A stretch of 60,314 bases of DNA, counting the filler, from Sphacelaria rigidula (Eukaryota), in the NCBI GenBank assembly GCA_964200075.2. It is 6 parts of 6 records of this genome, joined end to end, with 100 filler letters (N's around TTAATTAATTAA, not from the genome) between each part and the next. Parts side by side here need not be neighbours in the genome. Positions count along the whole stretch, not along the records: positions 1 to 9,970 come from CAXNAA020007391.1; 5 more parts are not named here. One strand, written 5' to 3'. The notes under the pieces were generated by a model that saw only the letters and a program-made list of their open reading frames with translations, was not told the DNA's origin and made no database searches. The translations under genes were made by a program, and so were the position numbers. How positions within the stretch are numbered: position 1 is the stretch's first letter; each line of letters begins with the position of its first letter. Shown here piece after piece: positions 1 to 60,314 of this stretch.

Positions 1-4
1 GGGG

Positions 5-37
<33 letters not shown>

Positions 38-41
38 GGGG

Positions 42-292
42 GTACTCATGATCATGCATGTCATAGTCATATGACTATTGACCTCGCATCCCTGCAAAGC
101 CGGAACGGACCACGCCGGGTTTTCGCCGCACCAGGTTCACACTCAATCACCAAGCGCGAAGCGCCGTGGTGTGTTCGGCGAGTCGCATGAAGGGTCAGCT
201 GCATCCTGCCAAGACTATTCGACCCGATGCGTTTCAATTATTTTGCACATGGACGGACGGTAGCCTCGAAGCAGCTGCTGGAAGGGAAGGAA
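42..292 (-). repeat. Poly-G/C-flanked dispersed repeat ending in ATGAGTAC
   Basis: Homologous to 10171-10520 and 29870-30109 (core cggcgcttcgcgcttggtgattga..gaaaacccg). Bounded by G runs on both sides. Confidence 0.8.
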
Positions 293-391
293 GGGGGGGG
301 GGGGGGGGGGGGAACGGTGGGGTGAAAGGGGGAGGAGAGGCAAGGAGTTAATAAGAATTTTTACGGGGGTAAACCACCCGANNNNNNNNNN

Positions 392-448
<57 letters not shown>

Positions 449-1242
449 AAACGTACGATGAAAGCAGGAGATATAAGCAGTCATTATCCATATTTCTATC
501 GCGCGTTAACCAGCCTGACCGGGCCAGCACATTACCCGACGCGATCCTCCCAAAAATGACAAAGCATCGTCGTGCGTCAACAAAGCGAGCAACATTTGCC
601 ATACCTGAAACCGTTTCGCCAATACCATTCAGACGGATATATCGCAGTATGAAATCACAGGAAAGTCGATGTTGAGATGCAAAAAATCACCAACAACGCA
701 AATTCAAGCTGTGAACACCCCCCCTGTATAACCGGACAGGCTTGTAGATTTACGCTGGCAAAATTTTCACTGCACTGGACGTACATATTAATTATGTCAT
801 ACTCCGTGGTTGGACGATAGATGGCGACTTTCAAATGCATCAAAATCGCTACGCACTCCTGAGAAAAAAACCCGTCAAGAACATCTTCAACCCTGGATTA
901 CTGCAGATATCAACACCCCCAAATGCCACCATTAGATCGATCTAGATATAGCGGGGTGCCTGTAAAATGTGGGTGGGAACAAGCGACTGTACCTGACGCT
1001 GTCTACAGTGCTTAATCCCTCCCCCCGGCCTGTCTGTGACTAAACGTAATCACTTTTCACTTCCGTTATTACATGACCACGGCTCCGGGAGATCGGGCTA
1101 ATGTGCGGAAAAATATAGACACAAACAATAACAATAACAATAGTATGATGATGGCGATGATAATAGTATGATGATGGCGATACTGCTGATCATAGTGATA
1201 AGCATAAAATAAAGTAATAATAATGATAGTCAAATAATGATC

Positions 1243-1309
<67 letters not shown>

Positions 1310-1349
1310 GAACAATACGGGTGATAATGATAATAATAACGATAATAAT

Positions 1350-1386
<37 letters not shown>

Positions 1387-1440
1387 ATAATGCTGATGAT
1401 AATACTAAATTGATAATGATGACAATGATAATAACAATCA
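1243..1440. repeat. (TAA)n/(CAA)n microsatellite
   Basis: Directly visible trinucleotide runs. Confidence 0.95.
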
Positions 1441-1472
1441 ACATGTTTTCAACAAAAGCAAAATTCACCCAC

Positions 1473-1598
1473 CTCCCCAGGCTGCAGCAAACCCGTCTCG
1501 TCGACGACGCCAATGAGACACACAGCATCAGGCACGAATATCCTGGTTTTGTTCCGAAGGTCGACCATAGCCTTCCCTCGCGAGGCCCGCAGGACGTT
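1473..1598 (-). CDS. RDR: RDR internal exon C
   Basis: cag acceptor and gtgggt donor, 126 nt. Translates NVLRASRGKAMVDLRNKTRIFVPDAVCLIGVVDETGLLQPGE, matching the RDR 'LrxKtRIfvp...lmGvlDEtg.L..GeV' motif. The gene continues beyond both piece ends. Confidence 0.9.
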
Positions 1599-2014
1599 CT
1601 GAGGGGAAGCAAACAGTGCATTATCCGACAAAACATGCCGCTTGTTGCATGTGTCATGTGTCAGGGTGCATGAATTTTGCGCTATCGTCTCGTACGGTGA
1701 TGTCTGTTATATACTGACCCAGCAGAGCGTGACCTCCCTGTTGGAACCAATATCTTCTCTGACCCGTGTGTCGGAACCGCTTTACGCAGGGGTCCCAGGT
1801 ACACTAAAATCAAGTAAGATGTACAGAAAGTTCGCACCCGAGACAAGATAATACACTGGGAAAAAAGCGTACGGCGTACAGTGTCGAATATATGTTCTGT
1901 GTTACAATACATAATAGACTCGACACTGTACGCAGTACGCTTGTTGCCAGAGTAATCTATTCCAAGGGTAGTGAACATAATGATTCATCTGAAAATTTTG
2001 TCGCCTTTTGTGTA

Positions 2015-2235
2015 AGTGATTCGTACTGTACGAATTGATTCTTGGTTTTGCTTTTCAGCGTTGCATCCCACCAGGTACGCGCACCCCGAGACGCGTGGAA
2101 TAGCGCGAACTTTGCGTAGAGAAAATTTCGACCGGTGGTTGACGTTTTCATCTCTTCCGAGCAATCAGGCCTCAGGAATCGTAGGTTTGTTGATTCGGAA
2201 CAGACTTCAGTGATGATTCCTACCGATCATTGAAT
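2015..2235 (+). repeat. Dispersed repeat, second copy at ~45858-46050
   Basis: Shared gattcgtac(t/c)gtacgaat...ttcagcgttg...ccaggtacgcgca...aatcaggcct...aatcgt. Confidence 0.75.
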
Positions 2236-3126
2236 CCATTGTCAAAGTTGTGAAAAATATGTCATCATGTAACATAATGTGTAGCGGTAAAGGTTTCTTT
2301 CCGGGCGCCCTCTCCACCCAAGAACAGCATATATATCCGAAGCCCTAAATGTGGACCATCATCAGCTGGCGCCTGACTAGAGAGCACAACGGTCAGAGGG
2401 CTGACGAACATACTCTTTCGCGCTGCGCGCCCCGCGTCAAAACGATTCGCGCTCGAGGAGTCAGACCTCAGATGAGATTACAATTGGTACTCCACTTCAC
2501 GCATCTTTACCAGCAATACTCTTCAATGGACAACTGGTCATGTTGTATTACTGCTGCACGGATATTGGAGGTTCCATGATCACGTGTGTCACCGGAGGAG
2601 GAGGTGTCTCAGACACAGGCAAAGCATCAAAAACTGCGCACCAGATGACAAAGACACATCATTCTCCCGTAACCCCGGAGAGCGCGGCAAGTTCGGGGTA
2701 CCTACCGAAGTCTGTTTTTGCAGTCTCAACATGGCAACTGAAAAGTGTTGTGATGACCGGCCGAGGACAATAGACACTCTGAAGGTAGGGCTGACTAACC
2801 TGTGGAACATACTAGATCACCACCACACTTCGACTGCTAGACGGATGTGACCTACGGATCATCAAGCAGTATGCAAGAAAAACGCCGCCCAAGGCTACGG
2901 ACACGAACATAACACAGAAGATAGTAGATCACCACATAAAGATAAAAAAATGATGATGACCGGTCAAAAGACAAGATGTACTCTTAAGGTAGCGCTCGTA
3001 ATCTAGCACTACACGACTCCGGTCTTGACCGTTTTTACGGTACGCCTATATATCAATTTCAATACCTCTGCACATATACCTATACGTATATGTATGAATG
3101 TATGTATATATATTGTATTTTAGTAC

Positions 3127-3282
3127 CTGCAGATAGGGGGTTGTTGTCACGTCAAACCCTGCCTTCACCATGGCCAACGCCTCCCACAGGGGACCATACT
3201 GCTTCTTCCCCTTGGATCTTGCGGAGGCGCTGTTGTAGTACCGCACCAGCGCTTCCTCAGCCGCTCGTTGATCTCGCACCAT
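3127..3282 (-). CDS. RDR: RDR internal exon B
   Basis: cag acceptor and gtac donor, 156 nt, phase 0/0. Translates MVRDQRAAEEALVRYY...LAMVKAGFDVTTTPYLQ, matching the RDR 'ml.aGF....ePfl' segment and joining exons A and C in frame. Confidence 0.85.
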
Positions 3283-3489
3283 CTGTACAATGTGGAGGAG
3301 GGTGTACACGTTGGTTAGGGGAGGTGGTAGCCGGGAAGGGGCAGGAGAAGTATCAATGCCACCGCAATCAATTATACGTACCCCAGAGATGAAATTCGAC
3401 CAGCTTACGCCACATGACACTTCGTGACAACACACGCCAAATGAGATACCTGTACATGTGAGTGATACCTTGCTGGTCTCAATCTAGTG

Positions 3490-3983
3490 TTACACATTAG
3501 ACCCAGTGGAGATAGATGCAGATATTCCACCGTAGTCATTGAGGGCACTGCAGAGCTGTGTGGGCACACATATGTATAGGTCGTTTGTTACATACTCTAT
3601 TAATTTCTTCATGGCAGTCGAAACCACAGGATACTTCACTACCCAGCTCAGGCTTTCATCACCCATGGTTAGAAGGCAACCAAGTTACGCTCCATGAAGG
3701 TACATTGTACACCTAGGACTCTCCTCATATCTACAGATATCAACTGATCCACCAACTGACACATATCCACCATGAGCATGTCACTGATGGGAAATGTCCT
3801 AGCCTGCAACTCACTATGATGGGATGCAGATACTGCTGTCCAGATTAGCATGGTTGATTGTGTGAGTACATACTTCCATGCTGTCTTCGTCATAGAGTCA
3901 GTCTGGGTGGGTGTCATGCCTATTGAGAGTGCCACATCTACACCTTTCTCCTTCCCCACATACATGGATAACCGGGATGCCAC
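3490..3983 (-). pseudogene. Possible RNA polymerase beta'/RPB1-like remnant
   Basis: MRRVLGVQCTFMERNLV resembles R.nllGKRvdfsaRsVi. After a 1-nt frameshift come WVVKYPVVS (like vllnRqPtLh) and ICVPTQLCSALNDYGG (like I.l...vC..yNADFDGD). The catalytic motif is not intact and spacing is short. Confidence 0.3.
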
Positions 3984-4193
3984 CTCCTACCTATCCGGGT
4001 ATCCATGTTTTCAGACATCTTCGTGAGTAAGCCTATAGTAGTGTGCAGTGAACGTACTGAGTCTAAAAGTGTCCTGGGTACACCATGTCCATTTCCAGCT
4101 GTGTCATGTTGGTCATCAACATATTAGGTCCTTAACCAACACAGTCCATACCGGGGTAACGACTAACCTCATCTTCACCAGGATACCAGCATG

Positions 4194-5265
4194 CGTCCTA
4201 ATCCTAGTATATTTATGTTTGTCGTGGGTCATGTGGCAGGACTGCGTCAACCTGATCACACCGTAATCACACATCAGGTGTTCCATCAAGTGTAGCTCCG
4301 ATGGTAGATCGCGATTGATCACATGAATAGGGTACCTCCGGATGGTCTCTAGGTCTACGTCCGTATCTATCTGCGGTACACTAAGACCTAGCTCTATGAT
4401 CGACAGGCATGCCCACGCCTCCATTACTTGACCTGGAGTGCCCCTCTTAAGTCACAGCTGTGCTACCCATCACGAGTTCAAATGGCACCCTAGTGTCACC
4501 TTCCATCATATACGGCATCTGTGCGTCCTCTAGTACTGTGACCACACCCTTCTCACCCATGAGAGCACATAACTTATCACCTGCGGTAGCTGTGCATGCT
4601 CTCGACACGGCCAATCTCACTCTGTCGTATCCCAGGCGTACTGTTTGCTCCGCATATCCTGGCACTGGTATGCCCCACCATGAAATACCATTAGCAGGTA
4701 CGCTCGTACCCACTTCCCACCCCTTAGCCTTCTCCGTGGATAGTATTACAACCGCCTCTACCCTGTATGTGAACCTAGTCGCACAACCACGAGACATGAT
4801 GAACCCATCCTCGAAGGTCCCACCCAGTCGGCAGAAGACCACACGAACATTGAATCCCGGATATCCTTCGCAGTTCAGGTCACCACCATACAGTCTCTCG
4901 CCAGTACTAGACGCCAGTATCGACGATTCATGGTATTGGGGGTAGATGGTGGTCGACACTCTGTTGCATGGTCGGCTGACAGACTGGTTGAGGAAGTGTG
5001 AGCTTAGTCCCCTCCTAGCAGTGGGTAGGTATGGCAACACTAGCCTGGGGATGAAAGTAGTCGGTCTCTGTTGATCTGATGACACTGGGTAGGGTAGTTG
5101 TGTCAAGTTGTACAGTTGAACCCTGTCCCGCCTGGGCATTGTACTATTTACCCACCCCAAACCCTCTATATACGAAGTATCTCATCAAGCGCCCTGCATT
5201 GACAGACACCACTACCTCGTCATCCCCATGAACGTCCAGTGTAGGAGCGTTGTAGTCGTGTGACG
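4194..5265 (-). pseudogene. Divergent multisubunit RNA polymerase beta/RPB2-like subunit, central part (frameshifts at ~5161 and ~4449)
   Basis: RPB2 motifs in the expected order: EVVVSVNAGRLMR; LVLPYLPTARRGLSSHFLNQ; GFNVRVVFCRLGGTFEDGFIMS; GDKLCALMGEKGVV..MPY; ELVMGSTAVT/KRGTPGQVME; YGVIRLTQSCHMTHDKH. Confidence 0.88.
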
Positions 5266-6270
5266 GTTACCTATTTAGATCCACGAGTCCCTCCCTGATA
5301 CATGGGTACACCCAAAACTCCACTCCCACAATCACTAGCCTTGCAGATGCTGCTATCCCATCCACTCAGAAGCCTTGGGTAGAATGAATTCTGTGCATGA
5401 GTTTTCGAAAGGGACACCCATCTAAGATACTGGTGGATATGGTGAGTAGGAATCGTCACACTAGGTTTAGGACAGCCATAAAGTCCAGTTGTGCAGCAGT
5501 GAACACGGGTATTATGGTGGCGTCATATGACCCAGTACTGCCAATCATTATACTCCATACTACAGTGTCGACCATGGCACAGTCAGGTCACTGCCACATA
5601 GCATCTTTACGACACTATGGCTGAGGATATACACTGTTGTAAGAGATTACCCTGCATCCAGCGCGTCCATGATAAGTAGGTGCTATAGAGACTATCGCAT
5701 GATCACAACGTGTCATGTCAACGTGAAGTCTCCAAGTCTAGCAAAGGATGATGAGCGTGCTGTTGAGGAGAGGAGGAGACTTCTAGACCTTACCGATAGT
5801 AGCATCATGTAGGAGAGGTTCGTGGGTATTATAGCAGCGAAGGATCCATACAAGGCTGTGTCAGGGCAGAGAGATATATCCATCGATTCAACACACAATA
5901 GCAGATCAGTACAATCGCTACAATGCAACGCGTGGCAAGTGATCTATGTCTACTAAGTAAATGGGCAACCATGAGGACATACCCAATTAGGAACGGGGAC
6001 GCTAGATACCCATGCCTAACATGTGGTGTACCCCGTCTATCCCAAGCTACACATCTGTGTCAGCTGGTAATAGGGGAACATAGGCTGCATATATCCGGTG
6101 AACACCTGTTACGTCCAGAGAGGTATATATGTCAGGTGTTATCAACAAGTGCTCTCACACTGGACATGATAAGGAGGGTAGGGGATCTATATTGCAACAT
6201 AGAGTTGGATCGCACTAGTCCGGGTAGGATGATGGGTGCTGTTAAATAAAAGGAGGGTGGTGCTAAGGCT

Positions 6271-6852
6271 ATGAAGTTAGGGGTAAAATACACATGCCCC
6301 GTGATACAGATTGCATCCATGGTACTGCGAGGTAACTTCACTGCTGTGCCGTGCCCTGGGCCGTCTGTAGCCAACTCCACAGTGAGACAATCAGACATGG
6401 CTAGGGGTATACTGACGGTGGGCGGCAAGTGGAGGGATGTGACCAATACTAACACTTATGCACGCACGCAGGTTGAAGCTGGGAGTAAGATCATGGGTAG
6501 GGATGCAGAGACTGCTGTTCCACTCAATATGCCAGATGAAGTTGTGAGGTCTTCCACAATAGTGAGTATTACGGGTATGACGAAGGTATGTGCCACAATG
6601 GGGTGTCACAGAGTGTATGGTATGACAGTACAATCCCTAGCTGTCTTTTCCAGGATACTATTAACCCCATACAACAGAGATATATTGGCCCTAGTGCTAA
6701 CTGAGAGAATCAAGGTGACCGTGGAGCACGTTAGTGGTTGTTCTATTGTATTCACATACATGGGTACAGTCTCCTACACTGGTAATCCCTCGAAAATACC
6801 CATAGCCATATCTGAGTTCATGCAGGTTGTAAATATGGTGTTCATGAACAGT
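6271..6852 (+). pseudogene. Divergent TATA-binding protein (TBP)-like ORF, now fused in frame to the RPB2 tail
   Basis: ~194 aa with two TBP-repeat-like halves: PVIQIASMVLRGNF and MTVQSLAVFSRI (NiVa-like strands), plus SIVFTYMGTVSYTG..KIPIAISEFMQVV (resembles lIFsSGkvv.TG plus helix). Recognised by eye only. Confidence 0.5.
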
Positions 6853-7149
6853 GGTTCTGAGGGGTCACTCAACGTGTCGGGAGGTCGAGTTACAGGTGGT
6901 GGGGCATCGTTGGGTGAGATGGAGATGCAACAGCTGACTGGAAATGAGCTCGCCATGTGCTCATATGAGTTGCAACTGTGGGGGAATACTCTATCCACCA
7001 CATGGTGTTCCCATTGCCCCAGAGGTTTAGCGGCATGCACATGTGGGGATCAGAGTACAACAGGATCGATCAGACCGAGTAAGGGGCTACTAGATAGCAT
7101 AGTGACTATGATACATGCATCTGGACTGGACGTCGAGCTATTCAAATAA
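6853..7149 (+). pseudogene. RPB2-like C-terminal segment, on the opposite strand from the rest of the gene
   Basis: GRVTGGGASLGEMEMQQL matches RPB2 GRxxxGGxRxGEME. It is followed by a Cys cluster (WCSHC..ACTC) like the RPB2 zinc ribbon and a terminal helix ending SGLDVELFK*. Confidence 0.85.
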
Positions 7150-7678
7150 CACCTGACGCTACAGACAGCCCGGTCGTGGTCCCTATACCTTTGGTCACTG
7201 TGTAGATGGGTTCCTCATGGTCTATGGTAGTAAACCCTCTAGTTGTCACGACCCCTACAACTCAAACTTGAGTGAGTACTCTGATGCTACACCCACCACT
7301 ATCACTATTCGTCCAACCGTCGCCGCCCGATCCTATCACCCATGGTAGTTTGTCCATGAGTTCGGTTAGACTCCTCCTAGTAGTTAGGTCCAGAAGTAGC
7401 GTAGGCCACACACCCTGGAGAACCTTCCGTCATCGCACTTCAAAACGCTGTGACACGTCTAACCACCGGTAGGCAGTTGTACACACAGGCCCATGTCCAA
7501 CATAGAGCATGATGGTCTAGTGAGGGGATCTGGATCGTGGTGGTCTAAGTCCCTCAGCACTAGCACGCACATACCATTCATCAGCCTCTGAGCCACAGCC
7601 AACTGTGAGGACTGTTCGTCAGTATATCCTACATGCATGTAGTGCCTTGGAGTGATCGACGACGGTCTCGGGAAATAA

Positions 7679-8118
7679 ACAGCCGATCATCAAAATTGAG
7701 GATGGAGCTTTTCATTGAGGATGAAAACCCGGATGATTCAAATCTTCGTATCCACATCAAATCTTCGAAATATAGTTTCATTTCTTCACCTGCTGGTAGC
7801 TATTGACAACTGCTACACACTCGACCAATTTGGATCTCGATAACCGAAATATTGGAGTCGTAGGTGAAAAACAATTTTGGGGGAATTTAGATGATCCGAT
7901 CGGATCGCCGAAATTGCCTGAATTTGTTTTTACCCAGGGCATTAACGTTTCGGTCATTGAATTCCAAATTTGTATGTCGTGTAGTACTTGTCAATGGCTA
8001 CCAGTAGGTGAAGGAATATGACCATATTTCGAAGATTCGGTGTGGAGACCAAGGTTTCAATCCTCCGGGTTCTCATGCTCGATGGAAAGCTCCATCCTCA
8101 ATTTCGATGATCGGCTGT
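7679..8118. mobile_element. Fold-back MITE (long imperfect palindrome)
   Basis: Starts acagccgatcatcaaaattgaggatggagcttt and ends aaagctccatcctcaatttcgatgatcggctgt. Same family as 35890-36333. Confidence 0.85.
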
Positions 8119-9450
8119 GAATAGCCTGTCCTGTGATACTCCCTGCCTTACAGTGCGTGGTTCCCCATTAACAGGAAGTCCAGATACATCTACGAAGCTA
8201 CTCCGAGCAGGTAGTTACTTGTCATTTTCTCAATTCTACCGTGAAGCCAAGACCTGCTGCCCGCGGCGGCAGCAGCATGTCCCAAGCCGAGGAGTAGAAG
8301 CATCTCGTCAGGAAAACGGACTCCACAGATATGCGCGTATAGCGCTATCCTTGCACCGTCAACGAGGAGCTCCGCTTCAACGATAGAAAAGGCTTAACCG
8401 CTTGCTTATGCTCCCGGCTGGTCCCCCTCACCAACCGGATGGCGGCCTTGTAGTTGATCATGTTACCTCCAGTCTCCCTTCAAGCAAGCCTAGATCAGAC
8501 CCAACAATCTGCTCGACTCTACAGGTTCTTTCTGTGCGGTCGCCGTGAAAGCGTTATTTTTCGGATCTTCCTTCATTCCCTACCTGCTGCCCCCCTTCCC
8601 CTCTCCAGCGCATTACCGCAGAACATGGAATCCTTGGGCGTTCAACAAGAATTTAACAAAACGATTCACTCACCGTCTTGAGATTAACAGCAGAACTATT
8701 GTCAGGTTGTACAGTACAATGCCCGTGCGAGAATCTCCAACCGTTTTTTTTTGCCGGTGATGTGGCTCAATCCTATCAATCCGGCGAGTTTGGTCGGCGT
8801 TGCTATCCCAAGCTGTTTCTTTTTCGCTATTTCGCTCTAGAAAAAAATGAGACGAACTCTTATGGCCCCCGTTGAAAACAAAATCGCGCCCGATATCGAA
8901 CGATTTAAGGAACGTCGTTTTTGTCCAGGCTCGGGGATAGTATTGTGATGCATGAAAACAAGTCATTCAGGTAAATATTTTAAGTCGAGCGCAGACGCGA
9001 TGAAGACATTACCCAGCAGGAAGCACCACCACGCACATGTGTATGTAAGGCATAACAATAATTACATTCGGCTACCATTTAAAACCACACAAACGTGATC
9101 ACCAGGTACTGTCTTTCCGTGTTTTCTGAGAATCTAGCTCGCCTAGTATATAGCTACCGATGCTTACTCCTGCCTAGACATACCGGTTGCTATAATCCTG
9201 GCCTTTACGCAATACGCACATCTAGCAACCTACCAGCAGCTACATCTGCTTACAATCAAGTAACTAGCAGATCAGTGTACAATCGTCCTCGCGCAGCACA
9301 TCATGTTGAGCCAGTATACGCAGAAATTGACAGTAGCAGTCGATAGACGTGGTCGCCAGAGAATCCGCACAATCCAATAATCTATCTCTTCTCTACCAGT
9401 ACACTTTAGAGTAACTACACCAATGCAGTTATTGTTCACCCATCCATCAC

Positions 9451-9579
9451 CTCATTGAGACCATCCACCATCTCCGTGTAGAGAACTTCGATGCGTTTAT
9501 CCGGCACCCCCAGTGTGGTGAGGAGGGTGATGAGCTGTCGGTTCAGGTAGAACGGTAATCGCCGAGCGTATTGGATCAC
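9451..9579 (-). CDS. RDR: RNAi-type RNA-dependent RNA polymerase (RDR/QDE-1-like), internal exon A
   Basis: Polypyrimidine tract and cag acceptor. Translates VIQYARRLPFYLNRQLITLLTTLGVPDKRIEVLYTEMVDGLNE (RDR motif YLNRQxIxLLxxLGVPD). Donor gtgatg, 129 nt, phase 0/0. Confidence 0.9.
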
Positions 9580-9857
9580 CTGCACGTCGAGCGGAAGAGA
9601 GGGAGCGAGGGAGAGAGGGAGAGACTCTGCGCCCAACACAAAAAAAATAGAAACTGGAGCCAGCTACCCCACCGGTGGGAACCTTAACCCTTGGACCGCG
9701 AGGAGAGTAGTCCATCTGGATCATGCATCTTTTGTTTTCGAGTAAAATTTGATGCCGAGTCAACAGATGACCAACTCTCACCGTTAAAGGGATACCTTTC
9801 GTGCTTTCTACACTACTATACCTTTCAGGGGAGCGCTCCCCCCCCTCCCCCCCCCCC

Positions 9858-9970
9858 TCGTAGTGGCATGCTCCGTCTCGAAAGGGATGCGTGGTCAATG
9901 GTCAAATAACTAAGGCAAGCAACAAATGAGTACGCCCCCCCCTCGTAGTGGCATGCATGATCATGAGTAC
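9858..9970 (+). repeat. Nested short ATGAGTAC-ending repeats
   Basis: A 62-bp unit tccgtctcgaaagggatgcg...aacaaatgagtac lies between two copies of ccccccctcgtagtggcatgc. The same unit occurs at 41921-41982 and, reversed, at ~50420-50480. Confidence 0.8.
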
Positions 9971-10070
9971 NNNNNNNNNNNNNNNNNNNNNNNNNNNNNN
10001 NNNNNNNNNNNNNNTTAATTAATTAANNNNNNNNNNNNNNNNNNNNNNNNNNNNNNNNNNNNNNNNNNNN
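9971..10070. other. Artificial contig linker (also 20041-20140, 30110-30209, 40179-40278, 50248-50347)
   Basis: N44-TTAATTAATTAA-N44, with stops in all six frames. Pieces are 9970, 9970, 9969, 9969, 9969 and 9967 bp, i.e. length-sorted. Confidence 0.98.
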
Positions 10071-10170
10071 CCCCCCCCCCTGTCCCCCGGGGCGAAGGGG
10101 GGGGGGGGGAATGGGCAAAACCCCCAAGGGAACAAAAAAAGGGGCCCCCCCCCCCCCCCCCCCCCCCTCC

Positions 10171-10520
10171 CTCATCCGCGCTCGCGCAAGGCGATGATTT
10201 CACTATGTAGTGTTCAAATGGTGAGACATCCATGAGCTAATGTAGCCTGCGGTTGTCTGTGGAAGTGGCCATACCAGAAAAAATGAATCAACTCATTCGA
10301 GGCTGTCATCCATAGGTAAGATAATCGGTACGGTTCAGGTCGAACAATCGTAGCAGGATGCAGCCCACTCCTCATGCGACCCGCCGAACACATGACGGCG
10401 CTTCGCGCTTGGTGATTGACTGCGAGCCTGGTCAGGCGAAAACCCGGCGTGCTCCGCCCCGGCTTTGTAGGGATGCGAGGTCAACGGCCTTATGACGACG
10501 GTACGCAAGATGATGAGTAC
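10171..10520 (+). repeat. Poly-C-flanked dispersed repeat ending in ATGAGTAC
   Basis: Preceded by a C run and ends gatgatgagtac-acccccc. Homologous to 42-292 and 29870-30109. Confidence 0.8.
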
Positions 10521-10747
10521 ACCCCCCCGTGCGCGCTTCTCGAGTCCGTCTTCTCGAGGGATGAACGCAGCTCTTCCCTGGTACCTGCCTTGAAACTGCC
10601 TCATGGAGCGTCGGTTCAGCACAGGCCCAGCCAGCCTGTCGACTTTCATCGATTATTCTTGAATCTGTTTCCCGTTTCTCATCGCCTTTGTTCCTGTTTA
10701 TTTTATCCCGTTCGTTTATTTTTATCTTGGCACATGTCTCTGATCAG

Positions 10748-10852
10748 AACGATGTGGAAGTCGGACGTGTTGGCACAGCAACAGCGGGCGATCGTCCTCA
10801 AATATTCGGAGATGCTGAAGCACGTAGCCGACGCACCAGCCATGAAGCAGGG
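10748..10852 (+). CDS. AGC/PKG-like (pseudo)kinase, exon 1 of 7 seen
   Basis: cag/gtgagt. TMWKSDVLAQQQRAIVLKYSEMLKHV corresponds to the subdomain II-III region. Phase matches the next exon. Confidence 0.75.
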
Positions 10853-11945
10853 GTGAGTTACCCTCTGAAGCATGGATGAAGACAAAGCGCGGCAACTCCA
10901 TGACCAATTCAAACGCGTTCTGTACCTAAATATATATGTTGGTGAAAGAACGAGCATAAGAACTATATACCCTAACCCTGGGTGAGTGTGAAACAAACAC
11001 ACAAGAAAATATTGTTTTTTTACCTTGAGTAATAATACAATCATTAAATTCAAATTAAAGTAGTAATCTATGTCTGGGTTTTGGTTGTTTGGTTTAGTTT
11101 TTGTTTCTGGACAAGAGGAAGGCAAAATGTTGGCAAGGAAGCTCCATGTCTATGCTGAAGTTAATTCAACTGAAAAGTACCTGTTGTTGTTTACACCAAC
11201 TGCTTCGTCTCAGCTTTTGCCGAATCAATGGGGCGCACGAGCGGTGCCTGTGGTGGCAGAGGACATCCATCGCCTCTGAGGCACCGGAGCGTAGAGTAAG
11301 CAAACATATCAAACATTCTATACTCGTGGACCCGCGTCAAATATGGGGGTCTAATCAGACGGCATTAGCAGAAATGTGGGTGTTTTTTTGCTCTTTCACA
11401 ACTTTTATAAAGGTAAAGTTTCACGTTGGTCGGTGATTTCACCTGCGATAGGATAATGTTTGCCACCACGCCCCGGCGATAGCTCTCTCGCAACCGCAAA
11501 GCAGGGTGGTTCAGCACATGCGATTGACGCCCGCTAATTCTTGAGTTGCTGGCTTTTACGTTTGGGGGATGATCTACAACTGGCCCCCAAAGAGTATTGT
11601 CAACACCGGCATGGCTCCCAAAGTTGCCGAAATGTATCACCGGAGGGTGCTTTTGAGTCAGGGGGTGGTATCTAGAAAATGCGTATGGGTGGTATACTGT
11701 GTCACATACGATCAGTACAACGGCGTGCACTTTTGGCCGCTAGAATAGGCGAAATGAGTGTTGAGTACGACAGCTGGAAGTCCTGTGCGTCATATTCCGA
11801 TGTCAGTTTGCATCGCGCTCTTTTTGTTTTCCACCGACACAAGCAGCGAGCTTGTTACTAACAGGTGGTCGTTGACGGCTAATATGTTCGCTCACCTTGC
11901 TAGGCTGCTGTTGCTTTTTGTTGCATTTTCGTGCGCTATTCGCAG

Positions 11946-12035
11946 CTGTGTTGCCGTGCCTCCTTTGGTGGGTACGTACAACATGGAGGCTAGCCTGCAC
12001 ATTTTGCACCAGGTGTCGGTCGTGTGCACCCTCAG
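11946..12035 (+). CDS. Pseudokinase exon 2
   Basis: cag/gtgagt. CVAVPPLVGTYNMEASLHILHQVSVVCTL, subdomains IV-V, phase 2/2. Confidence 0.8.
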
Positions 12036-13873
12036 GTGAGTTTATCTACACAAGTTCATATTGATTTAATATCATGTACATGCTGTATCTCGAACTAGCA
12101 TTATTCAACTATATAGGTAAACGAAGGGATTTACGGTATCGCCCCAGACCTTGAACAGGACGGACGGGGGTACGGGGATGGCAACACTTCTTTCGACGCG
12201 TTTTCAATAAATACAAAAAACTGATATGAAGCACCGGATGCAATGGTTTTAACGTCGGATGGTTTGGTTCATGTCTAAGGCATTTTTTACGTGGTATTTT
12301 TTAGTTTTGGTTTTGTCTGCCAAGGGCTCATCGCGTTGACGTGTAGCCTTGAGCACTTGTGTGGTGCATTGTTGTTGATCCTGGAACTGCAGGGTGCTTT
12401 TTGTGTCATGTGTGTGCGTGTCTGCTGTTTTGCAGGGTCGTGCAGCTTTTATTATTCGTTTTTGTTGCGTCATACGTCAAGTTTCTTTCAAGGCACGTAC
12501 GTGGGACGTGTTCACTCATTTCGTTTAGTTCTTCCCGTTTGTGCCCCCAGGCCTTCCTTCTCTCGTGTGTGCCTGGTGACGTCTTTCGGTACAATTTACT
12601 ACCCAACATATATGCATTTCACGCTGATCAATGTATTTTCTATGCGCTCAATGCACTCTTGGCTTTTTGAAGCGAAAAATCGCGTTGCTTTTCCCTCGGT
12701 CCTTGCTTGCGCTGCACGATTGGATAGTGACGAACTTCCACTCGAACGCATGGCACTTGTTCTCTTGTCTTTTTTCGGTGGTACTCGTATTTTTGTGGCA
12801 TGGTTTGCCGCTGGACATTGTTTTGTGCACTCAATTTTAGTTTTTTTGGTTGGTACACATGTGGGTGACGGCAATCGATCCATTTGGGCGCTAAACCTCC
12901 GTTGAACCTCCTCACGGAACAAAACTTCCGACAGACGTTTTATGAAGCTGTCAACCCTCTTGGCGCCCGCGACCTTCCGTTTCAATAATGCGGCGTCTGA
13001 CAGTCCCGCCGGTTATTAGAGGATAACCATAGCTTAGGCGTACGTAGTCACGAACAGATCGGGCGAGCGCCAAAACGAAGTCATGACGAGCTCTAGTTCT
13101 TGCCCAGTACGTTCGAAGCAGCTCTATCATTTTTCATGGTTGAGCGCGCGGTACTGTGAGACATTTTCTTAGATATTTTAACGCCAACGTGTTCGAAACG
13201 CAACAGCCGACCGAACTGGCCGTCTCTTCTCCAAGTCTCAACGCCACGAGCTCCCACTCGGCTAGCAGAGGTCTGTGAGGGATCTGTGAGGGGGAAACGC
13301 CCAACACTGCGGTTGTCTGTGCGTTGCTCGCGTGTGTTAATTTACGTCCGTCCTGCTGTTTGCTTCGGCAGTGTGAACGGCAATTCTGCAAACCTCAGGC
13401 GCCAAATCATAACAGCATCCGATCACACCCGCACGCACCGCATGTGCTGCGCGGCGGCCTTTTTCGTGTAGGCGTTATTTCTCCAATTGTACCTCCGAAA
13501 CCACGACGGGAAAGCAGAAGTAATGCGGCTTACTATTCTAGTATCGGGCGCCATGAGAGTATACCCAGACGCTAAGGCTGAGCGGCTTCTCTCTGCATAC
13601 TAGCACCGCCCCTGATGGCAGCATGCATACCGTGTGATTCGTGGTACCCATTTCGTGACTGATGTTATGTGTTGATCGTTTAACCAAAGCTGTTGTTTTT
13701 TCACATCTTCAGTGGTTACCATATTTTTGGTCCACCTCAGGGGTTTTGTGTCCCGATGACTCAACATTTTTATTTGCTATTGTTTTGATGACTTGTGAAA
13801 TAGGGAGAAATAAGTGCAGCATCACCTCCATTCCCATGCTTTTGTGTCGATTTGTTTACCTTCCATGAAACAG

Positions 13874-14017
13874 CTCCTTGCTCGAAGAGAAGGGCGCCAT
13901 CCCACAAGACGTGGTGCGACATCTGACAGCATGTATCGTGTTGGGTCTTGAGGCGCTGCACAGCTGCGATGTGCTGTATCGAGCTCTGAGTCCGGAGCTG
14001 GTTTTCCTCGACAGCAG
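13874..14017 (+). CDS. Pseudokinase exon 3 (GC donor)
   Basis: SLLEEKGAIPQDVVRHLTACIVLGLEALHSCDVLYRALSPELVFLDS, subdomain VI. Ends AG|gcaagc. Confidence 0.88.
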
Positions 14018-14509
14018 GCAAGCGCTGAGCCCCGGTGTGCTCCATCGTATCATCCCCCCGTGTGTATACGCGTAGGTCCTTGTCACCCTATTCTTCCCAT
14101 GTTTTGCCCTGACCTGCTTGGTGCACGTTTGGTGGTGTTCGTGTGTTCAATTAATTCCTTGTCTATTGTGTTTTCGTGCCCGTTGCGTGAAAGGTATGTC
14201 TGTCTGTGTGTTACCTTGGATGCATATGCACGTGGTGTGCCGGTCATGTTTTTCGTGGATGGTGTTCGTTCCTTGTCTTGTTTTTCCAGTCACCCTCAAC
14301 CCCTCTCCTATGGTGGATGGCATTCCGCAGCCTCATGTAATAAACTCATCTCTGCGTAGGTATATTTGCCTGCCTGATGTATTCTTACTGAGGATTGAAT
14401 GTTGACTATAGACTTTCGCAGCTCGTCGACTCTCTAGATTTGATTTGCCCTGTTGCGTACGCACACTCTCGACGAACGAAACCAGCTTCCGCCTAACAAT
14501 ACCATTATA

Positions 14510-14576
14510 TGTCGGGATCGGAACCCGCAGCCTTGCACGTTAACGGGCTCCCGGTGTGCGAACTAAGCCACTAGGG
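14510..14576 (-). repeat. tRNA-derived (SINE-like) fragment
   Basis: The reverse strand has A-box-like tggcttagttcg and B-box-like ggttccgatccc at tRNA spacing, but no intact cloverleaf. Confidence 0.4.
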
Positions 14577-15484
14577 TACAGTATCACATAAAGTGCGTCT
14601 ATGTGTTCGTATGCGCCGTGGATTTTTGCATATATATATGTCGTAGAGAGTGATGCTACGGTAGGGTTGCACAAATATTTTATGAGGTTGGAATTGTTGA
14701 GAGCCATTTATCTAATCCCAAACACGACTTGCTGAAAATATGTGAGAGTACGCCAGGATTACTATTCCAATATGCTGGGAATATCCCGAATGGATTTGCA
14801 CACGGGGATGTCCTGACCCACATTCTTGTGCATCTAGAATCGTTAGGAGCCCCTGAAGTAGACAAGATTTCGCGCAAACAGTGCACTCCTATCGTAGCAT
14901 TGCTCTAGAGCTCATCTCTGTGCTAATTATCGGTAGTGCTCCTGTGTCATCTGTTATATCTGTTTGCGAGATATTACTCATGTGTGTGTTGAGGTGCTGC
15001 ATGACGTCGTTACTTTTTGCGCGTGTGCTCTGTTGTTACCATTCACTTTTTTCATCATTGTGCATCGTTATTGGCTCTTTGGCCGTCGGGGTGGTTCTCC
15101 TGTTGAATACACATTACATTCCCTGAAAAATTGCTGTAAGATTGCTGGTGACCTACCCTGGCGACCAAAGGAAAATATGGTGAGATCCTATCGGAATATT
15201 AATTCCTTATTCATGTAGCTTGTGATCAACATCCTCTGAAAGACATTTCACGAAAAGTCATTCAGAGGTTAAGCAGACCGGCCGCAGAATCGGCGGAGTA
15301 AATGGCGATGTATAGCCTAGTACAGTCAGCGAGCAATCTGCTGTCGAGTGTATTGAAGGAGTGGCACCACGCCCGACTGCTGAAGTTTTTATTAAAAATT
15401 GAACACTAATCGTTTCATCGGAGATGAGTGCAGAGTATGATTTGCTATGATGTTGCCGTGCTATCGTGTGTACTGCGGTGCCAG

Positions 15485-15581
15485 GGGCTACGCGGTGCTT
15501 ACGGAGTACCGGCTGGCCAAGCTGGGTGTGGTGAATGCCTTCACCATATGTGGAACTCCCGAGTATCTGGCGCCGGAGCAG
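15485..15581 (+). CDS. Pseudokinase exon 4
   Basis: cag/gtgaat. GYAVLTEYRLAKLGVVNAFTICGTPEYLAPEQ carries the AGC activation loop TxCGTPEYLAPE. Confidence 0.92.
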
Positions 15582-16953
15582 GTGAATTCTGCTTGTGACA
15601 CAGCCGGGCATGATGAGTACGTTGTAATAAACTGAATCATTGCACACGTCATACCGGCCGCATGGTGGTGCATGGCGCTGTAGCATGTCTTGAGCATCTG
15701 AGTTGAAGTTCGTACTCGTGTGCATTTGGTGTGATGTCTACATTCGAGGTTGGGAGGAGGGCGGGGAGTGTAATGTATCGGTTGTTATTGGCAGTCTTCC
15801 TCTTGCTGTAGTGAATTCTTTCTTTGCTTTACTGCTTGTGAAAAAAATAGAGTCAGTTTTCGTTTTACAATTTTCTGCACATTTACATCTTCCGTGTTTG
15901 CTTCTCTCCATACTAATTTCATCATGACTTGATCAACTTGATCACCACCCTTCCCCACGAGCTTGTCATTAGAACCCTGCTTGGTTGTTCCAATACTCTC
16001 GTCTTCATCCCTTATCCTGTCCTCATCCTGTGAGGGGGTGGAAGGCGTACGCGCAGTGTGGAAGTGAGTACATTGTTGGCTAAACACTTGCGGCAGGATC
16101 ACGTTCTACGATCGCCTGGCCCCAGCTAGAGGGTCGGGATCGCAATTGAGTCGATCAAACACACATACATCGACGCATTGGAGCATGACGCACTGGAAAA
16201 TGGCACACGCACCGTCAGATGCATTCCGGTAAAAGATTTGACATTGGTGTCGAAACCGAACGCCGACTCAGTTCGCGCCCTGAAATAGTGGACGACGCCT
16301 CTGCTGTTGTCGCTGCTGACAGAAACTTCTTATTCAGTGCTTCAGTTCCCAGCTAAGCTGACTGTTGAGGCAGCTTTGACCTCCCGAACGTGTATACTTG
16401 TAAATGGCACAACAGGTATGAGACCATTCGGCAGAGAGTCAAGTACATCACTCGTGCAATTCGACTTGTTGAGTGTCAGACAAGACTTCACCTGTTTTGG
16501 CCGGGCATTCAAGGGTTTCGAATCTCGTGGTTTGCCTTGGGTCATGTCCTGGGCCCGTGGAGTGGTGTCATGTGCGTCTATATTATGTTGTATATATATC
16601 TAATGCACACAACGCACGTACCTGCAGGACTTAACGGCTACAGTTTGCCAAGAACATCATTTCGTGCGCCTTCATAGTCACATCGACGTCATGCGTCGAC
16701 ACTCACCACACACGAAATACACACGCACACACGACCGCACAGGTCACCGCGTAAAATTTCGAGATTTGAAGGATAACGCCTCTCGAAACTATGATACTCT
16801 CAGGTGAAACCATAGCTTGCAACACTGCACAAATCGGACGGTCAATTCTCTGTGGAACGCTTCCATATATATATATATATATATATTGTATACAATCCGT
16901 TCGTTCTGTTTGTAGTGACCACACCCTTGATATTGCCGACATCGTTCGCGTAG

Positions 16954-17106
<153 letters not shown>

Positions 17107-18674
17107 TGATCAGCACACGATTTGGCGCCGTATAGTTAATTGATAGGGTTCGGCGCCCGATTGGTCAGCCTCTTGCACACTGAGACCTGGCTAAATGGAT
17201 CTCACAAGGACCACTCGAAATATGTCAAGTAGTGCCTTGTTCTCTAAGGTTACACAATGAGGGGTTAGGAGTGGCGAAAATACGCGGCATATTGTCATGG
17301 GATAGGAGATGGAAGGGGTGCTTACAAAGTGTAGAGGGGCTGCTCAGCTTTGGCGTCGAGGTTGACTGCGCTGAAGATCAGATGGCGGTAGTATTCCGAA
17401 GGGCGACCTCGCGCTCAAAGGCTCGTATCTTCGGCTCATCACAGAAGAACGAGGAGGGGCGAGACGACCACGCCTCAAAATACTACGGACGGGGCGGGTC
17501 AACCCTTTGAGAAACGTCCGACAGGACGAGGTAACCCCTATCAAATCGACAGACGGGACATCCTGTGGTATACCGTCCCGGCCGTCGTTCCGTGGCAAGT
17601 CCTGCTTGCGACCACTCGGGCGCGCGATGCCGAACAACCACTACAACACGTGACATACACTGCTTCGTTTGAAAAATGGATCATGGACCGGGGGCTGGGG
17701 TCTATCGAGTGTACACAGTGTGTCGTCATCCGAGAGTAGCGCTGACGAACTGGGAAGAGGTATTTCGTTGTGGTGTCGGTGGTACAGGCATCGAAGTACA
17801 CTCGGCGTTAGATATTGTTCCGATAGGCGGTCTTGCGTTCATAGGCTTGAGGTGGTATACCTCAATGAGGTGGTTCGTGGACTGTAGAAAGTGTTTATCT
17901 GGGGGCGAAAAATGCTGTTATCAAAAGATGTACGGAGAGCCTTTGAAAACACGTTCACCTCTTGATGTACTCGTCTCCCGTGATGCGTCATGTGTGTGTT
18001 TCTCTGCGGATGATTCGGACGTCCTGTGGAACAAAGGGAGTTGTGCCTGTTACAGATATTTGTTGCAACCCGCTCCATGTTCTACGTGGATTGTATGCTT
18101 GTTTTCTCGCCAACGTTTGGGAAATACTTGCTCCAAACCGGTGGAGTTTCCAGCCGTGTTTGGGGAAGCTGTTCTAAGCTGGTACATACTCTTGACAACG
18201 TCTGCGCGACTTGTTGCTGTGCACGCATAATCTTTTACGTATGCTCGGCACAAACGTTGTGGAGTGACGAAGTGTTTTACCGCTGTGTTCTATCGTGTGC
18301 TTGGGATGGATTCATTACACGGTATATTTAATAGTTGCGGGTATGCGGCAACATGTGACGTATGGGTGCATGGATTACAAGTGTTTTTGCGTGCCCTGTT
18401 TACTGTCCTGCTGGCTGCAACAGGCACGCCTAGTAGTTACGTGTATGTTTGACGTAACTGATGAGGAGCAAGTTCACATGAAACGAGCCTTGGTTTTGAC
18501 GAAGATTGAACATTGTTATACGGTACTACACGTGGGGTGAGGCGGATCGAAAAATGTCAGGATTGCAGGAACTGCTACTCAAGAGCGCCGAAGAATAAAA
18601 GGCAATGTTTTGCATCAATTTGTTCCAACACGCTTCTCTCGTCTGCGTGTGGTGCGTTTGTTTCCATTCGACAG

Positions 18675-18798
18675 CGGACTCTGAGATGAATATCTACAAC
18701 AAAATCAGCTCGCACCGGGCGGGCATGCTGGAGATTCCGACTTCATTTTCACCGGCACTGGGTGATTTCTTAGATCGACTACTTCACCATGACCCAGA
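18675..18798 (+). CDS. Pseudokinase exon 6
   Basis: cag/gtgagc. DSEMNIYNKISSHRAGMLEIPTSFSPALGDFLDRLLHHDP, subdomains X-XI. Confidence 0.9.
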
Positions 18799-19420
18799 GT
18801 GAGCTTTTTTACACGAAATTCCGTAAAGTGAGAAAACGTTTTTTTTTTATGGATTGCTGCAGCACGACTTGAAGTCTACGCATGGAGCTCCGTAGAGTGA
18901 TCAACAGTCTTCGTAGCTCGGCTGCCTCACGAAGACTCGTTGCGTAGATTAGCTGGTAGTCATGGGTGGAAACCCGTTGCTGCATCATGATGTTGAGTGA
19001 AATGTTTGCGTTAAATTGACGCATGCATGCAACATTGCGTAGCAGGCTTGGTAGATTGACTGCTGCACCGGTGCTGAGATGGACAGCTCGACGCGTGCAG
19101 AAAAACTGCTTTATACCGCCCACAGGGAGTCTTCCCTTCAATGCATGACATGGAATGCCAAAAATACAACGATCCGCCTCGAGTTCCGCACCCGTAATCC
19201 TTTTTTGTTGAGGCACGACACCGTGGCGACTGATCGACTTTGCCTGCAGTGGGGCGTCACTCTCGGCTAACAACCCGCCGCATGGCGGGGTACCCGCTGT
19301 GCGGGGTTACACGTGACAGCGTATATACACGGCCTGTCGGGCTTTCACCTACATGTGCCTGAGCAACACCCATTTATTGTAACACGCATCTGTTGTGCTG
19401 CTTTCGCGCTTTTTGTGTAG

Positions 19421-19526
19421 GGAGAGACTTGGGTCCAAGCCAGAAGATCTATCCGCGATCAAAACGCACCAATGGTTTGCTGGTTTCGATTGGGGAGGGG
19501 TACAGGCCGGCGAATGTTACAACCAG
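19421..19526 (+). CDS. Pseudokinase exon 7
   Basis: tag/gtgatt. ERLGSKPEDLSAIKTHQWFAGFDWGGVQAG matches AGC 'RLG...IK.H.WF..fDW'. Confidence 0.9.
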
Positions 19527-21535
19527 GTGATTGGACGGTGACAAGATTTTAGAAACATAGTCTTCGCCTGCAAGCTATATATCGTGTTTTTGAAATGGCG
19601 TCGTGCGACATATCGTGTCACAATTGTGGAAATCAGTTTGAAAATTCGATGTTGTTCCTGAAAGTCCGAGTTTGTTTTTTGTGGTGGGTGGTCACTTTCC
19701 TGCTATTCTTGTGTGCGGATGAATCATCGTGCAATTTCCGTGCTTCATGTGTGCATTTTTATTTTCCGTTGTTGACCCCAGCCATTTGCACGACAGCAAG
19801 TCATCTTCCAAGTTATGATTTGAGTGCAGAGTAATCTTCTCAAGTCGTTTCCGTCATTTTGTTTACTCATCTTGGTGGCCCATTTGAAGTGATTCAGAGG
19901 GTTCTGTGGTAGAGCAAAGTTCATCGGAAGAAATTTGAATCTCAGCGCTTTTTTTCTGGTGCGTAGGCCGGATGTTATGGCACACAGATTTTTGGCCCAC
20001 GGATTGTTCACTTTTGGGACGTTTGACCCACCTTTTGACCNNNNNNNNNNNNNNNNNNNNNNNNNNNNNNNNNNNNNNNNNNNNTTAATTAATTAANNNN
20101 NNNNNNNNNNNNNNNNNNNNNNNNNNNNNNNNNNNNNNNNGTGGAGCGCGCCCTCTTTTTTCTCTCTATTTAAAATATATTTTTTTTTTTTTTCCCCCCC
20201 CCCCCCCCCCTCATTAGTCTCCTCCGCTCTTTTCTCCCACATCTGTTTCTTCCTCTTCAGCGAGCGTTTCAGCTTTGTTTTATCTCGGGTGCGTCTGTTA
20301 TGTGAACACGGCTGGGTCTCTGGGGGTGTCAGTTAAAATGCCACAATGATTCAATCCTAGGGCAATCTCACGGAACAGTCATTATCCAACGGTGGATATT
20401 GGCGATGTTCCTGGCGTTGTGGAAGCCGTTACGCTTCCCAAAGACTAGGACGAACGCCTCAGTTTTCGGCTGTGCATGCAGAGGCCGTCCCTTCCTGCTA
20501 GAGGCATTATTACATTTTTATACAAGTAATGGAATAGGAGTAGCAAGAAGATGAGTCGGGCTCAGCTAGTTCTCCCCCCCCCCCCCCAGCTTTACATGGT
20601 TGAATCCTTCTGGATATATTGAACCCTATTGTGAATGACTCTGTAAACCTCCGTGAGCACAGCTCGAACCCAGACCATTACTGAGGACCCTGGGACAATC
20701 AACTTGAGGGGGTTTAACCCTTGGATTACGAGGGCAGTCCATCTGGAATATGCATATTTTTTACAAGTGGAAATGATGTCGATTCATCAGATGACCTACT
20801 CTCGCTGTCTAGGGGTCAACCCTTTTGACCGCGAGGGTAGGTCACCTGCTGAATCGGCAATACTCACTTGAAACAAGTATGCGCGATCTAGGTGGACTAC
20901 CCGCACCACCGTGCAAGGGTGAAGCAAACTCATTGTGAGCTTTGCATGGATAAACCCTACTGGACTTGTTGAACCCTGACTCCGTAACCCTAGCCGTAGC
21001 CCTGAACAACCCATCGCATGCTGAGGACCCTAGGGCAAATTAGTGTATGGCGAGGACTTGAGCAAAACCTGCGTGAAGTCCACCGAACAAATTAGTTTTG
21101 ACCGAGTTTTTTTCTTCAATATCGGAAGCCTCTGAGGCCTCTGGGGGGGGGGGGGGGGGGGGGCCGCGCCCCCTTCACGGTACGTTAGGCTCCCGTGGCA
21201 GGGNNNNNNNNNNTTTTCTTTTTTGGGTGGTTTTGCTGGGGTTGTTGTTTGTTTTTGTGTCCTTGCCTGCTTCCTGTAAGTGTAGACCTCCTGGCTTGCG
21301 ACGGGGATTGCCGGTGGGGCGCGAGTCTGACCCTGGTGCCATGCTGCTACTGTATCTCATACCCCTCCTCCTAGCAGGGAATTCCGGTGCTGCTGCCGAA
21401 TCGACTCGTGCACGTGAATATCAACTCGGACAGTGAAAACGCAACGTGCTCCAATGTGCCACCTGGGGACGTGGCTAGGCAACGGGGCCAGAAAGGGGCG
21501 ACGGTGCCGCCAGCGGATTGTACAGACCGTTCGTT

Positions 21536-21536
<1 letters not shown>

Positions 21537-21574
<38 letters not shown>
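21537..21574. repeat. (CA)n microsatellite
   Basis: Directly visible. Confidence 0.95.
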
Positions 21575-21579
<5 letters not shown>

Positions 21580-24500
21580 AACTACCAGTATGGCCGTTGC
21601 GTTAATTCGTTCAGTAGAGTACTGCCGGACATGCATACCGTGCATCAAGCAACGCAGGCACATTGTAAAATCCGGAAGAAATACAAGACTTTTTTTTTCA
21701 CCATTAGTGAAGACGGAGCAGGTCACCCGCTCGGTGAAGTTGTTGCAGACACATGAAGAAACAAGTGTGCCTCGTGAAAAAAAAAGAAGCGGAATGGCGT
21801 GCATCCACTGAAGGAGCATATCGGTCATGAATAGTCACAGGTCAATCTTTCACGCGACCGTTCGACCAAAGGGGTTATCAAAGGGGTTATCTGGGTCTCA
21901 AACTCATTCTCCAAGTGAAAATGATGAAATGATGCCGATACAGCGCGATTGGTTTCCCGCAGTGGGCGGCCAGAGGGTTCACGCTCTGGGTAAAACATGT
22001 GTCACGTGGCACACTCAGCAAACGGAAGCGACGACCTGAATGCCCTGCTGACTGTACCACTTCATCATGCTATAAAATCGTGAGCGGTATGCCGTGCCGT
22101 TGCCTTAGGGCTACGGTGTGGGGGACGTGGAGATGGATTGGGAGGTACTCTTCCGAAGATACGACATCGCATTCATGGTACCGTACTGTCTCCAGTTCTG
22201 GATACTGTTTGTACTTGCCCTGCGTTTCCAACGGTCCTTTCCGTCAGTTGCGATTTCCATTTCACAAAATGTGTGCGGACATTCCACCTTCTGGGCGTGA
22301 AAGTTATATGATCTGCAGCAACAGCACCACAACAGTGGGTGCCAGGCGGTCATGGTCGGGACATATAGCATAGCTCTAGAGAGGAGTAGAATGCGGCGAT
22401 GGTTGCTGCCTTCACGGTGTGTGCGGTCCTTGAGCAGCACGCACAGCACGGCACAGCTTTGTCACAGCCGTATGGATGGAACTCGATCTCTGGCATCAGC
22501 GGGTACGCAAGTATCCCTACATAAAGTAACTCTTACGGTACACTTGGTAATTATATAAAGTTCATCCCGACCGGAAGAGTCCGTTCTAACAGTCCCAGCA
22601 TGGTACAACTGTGGATACATGTTTTGAGCGATGCATGGATCTTTCGCGTTTCGCGCCGGCAGTCTTAGCGCCTTTGATGGCGAAGGAGACGATCATGAAC
22701 GCACAGACACCCCAACAAACCCACCTCGAGCCTGTCCACCGGAATCCGCTTCACTCTTGACGCTGGCAGTAAAACAGAGGAGGCAGTACAGCGTAGAATT
22801 CCTCAAATGCCGATGTACCGACAACTTGTGCCTTGTGTTGGTAGCCTGGCAGAACCGCTGTTCGTTTCACCGTCGAATTTCCACTCCTCCTAGATTGTAC
22901 ACCAAACAAGATACTTCATCGATTGAGGTCAATCTATACTATGACAAAGACAACTGATAACGCGGCAGAGTCACTCGGCATCTGCTGCTTCAGGACTGTC
23001 GATACCACCGTATGCCTCAATTGATGATTCAGGCCAGCCAGACGTTTGAACTTTGAAGCTTCGAGTCAAGACCTCTATACTGTACTAGCAGTTACAAAAC
23101 GTCATGACCCACTTCCACTCACTCGCTACAATTATTTTACTTTTTGTTTTTCTTCATGACTTAATACAGTACAGTACTCGTAGTCTGGCAATCTGTCCTG
23201 ATGGCACACATATATAAATAGTATAGCTTATGGGACACGTGCTATATGGCAAGAAACATCAGAGAAGTATACAGAAATGGACCAATGGGTATGGCAATAC
23301 TGCTAAATCCAACATTGCAATATATTGCGACCCTTTGAGATGTACTTAACGTAGAGGGAGCTTCGACCGAGAGGATGTAAAAAAATAAGTTGGAAACAGC
23401 GTCGTGGGAAGGGGAAGCGGGGTGAGGTGTCTGCCGCCCAGATCTTTCACAGGCGGAATTCTCATTCGGATTGACAGTACGACAAAACAGAATTAATCCA
23501 AAGATGCAAATGAAATTGGGTGTGCAAGTGATCAACAAAGAAAAAAATCATCTGCCTTTCCTCACTCCTTGTATTGCACGCGCTACTATCATTGATGATG
23601 ACGAGTGCGATAGTCCAAATTTGAATTCAAAGAGGATATCTTACAGCCGCGGGTATCATCAAACTTTTTTTAATGCTATAGTGTTAACGAGAAAAAACAA
23701 TTTTGGAAACAGTCGGTGTGTGTTTCGGCCCACGAGCACAGAAGAACGCGAGACTGAACCCTCAGACAGAGATTGAGGGGCCAATTATGGCCTCTCGAAA
23801 AGTGCAGGAGTATGCCCTGAAGATGCAACGCGACAAGAGAAAGGCAGAGGTGCAGATTTATAAACAAAACACCAACAAAGTTCACATTTGCACTGTGTTT
23901 TGAACGAACCCTACAGCCCTACAGCCATCTGCAGGTATGTAGGAACCCCCCCCCAAATAAAATGAACCTCGGTCCCCGAGAAGAAGCTACACCGTGTCGC
24001 CACAAACTGCGCCCTGCAATAAATCATTGAAGACGCTTCGCGCATGACAGTGAGTGGCTTATTGCCGTACGCGCGGGCGCGATTCTGATGAAGATAATGC
24101 TGAAAACTGTTGCCTCACAGACAGGTTTCGAGTTGTCGTTCTGACCTTTTTGGCCGCAAGCTGCCTGGTGAGAGGTTCGAGGGGGCGTTTTAGTCTTCAT
24201 TGTCTGAGACTGGGTAGCTGACCCATTCCCGCTGATCTGATATGTACAGTACACGTAGTAGGCCGATGCGCTGCAAAATTTCTTTGCCTTGTTGTCATAA
24301 GCATGCTATTTCGTATGTCGAAGGTTACATCTCAAGTTGGTTAGTCGTGCACATCTGCGCTGGCTCTGCAGTTCACAAATGCCTCCGATATTTCTACACG
24401 ATACGTTAGATACCACCCTACAACCCGGATGACCTGGAAATGTGTCCAGTTTTTGGACGTACATATACTCGGTACTGACGTTACAGTTGTCCTCACTTGA

Positions 24501-25077
24501 GGAGCATTGAGTGGATTGCCCGCCCCATACGTGGTCGCCCGTGAAGCGCAGTAAGGCTGGAATGATGTAGTTACGAAAACCCGTGTTTCACGCCGTACGG
24601 CCCAGTACTCGTACTACCAACTCTGCAGCAATCGGTTCGATATCTGAAATATGCTCCCTCTTCGTTTGGGCATACTGTAATCGTATACGAGCGCGCTTAC
24701 AGCCCAAATAGTATCCGACGTGCGTGCTATGCGAGAATTTAAGTCCGGTTGTACAATACCTGGACTTCGCAGAGACACAAGTGCTGTACTGTACGTACAT
24801 CCTACGCATGGCATGTTTTGAATTTCACAATCGTCCCATTTTTCCCCAACGGCGGATAGCAAGACAAGGGGATAGACACGGAATAAATGAAATAGAAATA
24901 CACAGGGTTCAACTCCATATTGGGGTTGGTAGCACGTGAAGTTGCAGTAGTTTATAGATTGGCGATGAAACTTATCATCCACATATTTGATCGTGTCCCC
25001 CTTTCACAGGATATAATGGTCATCAGGTACGAGCGTACTGACATGAACTCCTCCCTCAATTGATATGGTTTTGGTTT

Positions 25078-25115
<38 letters not shown>

Positions 25116-25285
25116 CAGTTACGCGGAGCTCCCCCCCCATCCCCAGCCCCCGATAAGGAGCGTTGATTGACTCTCTTACGGCAGCTACCGTCCTGACGTG
25201 AACGGTGTCGAACAGTAGAGACCGCAGGCTCGGGTGGAAGACGTAACCACGCGTGCTCTGTTGTCACTGCACTGTACTTGTGCTA

Positions 25286-25826
25286 TAGTACTAGGCGCCT
25301 GAACTAATTTTTGTTCAGAAGGTTTTTTTCTTGCGACTACTCTTCGAAAGAACTCGAAAGTGCTACAACGCGTCGGTAGAATTTGGTGAAATGAATAGAT
25401 CGTCTTCCTCCTCCAGTGCCCAAGTTAGTGTTATTTGATGTCATCGGGCGATACGAGTAGAAACCCCGTTTATCAGGAGGGTGTTATTGACAGTGAAACA
25501 CAGTTTTTCGGCTCCAGTGCAACGAGTAGGTAAAATTTCGAGGGAAAAGCCTGTAATTTTTTTCACAAACACGATTGGGACAGGCTCGATCGACCGGAAA
25601 TACCGAAGAGTCAGCACCTGGGCTGAAACGTGTCAGGATCCTCGATGACTGGTCAGTCCGTAAGTCACCCAGTATTGAGTACAGATGATTTTTTTCCTTG
25701 GAATGTGGAGCGGATACAAGTATCTTCAGATCCCCAATGTGATGAGCGGTGGCAAGCGACCGAGCCCAAGGAAATCGCCCAATTACGAAGAAATTACAAC
25801 AGGAACAGCTCAGGCGCCCGGTACTG
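25286..25826. mobile_element. Tc1/mariner-type MITE, family 1
   Basis: Imperfect TIRs tagtactaggcgcctgaact and agctcaggcgcccggtactg, flanked by TA. The interior is homologous (reversed) to 46100-46651. Confidence 0.75.
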
Positions 25827-25833
25827 TATTATA

Positions 25834-26458
25834 CGAGCTGGGCCAGCCAAGAAACCCGCATTCCTTGGGTACCCGATAACTTTTTAAGTTTCTCGAATCA
25901 GCCCGATGTAAGAGTGTATCCTTGTGACCTGCAAACCAACCTGTAAATGCACGCTCTGCCGCTGAAAAAGAAGAAAACACTAACTGCATATTATAGAACC
26001 TCAACGACGGAACCAGATTCTGCACAAGAAAAAAAAGAGTCTATCGGGATTCGAACTAGTGACCTTCCGCCCTCGTGGAAGCATATTTTCACCAGTCAAA
26101 CAAGATGCAGAAGGGACACAAAAAGTAGAATTTCCTGCCCAGCTTTAGATGTCTTCTTCCGAGGTTATACAAGGGCCTTCTACACGCAAGTTCAAAGTCC
26201 ACCACAGAAGCAGCCCGAATCGATTTTTTTCATCCAGGTAGATTTGACATTTTTTTTTTCCAGGAAATTTCAAGTCGCTCCGACTTTCTGTTTTCTTTTT
26301 TCTCACTCGCCTTGGCTTTTTCCGTTCTTTTCCGCGTGTTGATGGTACTAACCTCCTCTCGAAACTTCAAATGTCAGCTTCCAACTCCAACAATGAGGCA
26401 GTGCAAAGCTGTTCAATCCCCAATATCCCCAATAGAAAGTATTGGCAGGGCTAGCTCG
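25834..26458. mobile_element. Tc1/mariner-type MITE, family 2 (CGAGCTGGGCCAGC ends)
   Basis: Left end TA-cgagctgggccagccaa; degenerate right end ttggcagggctagctcg. Confidence 0.6.
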
Positions 26459-28834
26459 TGCTGTCGTGCACGTTGTAGCGATATTGTGCGTTGCCTTAGT
26501 TGTTTTTGTCGGGGAGATTTTCGTCACTCATTTTCACAGGTCCGGGCATAAGACCACTTGAATTGCGGATGTTTCCGTTGATAAGGAGGCTCTGTATTGC
26601 AAAAGTCCCAACGGCGTTCAAAATATCTGCTTAGAGTCACTGGGGTTCAAGTCGCGGTCCGCCATAAATTCATTCAGTATGCCGCCCCGACCCTTAGACC
26701 GGAGGTTGGAGTAGTCCGTGTTCCAAGTGAAACCACGGTTAGGACAAACCATCACGACTCTGAGTAATATCCAGACGAATCATCATTTGTCCGACCCTTG
26801 AAACATTCCTCGGATGCCCCACGGACGTGAGTCAGGGTCAGTGCTATAATTTTTCGAAGGCCTGTGGATGAAGGAAGCGACTGTTGAGAGGGTTGTGGTT
26901 GTCATTTTCCCAGAATTTAGGTGAACAATGACGGCAAGGTTAGCTGTCTCTCATATTGGTACGCTCTCTTCAGCACCGCGAACGCCACCACCGTACAGCG
27001 CAGCGTGTATGTAGGTGTTGAATCACTGATTCATTGAATGTCGGACATGAAGTGATACACTACAGAGTCAGCCGTGGTTCCGAGGGGGTTGCCCAAGCTA
27101 GATGAACGGAAACATTAGTTTGACAACACTCGATACGAATGGGGGTGAAGGAGAAGAGGGGAAAGTCGAGGGGGGGCGGGGAAACCTGAAGACTAGGCTT
27201 GAGAACCGAGCTGGTCCTGGAGTGAATGGCTATTGAGGTTACCAGAAAAGGCCGGAAAAGGGTATACCAACCTTGTCTTCCACCACTGCAGTGTACGGTG
27301 GTGAGCTAATTCGTTCGCGGCGTATAAATACGTGCGCTTGACCGGATATCTCGATTACACGGAGAACAAAATGGTGTCGTTTCTTTTCTGCTGTACATAT
27401 GTACAACACGGCAAGAAACAACCGAATAAACCGGAGTGTGTTTGCACAGCTGCAAAGTCGTGGGTGATCAGCGGTCATTTTTTTTTACCCGTGACGGAAG
27501 GAGAAAATTTAAGCCAACACTTACCCGGCGAGCGGGTTCATGCGCCGATTACCCGGAGCCTCGGCTAGACTGCCCTCCGATCATGTGCGCTAAAATAGAC
27601 CAAAACAGAAAATGAAAACGCGGTTGTTTTATTTTTCCTTGAACGCATCATCATTTATTTTCGCCATGATTTGCCCTTTCTGACTTTTTTTTTCATACAG
27701 AAGATGACATCGTTCGCTTACCATCCGAAACCACAGAAACATGATTGAAACGGAACCTGCAAGGGTTGTATGTCCATTACAGAGTAAGTGACGCACCTGA
27801 ATTCATGTATATCTGGGCGGTAATCTTCGGGGGAAACATGGACGGGAGACGCCCAATCTACACATGCAGTTTGTACCTTGCTGTGGCCACTATTGTACCT
27901 TTTCGTGGCCACTATCGACATTACCGATCCGTTCAGCATGGGGTATGACTACAGGCCACGCAAAACGACCACATTCGATGATATCCGCCACGAATGAAAC
28001 TCGCTCACCTCTGAATAACTGTACCCTAGTGAGGTCACCAACAATATGCTAGACCTTTTTTCTGACCAGCGGTTCAATCAAACTAGGCATGGAACCACAT
28101 CCCAAATAGTTGCCGTCTGACCCATGCCGTGCTTGTTGCAATCTGATTTGTTCACAAGTATTCCTGACTTCGGTCGGTCATTCGAATGTGCCAAAATTTG
28201 TCGGATAATACCCTGCGTGATCGCGGCCGTGAGCTCTGTCGAACGCGTCATGTGTGCGTATACTTGAGAAAGTACCCCAATTCAGTATATGACATGCACA
28301 TCAAACTCTGGACAACGACAATAGATAACATTGGCAAAAAGTGTACTGCGTACAGTATCGAGCACATTGTCAATTTTACAACATACATTAGATTCGATAC
28401 TATATGCAGTACGCTTTTGTCACTGTAATATGTTGTCATTGTCCAGCGTGTGATGCACATCTCTTGCGACCATGTATCCCTCGGGGGTCAGCTGATGTGC
28501 GACAACCACTCTATCAATTTATCAATGAATCAGCCGATCGAATCAACCAGTCAGTGTTGTTCGTGTACGCGCCCGGCTCTGTTCCAATCAGTCAGCCAGC
28601 GTCGTCGATTAAGAAGACCCGTTCCAATTTGTTTTTCACAGCCGATGAATGTGCGGCCACGATTTCGCACGCAGCATCGGGGGATGCACACATGCACACA
28701 GAAGTTGCGCTGGTCGTAAAAAGCGTCAACCCTCGGGTCACCATATCAGTCCACCTGAGTTCACGAATTTAAGTCAGTGCACCACGTCGGTGTGTATTGA
28801 GTTGTGTCAAAGACTACTCCAGCAAAAATGAGGT

Positions 28835-29148
28835 GTGTTCACCACTTGGTCGATGAAGAAAATTCTCGGAAACATATTTTTCAAGTAGCGCTGACCCTAA
28901 CCCTAAGCCCAACCAAAGGCATATCGAGAACTCTCGGGCGAGGGGAGTGCCAAGCGTTCCGTACGCAAAGTGTGGCGTTGGCAGACCTCAAAACGGCGTC
29001 TGCGGCGCCGATTTTGACGAAAACGCGTTCTGCGCACGCGAGGGGCAGTTGGGGCTGTCAGCCCCGATGAAGATCCGAATATCGGTGTTTGCACTCAAAT
29101 CAAATAATAAAAATCCGGGAAGGTTCTAATCGATCAAGTGGTGAACGC
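28835..29148. mobile_element. MITE with internal telomere-like (CCCTAA) repeats
   Basis: TIRs gtgttcaccacttggtcgat and atcgatcaagtggtgaacgc. The same end recurs at ~58668-58706. Confidence 0.65.
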
Positions 29149-29869
29149 TACTGGGAAATATGACAAGGTCAAACTGTTCGCGTCCGAAGGGTTACGGGCG
29201 CACCGCGTACTACACGACGGTTCACCTAGGAAACACACACACACGAGCACCTCTCCGCAACACAAAGAGGAGTTCTGGGTCACCGGTCGGGAGGTAATGG
29301 AATAGTCCATGGAGTCTGGTTGACTTACTCGCTACGAGTTCCAGCCGCGGTCATTCATGAGGTGTAGCAGACTTGAACAAGGTATAACAGACGGCAAGGC
29401 CCAAGATAAAACGTTGAGTAGAATAAACCTCGTGAACTATCACGAGTGCAGTCCTCCCGAAGGATGGGATACGTACGCTGCATTACCCTTCGGTTTCAGG
29501 ATATTTAGAATACAGCTCCCTAAAACTCCAGAATACGCAGGGTTTCGACCGTCGGCACTAGTGAGGAGTCATGCTACTATCAGGGGGGGGTATACTCATG
29601 TTTATGCATCCCATCGTCATAGAGCCATGGACCTCGCTACGAGAGGGGGGGGGGAGTAGTTTGATTAATCTATTCCACCAGATTCCACCAGATTCCACTT
29701 CAAATCGTAGTTGAAAGCAGCGACGATTGTTCGAACGCGCGCTACCGATAAGTAACGCTCGTTCACACTGCTGGGCACCGTTTTTACCCAATTATAAGCG
29801 CACTGCGAGTGTGCTAAGTCGTCTGACAACTGTGAGCCCATTTTTTTCGTGGGATCGAACACTCCCCTC

Positions 29870-30109
29870 CCGCTCCCCTATGGTGAGACACCCATGAGGC
29901 AGTGTATAAGCCGTGGCCGTCTCTGGGAGTGGCGATGCAAAAAAATATAGCGACTCATTGTAGGCCGTCATCCAAATACGAGATGATCAGTAGGCTTCTG
30001 GCCGAATAATGTTGGCGGGATGAAGCTCACCCTTCATGCGACTCGCAGAAACACCACGGCGCTTCGCGCTTGGTGATTGAATGCGAGCCTGCTCCGACGA
30101 AAACCCGAC
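29870..30109 (+). repeat. Copy of the ATGAGTAC-family repeat, truncated by the piece end
   Basis: atggtgagacacccatgag...cggcgcttcgcgcttggtgattga matches 10218-10450. Confidence 0.8.
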
Positions 30110-30760
30110 NNNNNNNNNNNNNNNNNNNNNNNNNNNNNNNNNNNNNNNNNNNNTTAATTAATTAANNNNNNNNNNNNNNNNNNNNNNNNNNNNNNNNNNN
30201 NNNNNNNNNGGATGACTCATTATTTTTTACGCGGACTGAATACATCATGCACTAGCCGGCACGCGTCCTTTTGGCCTGGTGCCCTGAGCGTGGTCGCCAC
30301 CTATCGGCGTTGCATTGTGCACGAGATGCACCAATGAAGAGCACACTTTTCAGACCACCCCCACGCGCAAAATCGTCACTTTCTCCGCCAGAAATCTACA
30401 CCGACGATCCCGCCTTGAGCAAAGCTTGCCACCGATGCCACGCGCTGGGCCGGTACTCCCTTGTGTCGGGCCCGCCGCTCGTGTGAACTGTGTCTACTTC
30501 ACGGCTGATATCAGCCGAATGCCTGTCATATGGTTCTTCCATGCGGGCATTCCGGTATTGGATTGTTTATTACTTCTATTTTCGCGCAAGACTGTAATTA
30601 ATATCATTTTTTCAATGTTAACAATTTCCGCTGGTTTAACCTACAACGACTGTATAACCAAACGCAAGGAAGACAATAGGTGTTGAATGATACTTCCCCT
30701 CTCCGAACCACACCCAGCACTCTCTCCCTCTCACGGAATTTCTTAATTATTGTGGAACAG

Positions 30761-30922
30761 GGTCAATTTCCTGCTGTAAACAGTGGCGAAGATGGGTATC
30801 TGTCCACGTCTCCTGTTGATGCATACCCCCCTCAGAACTCCCTCGGCTTGTACGATGCCGTGGGCAACGCGTGGGAATGGGTGCAAGATTGGTGGACCCC
30901 GGACAGGTCTACCTATCCTAAG
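30761..30922 (+). CDS. SUMF1: Formylglycine-generating enzyme (sulfatase-modifying factor) internal exon
   Basis: cag/gtgagc, 162 nt. [45 protein letters not shown] closely follows the SUMF1/FGE 'GeFP..NtgeDG..gtaPVdafppN.yGLy..vGNaWEWt.DWw' segment. The catalytic Cys exon is not seen, so SUMF2 is not excluded. Confidence 0.88.
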
Positions 30923-31016
30923 GTGAGCAAATAGTATTTGTTGCAATCTGTGTTTCGATGGCAGAGAGTGAACAAGGACAGGGAGATTGGAAGAAAGCGG
31001 GAGCGGGGGGGCTTTA

Positions 31017-32195
31017 CGAGGAGGGCCAGCCTAGAAGCGGATTTGGAACTTGCAGGCCCATTTGCAATCTAATTTTCAGAGTTGGGCACTGAAAATTGGT
31101 ATGGACAATCAGTAGAGCATCAAAAGAAGTACCCGTGGTGCCAAAGATTGTTTTTTCGTAATTTAACGGCATTTTACTCAAATCTGAAAGCTGATTAGTG
31201 CCTTTAGATCAGGGGGAAAAAAACTGTGTGCGCAAGTACTTTTTTCATCATGCACTACTGATTGTCCATACCAATTGTTGGCGTCCAACTCTGAGTAGTA
31301 AATTGCGAATAGGCCTTTTGAAAACCGAGCCGATGAGAATTCGGAACAGTAGTTTGCGGGTCGCTTACCGGCCCACGTTTGGTATTTGTTTATTGTAAAT
31401 TGTGCGGGACCTCGCTTGGTCGTGATGGAACTAAAAACAATGGGTCAGGTTGGTATTTATTTTCTTCACTGGTTCAGGGCGTTTTAGGATGGTACCGACC
31501 TTTTTTTTACGAGAACGCCCGAACCTCTCCCCCCCCCCGAAAAATGAAAGCCCATTTTTTTTGTTCAGCATACCCTTGTGATTCTCCATGCTAAGTTTCG
31601 AATCACAATTCTCGAATTGAGCTCAAAATTGACATGAGGTCTACGAGTAATCATTATTTCCCCTCGAAACTCCCCTACAAACACGAAAAAAAGTGAAAAA
31701 AAAATGAGAGAACCCGGTTTTTTTTTTTCAAATTTCATCATGCACTAGCAGTTCTTCATACGAAATTTCATAGCAACTCTCATAAACTGAGACGCCATAT
31801 CCAGATTTAGTCCATCTAGTGCCTCTGCTCGTCATATATCGATTTTAGTATAAGAAATTATGTGCGTCATATCTCGAGATAGATAACGAATGAGGTGAAG
31901 GTGAGGGTATCTATTGTCCCCCCGTGCTCCGGGGAAAGTGCACACCAAAAATCGTTGTCATCCGCTGAATGTATCGGTCGGGGTTTCATATAGATTTTTG
32001 TGTGGGCGATATCTCCGTACGATATAGGAATTACCAGACATGGAGTTTAATCGACAAGTAAGTATTGGCCCAGATTTTCGGGCAGATGGCCACGAATAGA
32101 CGATCAATACGATATGCGGATCACGGCCCAACTCGTCTGTATCGATGAGATATTGCTTTGAGAGCTTAAACCCGTTACTGGGCTGGCCCAGCTCG
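31017..32195. mobile_element. Tc1/mariner-type non-autonomous element, family 2
   Basis: TA-cgaggagggccagcctagaagcggattt ... aaacccgttactgggctggcccagctcg-TA. Confidence 0.7.
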
Positions 32196-33971
32196 TACGT
32201 GTTCCTTGTTTCACTATGGGAAGTGGGTTGGGGAAGTGGAGTGCATCTTCAGTTGAAAAGCAAGGTGAAATATGTTGCAGCGTGTTGCAGCACATATGCT
32301 TTTCATGGTATTGCATTTCCACAGTAGGGTGATGACTTCCTGTGAAAAACGTGCGAAGTCCTTTGGAAGAAGAAATCGGAGACTCTGGATCACTGTTTTG
32401 TCCAACGTGTAGGAAGCGGGGGAGACAGGGTGATTTTCGTGTTACAACGATTGGTCTTCTTTTGTATTTTCGCTGAGTTCGTGCTTCAATGATCTCTTAC
32501 AAAGTTGTGCTCTCTAGGGTATGGGTGTGTTCAGGAGGGTATGATATTCGTGACAGAACTTGCGGAACAATTGGGTACCAGTATAAAAGTCTTGCACAAG
32601 TTACAAAACCTGTCGAGTAGGGCATCTGAAGCTTGTAGAACTCACAAAACTTGTCGGGTAGAATATGAAGGTTACGCAGAAAACCGAACCCGCAACCGGG
32701 ATTTTTTTACGAGGATGTCATGGCCGTGCCCCGGGTAAGGGTGAACATTGTGTACAGAACTCATAGAATTGTCGACTACCTGTAATACCCGGCAAAATAC
32801 CCCAGGTGTACAAAACAAAACGTACCCTACAGATCACAACCTTGATTTGTTGTCTTCGGATTTTTCGGGGTTTTGTTATCATAACCCTTCTATTTTTCAA
32901 AACCCTTGTGCGTCATAGTTCCGGGACATGTTGTGGCAATGTGGTGATCGGTCAAGTGGGAATCATGTGAAGCGACCAACTTCGTTAACCCTAACGCACC
33001 CTTGGAATTTTCCAACCTCATCGGAGACCCTGCAGGTGGTATCACCCCGTTATTTCCGCAAGTTTCCGATTCCTTGCGAGCCTACAAGCTTTTCCAGCAG
33101 AGTCTTTTGCATAATCTCCTGCACACGGTGTGCATGCTCTTCTGATCAGATTCTCTGCTTGATCTGACTACCACCAACTGCCCCTTTTTTTGTTCGGCCT
33201 CGCCCGAATAAACGAACAACCCGCTTCGTGGTGTGCGATGGATACACATCATCCAGACCAACCCCCGAGGCCCTTCTACAGGCGTGGAGAAAACAAAGAA
33301 AGGAGGGTCATTCTTGTGCCATCACACGTACTGCTACAGGTGCGTCAGTTTGTTTTTGATGCGCTGATGGAGGTGCTCAAGTGTGTAGGTCTTGGGTTTG
33401 CAGAAAAATCTCAGCCCGCCCTGGGATTTTGACGCCACTTGTAGCTGTTGTCTTCCAAGTTCCTCTTTTCTCAAGCATTATCAACCGTTTGTGTCTCCTC
33501 ACTCAACTACAGGTGCGAACGAAAATGTGCTTTTACTCTTGCCGGGTTCAAATGTGAGGGCCATCCTCTTGTCCTCTTCGTAGCGTGGCCCCAATCTGTC
33601 CGTTGTTGGTGTATCGCGAGGCTATTCACATGGCCGGCGTTACACGTGTATCACTGGTGACGTGTATCACTGGTGACGTGCCCATCACGCGGAATTTGAG
33701 GATGGTGACCTGAGAGTTGTACCTGGTTCAAAGATGCTCATGTGAGAGCTTCCCTTACACTTGCGAGACCCCGGTTCCATGAGACGCTAGTGTAGGGGAT
33801 TCCGGATCTCTGCAACATCCCAACAGATTGCACAGCTTTTACTTCTTTTTTTGGGGGGGGGGGATCGTGTACCTTCGAATCGATTGAATCGCTCTTGCAT
33901 TGGGTGAAGTAATCAGTGACTGTAAAGTCGTGCGTGTCAGTCCCAAATTGTACGAAGACAAACAAGTGTTT

Positions 33972-35305
33972 CAAGGGTAGGTCGAGTAGAGTATGTACTT
34001 TTGAGTACACGAGTAAAGTACTCAAGTATTTACTCTACTCGACGTTTGAGTAGGTCAAGTACGGCCTCAAATACTCTACTCAAATTTTGAGTAGGTCGAG
34101 CACGATCTCAAATACTCTACTCAAATATTGAATGAGCACTCTCAGTAATACTTGTGTGTAGAGTATCACTTGAGTATGGCCTCAATTACTCTACTCAAAT
34201 TTTGAGTAGATCGAGTACGACCTCAAATACACTGCTCAAATATTGAGTAAGCACTCTCAATAATACTTGAGTATAGAGGATCACTTGAGTATGACCTCAA
34301 CACTCTGCTCAAATTTTGAGTACGTCGAGTACGGCCTCAAATATTCTACTTATATTTCGAGTAGGTTGAGTATGGTCTCAAATACTCTACTCAAATTTTG
34401 AGTAAGCATTCTCAGTAATACTTGAGTGTAGAGTACCCCTTGGGTATGGTGAGTATCCCTGACAGTCGGCGACTTCGTGAAGTCACTTTACAGACTACGT
34501 TGAATACATGGGCGAACGATGGCTGTCAATTAGATGGGGGGCGTTACATCACAGCCAACAAGGAGTATGAGCGAATGATCGCCATCAACAAATCAATGAA
34601 GCGTGCAGGGCCCTTCGACAATACCCCAACATTCGTTCTACCCTAGTTTCGCACCATTCGGTTCTGATTCAAATGTTTGCTGAAGTTTGACCTTGGATCA
34701 ACACTATCATGGGTGGGCAACTCTAGGAAGACCTCGGTATGTCCTCTACCCGAGTCCAAGTATCTTTCGTACGAACTTGGATATTGAAGTTGAGTTTATA
34801 GGTTTTCGGTACATCAGATCCGGCCCCAGATACTCTACTCAAATTTTGAGTAAGTCGAGTACGGCCTCCACTGCTCTACTCAAATTTTGAGTAGGCCGAG
34901 TACGGCCTCAAATACTCTCCTCAATTTTTGAGCACGTTGAGTACGACCTTGAATACTCTATTCAAATATTGAGTAAGCACTCTCAGTAATACTTGAGTAC
35001 AGAGAATCACTTGCGTATGACCTCAATACTCTACTCAAAATTTGAGTGCGTTCAGTATGGCCTCCAGTACTCTACTCGAATTTGAGTAAGCACTCTCAGT
35101 AATACTTGAGTATAGAGTATCACTTGGGTGTGATCTCATTACTCTTCTTAATTTTTGAGTAGACCGACTATGATCTCAAATACTCTGCTCGAATGAGTGA
35201 GTACGTTGAGTACGACCTCAAATGCTCTACTCAAACTTCGAGAACTAAAAGTATGACTCTTCAAAAATACTGAGTATTGAGTATACTCTACTCGACCTAC
35301 CCTTG
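33972..35305. mobile_element. Non-autonomous hAT-like DNA transposon with subterminal palindromic repeat arrays
   Basis: TIR caagggtaggtcgagtagagtat / atactctactcgacctacccttg, with a perfect 8-bp TSD aagtgttt (33964-33971 and 35306-35313). Many tactcaaattttgagta units. Confidence 0.88.
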
Positions 35306-35889
35306 AAGTGTTTATTTTCTCCTTTCTTCTCTCCAATGTGTTGAGCCTGTGCGTTTACCCGTCCACGTGTCTATTGTGTATGATGGTTTCCGCTGACTGC
35401 ACAGATATCGCGCAGCGGCACGCACGAAGTCGGACATTGACAGCGGGTCCTCTAATCAGGGCTTCCGATGTGCGGCAGACCCACCTCAAACAAAAAATAA
35501 AGACGGCGGCGGCCACGAGCGGAGCGGTGGAGGCGGCAGTCATCGTTCCGTGGAATTGTGAACGACAAACCCTGTCGTCTTCGTTTTCCGGGCGACCTGT
35601 GCGCGTGTTCCTGATGGTCAGCGTTATAGCGTTATTGCGTACTGTGGTGGCTGCCATCAGAAAAGGAAGGAAATCATGTGGTTTGAGGACACCAATATGT
35701 TGCTGTAGCCATGGCTTAACACTGGGAGACGCGGAGCGTACAGAGAAAAACAACATGAAGAAAATAAGGGCTTAAGCTCGTCCCCCTTTCTTTCGGGCCC
35801 ATTGACTTGAGGGCGCTGAAGAGGACCGAGAGCACTGGTCATGGAAGCTTCCCACTAGTTCCGAGAACACAAAAAGTCGACACGGACCG

Positions 35890-36333
35890 AACACGGGATC
35901 TTACAAATTGGGGATGGATCTTTTATTGGGGATGAGAAACCCAGAGAATTTCAATCTTCGGATCCACACCAAATCTTTGAAATATGGTTCCATTTCTTCA
36001 CCTACTGATAGCTGTTGACAACTGCTACACGCCATAGAAATTTGGATTTCGACCACCGAAACGTTGGGGTCCCAGGTGAAAAACCGATTTCGGAACCATT
36101 TTGGCGTCCGTTCGGACACCCGGAATTCCCGAAAATTGGTTTTTCACCTAGGACCTCAACATTTCGGTTATCGAGATCCGATTTTTTATGGCGTGTAGCA
36201 GTTGTTAATTGCTATCAGTAGGTGAAGAAATGGAACCATATTTCGAGGATTTGGTGTAGATACGAAGATTTTAATTCTCCGGGTTTTTCATCCCCAATCA
36301 AAGATGCATCCCCAATTTGTAAGATCCCGTGTT
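35890..36333. mobile_element. Fold-back MITE, same family as 7679-8118
   Basis: TIR aacacgggatcttacaaattggg / cccaatttgtaagatcccgtgtt; palindromic throughout. Confidence 0.85.
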
Positions 36334-39300
36334 GCTACCAGAATAGTGGTCGATCCCTTGCGTGTGTCTTGGGTCTCGGGTGTCATCATCTCTCCGCTGT
36401 CTACTCCTGCCGCCGCGTGGACTCTGGATCGTCCGGCGATTCTCCGTCTCCTTCCCCAACTCCCCGTTTCTCAGGCCATGTGTGCATGCCTGTTTTCTGC
36501 TCCCAGCTGGCACCATGGTCCTGTTGACCCTGCCCTGCAATCTCAGGGGGCGTAGATTCCTGGTGTGGTTTATATGATATTTGAAACATGGCGACAAAAA
36601 TATGGGGAATGAATGGGAATAGAGGGGTTAATGCTTGGTCGGTTTGGACGGTGTCCCCTTGCAGGATGAGGAGTAGGTACAACAGTAGCGGAACCAAGTA
36701 GGGTATATATCGCCGCCGCACCCCGCTGGTCCAAGTGCATTTTGAAACCAGTCCGGACGGAGTAGGGAATTCGATTCCCAGTAGATACAAATACATTGTT
36801 CTCTCGGGAGTACCTGATATCCGTTGATGAGAACTTGAGGACGTGAGTTACACAGGAATTTTGACGCAAGTCGGCGCGCGGTGCAGGAGTGCTGATCCCA
36901 CCCGAATACCAGAATGGCATGGGGGAGAAATGTGTTGATTCCCTGAGATTGCGGACTCATCCCGAGCAAGGAAAGAAGTCGAAAGTATGACGGGCGAAAA
37001 AGAAACCCTGCGTCCCCGGGGGGAACGGAAAGAACATTTGGGTTGCACAAGGACCTTCTGGACAAATTCGCACCGCATGTTGAACACACGTTTCCGGGGG
37101 CGGTCATATGCCGCAAAATGCGATGAAAATAGGGAGGGTGGAGTTAACGTTTTGATCGCGTAAGGGACTGCTGAACAGATGCATCAAACATTAATAGATT
37201 TTCCGGGTTGGGTACACTTTGCAAGTGTGAGGAAAACACCGAAACTCAAAGCGGGCAGAAAGTGCCCGATTTCACAACCGGTGGTTGGGGAAATACTCAC
37301 GGTGAGCTCCAGCACCCCTCGCAAATCTTCCAAATAATGAAGCGCCTTCCGACTCTCTTGGTAACCCATGCTCGGCCTTCGGTATCTCAACGCGTAGCCG
37401 GTATCCTCCGGGACAAACGTGCCATCGGTCGGAGGATCGCGATTCGGCCTCCCGCTTGCCGCGGACACCAGCGATGGCACATAATTCTGCCCCTTATTTC
37501 GCGGCATGGACCTGCCAAGCACACATAGTGTTCATTAGGCACACACACCCTGGGGCAAACAGTAATAACTTCTGGAGATGTAGAGACTGCTGCGTGTGCG
37601 TTTTCTGTGGAGAACATCACATTTACGTTGCCGGTTACATTATAATGGTCCGTTATGCCAATATCCCAAACATCCCCAAAAGCAGTGGAATTGTTCGGAA
37701 TCTTGCGGTTGGTTTGTCGATCTCATCTTTATCTTACATGTGACTCGAAGAATAGTCGCGATCGTACGGTCCTCGGACTACCGGCTGTCAGAGCTCAAGA
37801 CGGGCGTATTTTGCAACAGTTCCTTTTGATTTTGATTGATATCTGACCATAAAACAGTTGTTAGCTCTCTTTTTTTCTGGAAGTGTTCCTGGGGTTGATG
37901 GTATCTCCACTAATCCAATGCAATCCATCAAGGATGGCTCTGCCTTGGTAAATGTAGTGTTCTGGACAGAGTCCAAAGTGTTGGTGATACACGACGTAGT
38001 GTTGGCGGTACGGTACGATCGGAGATATACTGTCATGGGTCTGCGGCATCGCCGGAGGCGTCGCTCACAGTGTCGGAGGTATAGTGAGGTGTCGGCTAGA
38101 GATGTCGGCCGGAGGTGTTGAGAAGTGTTGGCGAGAGGCGCCAACAAAATGTTCGCCACCCCCCTACATCAGTAGATGACCACGTCTATGGATAGACAAG
38201 TGCGTACAAAGACGGTATCGTGTACTGACGGACTACAGGTATATCAGTGTTAATAGTACCATACGCTGTCATTTCCAATCCCGGGTTCTTGCCGCAAACG
38301 TCAGCTGAAGGCTGTATCTGGCGGGCTATATGGCAAGCGATTCCGTGACAGTACAGTAGCGTCGAGGGTGTCGGGAAGCTTGCATCAAGCATCTCAAGTC
38401 ACCCCCACCCACATCCTCACCATCCCGGTCCCGCGCCTTAGTCCCCTGATGTTGGCACATGTAAATACGTGTTCTACACGTACTGCTATATGCTGTACCT
38501 GTAGAAGGAACTACCAACGGTGAGTTCTCCGGCTTGATGAAACCCCGGGGAATAGTCGACGTGATGAAAAAGCTTGTCTCCTGGATTACCCTTCGCCGGC
38601 ACTCTACCCCTCCTCTCCCGCTGGGAGTTGATCTTCCGCTTGAGACCTACGGTCCGAAAAACCACCGCGGTACAAGGGTTTCGGGCATGCACAGACACAA
38701 ACGAGTGAGAGTGGGTACGCGGAGAGTAGTGGTGCATGACCATGTATGCTGCGTTGATCCGAGGCCTTGTGCTTGTAACCTGGTGTTCTTGTACTCCTCC
38801 GGAATACGGTCGTGCTATGCTGGGTCTTCGTACGTTCGCTGATGATCGAAGCTGTGTTTAACAAGGATTCTCGGGGGGCGCGCTACTTTCTGGAGAAAAA
38901 TCTCCGTTGTCGTTTTTTACAACGTTGCTCTCACATCTGCTGACGCATCGTGTTCGCTTGGTGTTACCTATTTTCCTCACCGAAAGCTTTCTCCAACGTC
39001 AGCTCCCCCGAAACACGCTCCTTCGCCGGACGTCCGGTCACGTCGTCCATCACCACGTGCTTCGATTGCATCTACGATGTTGGCACACAATAAGTGCGAC
39101 TACTTGGTCGTGGGCTCCCCTTCTAACAGGGGATCCTGAAAAATGGGAACGACTTCATTTTGTGGGAACGTAATAGATGAAATGGTGCTCGGAAAAGTGC
39201 ATTGTGGTACGTATATCTTCTACGGATGCTGCCCCGATAGTCCCTCCACAGAAGCCAGACCCAAAGTTGTTGCGGAGAAAATGGCCACACAACGCGTGAT

Positions 39301-40064
39301 AGATAGTTTTAGGCTGCATTAAGTGCCTCATACGGGCGGCTTTGGCCAACACGATCCGAAGCGTAGAAGTTCCCAGCTGCTCGCTGTCCCCGGCTTTTGT
39401 GAGTTTGATTCACGTGAAGGTCTTGCTTCCTCAAACCAGTCACTTGAGGGCGGGGCTATTGCGGCATCACTCTACGCTGAGGTAGAACGGGTAAATATCG
39501 CCAACACTCAACAGTCCCAGAGGTTCTGAACAACGGTTTGTGGTATCGCAACTTGCCGACAGGTTATTCGGGAAACAATTTTCAATCTGTCATCAAACTC
39601 AGCAGTTCCCCAACGACCGCAAAGGGAAAAATGCACGTGAAACGGGTCTAAATCGCCCGAAAAAAGCTGTGGGGGTGTTGTGAACTTTCAGGAATATTTA
39701 ATTTTGACCTTTTGGGCCAGGGAGAAAAACGGTTCTAGGTCTAAACATGATGCTCTTACGGCAGGCGACACACGACCTGCATTCAATTTTCAAAATGGTA
39801 CCGCGACCTCTGGGCTCGGCTCCTCGACCTTTTGGGGGTTCTCAAGTCTCCTAGGTGCCTTAGCGGGATACCATTTCACACTATTTCGAGTCCAATTTGT
39901 TTTTTTTTCTTTCCAACGAAAACAAATTGTTTGAAGGCTTCAAGATCCCCTCTCAACAGTCGTTCAAACCGTTGAATGTTGACCAAAAACGTGAATGCAT
40001 AATGGATCGCCGCGGAACTGAGGAGATTTCCCCACGGTTATATCTCCCCCCCTCCTTCTCCCTC

Positions 40065-40178
40065 CCTCCCTCGTTCACTCCCTCTCTCACTCCCTCCCTC
40101 TCTCACTCCCTCCCTCTCTCACTCCCTCCCTCTCTCACTCCCTCCCTCTCTCACTCCCTCCCTCTCTCACTCCCTCCC
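40065..40178. repeat. CT-rich simple repeat (ctccctctctca)n
   Basis: Directly visible at the piece end. Confidence 0.9.
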
Positions 40179-40966
40179 NNNNNNNNNNNNNNNNNNNNNN
40201 NNNNNNNNNNNNNNNNNNNNNNTTAATTAATTAANNNNNNNNNNNNNNNNNNNNNNNNNNNNNNNNNNNNNNNNNNNNATTCACTGATTGACCGCTTTTC
40301 ACTCTCAATCGTATCATCTACTCCCAATCTCACGAAAACACTGTTCACCGTAGGTTGCATAAGATACCACACCCTCAGTAGCGATTTTCGAAGCTCGATT
40401 ACTCCACAACGAAGAGGGTGCCGACATCAAACGACACGATTAAAAAAAGTCTCGGCGAGATGGTTGCAACGCCGCCCAGTTCAGCCCCGGCATCGTTTCT
40501 GGTGAGGAGTAAATGAGCTTCGAAAATCAGTCTCGGGGATGTGGTATCTTGAGCAACCTACAACGGTAAGTGAGAGTGCCAGTGTGCCAATGTGCCGCTC
40601 GGTCTTGTACACTGAGGCCATACCAGAACAGCCGTATCGTATCGAACATCGATTCTCGATACGTATTGTGTCACCTTCGGAATATCGATAAAAATATCGG
40701 TATCGCCGGTTGTGGGTCAATACTCAATATCGTATCTAACTTTATTCTCGGTGCGATATGCAACCCTGAGTTTGAGTGAAGTCGTCGCAGCAAGATAAGC
40801 GGCACAACTGATGACAGTTCAAGTAAATCATGAACCACGTATCTTTTTCACAGAGTACCTCTTCGGTGGCAAATGTTAGTATGCTTGCCTAAAGTGACGT
40901 TTTGAGTAGGATATTGCTGGAGTAGATCTGTTGCAATGATTATAGAAAGACTCTCCAGCAGAGTAC

Positions 40967-41224
40967 TGAAGCCAAATGATACCAAGCCGTGGGTTTCAGT
41001 ATAATCGCATGCATGATTGAAGCAGTCGCAGGGGACAGGGGATCCTGGATTGATTACCCTTATCTGTGTGCCCCCTTTCCGTTTAGCTCTTGATGTGGTC
41101 TGTAGAGGGTCACTCCGCAATAATAACAAGTTAGAAGAAAGGACTTGTCGAGCACGAGGCCAGTGCTACTGGAGGAGTCCCTCGTGGATAGTCCTCTTGT
41201 CCAGATCGTTTGGCAGAGGCTACA
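40967..41224 (+). repeat. 5' LTR
   Basis: tgaagcc...ggctaca. About 20 mismatches to the 3' LTR by manual count. Confidence 0.93.
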
Positions 41225-41426
41225 ATATCTAGATATTATTCTTTCGGCACTCTGTTAGAGGAGCCTTGGCTGAGGAGAAAAGTTGGGCAGCAGCTTGGAG
41301 CCAGTTTTGCTCACAGACAGGAGGAGACCAACTTGAAGCGCACAGCAGAGGGGTACGCTCTGTGAGCTGAAGGACACACAAGTCAGGCAAGAGTCTCTCC
41401 GTGAAAGTGTTTGAAACATAGTTGAC

Positions 41427-42617
41427 ATGGCTCAAGCGGCGGTAGCGCCGCTGGTGTTGGGTGAGCCACTACAGCCGCCAAAGTATGGTGAAGTATGGAC
41501 CGAGGAAGCATCACAGATTTTTTCGCAAGATACCTTGAATATATGCAGCGTCTGAGTCTTGCTAATGGACAAGGCATTAATTATACGGCATGAGAGAGTT
41601 AGTGTAGGACAGCTCATTCCTGTCTACATTCCCCGCTGCTTCGAAGACATGCACAAGGACGGTCGGGCTATGACCCCCGAAGAATTGCTAGATGCTGTGA
41701 AGCAGCATGCGGGGTATACTACAACCGGTGGAAAGCGTGACGCTACGCGGGCTGCAGCAGACCTGCGTGGGGCACTTACAATGAAGCAAAGCGATGGAAA
41801 AGCCGTGAAAGATCGTGCTACGATGATTAGCTCAGATATGTAACGGTTTTTTGCACAGAATCTGATGGTGCAAGCCATGTACCTCGCGATGGACAGGAGT
41901 TGGTTGTCTGGCCCGGCCGCTCCGTCTCGAAAGGGATGCGTGGTCAATGGTCAAACGACTAAGGCAAGCAACAAATGAGTACGAGTCGGTTTCCATAGCT
42001 TTGGTGGACGGGATTTCGCCCCCCGAGTTCAAGGCGTATGTTAGAAGTGTACTAACGTATGTATGTTGACGGCTGGAACAAAAAACCCGACGGTGGTGTT
42101 CAAAATAATATTTGAGGCGGCCGACAAGTGGAAGTGCATTGAAGCACATGGCCGGCGCGACTCTGCAACAAGTGCAGGTGGTATGCGCCGGAAACACCAA
42201 CAGCAACAGAATCAGCAGCCGTCTTCGCGAGAATCGTCCACTCGCGTGTGTTACAACTGCGGCGACACCGGACATATGATCAAGGACTGCTCCAAGCCTC
42301 GCGCTCAAGGCGCGGCACAGGGCAATGCACGAGATTTATCAGGATCTCAGGGTGGTCGTCACGGTGGACGGGGCCGTGCCAATCAGGGACGCGGGCGCGG
42401 CGTCCGCGGTAGCAAGCAATCGGCGGCGGATGATGGTTCCCCCGCTGCTGTTTCTTTCACTACGTCATCAGGTGGTGACTCTGGATCTTATGGCTTGTCC
42501 GTAGCGGGGCGGACAGTGTACATAGGAAATGCAAATACTTCGGTGGGGAGTGCCTGGGTAAATAGCTCGCAACCCCTCGGCCAGCCATCTGCATATTCTT
42601 CGACTTGGTCTGGTTGA
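41427..42617 (+). pseudogene. gag: gag, interrupted by stops, frameshifts and a ~62-bp insertion
   Basis: Zinc knuckle CYNCGDTGHMIKDC followed by an RG-rich tail. Confidence 0.85.
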
Positions 42618-42638
42618 ACCGACGATTCGCAGCTATCG

Positions 42639-45400
42639 ATGCCAAGTGCTGGAGGGCAGCCCTGGCGTCAGGTGACTCTTGGGACAGAACCGGGCTCTTC
42701 GGCAGGCGTGGTACCTGTCGATCGCAAGGCTGAATGCTTACGCGCAGATTTAGCCTTGCCTAGTTCTGTAGGTTCCTTCATGGCCCGCGTTATTCTGGAT
42801 TCTGGGTCCGCGCTCACGTCGATCGGTGTGGGGCTGTTAGAGCAATTGTCCTCGCAGTTTGGCGGCGCTCAGCTTCAGATTCCATTCGAAAACGGACCGC
42901 AAACGGCACAGACCGCCACGGGTGCTCCCGTGACGGGTACACACAAGACGGTGCCAATTACTGTTAGCGTGCGTTCGCCGTGTGGGGCTGTGCAGTTGCA
43001 GCCCATTACTTTCGCTGTCATGCCCGGTAGGGGCAACGTGGTTCTATTTGGGATGGCGACAATGAAGGAGCTTGGGATTGATTTATATCCGCTGGCGTTG
43101 GAGAAGTCACGTCCGCGTGCTGTGCCGGTGCAAACCGGCGTGGAAAACCCCAGTTACTTTGCTGCAAGGCGTGTGATCGTATCCGTACGGTCATTCCAGA
43201 GCGCCAATGAGGAGGAGGTTCCTGTTGATGAAGCGGTAGAGCGCTTGGTTGAATCGGGGGCCGGAGAGATTCACGGACCCAGCAGAGGAGAGAGGTTCAC
43301 GAAAATGTGCGCTTGAGGATAGTGTACGGCAGGCCGAGCAGAAGGGCCTTAGGGCCGATGGCGCACATTGTCTGCGCGATAAGTTGGCTCGCCGCGTAGA
43401 TATTATTCGTCGCGCGCTGCGTGGTGATCCGCCAGCGCGCGTGGAGCCGATTAAGGAGGCTGTGAAGGCCAAGCCTCGCCGCTGCGATCCGGTGAAGACC
43501 GTGTGATTTGCTTCATGCATCGCAGTTTTGGTGGCATTTGGTTTTTTGCTAGGGATATTCCGGCTGTGTGGACGAGTCCGGCGATAGCGGTGCCGAAGAG
43601 GGACACATTCCGTTTGGTCAGCGACCATCAGGCGGTGAACGCGCAAGTGGAACAGTCTTCGGGGGTGATGCCGAGCCAAGAAGACATGCGGGACTTGCTC
43701 GGAGCCCAAGAACAATATTGGTATGTCAGTAAACACATTCCTGGAGAGCGCATTTTCTGGGGAGATTTGTTGTCTCGCTTGGTGAAGGTTTCTACCGTGC
43801 CTATTAGTTATGTTGCCGTGTACAGCCCGTGTGATGCCGATGATTCACTGCCCTCGTTAGATGTCATTCGTACCGCGCAGCGCAAAACAATCGGCGACGG
43901 TGTTCATTCTTTTTCTACGACTTTCGGCCAAGCTACTATGACTAACGATGGTTTGCTTCGTGTGCGTGTTGGCAGTCGTGATGTTGTGTGGATTCCGTCG
44001 GATGATGAGGCTCTACAAACTCGCTTGATGGTGTGCGTTCACATGCGGTCGGCTGGTCACCGTAGCGTGGCGCCGACTCTGTTTCGTTTGAAAGTATACT
44101 GTGCGTGGCCTCACATAGATTCCCACGTTCGCGAGTTCGTTCGACAGTGTTTGCATTGTGTAGACATTCGTGTTGGTGAGATTGTACCTCGCCCGTATGG
44201 CGATACTGTACATGGTACTGCGCCAGGTGAAGTTGTTCACTTCGATTCTCTCTCCGTCGGAAGTAGCGGACCTGAAGGTGCTAATGGTCTGCCTGAGGAT
44301 GATGGCTTTCAGTGTATTTTGGCCATCATGGTTGACTTGTCCAATTTCGTTTGCTTGGAGCGGACCGAGGCTTGCACCGCCGAGGGTACGGCTAAGCACT
44401 TACTCAATTGGTGCAAGACTTTGGGGGTGCCGCGTGTTTGGGTTGGCGATACCGCCACGCACTTCAAGAATCGAGTGATCGCGCAGCTGAGCGATGCACT
44501 CAAGGTGCAACACCAATTTGCTGTTGCGTATACCCCTTGGTCGAATGGTGCTTATGAACGCATGGTGAAAGAGGTGATTCGTGCGTTGCGGTCTAATCTT
44601 TCGGAACAGCGACGGCCGGTGTCTGAATGAGTTGATGTTTTGCCAGCCGCTCAGTGGGCGTTAAATACTTCTTTTCGTGAACGCTACCGTAACAATCCGT
44701 ATTGTGTGATGTTTGGGCGTGCGCAGCGTATAGCGTTTTCCGCGCTGGTTTCTGTCACTGGCGGCGAGTGGAACGTCGATGTCATGGATGCTGATTCGTA
44801 GCGTGACAAGGTTCGAGGCGTGGTTGTTGAGCAAGTACGGTTTTGTAACGGAGTGCGAGCTGCTGTCGCGGTGTCTCGCGAAACCAAACGCAAGCTTGCG
44901 CAGGGCCAGGTTGTGTTGCCCAAGTTTGCAGTTGGCGATTTCGTCTTGTATGCCCGTGTTCGGAGGCAAGGTGTGACGCCAAAGTTGATGTCCACGGGAC
45001 AGGTCCGTGGCGAGAGGTCGGAGCCGATAACGCTCACACGTGTATTCGGTGCAGAACATTGTTTCTGGCGCCGTGCACTCCGCCCATGTCGCTCGTTTAC
45101 GTTTCTATGCTGACTCGCAGTTGCACATCACTGCGGAACTAAAAGATGTATTCCAGCATTCGTATGCTCAAGGTGAATGTCGGATGAATGCTTTGGTGCA
45201 CGTCGCTGAGGATGATAATGGTGATATCATTGTTTTGGTCGATTGGGAAGGGTTCAGTGCTGAAGAACGTACGTGGGAGTGGAGTTTCTTCGCAAGATTC
45301 ATTCTTCTGCGCCTGAATTTGTTCTGAAGGAACTGCGTAAAATGCGGTTGACTCGGGCGCTGACCAATAAATTTGCGTCGGGGTATGGTATTTCTTTGTG
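42639..45400 (+). pseudogene. pol: pol: protease, truncated RT, integrase, chromodomain
   Basis: VILDSGSALT (protease); WTSPAIAVPK..FRLVSDHQAVN (RT start); HIPGERIFWGDLLSR (RNase H end); H..GH..CLHC and VHFD/GDTATHF/NGAYER (integrase); VLVDWEGFSAEERTWE (chromodomain). Confidence 0.92.
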
Positions 45401-45479
45401 ATCTGGCGCATGCGATTCTGCCTTGGTTTTTGTTGGTTGTCAAGCTCGTTCGTTTGTCTTGAACTCGCTTTGGGGGTGC

Positions 45480-45737
45480 TGTAGCCAGATGATACCAAGC
45501 CGTAGGTTTCAGTATAATCGCATGCATGACTGGAGCAGTCGCAGGGGACAGGGGATCCTGGATTGATGACCCTTATCTGTGTGGCCCCTTGCTCTTTAGC
45601 TCTTGATGTGGTCCGCAGAGGATCACTCCACGATAATAAGAAGTTCAAAGAAAGGACTTGTCGAGCACGAGGCCAGTGCTACTGGAGGAGCCCTTCGTGG
45701 ATAGTCCTCTTGTCCAGATCGTTTGGCAGAGGCTACA
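45480..45737 (+). repeat. 3' LTR
   Basis: tgtagcc...ggctaca with terminal inverted repeat. Preceded by a short G tract (PPT-like). Confidence 0.93.
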
Positions 45738-46099
45738 TTACGTAGGCCACGCAAAATGAAGGGCATCTTGTGTGTTGATCACAGTGATCTAAGGTAATGG
45801 CTGCAAGGGTCGGATGAATTAACGATTTGTCCGGAAATTACTTGATTTTAGTCTAATTGATTCGTACCGTACGAATCAATCCTTTGGCTTTTTTTTCAGC
45901 GTTGTAACCCAGGTACGCGCAGTCCAGGCACGTGGAATGGCGCAAAAGTTGCGTGGAGACCTGCTCGACGAGCGGTCGACTTTTTTTCTGTCTTTCGAGG
46001 AATCAGGCCTAAGAAATCGTGGATTTGGTGATTCGAACCGGCGATGATTCGTCCGAACCGTGAAAAGCTGGCAAGGCTACCGGGTCAGCAGCATTATTA

Positions 46100-46651
46100 C
46101 AGTTGTGGGGCGGTCTAACTATTCATTTTGTGGCATTATGTAATTTTTTCGTAATTGGCGATTTTCTTGGGCTTGTTTTGCTTGCCACCCCTTATGACAT
46201 CGGGGATCTGAAGATATTTGTATCCGCTTCACATTCTAAGAAGAAAAAACCACATGTGCTTAATATTGAGTGACTAACGGGCTGGCCGGTCATCGGGGGT
46301 CCTGCCACGTTTCAGCCCAGTTTCTTGCTCTTCTGTATTTACGGTCGATCGAGCCCGTCCCGATCATATTTGTTAAAAAAATGTGCAGTTTTATTATTTT
46401 GAAATTCTGCCTGCTCAGTGCACCATGGCCGAAAAACGGTGGTTCACGGTCAATAACACCCTCTTAATGAACGGGGTATTTCCTCGTTTCGCCCGATAAC
46501 ACCAACTAACACTGACTTGGGCACTGCGTTTCGAAGATGATCTGTTTTTTGTACCAAAATCTACCGACGCTAGCAATTTCGAGTTCTATCAAAGAGTAGA
46601 ACGCGAGGAGAACCCCAAAACACCCCTAAATAGTTAGACCGCCCACTACTG
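46100..46651. mobile_element. Tc1/mariner-type MITE, family 1
   Basis: TA-cagttgtggggcggtctaacta ... tagttagaccgcccactactg-TA. Confidence 0.82.
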
Positions 46652-46906
46652 TAGTTGAAGTGGATGATACAGCACGGTGTGAAGAACTATTTTTGTTCCA
46701 GGAAGTGAAAAGCGTTGTGGCTCGATATCGATCGCCACCGCTTTCACTGTTTCAAGCTTACCCAGCTTCCCTCCAGCTCGCTGCGTCCGATAGAGACTGT
46801 CTTTGTTTTCGCCGAAAAGCGCCACCGAGAACCATCCGGCTTCTCTTCTTTTCTACCGCACGTAGTAAGCTTAGCAGCTACTGTGCAACCTCTGCCATCC
46901 TGTCTA

Positions 46907-47496
46907 CGAGCTGGGCCAGCTGACAAGTGATTTTTGAATGTCTCCGGGCCCGGCTGTAGGTATTTCGAGGAGTTACGCGCGGAAATTTTGACATGACATT
47001 TTTATCACCAACACGCGCAACATTTCCAGGGATGCCTTGAAAAAAAAATTAGAGCGATTTGAAGTTTCAGCAAGAATTGGAAAAATGCTATTACTCCGTG
47101 AAAATAAAGGAAAACGGCGGCGTCCCCAGCAATGTTGTGCGTACTCGCGTGCCGGAGATCCTCGTAAACTTTCGGCAAAAAATACCTCAAATTGGACGCC
47201 GCATCGTACTCTTAGTGTGACACGGCTGCGCCCCCCTAACCCAAGTGATTCCGGAGATTCCAGTTATGGTGGTCACGAGTTCAAATCCTGACAGATTCTC
47301 CTTTTTTTCGTTCTGTAGTTAAGGTCATATATTATGCACTACGTCGGGGTTTTTTTATTCTTCATTCAGCGGCGGTGCCGTGCGTTACTGGGTTGGTCTC
47401 CAGTTCGCAGCGATATGCTCAAATCGGGCTGATTTGGTCAATTTGATACGTTATGGTGTCACATGGAAATGCGGAATTTACTGCTGGCCCAGCTCG
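46907..47496. mobile_element. Tc1/mariner-type MITE, family 2
   Basis: TA-cgagctgggccagc ... gctggcccagctcg-TA, a perfect 14-bp TIR. Confidence 0.85.
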
Positions 47497-49427
47497 TAGC
47501 GAGACAGCGGCACACGAATCTATGCTATCAACAGTGGAGTGTGGCAAGACGAAAGAGAGAGAGATAGCAGTACAAAGAGGGCGAGAGCGCTCAACTGCTC
47601 TGGGGCGATACTTTTCCACCTTGCCGTGCCATATCCGTGATCTGTCGACCGAGCTGTCATAGCGAACATTACGCGACGACCGACAACGTTGTCACTTGGA
47701 AACCGGCCAAGCCCAATGTCATATGCAACAACGTTCGGACTGCCCCGGCCGGCGTCTAAGGAGGCATCCAGACGTTGCATCCCGTGAGTGAGTCTTGGGG
47801 ATCCTCCACATCTACCGTCAAAAGGGAGCGAATGCCCCGGGGGGGGGAGTGGGTTGAGAGTTGTTGAGGGTCGGTGCTTTTGACATAGCGTGCCTTCTAT
47901 CGTGTGTTTCTTGTGCAGTATCGGCCTACGCCAACGGAGCTGTGGTTTTGACGTATTATGGTACGTGTATCTTGTATCTGATGCCTGCGGCGTTCGATCG
48001 TGATACTGTAGTACCGTTCAACTTCACAAGTAGAGTGACATGTCTGCGTCAACTCCGTAGATGCTGCTCAACGTTCACGATCGTGAGAATCCGGACGGAG
48101 GTTCCGAAGATACGCTCCAGAAGTCATAAAAACCACTGTCCGCGATGTGCGTGATGGACGACGCAACCCTGAGATATACGTTATCCACGCCCACAGTGCG
48201 CAGGATTTGAGTCTTGCAGGATTCGACCCGACCGCCCTAACGTAGATACACTTCAGCAACTACCCTTTTTTTTGGCGCACTGCACAACGCCCTGGGCTGC
48301 AGTGTAGTACTCAGGGCCACGTTCTACTATACTGACTGTGCTGTGCTGTACTGGACCCTACTGCACTGCACTACACTGTGCTGTACTGAAGATAGGTGTG
48401 TTGTTTGTGTTTGAGAGCAGTCGTGCACTGGTGCGGAGCAAAATTTAAAATATTCAAACTTCAGCTGAGCCGTTTTATTTACAGCACGGATGGAAATCAA
48501 TAAATCCTTTTGCAATGGAAATAGTTTTTTTGTGTAGATGGGGAAACAGCTCCCCATATGTCCGCCGGTGGTGTAGCGCGAGCGCAGTGCTCCCTCAAAA
48601 CACCGGAGGAGAGGTGTCCCGGGGGGGGGGGGTGGTGTTCATCCCCGGTCGTGCGGATTCTGCAATTACTCGTCGCTTGCGTTACTGTTACCGTTGCAAC
48701 TTGCGAGAGAGACTTCATGTCTGTATTTTAACACACCTCGATCATCCTCGCGTCCCCGCCTTCCGCCAGAGCGATGGTGTTTGGTCCGCTACTCTATGCA
48801 CAGCAGGTGCGAACCCTCTTCCACCATGTTATAAGGAGGCGTCTAAATGACTAAATAAATTAAAAAATGGGAGTAAACACTGCCAAAAACCCTGAAAAAA
48901 CGCGAGCATATTCGGTCATGGATGATGACGAAAAAAACAAATACGCACCCTATGTAAGAATGTCATATCCTAAACGCCCCTTCCCCGCGTCCCCGCCACA
49001 CACTCCAGACTCAGCTGGCACCTAAAAATTTCGCGACAAAGTACGGAAAGCGAGACTACAGTCATCAACATGGTTCCGGAGCAGCTCAACTCCGACGACA
49101 CTGGTATGTGCGATTGCCGGCAATAATATCCGGCAGTTTATATAATTGATGGAGAGAATAGGATCCACGCATCTGTCCGTGCTATTTTCCTCTTGACTGC
49201 TCTGTTTTTTTATTATGCTCAACTCCTGTGACCATGGTACGAGAGTAGAGGACTGTTTGTCGTGTCTATAACAGCCCCATCGGTTCTTGACGCCGGTCTA
49301 CACCTTTCGGTATATGTGGGCGCACCAGCCGGGTTCACGAAGGAGGAACCAACGGAGGAGTCTTTTCTTCAAAAAAGTTTGCTCGTTTTAGTTCTCCAGG
49401 TTTCTTCTGCGGCGCTTGCCTTTATTT

Positions 49428-49600
49428 TTTATCGGGAGGGAGCAGGTTCAGCGGCCCCATCCCGTCGTCAACCTTTCAGTTGAATTTTGTGTACGAACTA
49501 CATGCTGGCTTTTCTTATATCGGGAGGGAGCGGGTTCAGGCCCCATCCCCTCGTCAACCATTCAGTCGAATTTTGTGTACAAACTACACACTGGCTTTTC
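49428..49600 (+). repeat. Tandem duplication of an ~85-bp unit
   Basis: atcgggagggagc(a/g)ggttcag...gaattttgtgtac..actaca..ctggcttttc occurs twice. Confidence 0.85.
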
Positions 49601-50385
49601 GCTGTTGGGCATTGTGTGGGACAAGAAACTCCACTGTCTGTAGAACGCTATTTCTAGTGCTGCGCACTCTGCATCAGCGACAACCCACGGCGTGAAGAAC
49701 GCGCCGCGACCTACTCCCACTACTGTATCCTTCCGTATTGACAGGCAATGCTGATTATCTCCGGTAGGTCCGTGAAATTGGAGGGCAGGAGCAGGAGGAC
49801 GTTCGCCCATCATTGTGCGGTTGTCAAGCCCAGAATTGTGCTTCATTAATCCTGTTGAACACTGCTTTTGCAGCCCTTCTCTGTCGTTTTATGCCCGAAA
49901 AACGGTCTAGGTGGATGTTGACGCCCTGGTCTCAACGAGTAGAGCAAGTCATTCTATAGCGTCAACATCCGTCCACAGCTTTGTGAGGGTCGGACACTTA
50001 ATTGATGATTCGTCTGAAAATCTCTGGATTTTAGTGTAGTATTTGTTTCTGATCGTTCGAATCAAAGCTCGAACGGCTCTATTAGACTTGGCCTCGGAGG
50101 TGGCGCTGTAGTTCGTGAGTCTTGTTCTGGAAAGATTTTGAGAATCTTGAATATTGATACATCGTGCAGCTTTTTTATGTTGTTGTTGTTGTTGTTGTTG
50201 TTGTTGTCTTCACATTAAAAGCCGTTCCGATATCTGCGCGGTACATTNNNNNNNNNNNNNNNNNNNNNNNNNNNNNNNNNNNNNNNNNNNNTTAATTAAT
50301 TAANNNNNNNNNNNNNNNNNNNNNNNNNNNNNNNNNNNNNNNNNNNNTGGTGGGCCGTGAGTGTCGTGGGTGTGGGGGGGGGGGT

Positions 50386-50418
<33 letters not shown>

Positions 50419-51924
50419 CGTACTAATTTGTTGCTTGCCTTAGTCGTTTGGCCATTGCACACGCATCCTTTATGACACGGGGCACTGTTCCTACTCCTGA
50501 TGGAGACACCTTCAACATTTGGGCGCTCATCACCTTTTTTTCATACAGGAGGGGGGGAAGACTCACAATCCAAATGATCTATACTGTACTGTGCTGCATC
50601 ATCACAGTGGCGGAAGCTATGTACTGTTGCACCGTAGATCAACAAAGGGCACTTTTTATTCGTCACACTTTGAACCCTTCTCCTTCCTCGAGACGAGTCC
50701 GTGATCTCAACGGATCGACCCATCTCTCCCCGGTACACGCCTTGCGGTAGGGTCTCGCGGATTGGGTCAGCACTCCCGCACCGCGTCAATTCTCGTCAAA
50801 CAGACTGAGTCGACGACTTTTTTTGTCTACTTACGTCGTTACCTTTCTACGGGGGAAACCAGACACCTCGAAGAAAAAAACCAACGCGTCGGGAATTGAA
50901 CCCACGTTATCTCCACCCTATTAATGGTGACAGTTGGACCATTAGACGAGCAGGGCGCAGCACCTGCATGACCACTACATTTAATTCACTCAAGAAAAGA
51001 ACCGAAACTCCCTGTGGCCCATGCGATTCCCCACCTCAATGTTCGCAACGTGCGCTGGACGTTTCTCAGCATGTAAAGCGAAACTTCAGTCTCCACGACT
51101 CAGGCGATCACCAATAACTTAACGAACATGACCGACGAGATGACAGGATAATACAACTATTCGGGAAAATGAGGAACAAGCTGGCTCGAGCCGTACGACT
51201 GATTCGAAATAATCGAGGCAAAAGCTGGCTCGAGTTACTCGACTCGTCGGGGAAAATATGGGGGATGCCAGCTAACTCGACCTATACGATTGGTTTGATT
51301 ACTTGTCGAACATTAACTGATCACCTCTGGACCCAGCCGTGGTCTCAGCATGAATGTGTCTAAGGCAATCAAAGAGTACTGTAATTCGAAAAAAAATTGA
51401 ACCCTGTTGACACTGGCGATGGAAACGCGTGGACTTCGAGGTGACGTTTTTTCAACGATATATGGGTAAGTTTTTTAGCAGCTTTCACACAAAACTATGA
51501 GCTCGAGGACTGGTTTTCAGACCCGTGAAAAAATGTGCCCCGAGTGCCACGCACGCAAGTGCTAATTTTGGCTGTATGAACAAAGTTAAACACACTTGAC
51601 CCACTGCATCCTCTCATTGGAGAATACTAATCCGACCGCACTGAGGTGTCATTTTTTATGTGCGCATGACGTATGCTGTTGGATTCTTCTCCGGCCGTCC
51701 ACCGCAAAAATGGTTGCCGTCTGTGTTTTCTATCACCATATTTTCCTCTCTGTCAGGGCTTGAAATAATGAGGCGTCTGGCTCGGGGAAGGAATGGGAGG
51801 GTTCCCGAAGGGTTAAGGGCTTTTCTTAACCCTTGGACAGCGACCCCCCGCTGGTAGACTGAGGTAGACACTCCATTTTTTGGGTTCGCAACCATTCCTT
51901 TGTCACGACTCAAAACGCCTACTC

Positions 51925-52195
51925 TACGGCGGAAGGGACCGGGGGTGCCAGCGTCAAGCGCCTGGGGTGGTTCATCGTGAGGGCAATGCCTCGCCCCGAT
52001 AGCCACTGCAGCTTCGTTTGCGAACTCTCTTGCGCGATGCTGGAAGAGCAATTGCTCGGCGATGGCGATCGCCTCACCGTCGGAGTACTTGTCTACATCT
52101 ACGTGCGTAGGATACTCGTGGCCGCCGCTCGCGTATTGCGCCATGACGTTGTACACCAGATGGAGGTGTGGTGCTAGTTGGGCGCTCAGGCAGTA
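51925..52195 (-). other. Coding-like orphan exon or gene fragment
   Basis: ttcag acceptor, then an open GC-rich frame YCLSAQLAPHLHLVYNVMAQYASGGHEYPTHVDVDKYSDGEAIAIAEQLLFQHRAREFANEAA. Family not recognised. Confidence 0.35.
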
Positions 52196-53745
52196 CTGAA
52201 CAGACAGACACAGTGTACCGAAGATGCTCGAACACCTGCTTTTTGGTTATATAATCTATGGTTGATATGGCATCATTAATATGAGATCTGAGGGTAGACG
52301 GCGAAGGTGTCTACCAGCTATCTACCTCTACCGGAACAAAAGTGCTCATTTTGACGACCGTGATTGGTCAGGATGGTCACCCTGCGCCTCTCGGGCCTCG
52401 TGCACGGCTCAACATTTTCCGCAGGAAACTTTCAAATACACATGGTTGACTCCGTGAGGTTCTCCGATGCTTCGCGGAGAGACACCCCCCCCCCGAGTTC
52501 TGGAAACCCCCGGACGTCTCGGGACTGTCAGCCTGTACAACTGTTCCGAGGCGACGCTCGTGGTCTAAGGGTTAACGAAGGGGATTATCCTCTTTTTGAA
52601 AAACGATCGGTGATTGGTCGCTGCGATACCACTCCACCCAAAATAAACTCCCTCAACGTGCACGGAAATCCCCCATTCCAGAGGGGATTTCTGTGCACCT
52701 CGAAGGGGAACATATATGTCCCGTTGACCGGGGCACATGCAAAGGCTAATCACACAACCCAACACAATCATAGCTGAACCTGAGGAACTTGGTCGCCTCG
52801 CAAACGAGAAACACACAGCTCAAGCCATAGCTGCTCATCAGCTGTGCACGTTGTGCGTAACCTTGCTCGAATCTGCTCAGAATTCATTGAGGAATTATGA
52901 TTTGTGTGAGACGCGCGCGCAGCACACGCTTACAAGACGGTCAGCAACGACACGTTTTCAGTTGTTTTTGACACGCACGCGGACGCTATTCGTCCAATAA
53001 AGACTGCCGTGTGTAGATTAGCAAGGGCTAGCAGGGAAACTGATGCGCGTGAGTGGTGGGTGTCTATCCGTTTTTTTCGGGGCTGGGTGTGTAGGTGTTG
53101 TGTGACCTTGTTGCGTGATGTGTGCAGCATTACATAGACCTTGGATCTGCTTGGACCAACGACGACCACCAGGCCCGCCGCATGTCTGAACCTGCGTGCA
53201 GATCTAGGTTCCAATCTGTACAAAACTGCTTGTCGATAGGACTCGGGAGTGGTCGTTGTGGGGCCAATCCCCTCTCAAAAGTTGAGAAGGACCCTAATCG
53301 AGCCAGCTTTAGCTATACAGCTATTTCGGATGAAGCGAGGCATAAGCTGACTCGAGTCATAAAATTCCTTCGACACACGAACGACGAGCCAGCTTGAAGT
53401 CAAACGACTACCAATTCAGCAGAAGTGAGGACGAGTTGACTCGAGCGAAACAACTAACTTAATGTAGTATGAATAGGGAACGATTCAACTCGAGCCAAAC
53501 GATAACTCTCGGAAGGGGGGGGGGGGGAGGTGAAACGTCTAGGTCGATGCATACGACAGATGCCAACGAAATCAGGACGAGCTTGAGTCGAGTCACACAC
53601 AGCCAATGAGGGGACAAACAGAAGCGACTTCGACTTGAGTCATCGGACTCATTCCATTAAATAATGACGAGCCTCAGCCCAGTCGCATACAGACAACACG
53701 GGCGAGAACTGAGAAAGTTCGACTCGTGCCATCATGTCCAATCAG

Positions 53746-53990
53746 GGGAAAAGAATACCTCTGTGCCATCAAAGAGTGGGACTATTCCCCCTACAACGCT
53801 TGGGACAAAACTTTCGGGGAAGAGACGTACGCCTCCATGGCACACAGTTTGAGAGTACAGTACAGTATATCCGCGTGTTACTGGGTTCTGACGGTTGCGC
53901 TGCTCTGTGCTATTTTTGTCATGGCTGCGGTGGTGGTGAACACATGGCGCGCCGTGCGCATGTACCTTTCGAACACCGCTACAGCTGGGT
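53746..53990 (+). other. Coding-like orphan segment with a transmembrane helix
   Basis: cag acceptor, then GKEYLCAIKEWDYSPYNAWDKTFGEETY...YWVLTVALLCAIFVMAAVVV. Family not recognised. Confidence 0.35.
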
Positions 53991-55652
53991 TGAATGCAAC
54001 GGCGAGGCGGGTTTACGCCAGATCATCGTCAAATCATCATGGCGGACGCATTCAGGAAACAAACCTGAACCCTAACCCTCACTCCAATCTAAGGCGAAAC
54101 AAGGACCCCAAGGGAAAGGGGTACGCAAATGAGGTCGAGGGCAAAGTGTGCGTTGCCACGAGCTCGAAACAGCGTCGGTTCGAGCAACAATCGGTATGCT
54201 GCCTGCGTACGACAGGAGGAGGCACTCGGGGACCGTCCGCTCTCTGAAGACCCTACGCTCACGTTTCCAACGCTAAAAATCACGTATTTTCAACCGTAGT
54301 GACTTGATGACCTAGTCGCGTAAACCCCACTGATAGCTTACAGCTCTCTCGGTGTGATGTAGCCCCGCCACTGGCGGTAGCGTGGTTTTCCTTGGATCGT
54401 ATATTTGTATGAACGTTTCCGGTGGTTGCATGAACAAAGCGCTTGACAGAGTCACTCAGATTTCAGCCAATCAGCGACTAAATGCGGTAGTGAAATTAAC
54501 CCATTGCAAGCCGGAGGTGGTCCAACTGTAGAATAGGCATCATTTTTATTCCTTCGAGTGAAAAGTGATGATTACACAGACGAGTCGCCTCTGGTGGTCA
54601 TAGGATTGAACATTACTTTACCATAGACTATGAGCCCCCAAACACATCCGCACTGTACCGCTTTACAGTGTCTCGGCTACGCCCCACTGTCATCTACGCG
54701 CAACGTCCTGTTGTTCAACAAAGGTCGGGGCGGTTGAGCACCGGCACAGCCCGTCGGGTTAGTGTGACGTCGAGGTACGCAAAACACATGTTCTCGATTT
54801 GTGCTGTAGCTTGACGGGTTTATTTGTGCTTCACTCTGAAACGAAGTGAAAACATCATTTCATATGACATCATGATTTCAGTATGATTCTCATGTCACCC
54901 TGGAGCAAACATCATCCTAAACTTCCGCGGGAATATATATACATATATATATATATATATCAATGAGCGATAGTATTCCGAAATGCAGCCACACGCCATA
55001 GGACCTACGTGGCACCTTGTGTACTGTACAGGGCTCCTCAGCGTATGTTGTACCGTTCTACCTGACCATGATGGTCATTTTCCCAAAAATGGGAACCAGC
55101 CGGACTCGAGTCATTACGACAGGAAATCGGGAAAGTAGGCGGACGAGCTGACGCGAGTCATACTGTATACTGTGAGTTTCGGGGTGGTGGCTTGAATACG
55201 GCGACTTCGGACAAACGGGGGACAAGTGGACTCGGTAATGCGACCAATTCGAAAAAAGAGGAACCAGCGGAATCGAATGAGATCGGACGCGCCCAGAAAA
55301 AAGGGTAAGAACATACTCGAAGTTCAAGTCGGAAAAATGGGGGACAAGCTGACGAGAGTCACACGACCAATTTCAGGAAAATGAGGGACGACCTTACCAA
55401 AGCAATCACGACAAATTCAACAAATTTCCCGAACTTGAACAAGGAGAAGCCCCACTTCCGCGACTCTAGTGCAAAAGCCGGCACGGACTCTCGTTCGATG
55501 CGTGTCGCAAATCACAAAAAGCGAAGCACACAACAATAATAAAGCACATCAGGATACAACCACAGACCCGCTTTGAACCATAAGCCCACACCTTACATGC
55601 CAAGACGACAAGCCACGAACAGATCCACCAAAAATACACACTTCTTCCTTAC

Positions 55653-56425
55653 CCTCCATATCCTCCCATGCCCCCGTAAGCACTCCCATAGCTGCTCCCA
55701 TATCCTCCGACGCCATAACCCGTGCTCATCCCGGCCCCGGCCCCATAGCGCCCAGTCCCGTACCCGGCTGCGCCATAGCCACTACTCTGCGTCCCACCAT
55801 AAGGTCCTGCTGGTCCCTGCACCACTGCACCCTGCTGCTGTTGCTGCTTCCACTGCTCTCCACTCGCACTATCACTAGCAATCCCACCGCCGTCGCCGGC
55901 CACCGCTGCGGTTGCCCCCCCCGCTTGCCCCGTCGCGCCGTTAACTTGCCGTCCTGAACTTGTGCCGGCGGCGCCTTGTCCGACCCCCTGCTGCTGCTGC
56001 TGCTGCCCTTGCCCACTACCCCTCGCCGTCATGCTTGGTGATGATCCAGCAGCGACTCTGGTCCCCATCCCTGAAAGTTGCTGCTGCTGCAGAGACGAAT
56101 ACCGAGACGAACCATTGCCACCGTGAACTCCTGGCCCAGCACCATTCCTCCGCGCATAATCGCCGTTTGCCGCCATTGCCGCCGGGGGCGGTGCAGCCGT
56201 GCCTCCGAGCCGTGTTCCTCCTGCTCCCGTCCCCGCTGAAGTGGAAGAGCTAGGGTACCGCTGTTGTCCCGTGCTTGCGCCTATCCCTCTTGCCGCCTCT
56301 CCACCCGTGATGGCGGGGCCTGCGATGTAGCTTGTCGGCGTCAGGGCTCTGTCTGGAGTAGAGGCGGTGCGCTGTTGTTCCCAAGGTTTCGGAGGTGAAG
56401 TTTGGGCCCTGGGCTGGGGTGCCAT
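55653..56425 (-). CDS. PEX13: PEX13-like peroxin, first exon
   Basis: MAPQPRAQTSPPKPWE (PEX13 N-terminal PPKPWE motif) followed by Gly/Tyr-rich YG repeats. Donor GG|gtaagg. Downstream exons not identified in this piece. Confidence 0.75.
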
Positions 56426-59400
56426 GATAATGACGGTGGTGACTTATTCCACCTCCGTGGAGGACGATTAGGTGCCGAGATGCTCCTCGTCTATGTTGCG
56501 TGGTAAGTCGTACACTGAGCCCGACTGCTGGGCCAAGGGTGATGTTCGTTTTGAGTCTGCTAGGAATTTGAGGGAGTAAAAGAGCACAGGCGACATGTGT
56601 CGGCGTGAGGGGAAGGGGGTAACAACACGATTCAGTATGGGACAGTCAGCGTGTCATGCTCCGAGGGTATACGCGCCAAACCAGTACTCGTGTAGCGTTG
56701 TGACGTGTAGAGTACGTGTGGGCGTTTTGTATCTGTGCCATACTACACATGCTATAGATATCTACCCGCTCTTCGCTCCGTGTAGTCCAATGCAAGGTAC
56801 TGCGATTTTTTTTCATCATGAATTATTTTCGACCATCAATAACTGCGTGCCTGTGTCACGACGGTGAAGTGCTTCATAAGTCAAAACCGATAGAAAAGAA
56901 CTTTTCAGCGTGAGCAAAATATATTATCAACAAAAATGATCACGCGTATTGAAGTAACACGAACAGTGATGAGAACGATCTACACATCTCACGGCACTAC
57001 GGGAGAGGGAAATTGAATATGTGCATGCCCTCGCTTGGGGTCAACGATCGTACTAAAGTGCTTCTCCCGCGAAAATGTTACGTCCAACAGACGGATCGGT
57101 ACACACTTTCTCGTATTTTTCCTGCAACGAACATTCGCTGGCGCGGCGCACGCGACAATGTGCCAACTAATGTTTTGGCCCATATGAAGGACAATATTGT
57201 TTCAGGATACACGCGGCAGCTGTCGTTACTTCCAACACTCAACTACAGAAAATTTACCTTCGGTGAACCTTCGACGGCCTTCGTTATAGGAAAAGCCCGA
57301 CATAATTCCGGGTGAAGAGTCTATAATGTCCACAAAATCACGATAAGTACAAAAAAGTACGTTCGTAAACCCTGAAATCATGACAGGAACGACATCGAAA
57401 CGGTGACGCACACCCACACTCGCGGGCCATATAAGTATCATTGCATCTGCACGATACCTCTGTTTGCAACGAACGCTGTTGTCGACAACATGAACAATAA
57501 TAGGCATCGGAGGGCCATGTACCGAGCCGTAACCGCTACGCGGTTAAAAACCATTCTGTACTTGTCATCTCAATCGATGCCGACCCGCCGAAGAGATGCA
57601 GATATGACGCCAGTATGTTTCCGTGCGTGGGAAATGCGGCGTAACCGCATCCCATGTATCTTTCGATGGTTGGCTACTGTCGTTTCCCACTTTTATTTTA
57701 TAATCACTTTGCTTCTGGATTCCTCCACCGCGGCTGGACCAACCGCCGTGAAACTTCGTGCTCTATTCGGACACAACACAGGCAGCATGTGCACCAATCG
57801 GCGGTACGTTCGGACCGTGCTACAAAACGAACAAAGCAAACACCGAATTTGGGCAATACCCTCGATACACCATCAAAATGGCTTTCCCGCAGCCCAGATT
57901 TCTCGCACCGTGAGTGAGTGAATATCTGAACACATTGGCGTACTGGCTGCCACATCATGAGCACCTGGGCGGCTGCTGCGCTTGCGAACTAACACCCATC
58001 TATACTGGGTCACTCTCTGGATAATGACAATCTGTAAAATAACTCATGTACATGTCTGCTTGTAGAGGTGCTCTGTACGGGCGGGATGACCGCATGCGCG
58101 CTGTCGGCACTGCAACGCGCTAGAATATCAGCCGCATGTCATGTGAAGCACAGTCAAAAAGACCATGTCGCTGAATCTGGGGTTGCGCCTTGCAGCAGTG
58201 CGCAACGGGGTGAAAAGAGGACCCATTCTATTCCGAAAAAGACTATTTGATTTTAATTTTGACGCAAGACTGATCTACAACGCATTGGGCTGATTTGTAT
58301 GTTCCAGTCTGCCAAACATACGTTTGTGTTCAAAAAGGGTACAGTAACGAGCAGAAGGGAGGTCACGTTGCTGCATGCAGAGCACAAGATAGTACGTCAG
58401 AGGCGGCTGACGGAGTCTACCCTCGTGTTGACGTTTGCCACATGGTCACTCCTCTATCTCCCTCGACATATTCAGTCATACATGGAGGGCTGAAGGCCCA
58501 CTGGCGTGTAAAACTACAGTAGTGAACCAGTATATAAGCGGATAACGTAACGGAGCGAGGCGGGCGATTGCAGGGCTTCTGCTCTAAAACCAAGCAGTCA
58601 TGTTGTCAACCATTATTATACGCTCAAAGCTTTAGGTCTACTGGTTTGGACCAAAACCAAGTAATATAATTCCGGGAAGGTTCTAATCGATGAAGTGGTG
58701 AACACTATTTCGCGGACGGGCTGCGGGACCACCGTATCGCAAATCTGAAGGGTACAGCAGCGCGACACTCCAGGATGTGAGCATTTAACCTTCTTTTCAG
58801 TATTCGAACGCGTAGATCTCGAGGTAATGCACAGGGGCGAGAAGCAAACAATCGGCGCCCACCTCTACCCCCTCAATGAGGGACGCCCTAGAAGCACTTA
58901 CAAGTACAGGCACGAGCGGCCCTGTTCAAGGAGGAGTCTGGGGGAGCAGTAATCCTTTTATTTACGATTTTTACTGTTCATTTCTAACGCAAGAACAGAT
59001 CCCACAACCCGCAGCCGCAAGGACATCTCTTCGCGTCCAAAACGAGAAACTTACGTGCGACATACTTTCCCCTTCTCTTCCCCCAGTCTCCCATCATCAC
59101 ACCACATCACCCCAAAACGCACGTACCTCACGCCAGTATCGTGGCTCCTCCGGCTCGGGATCAAAACTGCGCTGTCCTGATTTTTTATGCTCCTATGAAG
59201 GATGATATTTCGCCGGACTTCACCCGGAAGTGCAGGTTGAAGCCCCACAAGCTAATATAAGCGTAACAAGCGACTTTGATTGCTATCACTGCTCTCCGAT
59301 ATCTATTCAGACACTACCCAGACATGTTCAGACACTGGCTCCACGCCCAACGGGAAACCCCCGCATTGGAATTAATTAACTATTTTTGAATTAAATCACT

Positions 59401-59797
59401 TGCACTTATAGTCATTTTCTGAGAGATATGTTGTTGTTGTCCCTGCTTCCTTTCTTCTTTCCTTTCTGTGCTGTTGGTTCTGTCTTCTTCTATTTACTCT
59501 CTTCTTTGTTAGTTAGTCTACTTTTTATTTTCTTCTCCTGATCACAGGCTGCATGGTTAAAATAAGTGAACGTCATATAATCAAGCAATCAATCAATTCG
59601 ACCGTCTAGCCGCGGGTCTGAGTACAAAAACTGTACCAATATCAAACGGATCCTGTCTTCTGGAAAATGACTACCGGACGCGTGGGAGTATAGCTCAAGC
59701 ATGAAGATCGAGCTAATGTACGAGCAGTTTTAAAATGCTTGTTGCAGCACCGGAACGCTACAACAAAGCGATAAAGCGCAAAGTAGGTAGAGAAGTA

Positions 59798-60067
59798 ATG
59801 ACGATCACGGCACTGCTGACACTCATTCTCGCAGTTCAGACCCCGTGCACGCGAGGATTTCAATTGCTGGGTGCAGCGATTAGTATCCCTGGTTCATGTT
59901 CAACAAAGCCCGAGGGGAGAGGCAGACCACGCCGGCTGCGCTCGCCTGTTACGCGGGGGCGCTGCAGTAGTTATGCTGGAGCTGTTCAATCATCCCTCAC
60001 TGGAGGGGATGCGGTGATGGGTGGTGGCCCGAGCGATTCAGCGACCACCGGACCTCCTCCTCTTAAG
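59798..60067 (+). CDS. Probable first exon of a plastid-targeted protein of unknown function
   Basis: MTITALLTLILAVQTPCTRG-FQL reads as a signal peptide with +1 Phe, followed by an S/R-rich transit-like stretch. Donor AAG|gtgaaa. An upstream in-frame ATG at 59735 is also possible. Confidence 0.5.
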
Positions 60068-60314
60068 GTGAAACTCTTCGAAGGTTGCGCTCGTGTTTCA
60101 TGTCTCACTGCTTGACCATGTGACCACGCGTTGATGCTCTTTGTGGTGTAGCAGTTTTCAGTTTTCAGCCGACATACGAGCTGGGCTGGCCTAGACGCGG
60201 ATTTACAGCACACAGACGAGTTGAGACGTGATCCGCATAGCGTACGAGCTGGGCCAGCCCAGAGGCTGCATGAACATTTGCAGGCGGATGCGCCGGCCAA
60301 TATTTGGAGTTAGA

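Follow-up and report, generated by a model that had tools for sequence, protein, structure and literature searches.

We analyzed a 60,314-nt stretch of DNA from the alga Sphacelaria rigidula (the window), in which the remains of two genes without introns, R and A, lie inside a host RDR gene. In agreement with the initial annotation, RdRP-domain exons of this gene, both on the minus strand, are found at 9436-9663 (profile positions 230-278) and at 1449-1706 (profile positions 320-363). R belongs to the beta/Rpb2 family of RNA polymerase subunits, and its copy in the window is degenerate; A, about 540 aa long, carries a zinc ribbon. The window coordinates of all R and A pieces were obtained by tblastn, and residue numbers given for R refer to its relative P0018. 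The features of the locus are as follows.

3484-4115, no strand assigned: left flank, from the last recognisable A codon to the nearest host-like ORF
4116-4184, minus strand: A tail, the last 22 codons and the stop (ILVKMRLVVTPVWTVLVKDLIC*), joined in frame to the end of the R fragment
4185-6864, no strand assigned: inversion of 2,680 bp with codon-exact junctions at both ends
4185-4451, minus strand: R after a frameshift near 4452, with KRGTPGQVME and HMTHDKHKYTR; residues 505-594 correspond to 4451-4182, in another frame
4447-5181, minus strand: R middle part, an open stretch of 244 codons with FEDGFIMS and the degenerate catalytic-loop motif GDKLCALMGEKGVV
5201-5338, minus strand: most upstream surviving piece of R (residues 216-261, tblastn E 3e-5), with an in-frame stop
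5421-5927, plus strand: A N-terminal part, split among three frames; in-frame stop near 5810
5971-6864, plus strand: A zinc ribbon and conserved C-terminal module (CLTCGV at 6013-6030, GRDAETAV at 6496-6519)
6865-7149, plus strand: R C-terminal part, similar to Rpb2 domain 7, with GGGASLGEME and a four-Cys cluster; stop codon at 7147-7149
7150-7677, no strand assigned: right flank, reaching a highly repeated palindromic element (repeat boundary 7677/7678)

The middle part of R, in which residues 269-504 map to 5172-4453, matches Pfam Rpb2_6 marginally (23.5 bits, cut-off 23.4; E 3.7e-5) and PHROG 3295 'RNA polymerase beta subunit' with an E of 1.2e-5. The C-terminal part is 51% identical to residues 600-688 (E 3e-21), and its nearest clusters in the protein atlas are all Rpb2_6/7 (score 0.87). 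It is joined in frame behind an A fragment, within an open 299-codon ORF (6250-7149). From base composition, ORFs of 244 and 299 codons would be expected by chance 2.5e-3 and 1.6e-4 times in the region, respectively, and the window pieces match relatives at tblastn E values of 7e-60 and 3e-21. The signal thus lies well above chance expectation.

The six RPB2/beta motifs reported initially all exist. Four are on the minus strand: FEDGFIMS (4792-4815), GDKLCALMGEKGVV (4540-4581; relatives read GDKFxxxHGQKGVV), KRGTPGQVME (4419-4448) and HMTHDK (4218-4235). The last two, GGGASLGEME (6895-6924) and the Cys cluster (7006-7044), are on the plus strand about 2.7 kb off, so that the motifs do not form the single colinear series in one gene that had been proposed. 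The domain 7 motif and the Cys cluster, on the opposite strand from domain 6 in the window, are contiguous with it in relatives, and four of these (P0007, P0008, P0014 and P0018) have all the motifs in one protein, in Rpb2 order. The R fragment stops at the left junction, past codon GGT (4187-4185), and the C-terminal module of A ends at the right junction, past codon GGG (6862-6864). Across the R junction the spacing YTR-12 aa-GRV, and across the A junction the spacing F-20 aa-W, equal those of intact relatives; the exchange of the 3' ends is thus reciprocal and length-exact. This codon-exact swap indicates a 2,680-bp inversion (4185-6864), which is why the C-terminal part of R is on the other strand. 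The inversion left the first part of R followed by the A tail, and the first part of A followed by the C-terminal domain of R. It also shows that motif-based readings call for care, as the ordered motifs had been joined by eye across strands.

The inverted arrangement is real: positions 3766-7704 are recovered as one 3,939-nt contig in sequencing runs from two studies (0 and 10 differences). The insert is therefore present in samples of both studies, and in one run it has single-copy depth, equal to that of its flanks (83.9 versus 82.8 and 69.8). The short-read contigs are interrupted at 3766-3778 and again at the repeat at 7677-8118, and none of those listed bridges the insert to the host flanks; integration thus rests on the window assembly together with the equal depth. 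No terminal inverted repeats bounding the insert were found. The left flank has no family in Pfam or PHROGs and no tblastn match from any relative, and the right flank has nothing in Pfam.

R and A are both decayed. By tblastn no R homology was found upstream of the 5201-5338 piece, which indicates that about 215 N-terminal codons are missing; since homology begins at the equivalent of residue 216, the N-terminal protrusion, lobe and fork are not covered. One stop and one frameshift interrupt what is left of R. Its catalytic loop reads GDKLCALMGEKG, with the His and the Gln substituted, and an intact GDKxxxxHGQKG is absent, whereas GDKFxxxHGQKG is kept in all four relatives that cover this site. 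A is interrupted by three frame changes and two stops, one of them at 6247-6249. The window copy is unable to make a polymerase. Hence, although the cluster is without introns as initially described, it is broken by frameshifts and stops, and a locus with only one polymerase subunit gene, truncated and broken, is not the minimal transcription machinery that had been suggested.

The neighbour of R had been taken for a TBP-like ORF. This assignment is rejected, as none of the 37 ORFs of at least 50 aa overlapping 3400-7700 matches TBP in Pfam at E <= 1; the neighbour is the zinc-ribbon protein A, for which no match was found in Pfam, solved structures or the protein atlas. Its N-terminal part corresponds to residues 34-76, 78-182 and 177-201 of the relative P0003 (frames +3, +2 and +3; 51-68% identity). 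Its C-terminal module matches residues 219-516 of P0003 with 55% identity and P0004, P0005 and P0006 with about 32%, and the A tail at 4116-4184 matches the C-terminal tails of these same four proteins.

A phmmer search of ORF 6250-7149 against 1.84e9 proteins gave 16 matches, which reflect its composite nature. Five are of A type and cover only ORF residues 1-205 (best 57% identity), nine are of R type and lie only within residues 186-299, one is a near-identical copy and the remaining one is an unrelated bacterial repeat protein. The nine R-type matches support the C-terminal part of R through ORF residues 203-299. Relatives come from marine and other environmental samples and none is named. 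The source contig is 9,502 nt long for both P0004 and P0018, and 5,057 nt long for both P0005 and P0007, sameness of contig being judged in both cases by equal size; A and R thus seem to be neighbours, divergently transcribed, in relatives too. The clade to which the window belongs is otherwise known only from short contigs carrying A and R, and roughly two dozen R family members are present in a total of some 15 billion predicted proteins.

Judged by its sequence, R is a true beta/Rpb2 homologue, compact and highly divergent. A match to an Rpb2 profile, suggested in the initial annotation as a check, was obtained for the window ORF (see above) and more strongly for P0018 (Rpb2_6 1e-12, Rpb2_7 1.3e-4 and, weakly, the fork domain Rpb2_3 at 0.012), P0007 (Rpb2_6 4.9e-11) and P0014 (Rpb2_6 1.3e-11). 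P0018 has no Pfam match to Rpb2 domains 1, 2, 4 or 5. The Rpb2_7 scores of R relatives (18.4-31.6 bits) are under the cut-off of 32.1, but HMMER aligns this segment to archaeal subunit B, and P0018 matches archaeal RNAP B at E 6.5e-12. In cellular second-largest subunits (Rpo2, Rpb2, RPC2, NRPD2) the motifs follow one another as in R, the hybrid-binding domain first and the C-terminal four-Cys ribbon last; the R family profile matches these subunits at E 4e-21 to 1e-16, in an alignment spanning GDKFxxxHGQKG, HM..DK and GG.R.GEME. They differ in length, being about 1,100-1,250 aa compared with 688 aa for P0018, the longest protein of the window-type search, and 833 aa for the longest relative, described below; the window copy is a broken fragment. 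Little sequence precedes the fork motif of R, so that the protrusion and lobe domains seem reduced. Two structure models were poor (mean pLDDT 41 and 42), and Foldseek aligned R to cellular subunits with 12-17% identity.

The R family profile scores higher against archaeal/eukaryotic than against bacterial subunits. The non-virion RNAP beta subunit of jumbo phages (PHROG 3295) resembles R in that both the window ORF and the R protein of a distant relative match it, and there is a weak alignment of the EDGF region with one phage subunit of solved structure; R differs by its C-terminal four-Cys ribbon and its location in a eukaryotic genome. Among solved structures, where the cellular subunits matched are about 1,100-1,200 aa long, the best match is to plant Pol IV/V subunit 2 (4e-21, against 1.4e-20 for archaeal Rpo2). 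Together with the position of the fossil within an RDR gene, this best match would fit a decayed host paralogue, for instance an alga-specific silencing polymerase like plant Pol IV/V, functionally close to RDR. The margin over archaeal Rpo2 is only 2 bits, however, and R and A lack introns inside an intron-rich host gene and are broken and inverted. In addition, an intact relative of R adjoins DNA polymerase and helicase-like genes on a compact contig. A host paralogue, already disfavoured, is therefore the most improbable of the origins considered here, and the initial view of a foreign, intronless relic with a very divergent two-barrel RNAP subunit holds; R does not belong to the host, organellar or bacterial RNAP genes.

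The contig in question, L001, is a gene-dense marine metagenome contig of 16,452 nt with nine tightly packed large ORFs. It encodes an intact, distant R relative of 833 aa, which aligns with P0018 at E 4e-56 and matches PHROG 3295 at 5e-11, and a beta'-like protein of 590 aa (Rpb1_2 7.4e-9, motif AADFDGD). It also encodes a family B DNA polymerase (Pfam DNA_pol_B, PF00136, 6.5e-21), a primase-helicase-like P-loop protein (PHROGs 2.3e-5) and, by a weak match, a TFIIS-type zinc ribbon. The window clade is tied to L001 through R alone, at 26-33% identity: the L001 ORF in the position of A shows no detectable relation to A, with an hhalign probability of 0.6% and, in a separate comparison, rank 85 of 1,596 scored sequences, nearly all from 2,000 shuffles. 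In the 60-kb window, tblastn detected neither a beta'-like partner nor other L001 genes or hallmark genes. The search of the neighbours for viral genes proposed earlier yielded a family B polymerase, on L001; genes for a capsid, for packaging or for an integrase were identified neither in the window nor on L001, and the insert lacks terminal inverted repeats.

The absence of a visible capsid gene, and the fact that the window clade is known from short A and R contigs only, would suit a non-viral selfish element with its own RNA polymerase, such as a linear plasmid of the yeast cytoplasmic type or a large transposon. Yeast virus-like elements of the pGKL2 type are small linear DNAs that likewise have a much reduced, non-canonical two-barrel RNAP (PMC6211774). 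On L001, though, beta-like and beta'-like subunits are encoded by two distinct ORFs at a distance of 3.3 kb, the DNA polymerase matches PF00136, and the insert in the window is not bounded by terminal inverted repeats. In yeast virus-like elements, a beta/beta' fusion RNAP lies next to a protein-primed DNA polymerase. We consequently regard a selfish element as improbable, and the linear-plasmid-like lineage envisaged initially is not supported.

The polymerase, primase-helicase-like protein, two RNAP subunits and TFIIS-type ribbon of L001 resemble the core gene set of giant viruses. Moreover, in BFVD the best matches of a low-confidence R model are RPB2 of pithovirus-like, poxvirus and mimivirid origin (E 4e-10 to 1e-6), and like the poxvirus rpo132, R would be a virus-encoded subunit of archaeal/eukaryotic type. 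The fragment could then derive from a known kind of Nucleocytoviricota, such as a phaeovirus relative or another alga-integrated lineage, decayed past easy recognition. Against this, R is much shorter and more divergent (688-833 aa, versus about 1,100-1,200 aa for most giant-virus RPB2 matches in BFVD); intact R relatives score no more than 48 and 31 bits with Rpb2_6, and R has three weak Pfam domain matches rather than the standard set. Its profile scores vaccinia rpo132 (3.6e-16) no better than archaeal/eukaryotic subunits, no relative was found in IMG/VR, none of the 13 matches of one homologue search is virus-named, and neither a capsid gene nor a packaging ATPase was recognised. Algal phycodnaviruses depend on host transcription, according to a review (PMC2919709). 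A known giant-virus kind is accordingly quite unlikely.

A baculovirus/nudivirus-like virus (Naldaviricetes) would be in keeping with the size of R, as the LEF-8 entries found among the BFVD matches are 846-1,047 aa long. The same review describes LEF-8 and LEF-9 as rapidly evolving offshoots of Rpb2 and Rpb1, confined to the catalytic core and far below cellular size, with a TFIIS-like partner, LEF-5 (PMC2919709). At E <= 0.1, Pfam, in which LEF-8 and LEF-9 are both present, gave neither family for P0018 or for the L001 proteins. With the low-confidence model, LEF-8 ranks 28th or below in BFVD (E 6.5e-5 or weaker), behind 27 matches of which the named ones are all giant-virus RPB2. The group is known from arthropods, whereas the host here is an alga, and we consider this origin very unlikely.

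Taken together, the insert is quite probably an inert endogenous fragment whose source, a DNA virus-like lineage with a multisubunit RNA polymerase of its own, is apparently undescribed. As no capsid, packaging or integrase gene is seen in the window or on L001, the term 'virus' is based on gene content and compactness only, and we infer the viral origin, like the time and manner of the insertion, indirectly. In the living element, to judge from the intact relative, R and a small beta'-like subunit would have formed a two-barrel core transcribing the element's genes. A fragment of this DNA would have landed in the RDR intron. In the window copy, alongside the inversion, R has lost about 215 N-terminal codons and the His and Gln of its catalytic loop, and both genes carry stops and frameshifts. 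The inserted DNA presumably leaves with the intron. That the lineage might be undescribed, as suggested initially, agrees with its unnamed relatives and with the literature, in which no description of such an RNA-polymerase-encoding lineage was found.

Endogenous viral fragments are common. A broader reading, which we put forward tentatively and hold to be possible rather than probable, is that R, A and L001-type contigs all belong to a deep DNA virus lineage, as yet undescribed, with algae and marine protists as hosts. Its polymerase would be among the most compact of eukaryotic viruses (beta-like subunit of ~690-830 aa, beta'-like subunit of ~590 aa), the fossil would be the first link to a host for otherwise orphan metagenomic sequence, and A may, with a new fold, serve this lineage specifically as a transcription factor or polymerase partner. 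If this lineage is real, it would add a further independent core-only RNA polymerase of eukaryotic viruses, besides the enzymes known from baculoviruses and from yeast linear elements; it would tie marine metagenome contigs without a known host to an alga, and it would make the conserved neighbour gene A a candidate polymerase cofactor.

Two open stretches in the region, of 244 and 299 codons, have lengths that are expected 2.5e-3 and 1.6e-4 times, respectively, from its base composition. Their positions, and those of the motifs of R, a compact divergent homologue of the polymerase subunit beta/Rpb2, are as follows.

Stop-to-stop open stretches and motifs of R
4447-5181, minus strand: open stretch of 244 codons
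6250-7149, plus strand: open stretch of 299 codons
4792-4815, minus strand: FEDGFIMS
4540-4581, minus strand: GDKLCALMGEKGVV (catalytic-loop motif)
4419-4448, minus strand: KRGTPGQVME, past a frameshift near 4452
4218-4235, minus strand: HMTHDK, past the frameshift near 4452
6895-6924, plus strand: GGGASLGEME
7006-7044, plus strand: Cys cluster

All of the ordered RPB2/beta motifs described in the initial annotation are thus present, but they are split over two strands and form no single colinear gene. The TBP-like ORF also described there was not recovered, as none of the 37 ORFs of the region resembles TBP. When the window was analyzed by itself, the 244-codon ORF reached 23.5 bits with Pfam Rpb2_6, which is marginal with respect to the cut-off of 23.4, and a match at 1.2e-5 was obtained with PHROG 3295, annotated as "RNA polymerase beta subunit". 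The only family signal of the plus-strand 299-codon ORF came from its protein-atlas neighbours, all of them Rpb2_6/7 clusters, with a score of 0.87 that is below the level of more than a lead. Single window ORFs gave only E > 0.3 against solved structures, and a word-indexed protein search with the 244-aa ORF returned only a 99% copy among proteins of near length and nothing among longer ones.

Using the 299-aa ORF as query, a phmmer search of 1.84 billion representative proteins gave 16 matches. One was a 99% copy (P0002) and another an unrelated bacterial repeat protein (P0010). Five were restricted to residues 1-205 (P0003, P0004, P0005, P0006 and P0017; identity over these residues 57% for P0003 and ~32% for P0004, P0005 and P0006), and the other nine to the C-terminal part, within residues 186-299. 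Because the relatives match either one module or the other, these alignments show the 299-codon ORF to be chimeric, built from two modules that are unrelated to each other. The first module belongs to a protein that we name A, which carries a Cys-x2-Cys zinc ribbon and the conserved blocks CPxPSVASST, GRxAETAV and TYTGTxSYTGxP, and whose C-terminus is always a tail like LLAMKRVVKPVWTVSVRDIV. The second belongs to R. Every motif described in the initial annotation is found in one single protein in P0007, P0008, P0014 and P0018 (the longest R relative of the window clade, 688 aa), and in an alignment of R relatives their order is NYEDSFLMS, GDKFxxxHGQKGVV, IKRxTxSQLxEAWAG, CHMTYDKYQYTR and GRVAGGGVxLGEME, with the Cys cluster last. 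The tblastn matches of the two proteins to the window are as follows.

Matches of P0018 (R) and P0003 (A) in the window
5338-5201, minus strand: R, P0018 residues 216-261, with a stop
5172-4453, minus strand: R, P0018 residues 269-504
4451-4182, minus strand: R, P0018 residues 505-594, in another frame
6883-7146, plus strand: R, P0018 residues 600-688
5421-5927, plus strand: A, P0003 residues 34-201, in three frames, with one stop
5971-6861, plus strand: A, P0003 residues 219-516, with a stop at 6247-6249

The minus-strand ORF at 4116-4451 reads CHMTHDKHKYTRIRTHAG and then ILVKMRLVVTPVWTVLVKDLIC followed by a stop, that is, R and then the tail of A, and in the plus-strand ORF FMNSGSEG is followed by SLNVSGGRVTGGGASLGEME, that is, A is joined to the C-terminal domain of R. 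The spacing from YTR to GRV in R is 12 residues in the window, the same as in P0007, P0008, P0009, P0014 and P0018, and that from the conserved F to W in A is 20 residues, the same as in P0003. The minus-strand junction comes after codon GGT (4187-4185), and the plus-strand one after codon GGG (6862-6864). The exact native spacing at both exchanges, together with these codon junctions, shows that the 2,680 bp segment 4185-6864 is inverted with respect to the relatives, in which A and R are divergent neighbours. No R homology was detected upstream of 5338 by tblastn of the relatives and A starts ~80 bp away, so that ~215 N-terminal R codons are missing in the window, including those for the fork motif present in P0018. 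The His and Gln of the catalytic-loop motif are also gone. R and A are both dead genes in the window, and the locus as a whole is dead, functionless DNA.

To window positions 2500-9900 we aligned the contigs of four public sequencing runs, which belong to two studies. In one run per study, positions 3766-7704 are covered by one 3,939-nt contig that is colinear with the window and spans both junctions, with 0 differences in one of these runs and 10 in the other; smaller contigs cover the region in the remaining two runs. The depth of the insert was 83.9, compared to 82.8 and 69.8 for the flanks, in one run, and 20.5, compared to 25.2 and 34.3, in the other. Differences were about as dense inside (10 in 3,939) as outside (2 in 1,279 and 2 in 1,745) the insert. 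Because colinear contigs were obtained in two studies, with equal depth and similar difference density, we conclude that the inversion is genuine and that the samples share the insert, which behaves like single-copy DNA of the host. No RNA samples were among the listed carriers of the region. In agreement with the placement of the insert in an intron of the host RNA-dependent RNA polymerase gene (RDR), RdRP-domain exons lie on either side of the region on the minus strand (9436-9663 and 1449-1706). No terminal repeats were found around the insert. None of the contigs listed spans 3766-3778 or the palindromic repeat at 7677-8118, and thus the link of the insert to the host exons rests on the window assembly and the equal depth.

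A short part of the left flank, 3735-3981, probably occurs twice in the genome: in three runs its contig depth is ~2x that of the adjoining sequence (152 versus 84 in run X1), and unitigs break at 3766-3778. Adjoining the right end of the insert, where short-read contigs stop, is a palindromic MITE-like element (7679-8118; two 198-nt arms, 79% complementary, 44 nt apart) with a summed contig depth of ~1e5-1e6, compared to ~80 for single-copy DNA, and therefore present in very large copy number. A second very abundant dispersed repeat (9663-9900, depth ~1e5-1e6) has similar translated stretches at 75-350 (plus), 10214-10480 (minus) and 41832-42000 (minus). Such stretches, with poly-G/poly-C tracts beside them, occupy the two ends of the first 10 kb in inverted orientation and are present once more near 41.9 kb. 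A long AAT/ATT-type microsatellite (1230-1400), with poly-Asn, poly-Ile and poly-Leu frames, adjoins an RDR exon. Elsewhere, a decayed LTR-retrotransposon remnant (42045-44630, plus strand) contains domains of gag (CCHC zinc knuckle, 1.7e-7), of an aspartyl protease (1.6e-3) and of an integrase (zinc-binding, 1.7e-8; core, 2.2e-3), with no reverse transcriptase seen between them. Runs of N (382-391, 9971-10070, 20041-20140, 21204-21213, 30110-30209, 40179-40278 and 50248-50347) occur at ~10-kb intervals, mostly as two 44-N blocks 12 bases apart, and have the look of masks or joints and not of a biological feature.

The assignment of R to RNA polymerase was borne out by its intact relative P0018, which matched Pfam Rpb2_6 at 1e-12, Rpb2_7 at 1.3e-4 and Rpb2_3 at 0.012, and archaeal RNAP subunit B at 6.5e-12. 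R also has a C-terminal four-Cys cluster. A profile of six R family members was scored against solved structures, giving 4e-21 for plant Pol IV/V subunit 2, 1.4e-20 for archaeal Rpo2, 4.5e-19 for Pol III, ~1e-16 for Pol II, 3.6e-16 for vaccinia rpo132 and 1e-15 or weaker for bacterial beta. On account of these profile scores, R groups with archaeal and eukaryotic subunits, close to no single one. The AlphaFold2 model of P0018 is poor (mean pLDDT 42). In Foldseek, its best 50 PDB matches were all second-largest RNAP subunits, and among predicted viral structures giant-virus RPB2 came first and baculovirus/nudivirus LEF-8 28th or lower; with a TM of ~0.18 and a sequence-driven alignment, both sets of matches are weak. 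A gave no Pfam family, no profile match to solved structures (best E 0.16) and no protein-atlas match, and its AlphaFold2 model (mean pLDDT 41) has moderate confidence in the zinc-ribbon region only.

Cluster look-up showed that most relatives are unnamed proteins from assemblies of public sequencing runs; P0014, a JGI protein, is labelled "DNA-directed RNA polymerase beta subunit". P0004 (A) and P0018 (R) each come from a 9,502-nt contig, and P0005 (A) and P0007 (R) each from a 5,057-nt contig; these shared source contig sizes suggest that the A-R pairing is conserved. A scan of JGI metagenome contigs gave one locus, the 16,452-nt marine contig L001, which has nine large ORFs on alternating strands, almost without spacers. 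Its R protein (833 aa) aligns to P0018 residues 21-686 with 26% identity (E 4e-56). Other recognizable L001 products are as follows.

Further proteins of L001
Beta'-like protein, 590 aa: Rpb1 domain 2 (7.4e-9), AADFDGD; alignment to archaeal A' over the GK.G.R and DFDGD segments
Family B DNA polymerase, 952 aa: 6.5e-21, YGDTDS
Protein with a TFIIS-type ribbon: weak match
P-loop protein: PHROGs 2.3e-5, similar to phage primases in their helicase part; against solved structures P-loop noise only

No family could be recognized for five of the nine large ORFs, and several of the proteins have long Ser/Thr-rich or acidic tails. Opposite-strand neighbours touch or overlap by a few bases (557-aa ORF start at 5111, R start at 5110). 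The 557-aa ORF lies head-to-head with R, the position of A in the window clade. Its homology to A was unsupported both by hhalign (probability 0.6%) and by a shuffle control, in which the real protein ranked 85th of 1,596 scored sequences, nearly all from 2,000 shuffles; a relationship of A to the L001 beta'-like protein was likewise unsupported (hhalign probability 0.2%). No other L001 genes were detected by tblastn in the 60-kb window. A profile search of 5.8 billion clusters gave 13 matches, namely L001 R, ten other unnamed proteins from metagenomes or run assemblies (with identities reaching 49% over 635 aa), a bacterial RpoB (2.7e-4) and a 141-aa fragment. Named viruses were absent from these 13 matches, and no relative was found in IMG/VR.

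Most simply, these results can be read as the capture of a short stretch of a DNA virus-like genome, carrying the A-R pair, in the RDR intron of the host, followed by decay through loss of the 5' part of R, four frame changes, three stops and one clean inversion. As judged from predicted proteins, the source lineage would encode a two-subunit polymerase core in strongly reduced form, as well as a DNA polymerase of its own and a helicase-like protein. In gene content it is similar to giant viruses, but its proteins are much shorter and diverge more. The evolutionary pattern is the one that a review of non-canonical two-barrel polymerases describes for LEF-8/LEF-9 of baculoviruses and for phage enzymes (PMC2919709). 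Mriyaviruses, known small relatives of giant viruses, are stated to be without DNA and RNA polymerase (PMC11253617). A search of full-text literature found no published description of such a lineage. Genes for a capsid or for packaging were not identified, so that we only infer the viral nature, and a plasmid-like or transposon-like element as the source is the main alternative to capture from a virus-like genome. The core of the interpretation in the initial annotation, that the insert is the relic of an undescribed element which encoded a divergent RNA polymerase of its own, is supported. The locus is of value because it points to a rare polymerase family without a name and links that family to a host.

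Follow-up and report, generated by a model that had tools for sequence, protein, structure and literature searches.

The region from 4116 to 7149 in a 60,314-nucleotide stretch of Sphacelaria rigidula DNA (assembly GCA_964200075.2; the whole stretch is referred to here as the window) is best read as a decayed virus-like fragment in an algal chromosome, in which two divergent genes had their tails swapped by one inversion. We put the probability of this reading at about 0.88. One gene encodes an RPB2-like RNA polymerase subunit; the other is referred to as gene X (Table 1). Taken by itself, the inversion is an unremarkable lesion of a dead insert. The case shows that a chimeric open reading frame (ORF) can be cleanly resolved if independent homologues exist for both halves, and the fossil connects an algal genome to a reduced RPB2-like gene family carried on tiny genomes with their own DNA and RNA polymerases.

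Table 1. Features of the rearranged locus, in positions of the window; HMM, RPB2-like family model; P0058, P0020, and P0062, homologues used for mapping.
Feature	Position	Strand	Details
Inverted segment	4194..6852		Carries the 5' bodies of both back-to-back genes; both junctions tile on independent homologues
J1, left inversion junction	4185..4194		Piece B matches (HMM, P0058) stop at 4194; P0062 tail match from 4184
J2, right inversion junction	6852..6861		P0062 match extends to 6861; piece C tiles from 6853
Gene X, detached 3' tail	4116..4193	-	25 codons plus stop at 4116-4118
RPB2-like piece B, between Rpb2 domains 6 and 7	4194..4451	-	HMM positions 561-656, 53.9 bits
Frameshift between pieces A and B	4452	-	Piece A in frame -3, piece B in frame -1
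RPB2-like piece A, catalytic Rpb2 domain 6	4453..5172	-	HMM positions 334-560, 205 bits
Frameshift in RPB2-like gene	5173-5176	-	Adjoins the third-frame piece 5177-5362
Furthest upstream recognizable RPB2-like piece	5177..5362	-	Third frame; P0058 residues 206-268 onward, E 5e-6; P0020 residues 312-374
In-frame stop in RPB2-like gene	5267-5269	-	Within piece 5177..5362
Gene X body	5421..6852	+	P0062 residues 34-516, 51-68% identity per segment
Gene X frame segments (n = 4)	5421-5549, 5552-5869, 5853-5927, 5971-6852	+	
Gene X in-frame stops	5810-5812; 6247-6249	+	
Chimeric 292-aa ORF	6271..7149	+	Residues 1-194 from gene X; residues 195-292, RPB2-like tail
RPB2-like tail, piece C, Rpb2 domain 7-like with Cys cluster	6853..7149	+	HMM positions 661-752, 50.0 bits alone

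We mapped the RPB2-like gene with a family HMM built from 27 relatives and with its nearest relative, the 688-aa protein P0058. Piece A was 38% identical to P0058 residues 269-504, and piece B was 42% identical over the aligned stretch to residues 505-590, with the HMM match ending exactly at residue 86 of the piece, which is base 4194. Piece C (coding 6853-7146, with a natural stop at 7147-7149 on the plus strand) was 51% identical to residues 600-688; it tiles from residue 591, and the C-terminal end is common to both proteins. Rpb2 domain 6 is present, as piece A matches the Pfam family RNA_pol_Rpb2_6 (PF00562) with an E of 3.7e-5 and a score of 23.5 bits (cut-off, 23.4), and the same domain was found in all seven relatives tested (E 1e-8 to 5e-21). 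For domain 7, the 299-aa frame gave no Pfam match at E ≤ 0.1. The relatives match PF04560 at E values of 1.6e-7 to 2e-3, with only P0014 reaching the 32.1-bit cut-off.

The window copy of this gene is a pseudogene. It has no single uninterrupted reading frame, being broken by two frameshifts, a stop, and the inversion break at 4194, and at the frameshift at 4452 none of the four runs examined had an indel compared with the window. Upstream of 5362, none of 14 N-terminal queries matched at E < 0.1, and P0058 residues 1-205 had no counterpart in the window. The N-terminal protrusion, lobe, and fork domains are absent from the window copy, and the space from 5421 to 6852 is filled by gene X on the opposite strand. 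P0058 itself gave only a weak Rpb2_3 match (E 0.012).

The gene is that of a divergent virus-type RPB2-like protein and is distinct from the host Pol II RPB2. The latter is about 1200 aa with the full domain set, whereas the closest proteins are 688 to 918 aa long and metagenomic or of endogenous viral element (EVE) type. The best solved matches were vaccinia rpo132 for P0014 (E 1e-11) and archaeal Rpo2 for P0058 (E 6.5e-12), each as one stretch across the break point, and Pol II RPB2 chains ranked far below these vaccinia and archaeal subunits. The shared features with Rpb2, Rpo2, and rpo132 are Rpb2 domain 6 and a domain 7-like C terminus with a Cys cluster. However, the intact relatives have 797-852 aa compared to 1117-1224 aa in the best solved chains, and they lack the Pfam Rpb2 domains 1, 2, 4, and 5, with domain 3 weak.

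Gene X was mapped with P0062, a 538-aa homologue that terminates in its own tail and carries no RPB2 tail. Residues 219-516 of P0062 correspond to 5971-6861 on the plus strand, and residues 518-538 correspond to minus-strand bases 4184-4122 (12 identities in 21 residues, with an E of 0.015 for the window as a whole), with the C-terminal match stopping one codon short of the stop of the detached tail. In the present order of the window, this tail reads on from RPB2-like piece B. The match of the tail at J1 is short and comes from one homologue. Short direct repeats (3821-3839/6500-6518 and 3955-3970/6751-6766) had hinted at a duplicated gene X, but this was rejected because there is no similarity at the protein level.

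The description of gene X as TBP-like in the earlier note was not borne out. Residues 1-194 of the 292-aa ORF matched no Pfam family at E ≤ 10, and their PDB sequence matches included no TBP, all nine being ribosomal protein eL21 (E 0.26-0.95). P0062 gave no TBP match at E ≤ 1, and none with profile A3 either. The AlphaFold models were poor (pLDDT 35 and 38; mean of 38 for P0062), and Foldseek gave no match at E ≤ 0.001. The single likeness to TBP is a weak, nonsignificant fold lead from the low-confidence P0062 model, for which the human TBP core 1cdw_A ranked 23rd (E 0.85, probability 0.69, 92 aligned columns). In contrast, the gene X family has about 540 aa, compared to about 180 aa for TBP. 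Searches for a function of gene X gave no usable ESM Atlas match and nothing by Pfam, PDB sequence, or profile searches, and no gene X relatives were found in IMG/VR.

A single inversion of approximately 4194-6852 explains both chimeric ORFs, since two unrelated homologues each tile over one junction. At J2, the HMM match of piece B stops at position 656 and that of piece C starts at position 657 or 661; in P0058 numbering, residue 590 is the last of one piece and residue 591 the first of the other. Each breakpoint can be placed only to within 9 nt. The tiling is offset by one residue from the homologue at each junction (+1 in the RPB2-like gene and -1 in gene X), which may reflect unclean rejoining or lineage indels. 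We also read each gene through its junction with an X placed at every break. The RPB2-like read-through gave a single HMM domain (positions 278-752, 364.9 bits) and, by BLASTP, one stretch over P0058 residues 206-688 with 40% identity. The gene X read-through gave one stretch over P0062 residues 34-538 with 52.5% identity. Each gene thus read is colinear with its homologue across the junction.

These results confirm the observation of the earlier note and part of its interpretation. It had placed the end of the minus-strand RPB2 piece near 4194 and its continuation on the plus strand near 6853, which the HMM and P0058 confirm to within 9 nt, and it had explained the two chimeric ORFs by one inversion of about 2.7 kb, as found here. 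The spacing of 18 aa between the two motifs of the joined protein was also found here; five relatives (P0003, P0008, P0010, P0019, and P0058) have 17 residues by our count. The claim of a restored continuous RPB2 was not supported. The flip gives continuity over the junction only, as the gene retains its frameshifts and stop and has lost about 205 N-terminal residues. Gene X does regain its own end, as indicated by the match of the P0062 tail, but the argument that this end is in frame carries no weight because 39% of random frames in the window run at least 25 codons before a stop.

The ancestral fragment would have carried two back-to-back, divergently transcribed genes, one for a reduced RPB2-like subunit and the other for gene X (about 540 aa). 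One inversion of about 2.66 kb would then have cut both genes close to the 3' end and reversed the part between the cuts, with the result that each gene body came to face the tail of the other gene. The two double-strand breaks were probably rejoined without homology, because inverted repeats are absent around the segment: none of the 25 longest of the 49 pairs in the window sits at the borders, and the only bases common to both borders form a 4-nt reverse-complement match, read off by eye and at chance level. The gene X frame would have happened to meet the RPB2 tail in frame at J2, giving the 292-aa ORF.

The inverted arrangement is real DNA. The contig from run X1 (3939 nt) spans 3766-7704 without any difference from the window, and a contig of the same length and span from run X4, which belongs to a different study, has 10 substitutions and no gaps. 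Independent contigs from two studies thus bridge both junctions. The contigs of X3 and X5 cross the junctions piecewise. J1 is bridged in three of the four runs examined (X1 record 2, X3 record 10, and X4 record 18), and J2 is bridged in all four. The depth of the segment was 83.9, compared to 82.8 in the left flank, and none of the 15 joints listed, beyond which there were 58 more, was an opposite-strand one at 4194 or 6852. It is therefore very improbable that a misjoin in the assembly created an inversion absent from the organism, although the N runs in the window are marks of an imperfect assembly and X1, the best run, may be the sample behind it. A programmed DNA switch with two orientations is less probable still. 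Nothing speaks for it besides the inversion itself, whereas the borders lack an inverted-repeat pair among the 25 longest in the window, a single orientation was present in the four runs among the joints listed, and the sole recombinase-like gene among the 10 ORFs scanned encodes a retroelement integrase and lies 36 kb distant.

We consider it unlikely, though less so than a misjoin, that separate fragments or paralogues were joined at integration, or that a complex rearrangement took place, with the tiling partly coincidental. Viral DNA that has integrated is frequently in fragments. Both genes have lost their 5' ends between 5362 and 5421, a loss that implies at least one further rearrangement, and each junction is one residue off its homologue. 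However, both junctions tile to that precision, with neither overlap nor gap, against two unrelated proteins, and one event with two breaks covers both. No second copy of any piece was found, as tblastn of the pieces against the window returned only the pieces themselves, which argues against an origin from different paralogues. The restored order also agrees with the divergent gene pair of three metagenomic contigs (L009, L010, and L012).

The 292-aa ORF could instead encode a functional protein, in which a C-terminal module of a split RPB2 is fused to a DNA-binding, TBP-like partner. In its favor, only one of the 4552 stop-to-stop frames in the window is longer than the 299-codon open frame, a frame of at least 194 codons is rare by chance here (P 0.004), the ORF is retained in a second strain (290 of 292 residues identical on an independent Logan contig, which also argues against a misjoin), and there is the weak lead to the TBP core fold. 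We nevertheless regard this as very unlikely. No relative carries the fusion: the RPB2-like genes are continuous in six ORFs of 797-852 aa (L009-L012, L015, and L020) and in P0058, and P0062 has its own tail. The remainder of the polymerase gene is broken and has lost its N-terminal third, the ORF begins downstream of the second stop that interrupts gene X, and both differences between the strains within the ORF alter a residue.

Instead, as the earlier note had suspected, the 292-aa ORF is a chimeric by-product of the rearrangement, with halves that match different homologues. Its gene X part corresponds to the C-terminal 40%, approximately, of a P0062-type protein. An RPB2-like origin of residues 1-194 was ruled out by their score of -1.8 bits on the family HMM, and the few residues by which BLAST and HMM alignments extend upstream of 6853 were attributed to local-alignment overhang. 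Annotation of the ORF as a TBP-RPB2 protein or a split polymerase is unwarranted. Given the rarity of frames of at least 194 codons, some recent constraint on the chimeric ORF may have acted. Between the window and X4, six of six substitutions in the mapped coding segments change a residue. The neutral chance of this is estimated at about 0.18, assuming that roughly three quarters of random changes alter a residue, so the substitutions fail to show constraint but are no more than that. With frameshifts and stops in both genes and both 5' ends gone, the locus would best be read as nonfunctional and drifting. No RNA runs were among the sequencing runs listed for the locus.

We class the locus as a decayed fragment of endogenous viral DNA. 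Virus-type genes lie in host chromosomal DNA at host copy number, and the contigs of the locus extend into flanking repeats. The labels of the sequencing runs include "algae metagenome." The window also contains retroelement genes and very-high-copy repeats. No other viral genes and no other genes of the small genomes described below were found in it, so the label "viral" rests on the RPB2-like gene and gene X. Two weak matches to small-genome genes occur near 54 kb (E 0.002-0.005). The locus resembles the EVEs of large DNA viruses in algal genomes, such as those that giant viruses have left in brown and green algae, in its virus-type genes, repeat-rich chromosome, and single-copy depth, as well as in its stops, frameshifts, deletion, and rearrangement. 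In contrast to them, it spans only about 3 kb with two genes, and its RPB2-like gene is far from the canonical giant-virus RPB2. The words "RNA polymerase" are absent from the available text of a paper on brown algal EVEs (PMC11890097), although supplements to papers of this kind may list brown algal EVEs of the RNA polymerase type. In the accessible part of an Undaria preprint (10.1101/2025.02.06.636530), RNA polymerase matches are excluded as host genes, and none is given in the large insert.

The closest relatives of the locus are Logan, ENA, and JGI proteins, one of which, from Laminaria digitata, bears the title "unnamed protein product." The phage collection, IMG/VR, and protein searches yielded no named source virus, and the phage collection had no match to the locus. 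The search with P0011 returned two proteins, both without a name, and P0003, the nearest relative used as a query, had 25-30% identity to eight IMG/VR loci in its C-terminal part only. The nearest intact relatives lie on metagenomic contigs of 8.5-24.5 kb that encode polB, a helicase-primase, and reduced RNA polymerase subunits, including 576-606-aa proteins with Rpb1 domain 2. In three of the six contigs with an intact RPB2-like gene (L009, L010, and L012), the divergent upstream neighbor is a protein of 516-601 aa that is homologous to P0062 by hhalign (E 1.3e-4, with a modest probability of 46-53%). The real score of 40.6 exceeded those of 30 shuffles (24.8 or lower) and of the reversed sequence (19.5). 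The other three contigs (L011, L015, and L020) have polB upstream instead.

Baculoviruses have an RPB2-like subunit of about 800-900 aa and an RPB1-like subunit of about 500-600 aa, LEF-8 and LEF-9. The relatives' pair of an RPB2-like protein and an Rpb1 domain 2 protein is similar in architecture. However, their contigs are far below the size of baculovirus genomes, and Pfam LEF-8 matched neither seven relatives (E ≤ 0.1) nor P0058 (E ≤ 1). Small DNA genomes and a helicase-primase-type protein are also found in mriyaviruses and other small giant-virus relatives. In contrast to the relatives' contigs, which carry a DNA polymerase and RNA polymerase subunits, mriyaviruses have neither according to the available text of their description (PMC11253617).

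It is conceivable, at somewhat less than even odds, that the fragment is the fossil remnant of a lineage, as yet undescribed, of very small DNA viruses or plasmid-like elements of about 15-25 kb with polB, a P4/D5-primase-type helicase, a reduced RNA polymerase (RPB1-like of about 580 aa and RPB2-like of about 800 aa), and the conserved gene X. The portions of the literature searched held no published description of such a group of small elements. If this were true, the window and the Laminaria digitata protein would be the first host link of the lineage, to algae, and if the small elements are real viruses, the fossil points to their hosts. One of the metagenomic contigs, of 15,488 nt, is self-closing through a terminal overlap of 123 nt.

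The translation of 4453-5172 (minus strand) matched Pfam Rpb2 domain 6 with an E value of 3.7e-5, which barely reaches the curated threshold. Among 1.8 billion representative proteins, 56 relatives were found at E<=0.001 (30 at E<=1e-10), and those checked were all RPB2-like, yet short and divergent. We searched a family HMM of 756 positions, derived from 27 relatives, against the whole window translated in all six frames, and it matched in four pieces, in order. The mapping of the nearest relative, P0058 (688 aa, from the 90% cluster of the RPB2-like protein P0003), agreed with the HMM picture. Both tile as the earlier note had proposed, with a minus-strand RPB2 piece that breaks off near 4194 and continues on the plus strand at 6853. 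The 194 residues before 6853 in the same open frame scored -1.8 bits on the HMM and are therefore not RPB2-like. Where P0058 has nine residues, the frame starting at 6853 has ten, and the two halves therefore meet with a single additional residue. This point is continuous in six intact ORFs (797-852 aa) from metagenomic contigs and in solved polymerases.

Coding segments and lesions at the locus and elsewhere in the window
Feature	Position	Strand	Remarks
RPB2-like piece	5147-5266	-	HMM positions 305-334
RPB2-like piece	4450-5181	-	HMM positions 334-560
RPB2-like piece	4194-4451	-	HMM positions 561-656; match stops exactly at base 4194
RPB2-like tail	6853-7146	+	HMM positions 661-752 when searched alone
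P0058 residues 206-268	5362-5177	-	protein match
P0058 residues 269-504	5172-4453	-	protein match
P0058 residues 505-590	4451-4194	-	protein match
P0058 residues 600-688	6883-7146	+	51% identity, C-terminus in common
RPB2-like frameshifts	4452; 5173-5176	-	besides inversion
RPB2-like stop	5267-5269	-	besides inversion
Gene X body	5421-6861	+	P0062 residues 34-516; four frame segments, two in-frame stops
Gene X tail	4184-4122	-	P0062 residues 518-538; directly below left junction
Gene X lesions	5810-5812; 6247-6249	+	stops; also three frame changes; besides inversion
Retroelement pol fragments	42618-44630		aspartyl protease-like ORF; 391-aa ORF with integrase zinc-binding domain and integrase core

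The 292-aa ORF (6271-7149, plus strand) initially found only itself, because screening was limited to proteins of similar length. Among longer proteins, its residues 1-194 found P0062 (538 aa, 59% identical). The mapping of P0062 shows that the ORF is no small stand-alone gene but the last ~40%, at the C-terminal side, of a protein of ~540 aa, here called gene X. The ORF seems to start at a methionine that is in fact internal to gene X and follows the premature stop at 6247-6249. Flipping the segment had been said to give this ORF its own end, on the grounds that an in-frame end follows. That reason carries little, since 39% of random frames of the window run 25 or more codons to the next stop; the claim itself is borne out by the match of the P0062 tail, which stops one codon short of the stop at 4116-4118. 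The P0062 match also continues three residues beyond 6852, and the breakpoints are therefore placed only within 4185-4194 and 6852-6861.

The label "TBP-like" given to the same ORF found no support in Pfam, PDB sequence, or profile searches. Residues 1-194 matched no Pfam family at E<=10 and, among PDB sequences, only ribosomal protein eL21 (E 0.26-0.95). TBP was not found by Pfam in P0062, a four-sequence profile returned nothing relevant from the PDB, and the ESM Atlas gave no usable match. Two AlphaFold models were poor (mean pLDDT 35 and 38). With the second, no Foldseek match reached E<=0.001, and the one to the human TBP core ranked 23 with an E value of 0.85 and a probability of 0.69, the highest in the list, which may serve as a lead only.

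Continuity across the breaks was tested at the protein level by joining the translated pieces of each gene with X at each break. The RPB2-like read-through gave a single HMM domain (positions 278-752, 364.9 bits) and one BLASTP stretch against P0058 (residues 206-688, 40% identity), and the gene X read-through gave one stretch against P0062 (residues 34-538, 52.5% identity). Both alignments cross their junction without interruption, each gene being colinear with its homologue. The inversion is supported at both ends, and the reading of the 292-aa ORF as a rearrangement product agrees with the tiling of two homologues across the two junctions.

The inverted arrangement exists in the organism's DNA. 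Logan contigs from four runs of two studies were aligned to 3000-8200. Single 3939-nt contigs cover 3766-7704 in X1, which may be the source sample of the window, with 0 differences, and in X4, which is independent of that source, with 10 substitutions and no gaps. Separate contigs of X3 bridge the left and right junctions, and X5 bridges the right one. None of the four runs had an insertion or deletion reported against the window, and the frameshifts are thus also real rather than assembly errors. Depth was equal across the segment and the left flank (83.9 versus 82.8). Among the 15 joints listed of 73, three were opposite-strand and none lay near either junction.

With the inversion undone on paper, the two genes would be divergently transcribed neighbors. 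The same order is seen on metagenomic contigs L009, L010, and L012, each of which has, upstream of its RPB2-like gene and on the opposite strand, a gene for a protein of 516-601 aa. This neighbor is homologous to P0062 (hhalign E 1.3e-4, probability 53%), with a score of 40.6; in the control, none of 30 shuffles scored above 24.8, and reversing the sequence gave 19.5. On L011, L015, and L020, polB is upstream instead. The neighbor in the first three contigs lends moderate support to a divergent pair as the ancestral order.

Undoing the inversion does not restore a continuous RPB2 as had been claimed, as frameshifts, a stop, and an absent N-terminal part remain. P0058 residues 1-205 and the first ~33 residues of gene X have no counterpart at the locus, and the gap between the gene bodies (5362 to 5421) is just 58 nt, so both genes lost their 5' ends to a deletion. 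All six substitutions that distinguish the X4 strain from the window in mapped coding segments alter the residue, which in so small a sample means no more than that there is no sign of constraint. Among the 25 longest of 49 inverted-repeat pairs, none flanks the inverted segment, so two breaks rejoined without homology would be the likeliest mechanism. The locus is a decayed insert, in which the inversion produced the 292-aa ORF as a side effect.

The window contains N runs, long simple repeats, and retroelement genes, which give it a eukaryotic look; its repeats exceed unique sequence about ten-thousand-fold in k-mer depth. Some runs containing the region are labelled "algae metagenome." In each of the four runs, an inverted-repeat element at 7679-8118 (198-nt arms, 79% complementary, 44-nt spacer) showed about ten thousand times the k-mer depth of neighboring unique sequence and numerous variant joints; it resembles a MITE-type repeat of very high copy number. 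Two inverted 220-nt dispersed-repeat copies (34-253 and 10309-10528, 80% complementary) lie either side of the region and are unrelated to the junctions of the 2.66-kb inversion. The right-hand copy adjoins the N run at about 9971-10070, and undetermined bases (X in translated frames) lie slightly right of the left-hand copy, within 215-602. L017 and L011 each contributed small ORFs to two weak tblastn matches at 54105-54528 (E 0.002-0.005), which are probably due to chance.

The finding itself is ordinary, and its modest interest lies in a little-known source lineage. Relatives with known context sit on dense contigs of 8.5-24.5 kb carrying a family B DNA polymerase, an RPB1-like protein of 576-606 aa that has Rpb1 domain 2, the RPB2-like gene (797-852 aa), a protein whose helicase region of P4/D5 type matches the P4-family primase C-terminal domain, and several genes of no known function. 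Gene order is conserved among L009, L010, L011, L012, L015, and L020. The two ends of L010 (15,488 nt) share 123 nt in direct orientation, which would fit a complete genome of ~15.4 kb that is either circular or terminally redundant. IMG/VR contained only canonical giant-virus RPB2 genes (25-30% identity to P0003) and no relative of gene X. No description of such small elements with polB and RNAP genes was found in the literature searches. Mriyaviruses, known small relatives of giant viruses, are without DNA and RNA polymerases according to PMC11253617, whereas the contigs here carry both polB and RNAP subunits. P0005, 37% identical to the 4453-5172 piece, is an unnamed partial protein at NCBI from the kelp Laminaria digitata, so the RPB2-like family occurs in brown-alga assemblies. 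The RPB2-like ORFs P0020 (515 aa, N-terminal) and P0019 (261 aa, C-terminal) both come from one 5057-nt Logan contig and may stem from a further disrupted member of the family, in another organism.
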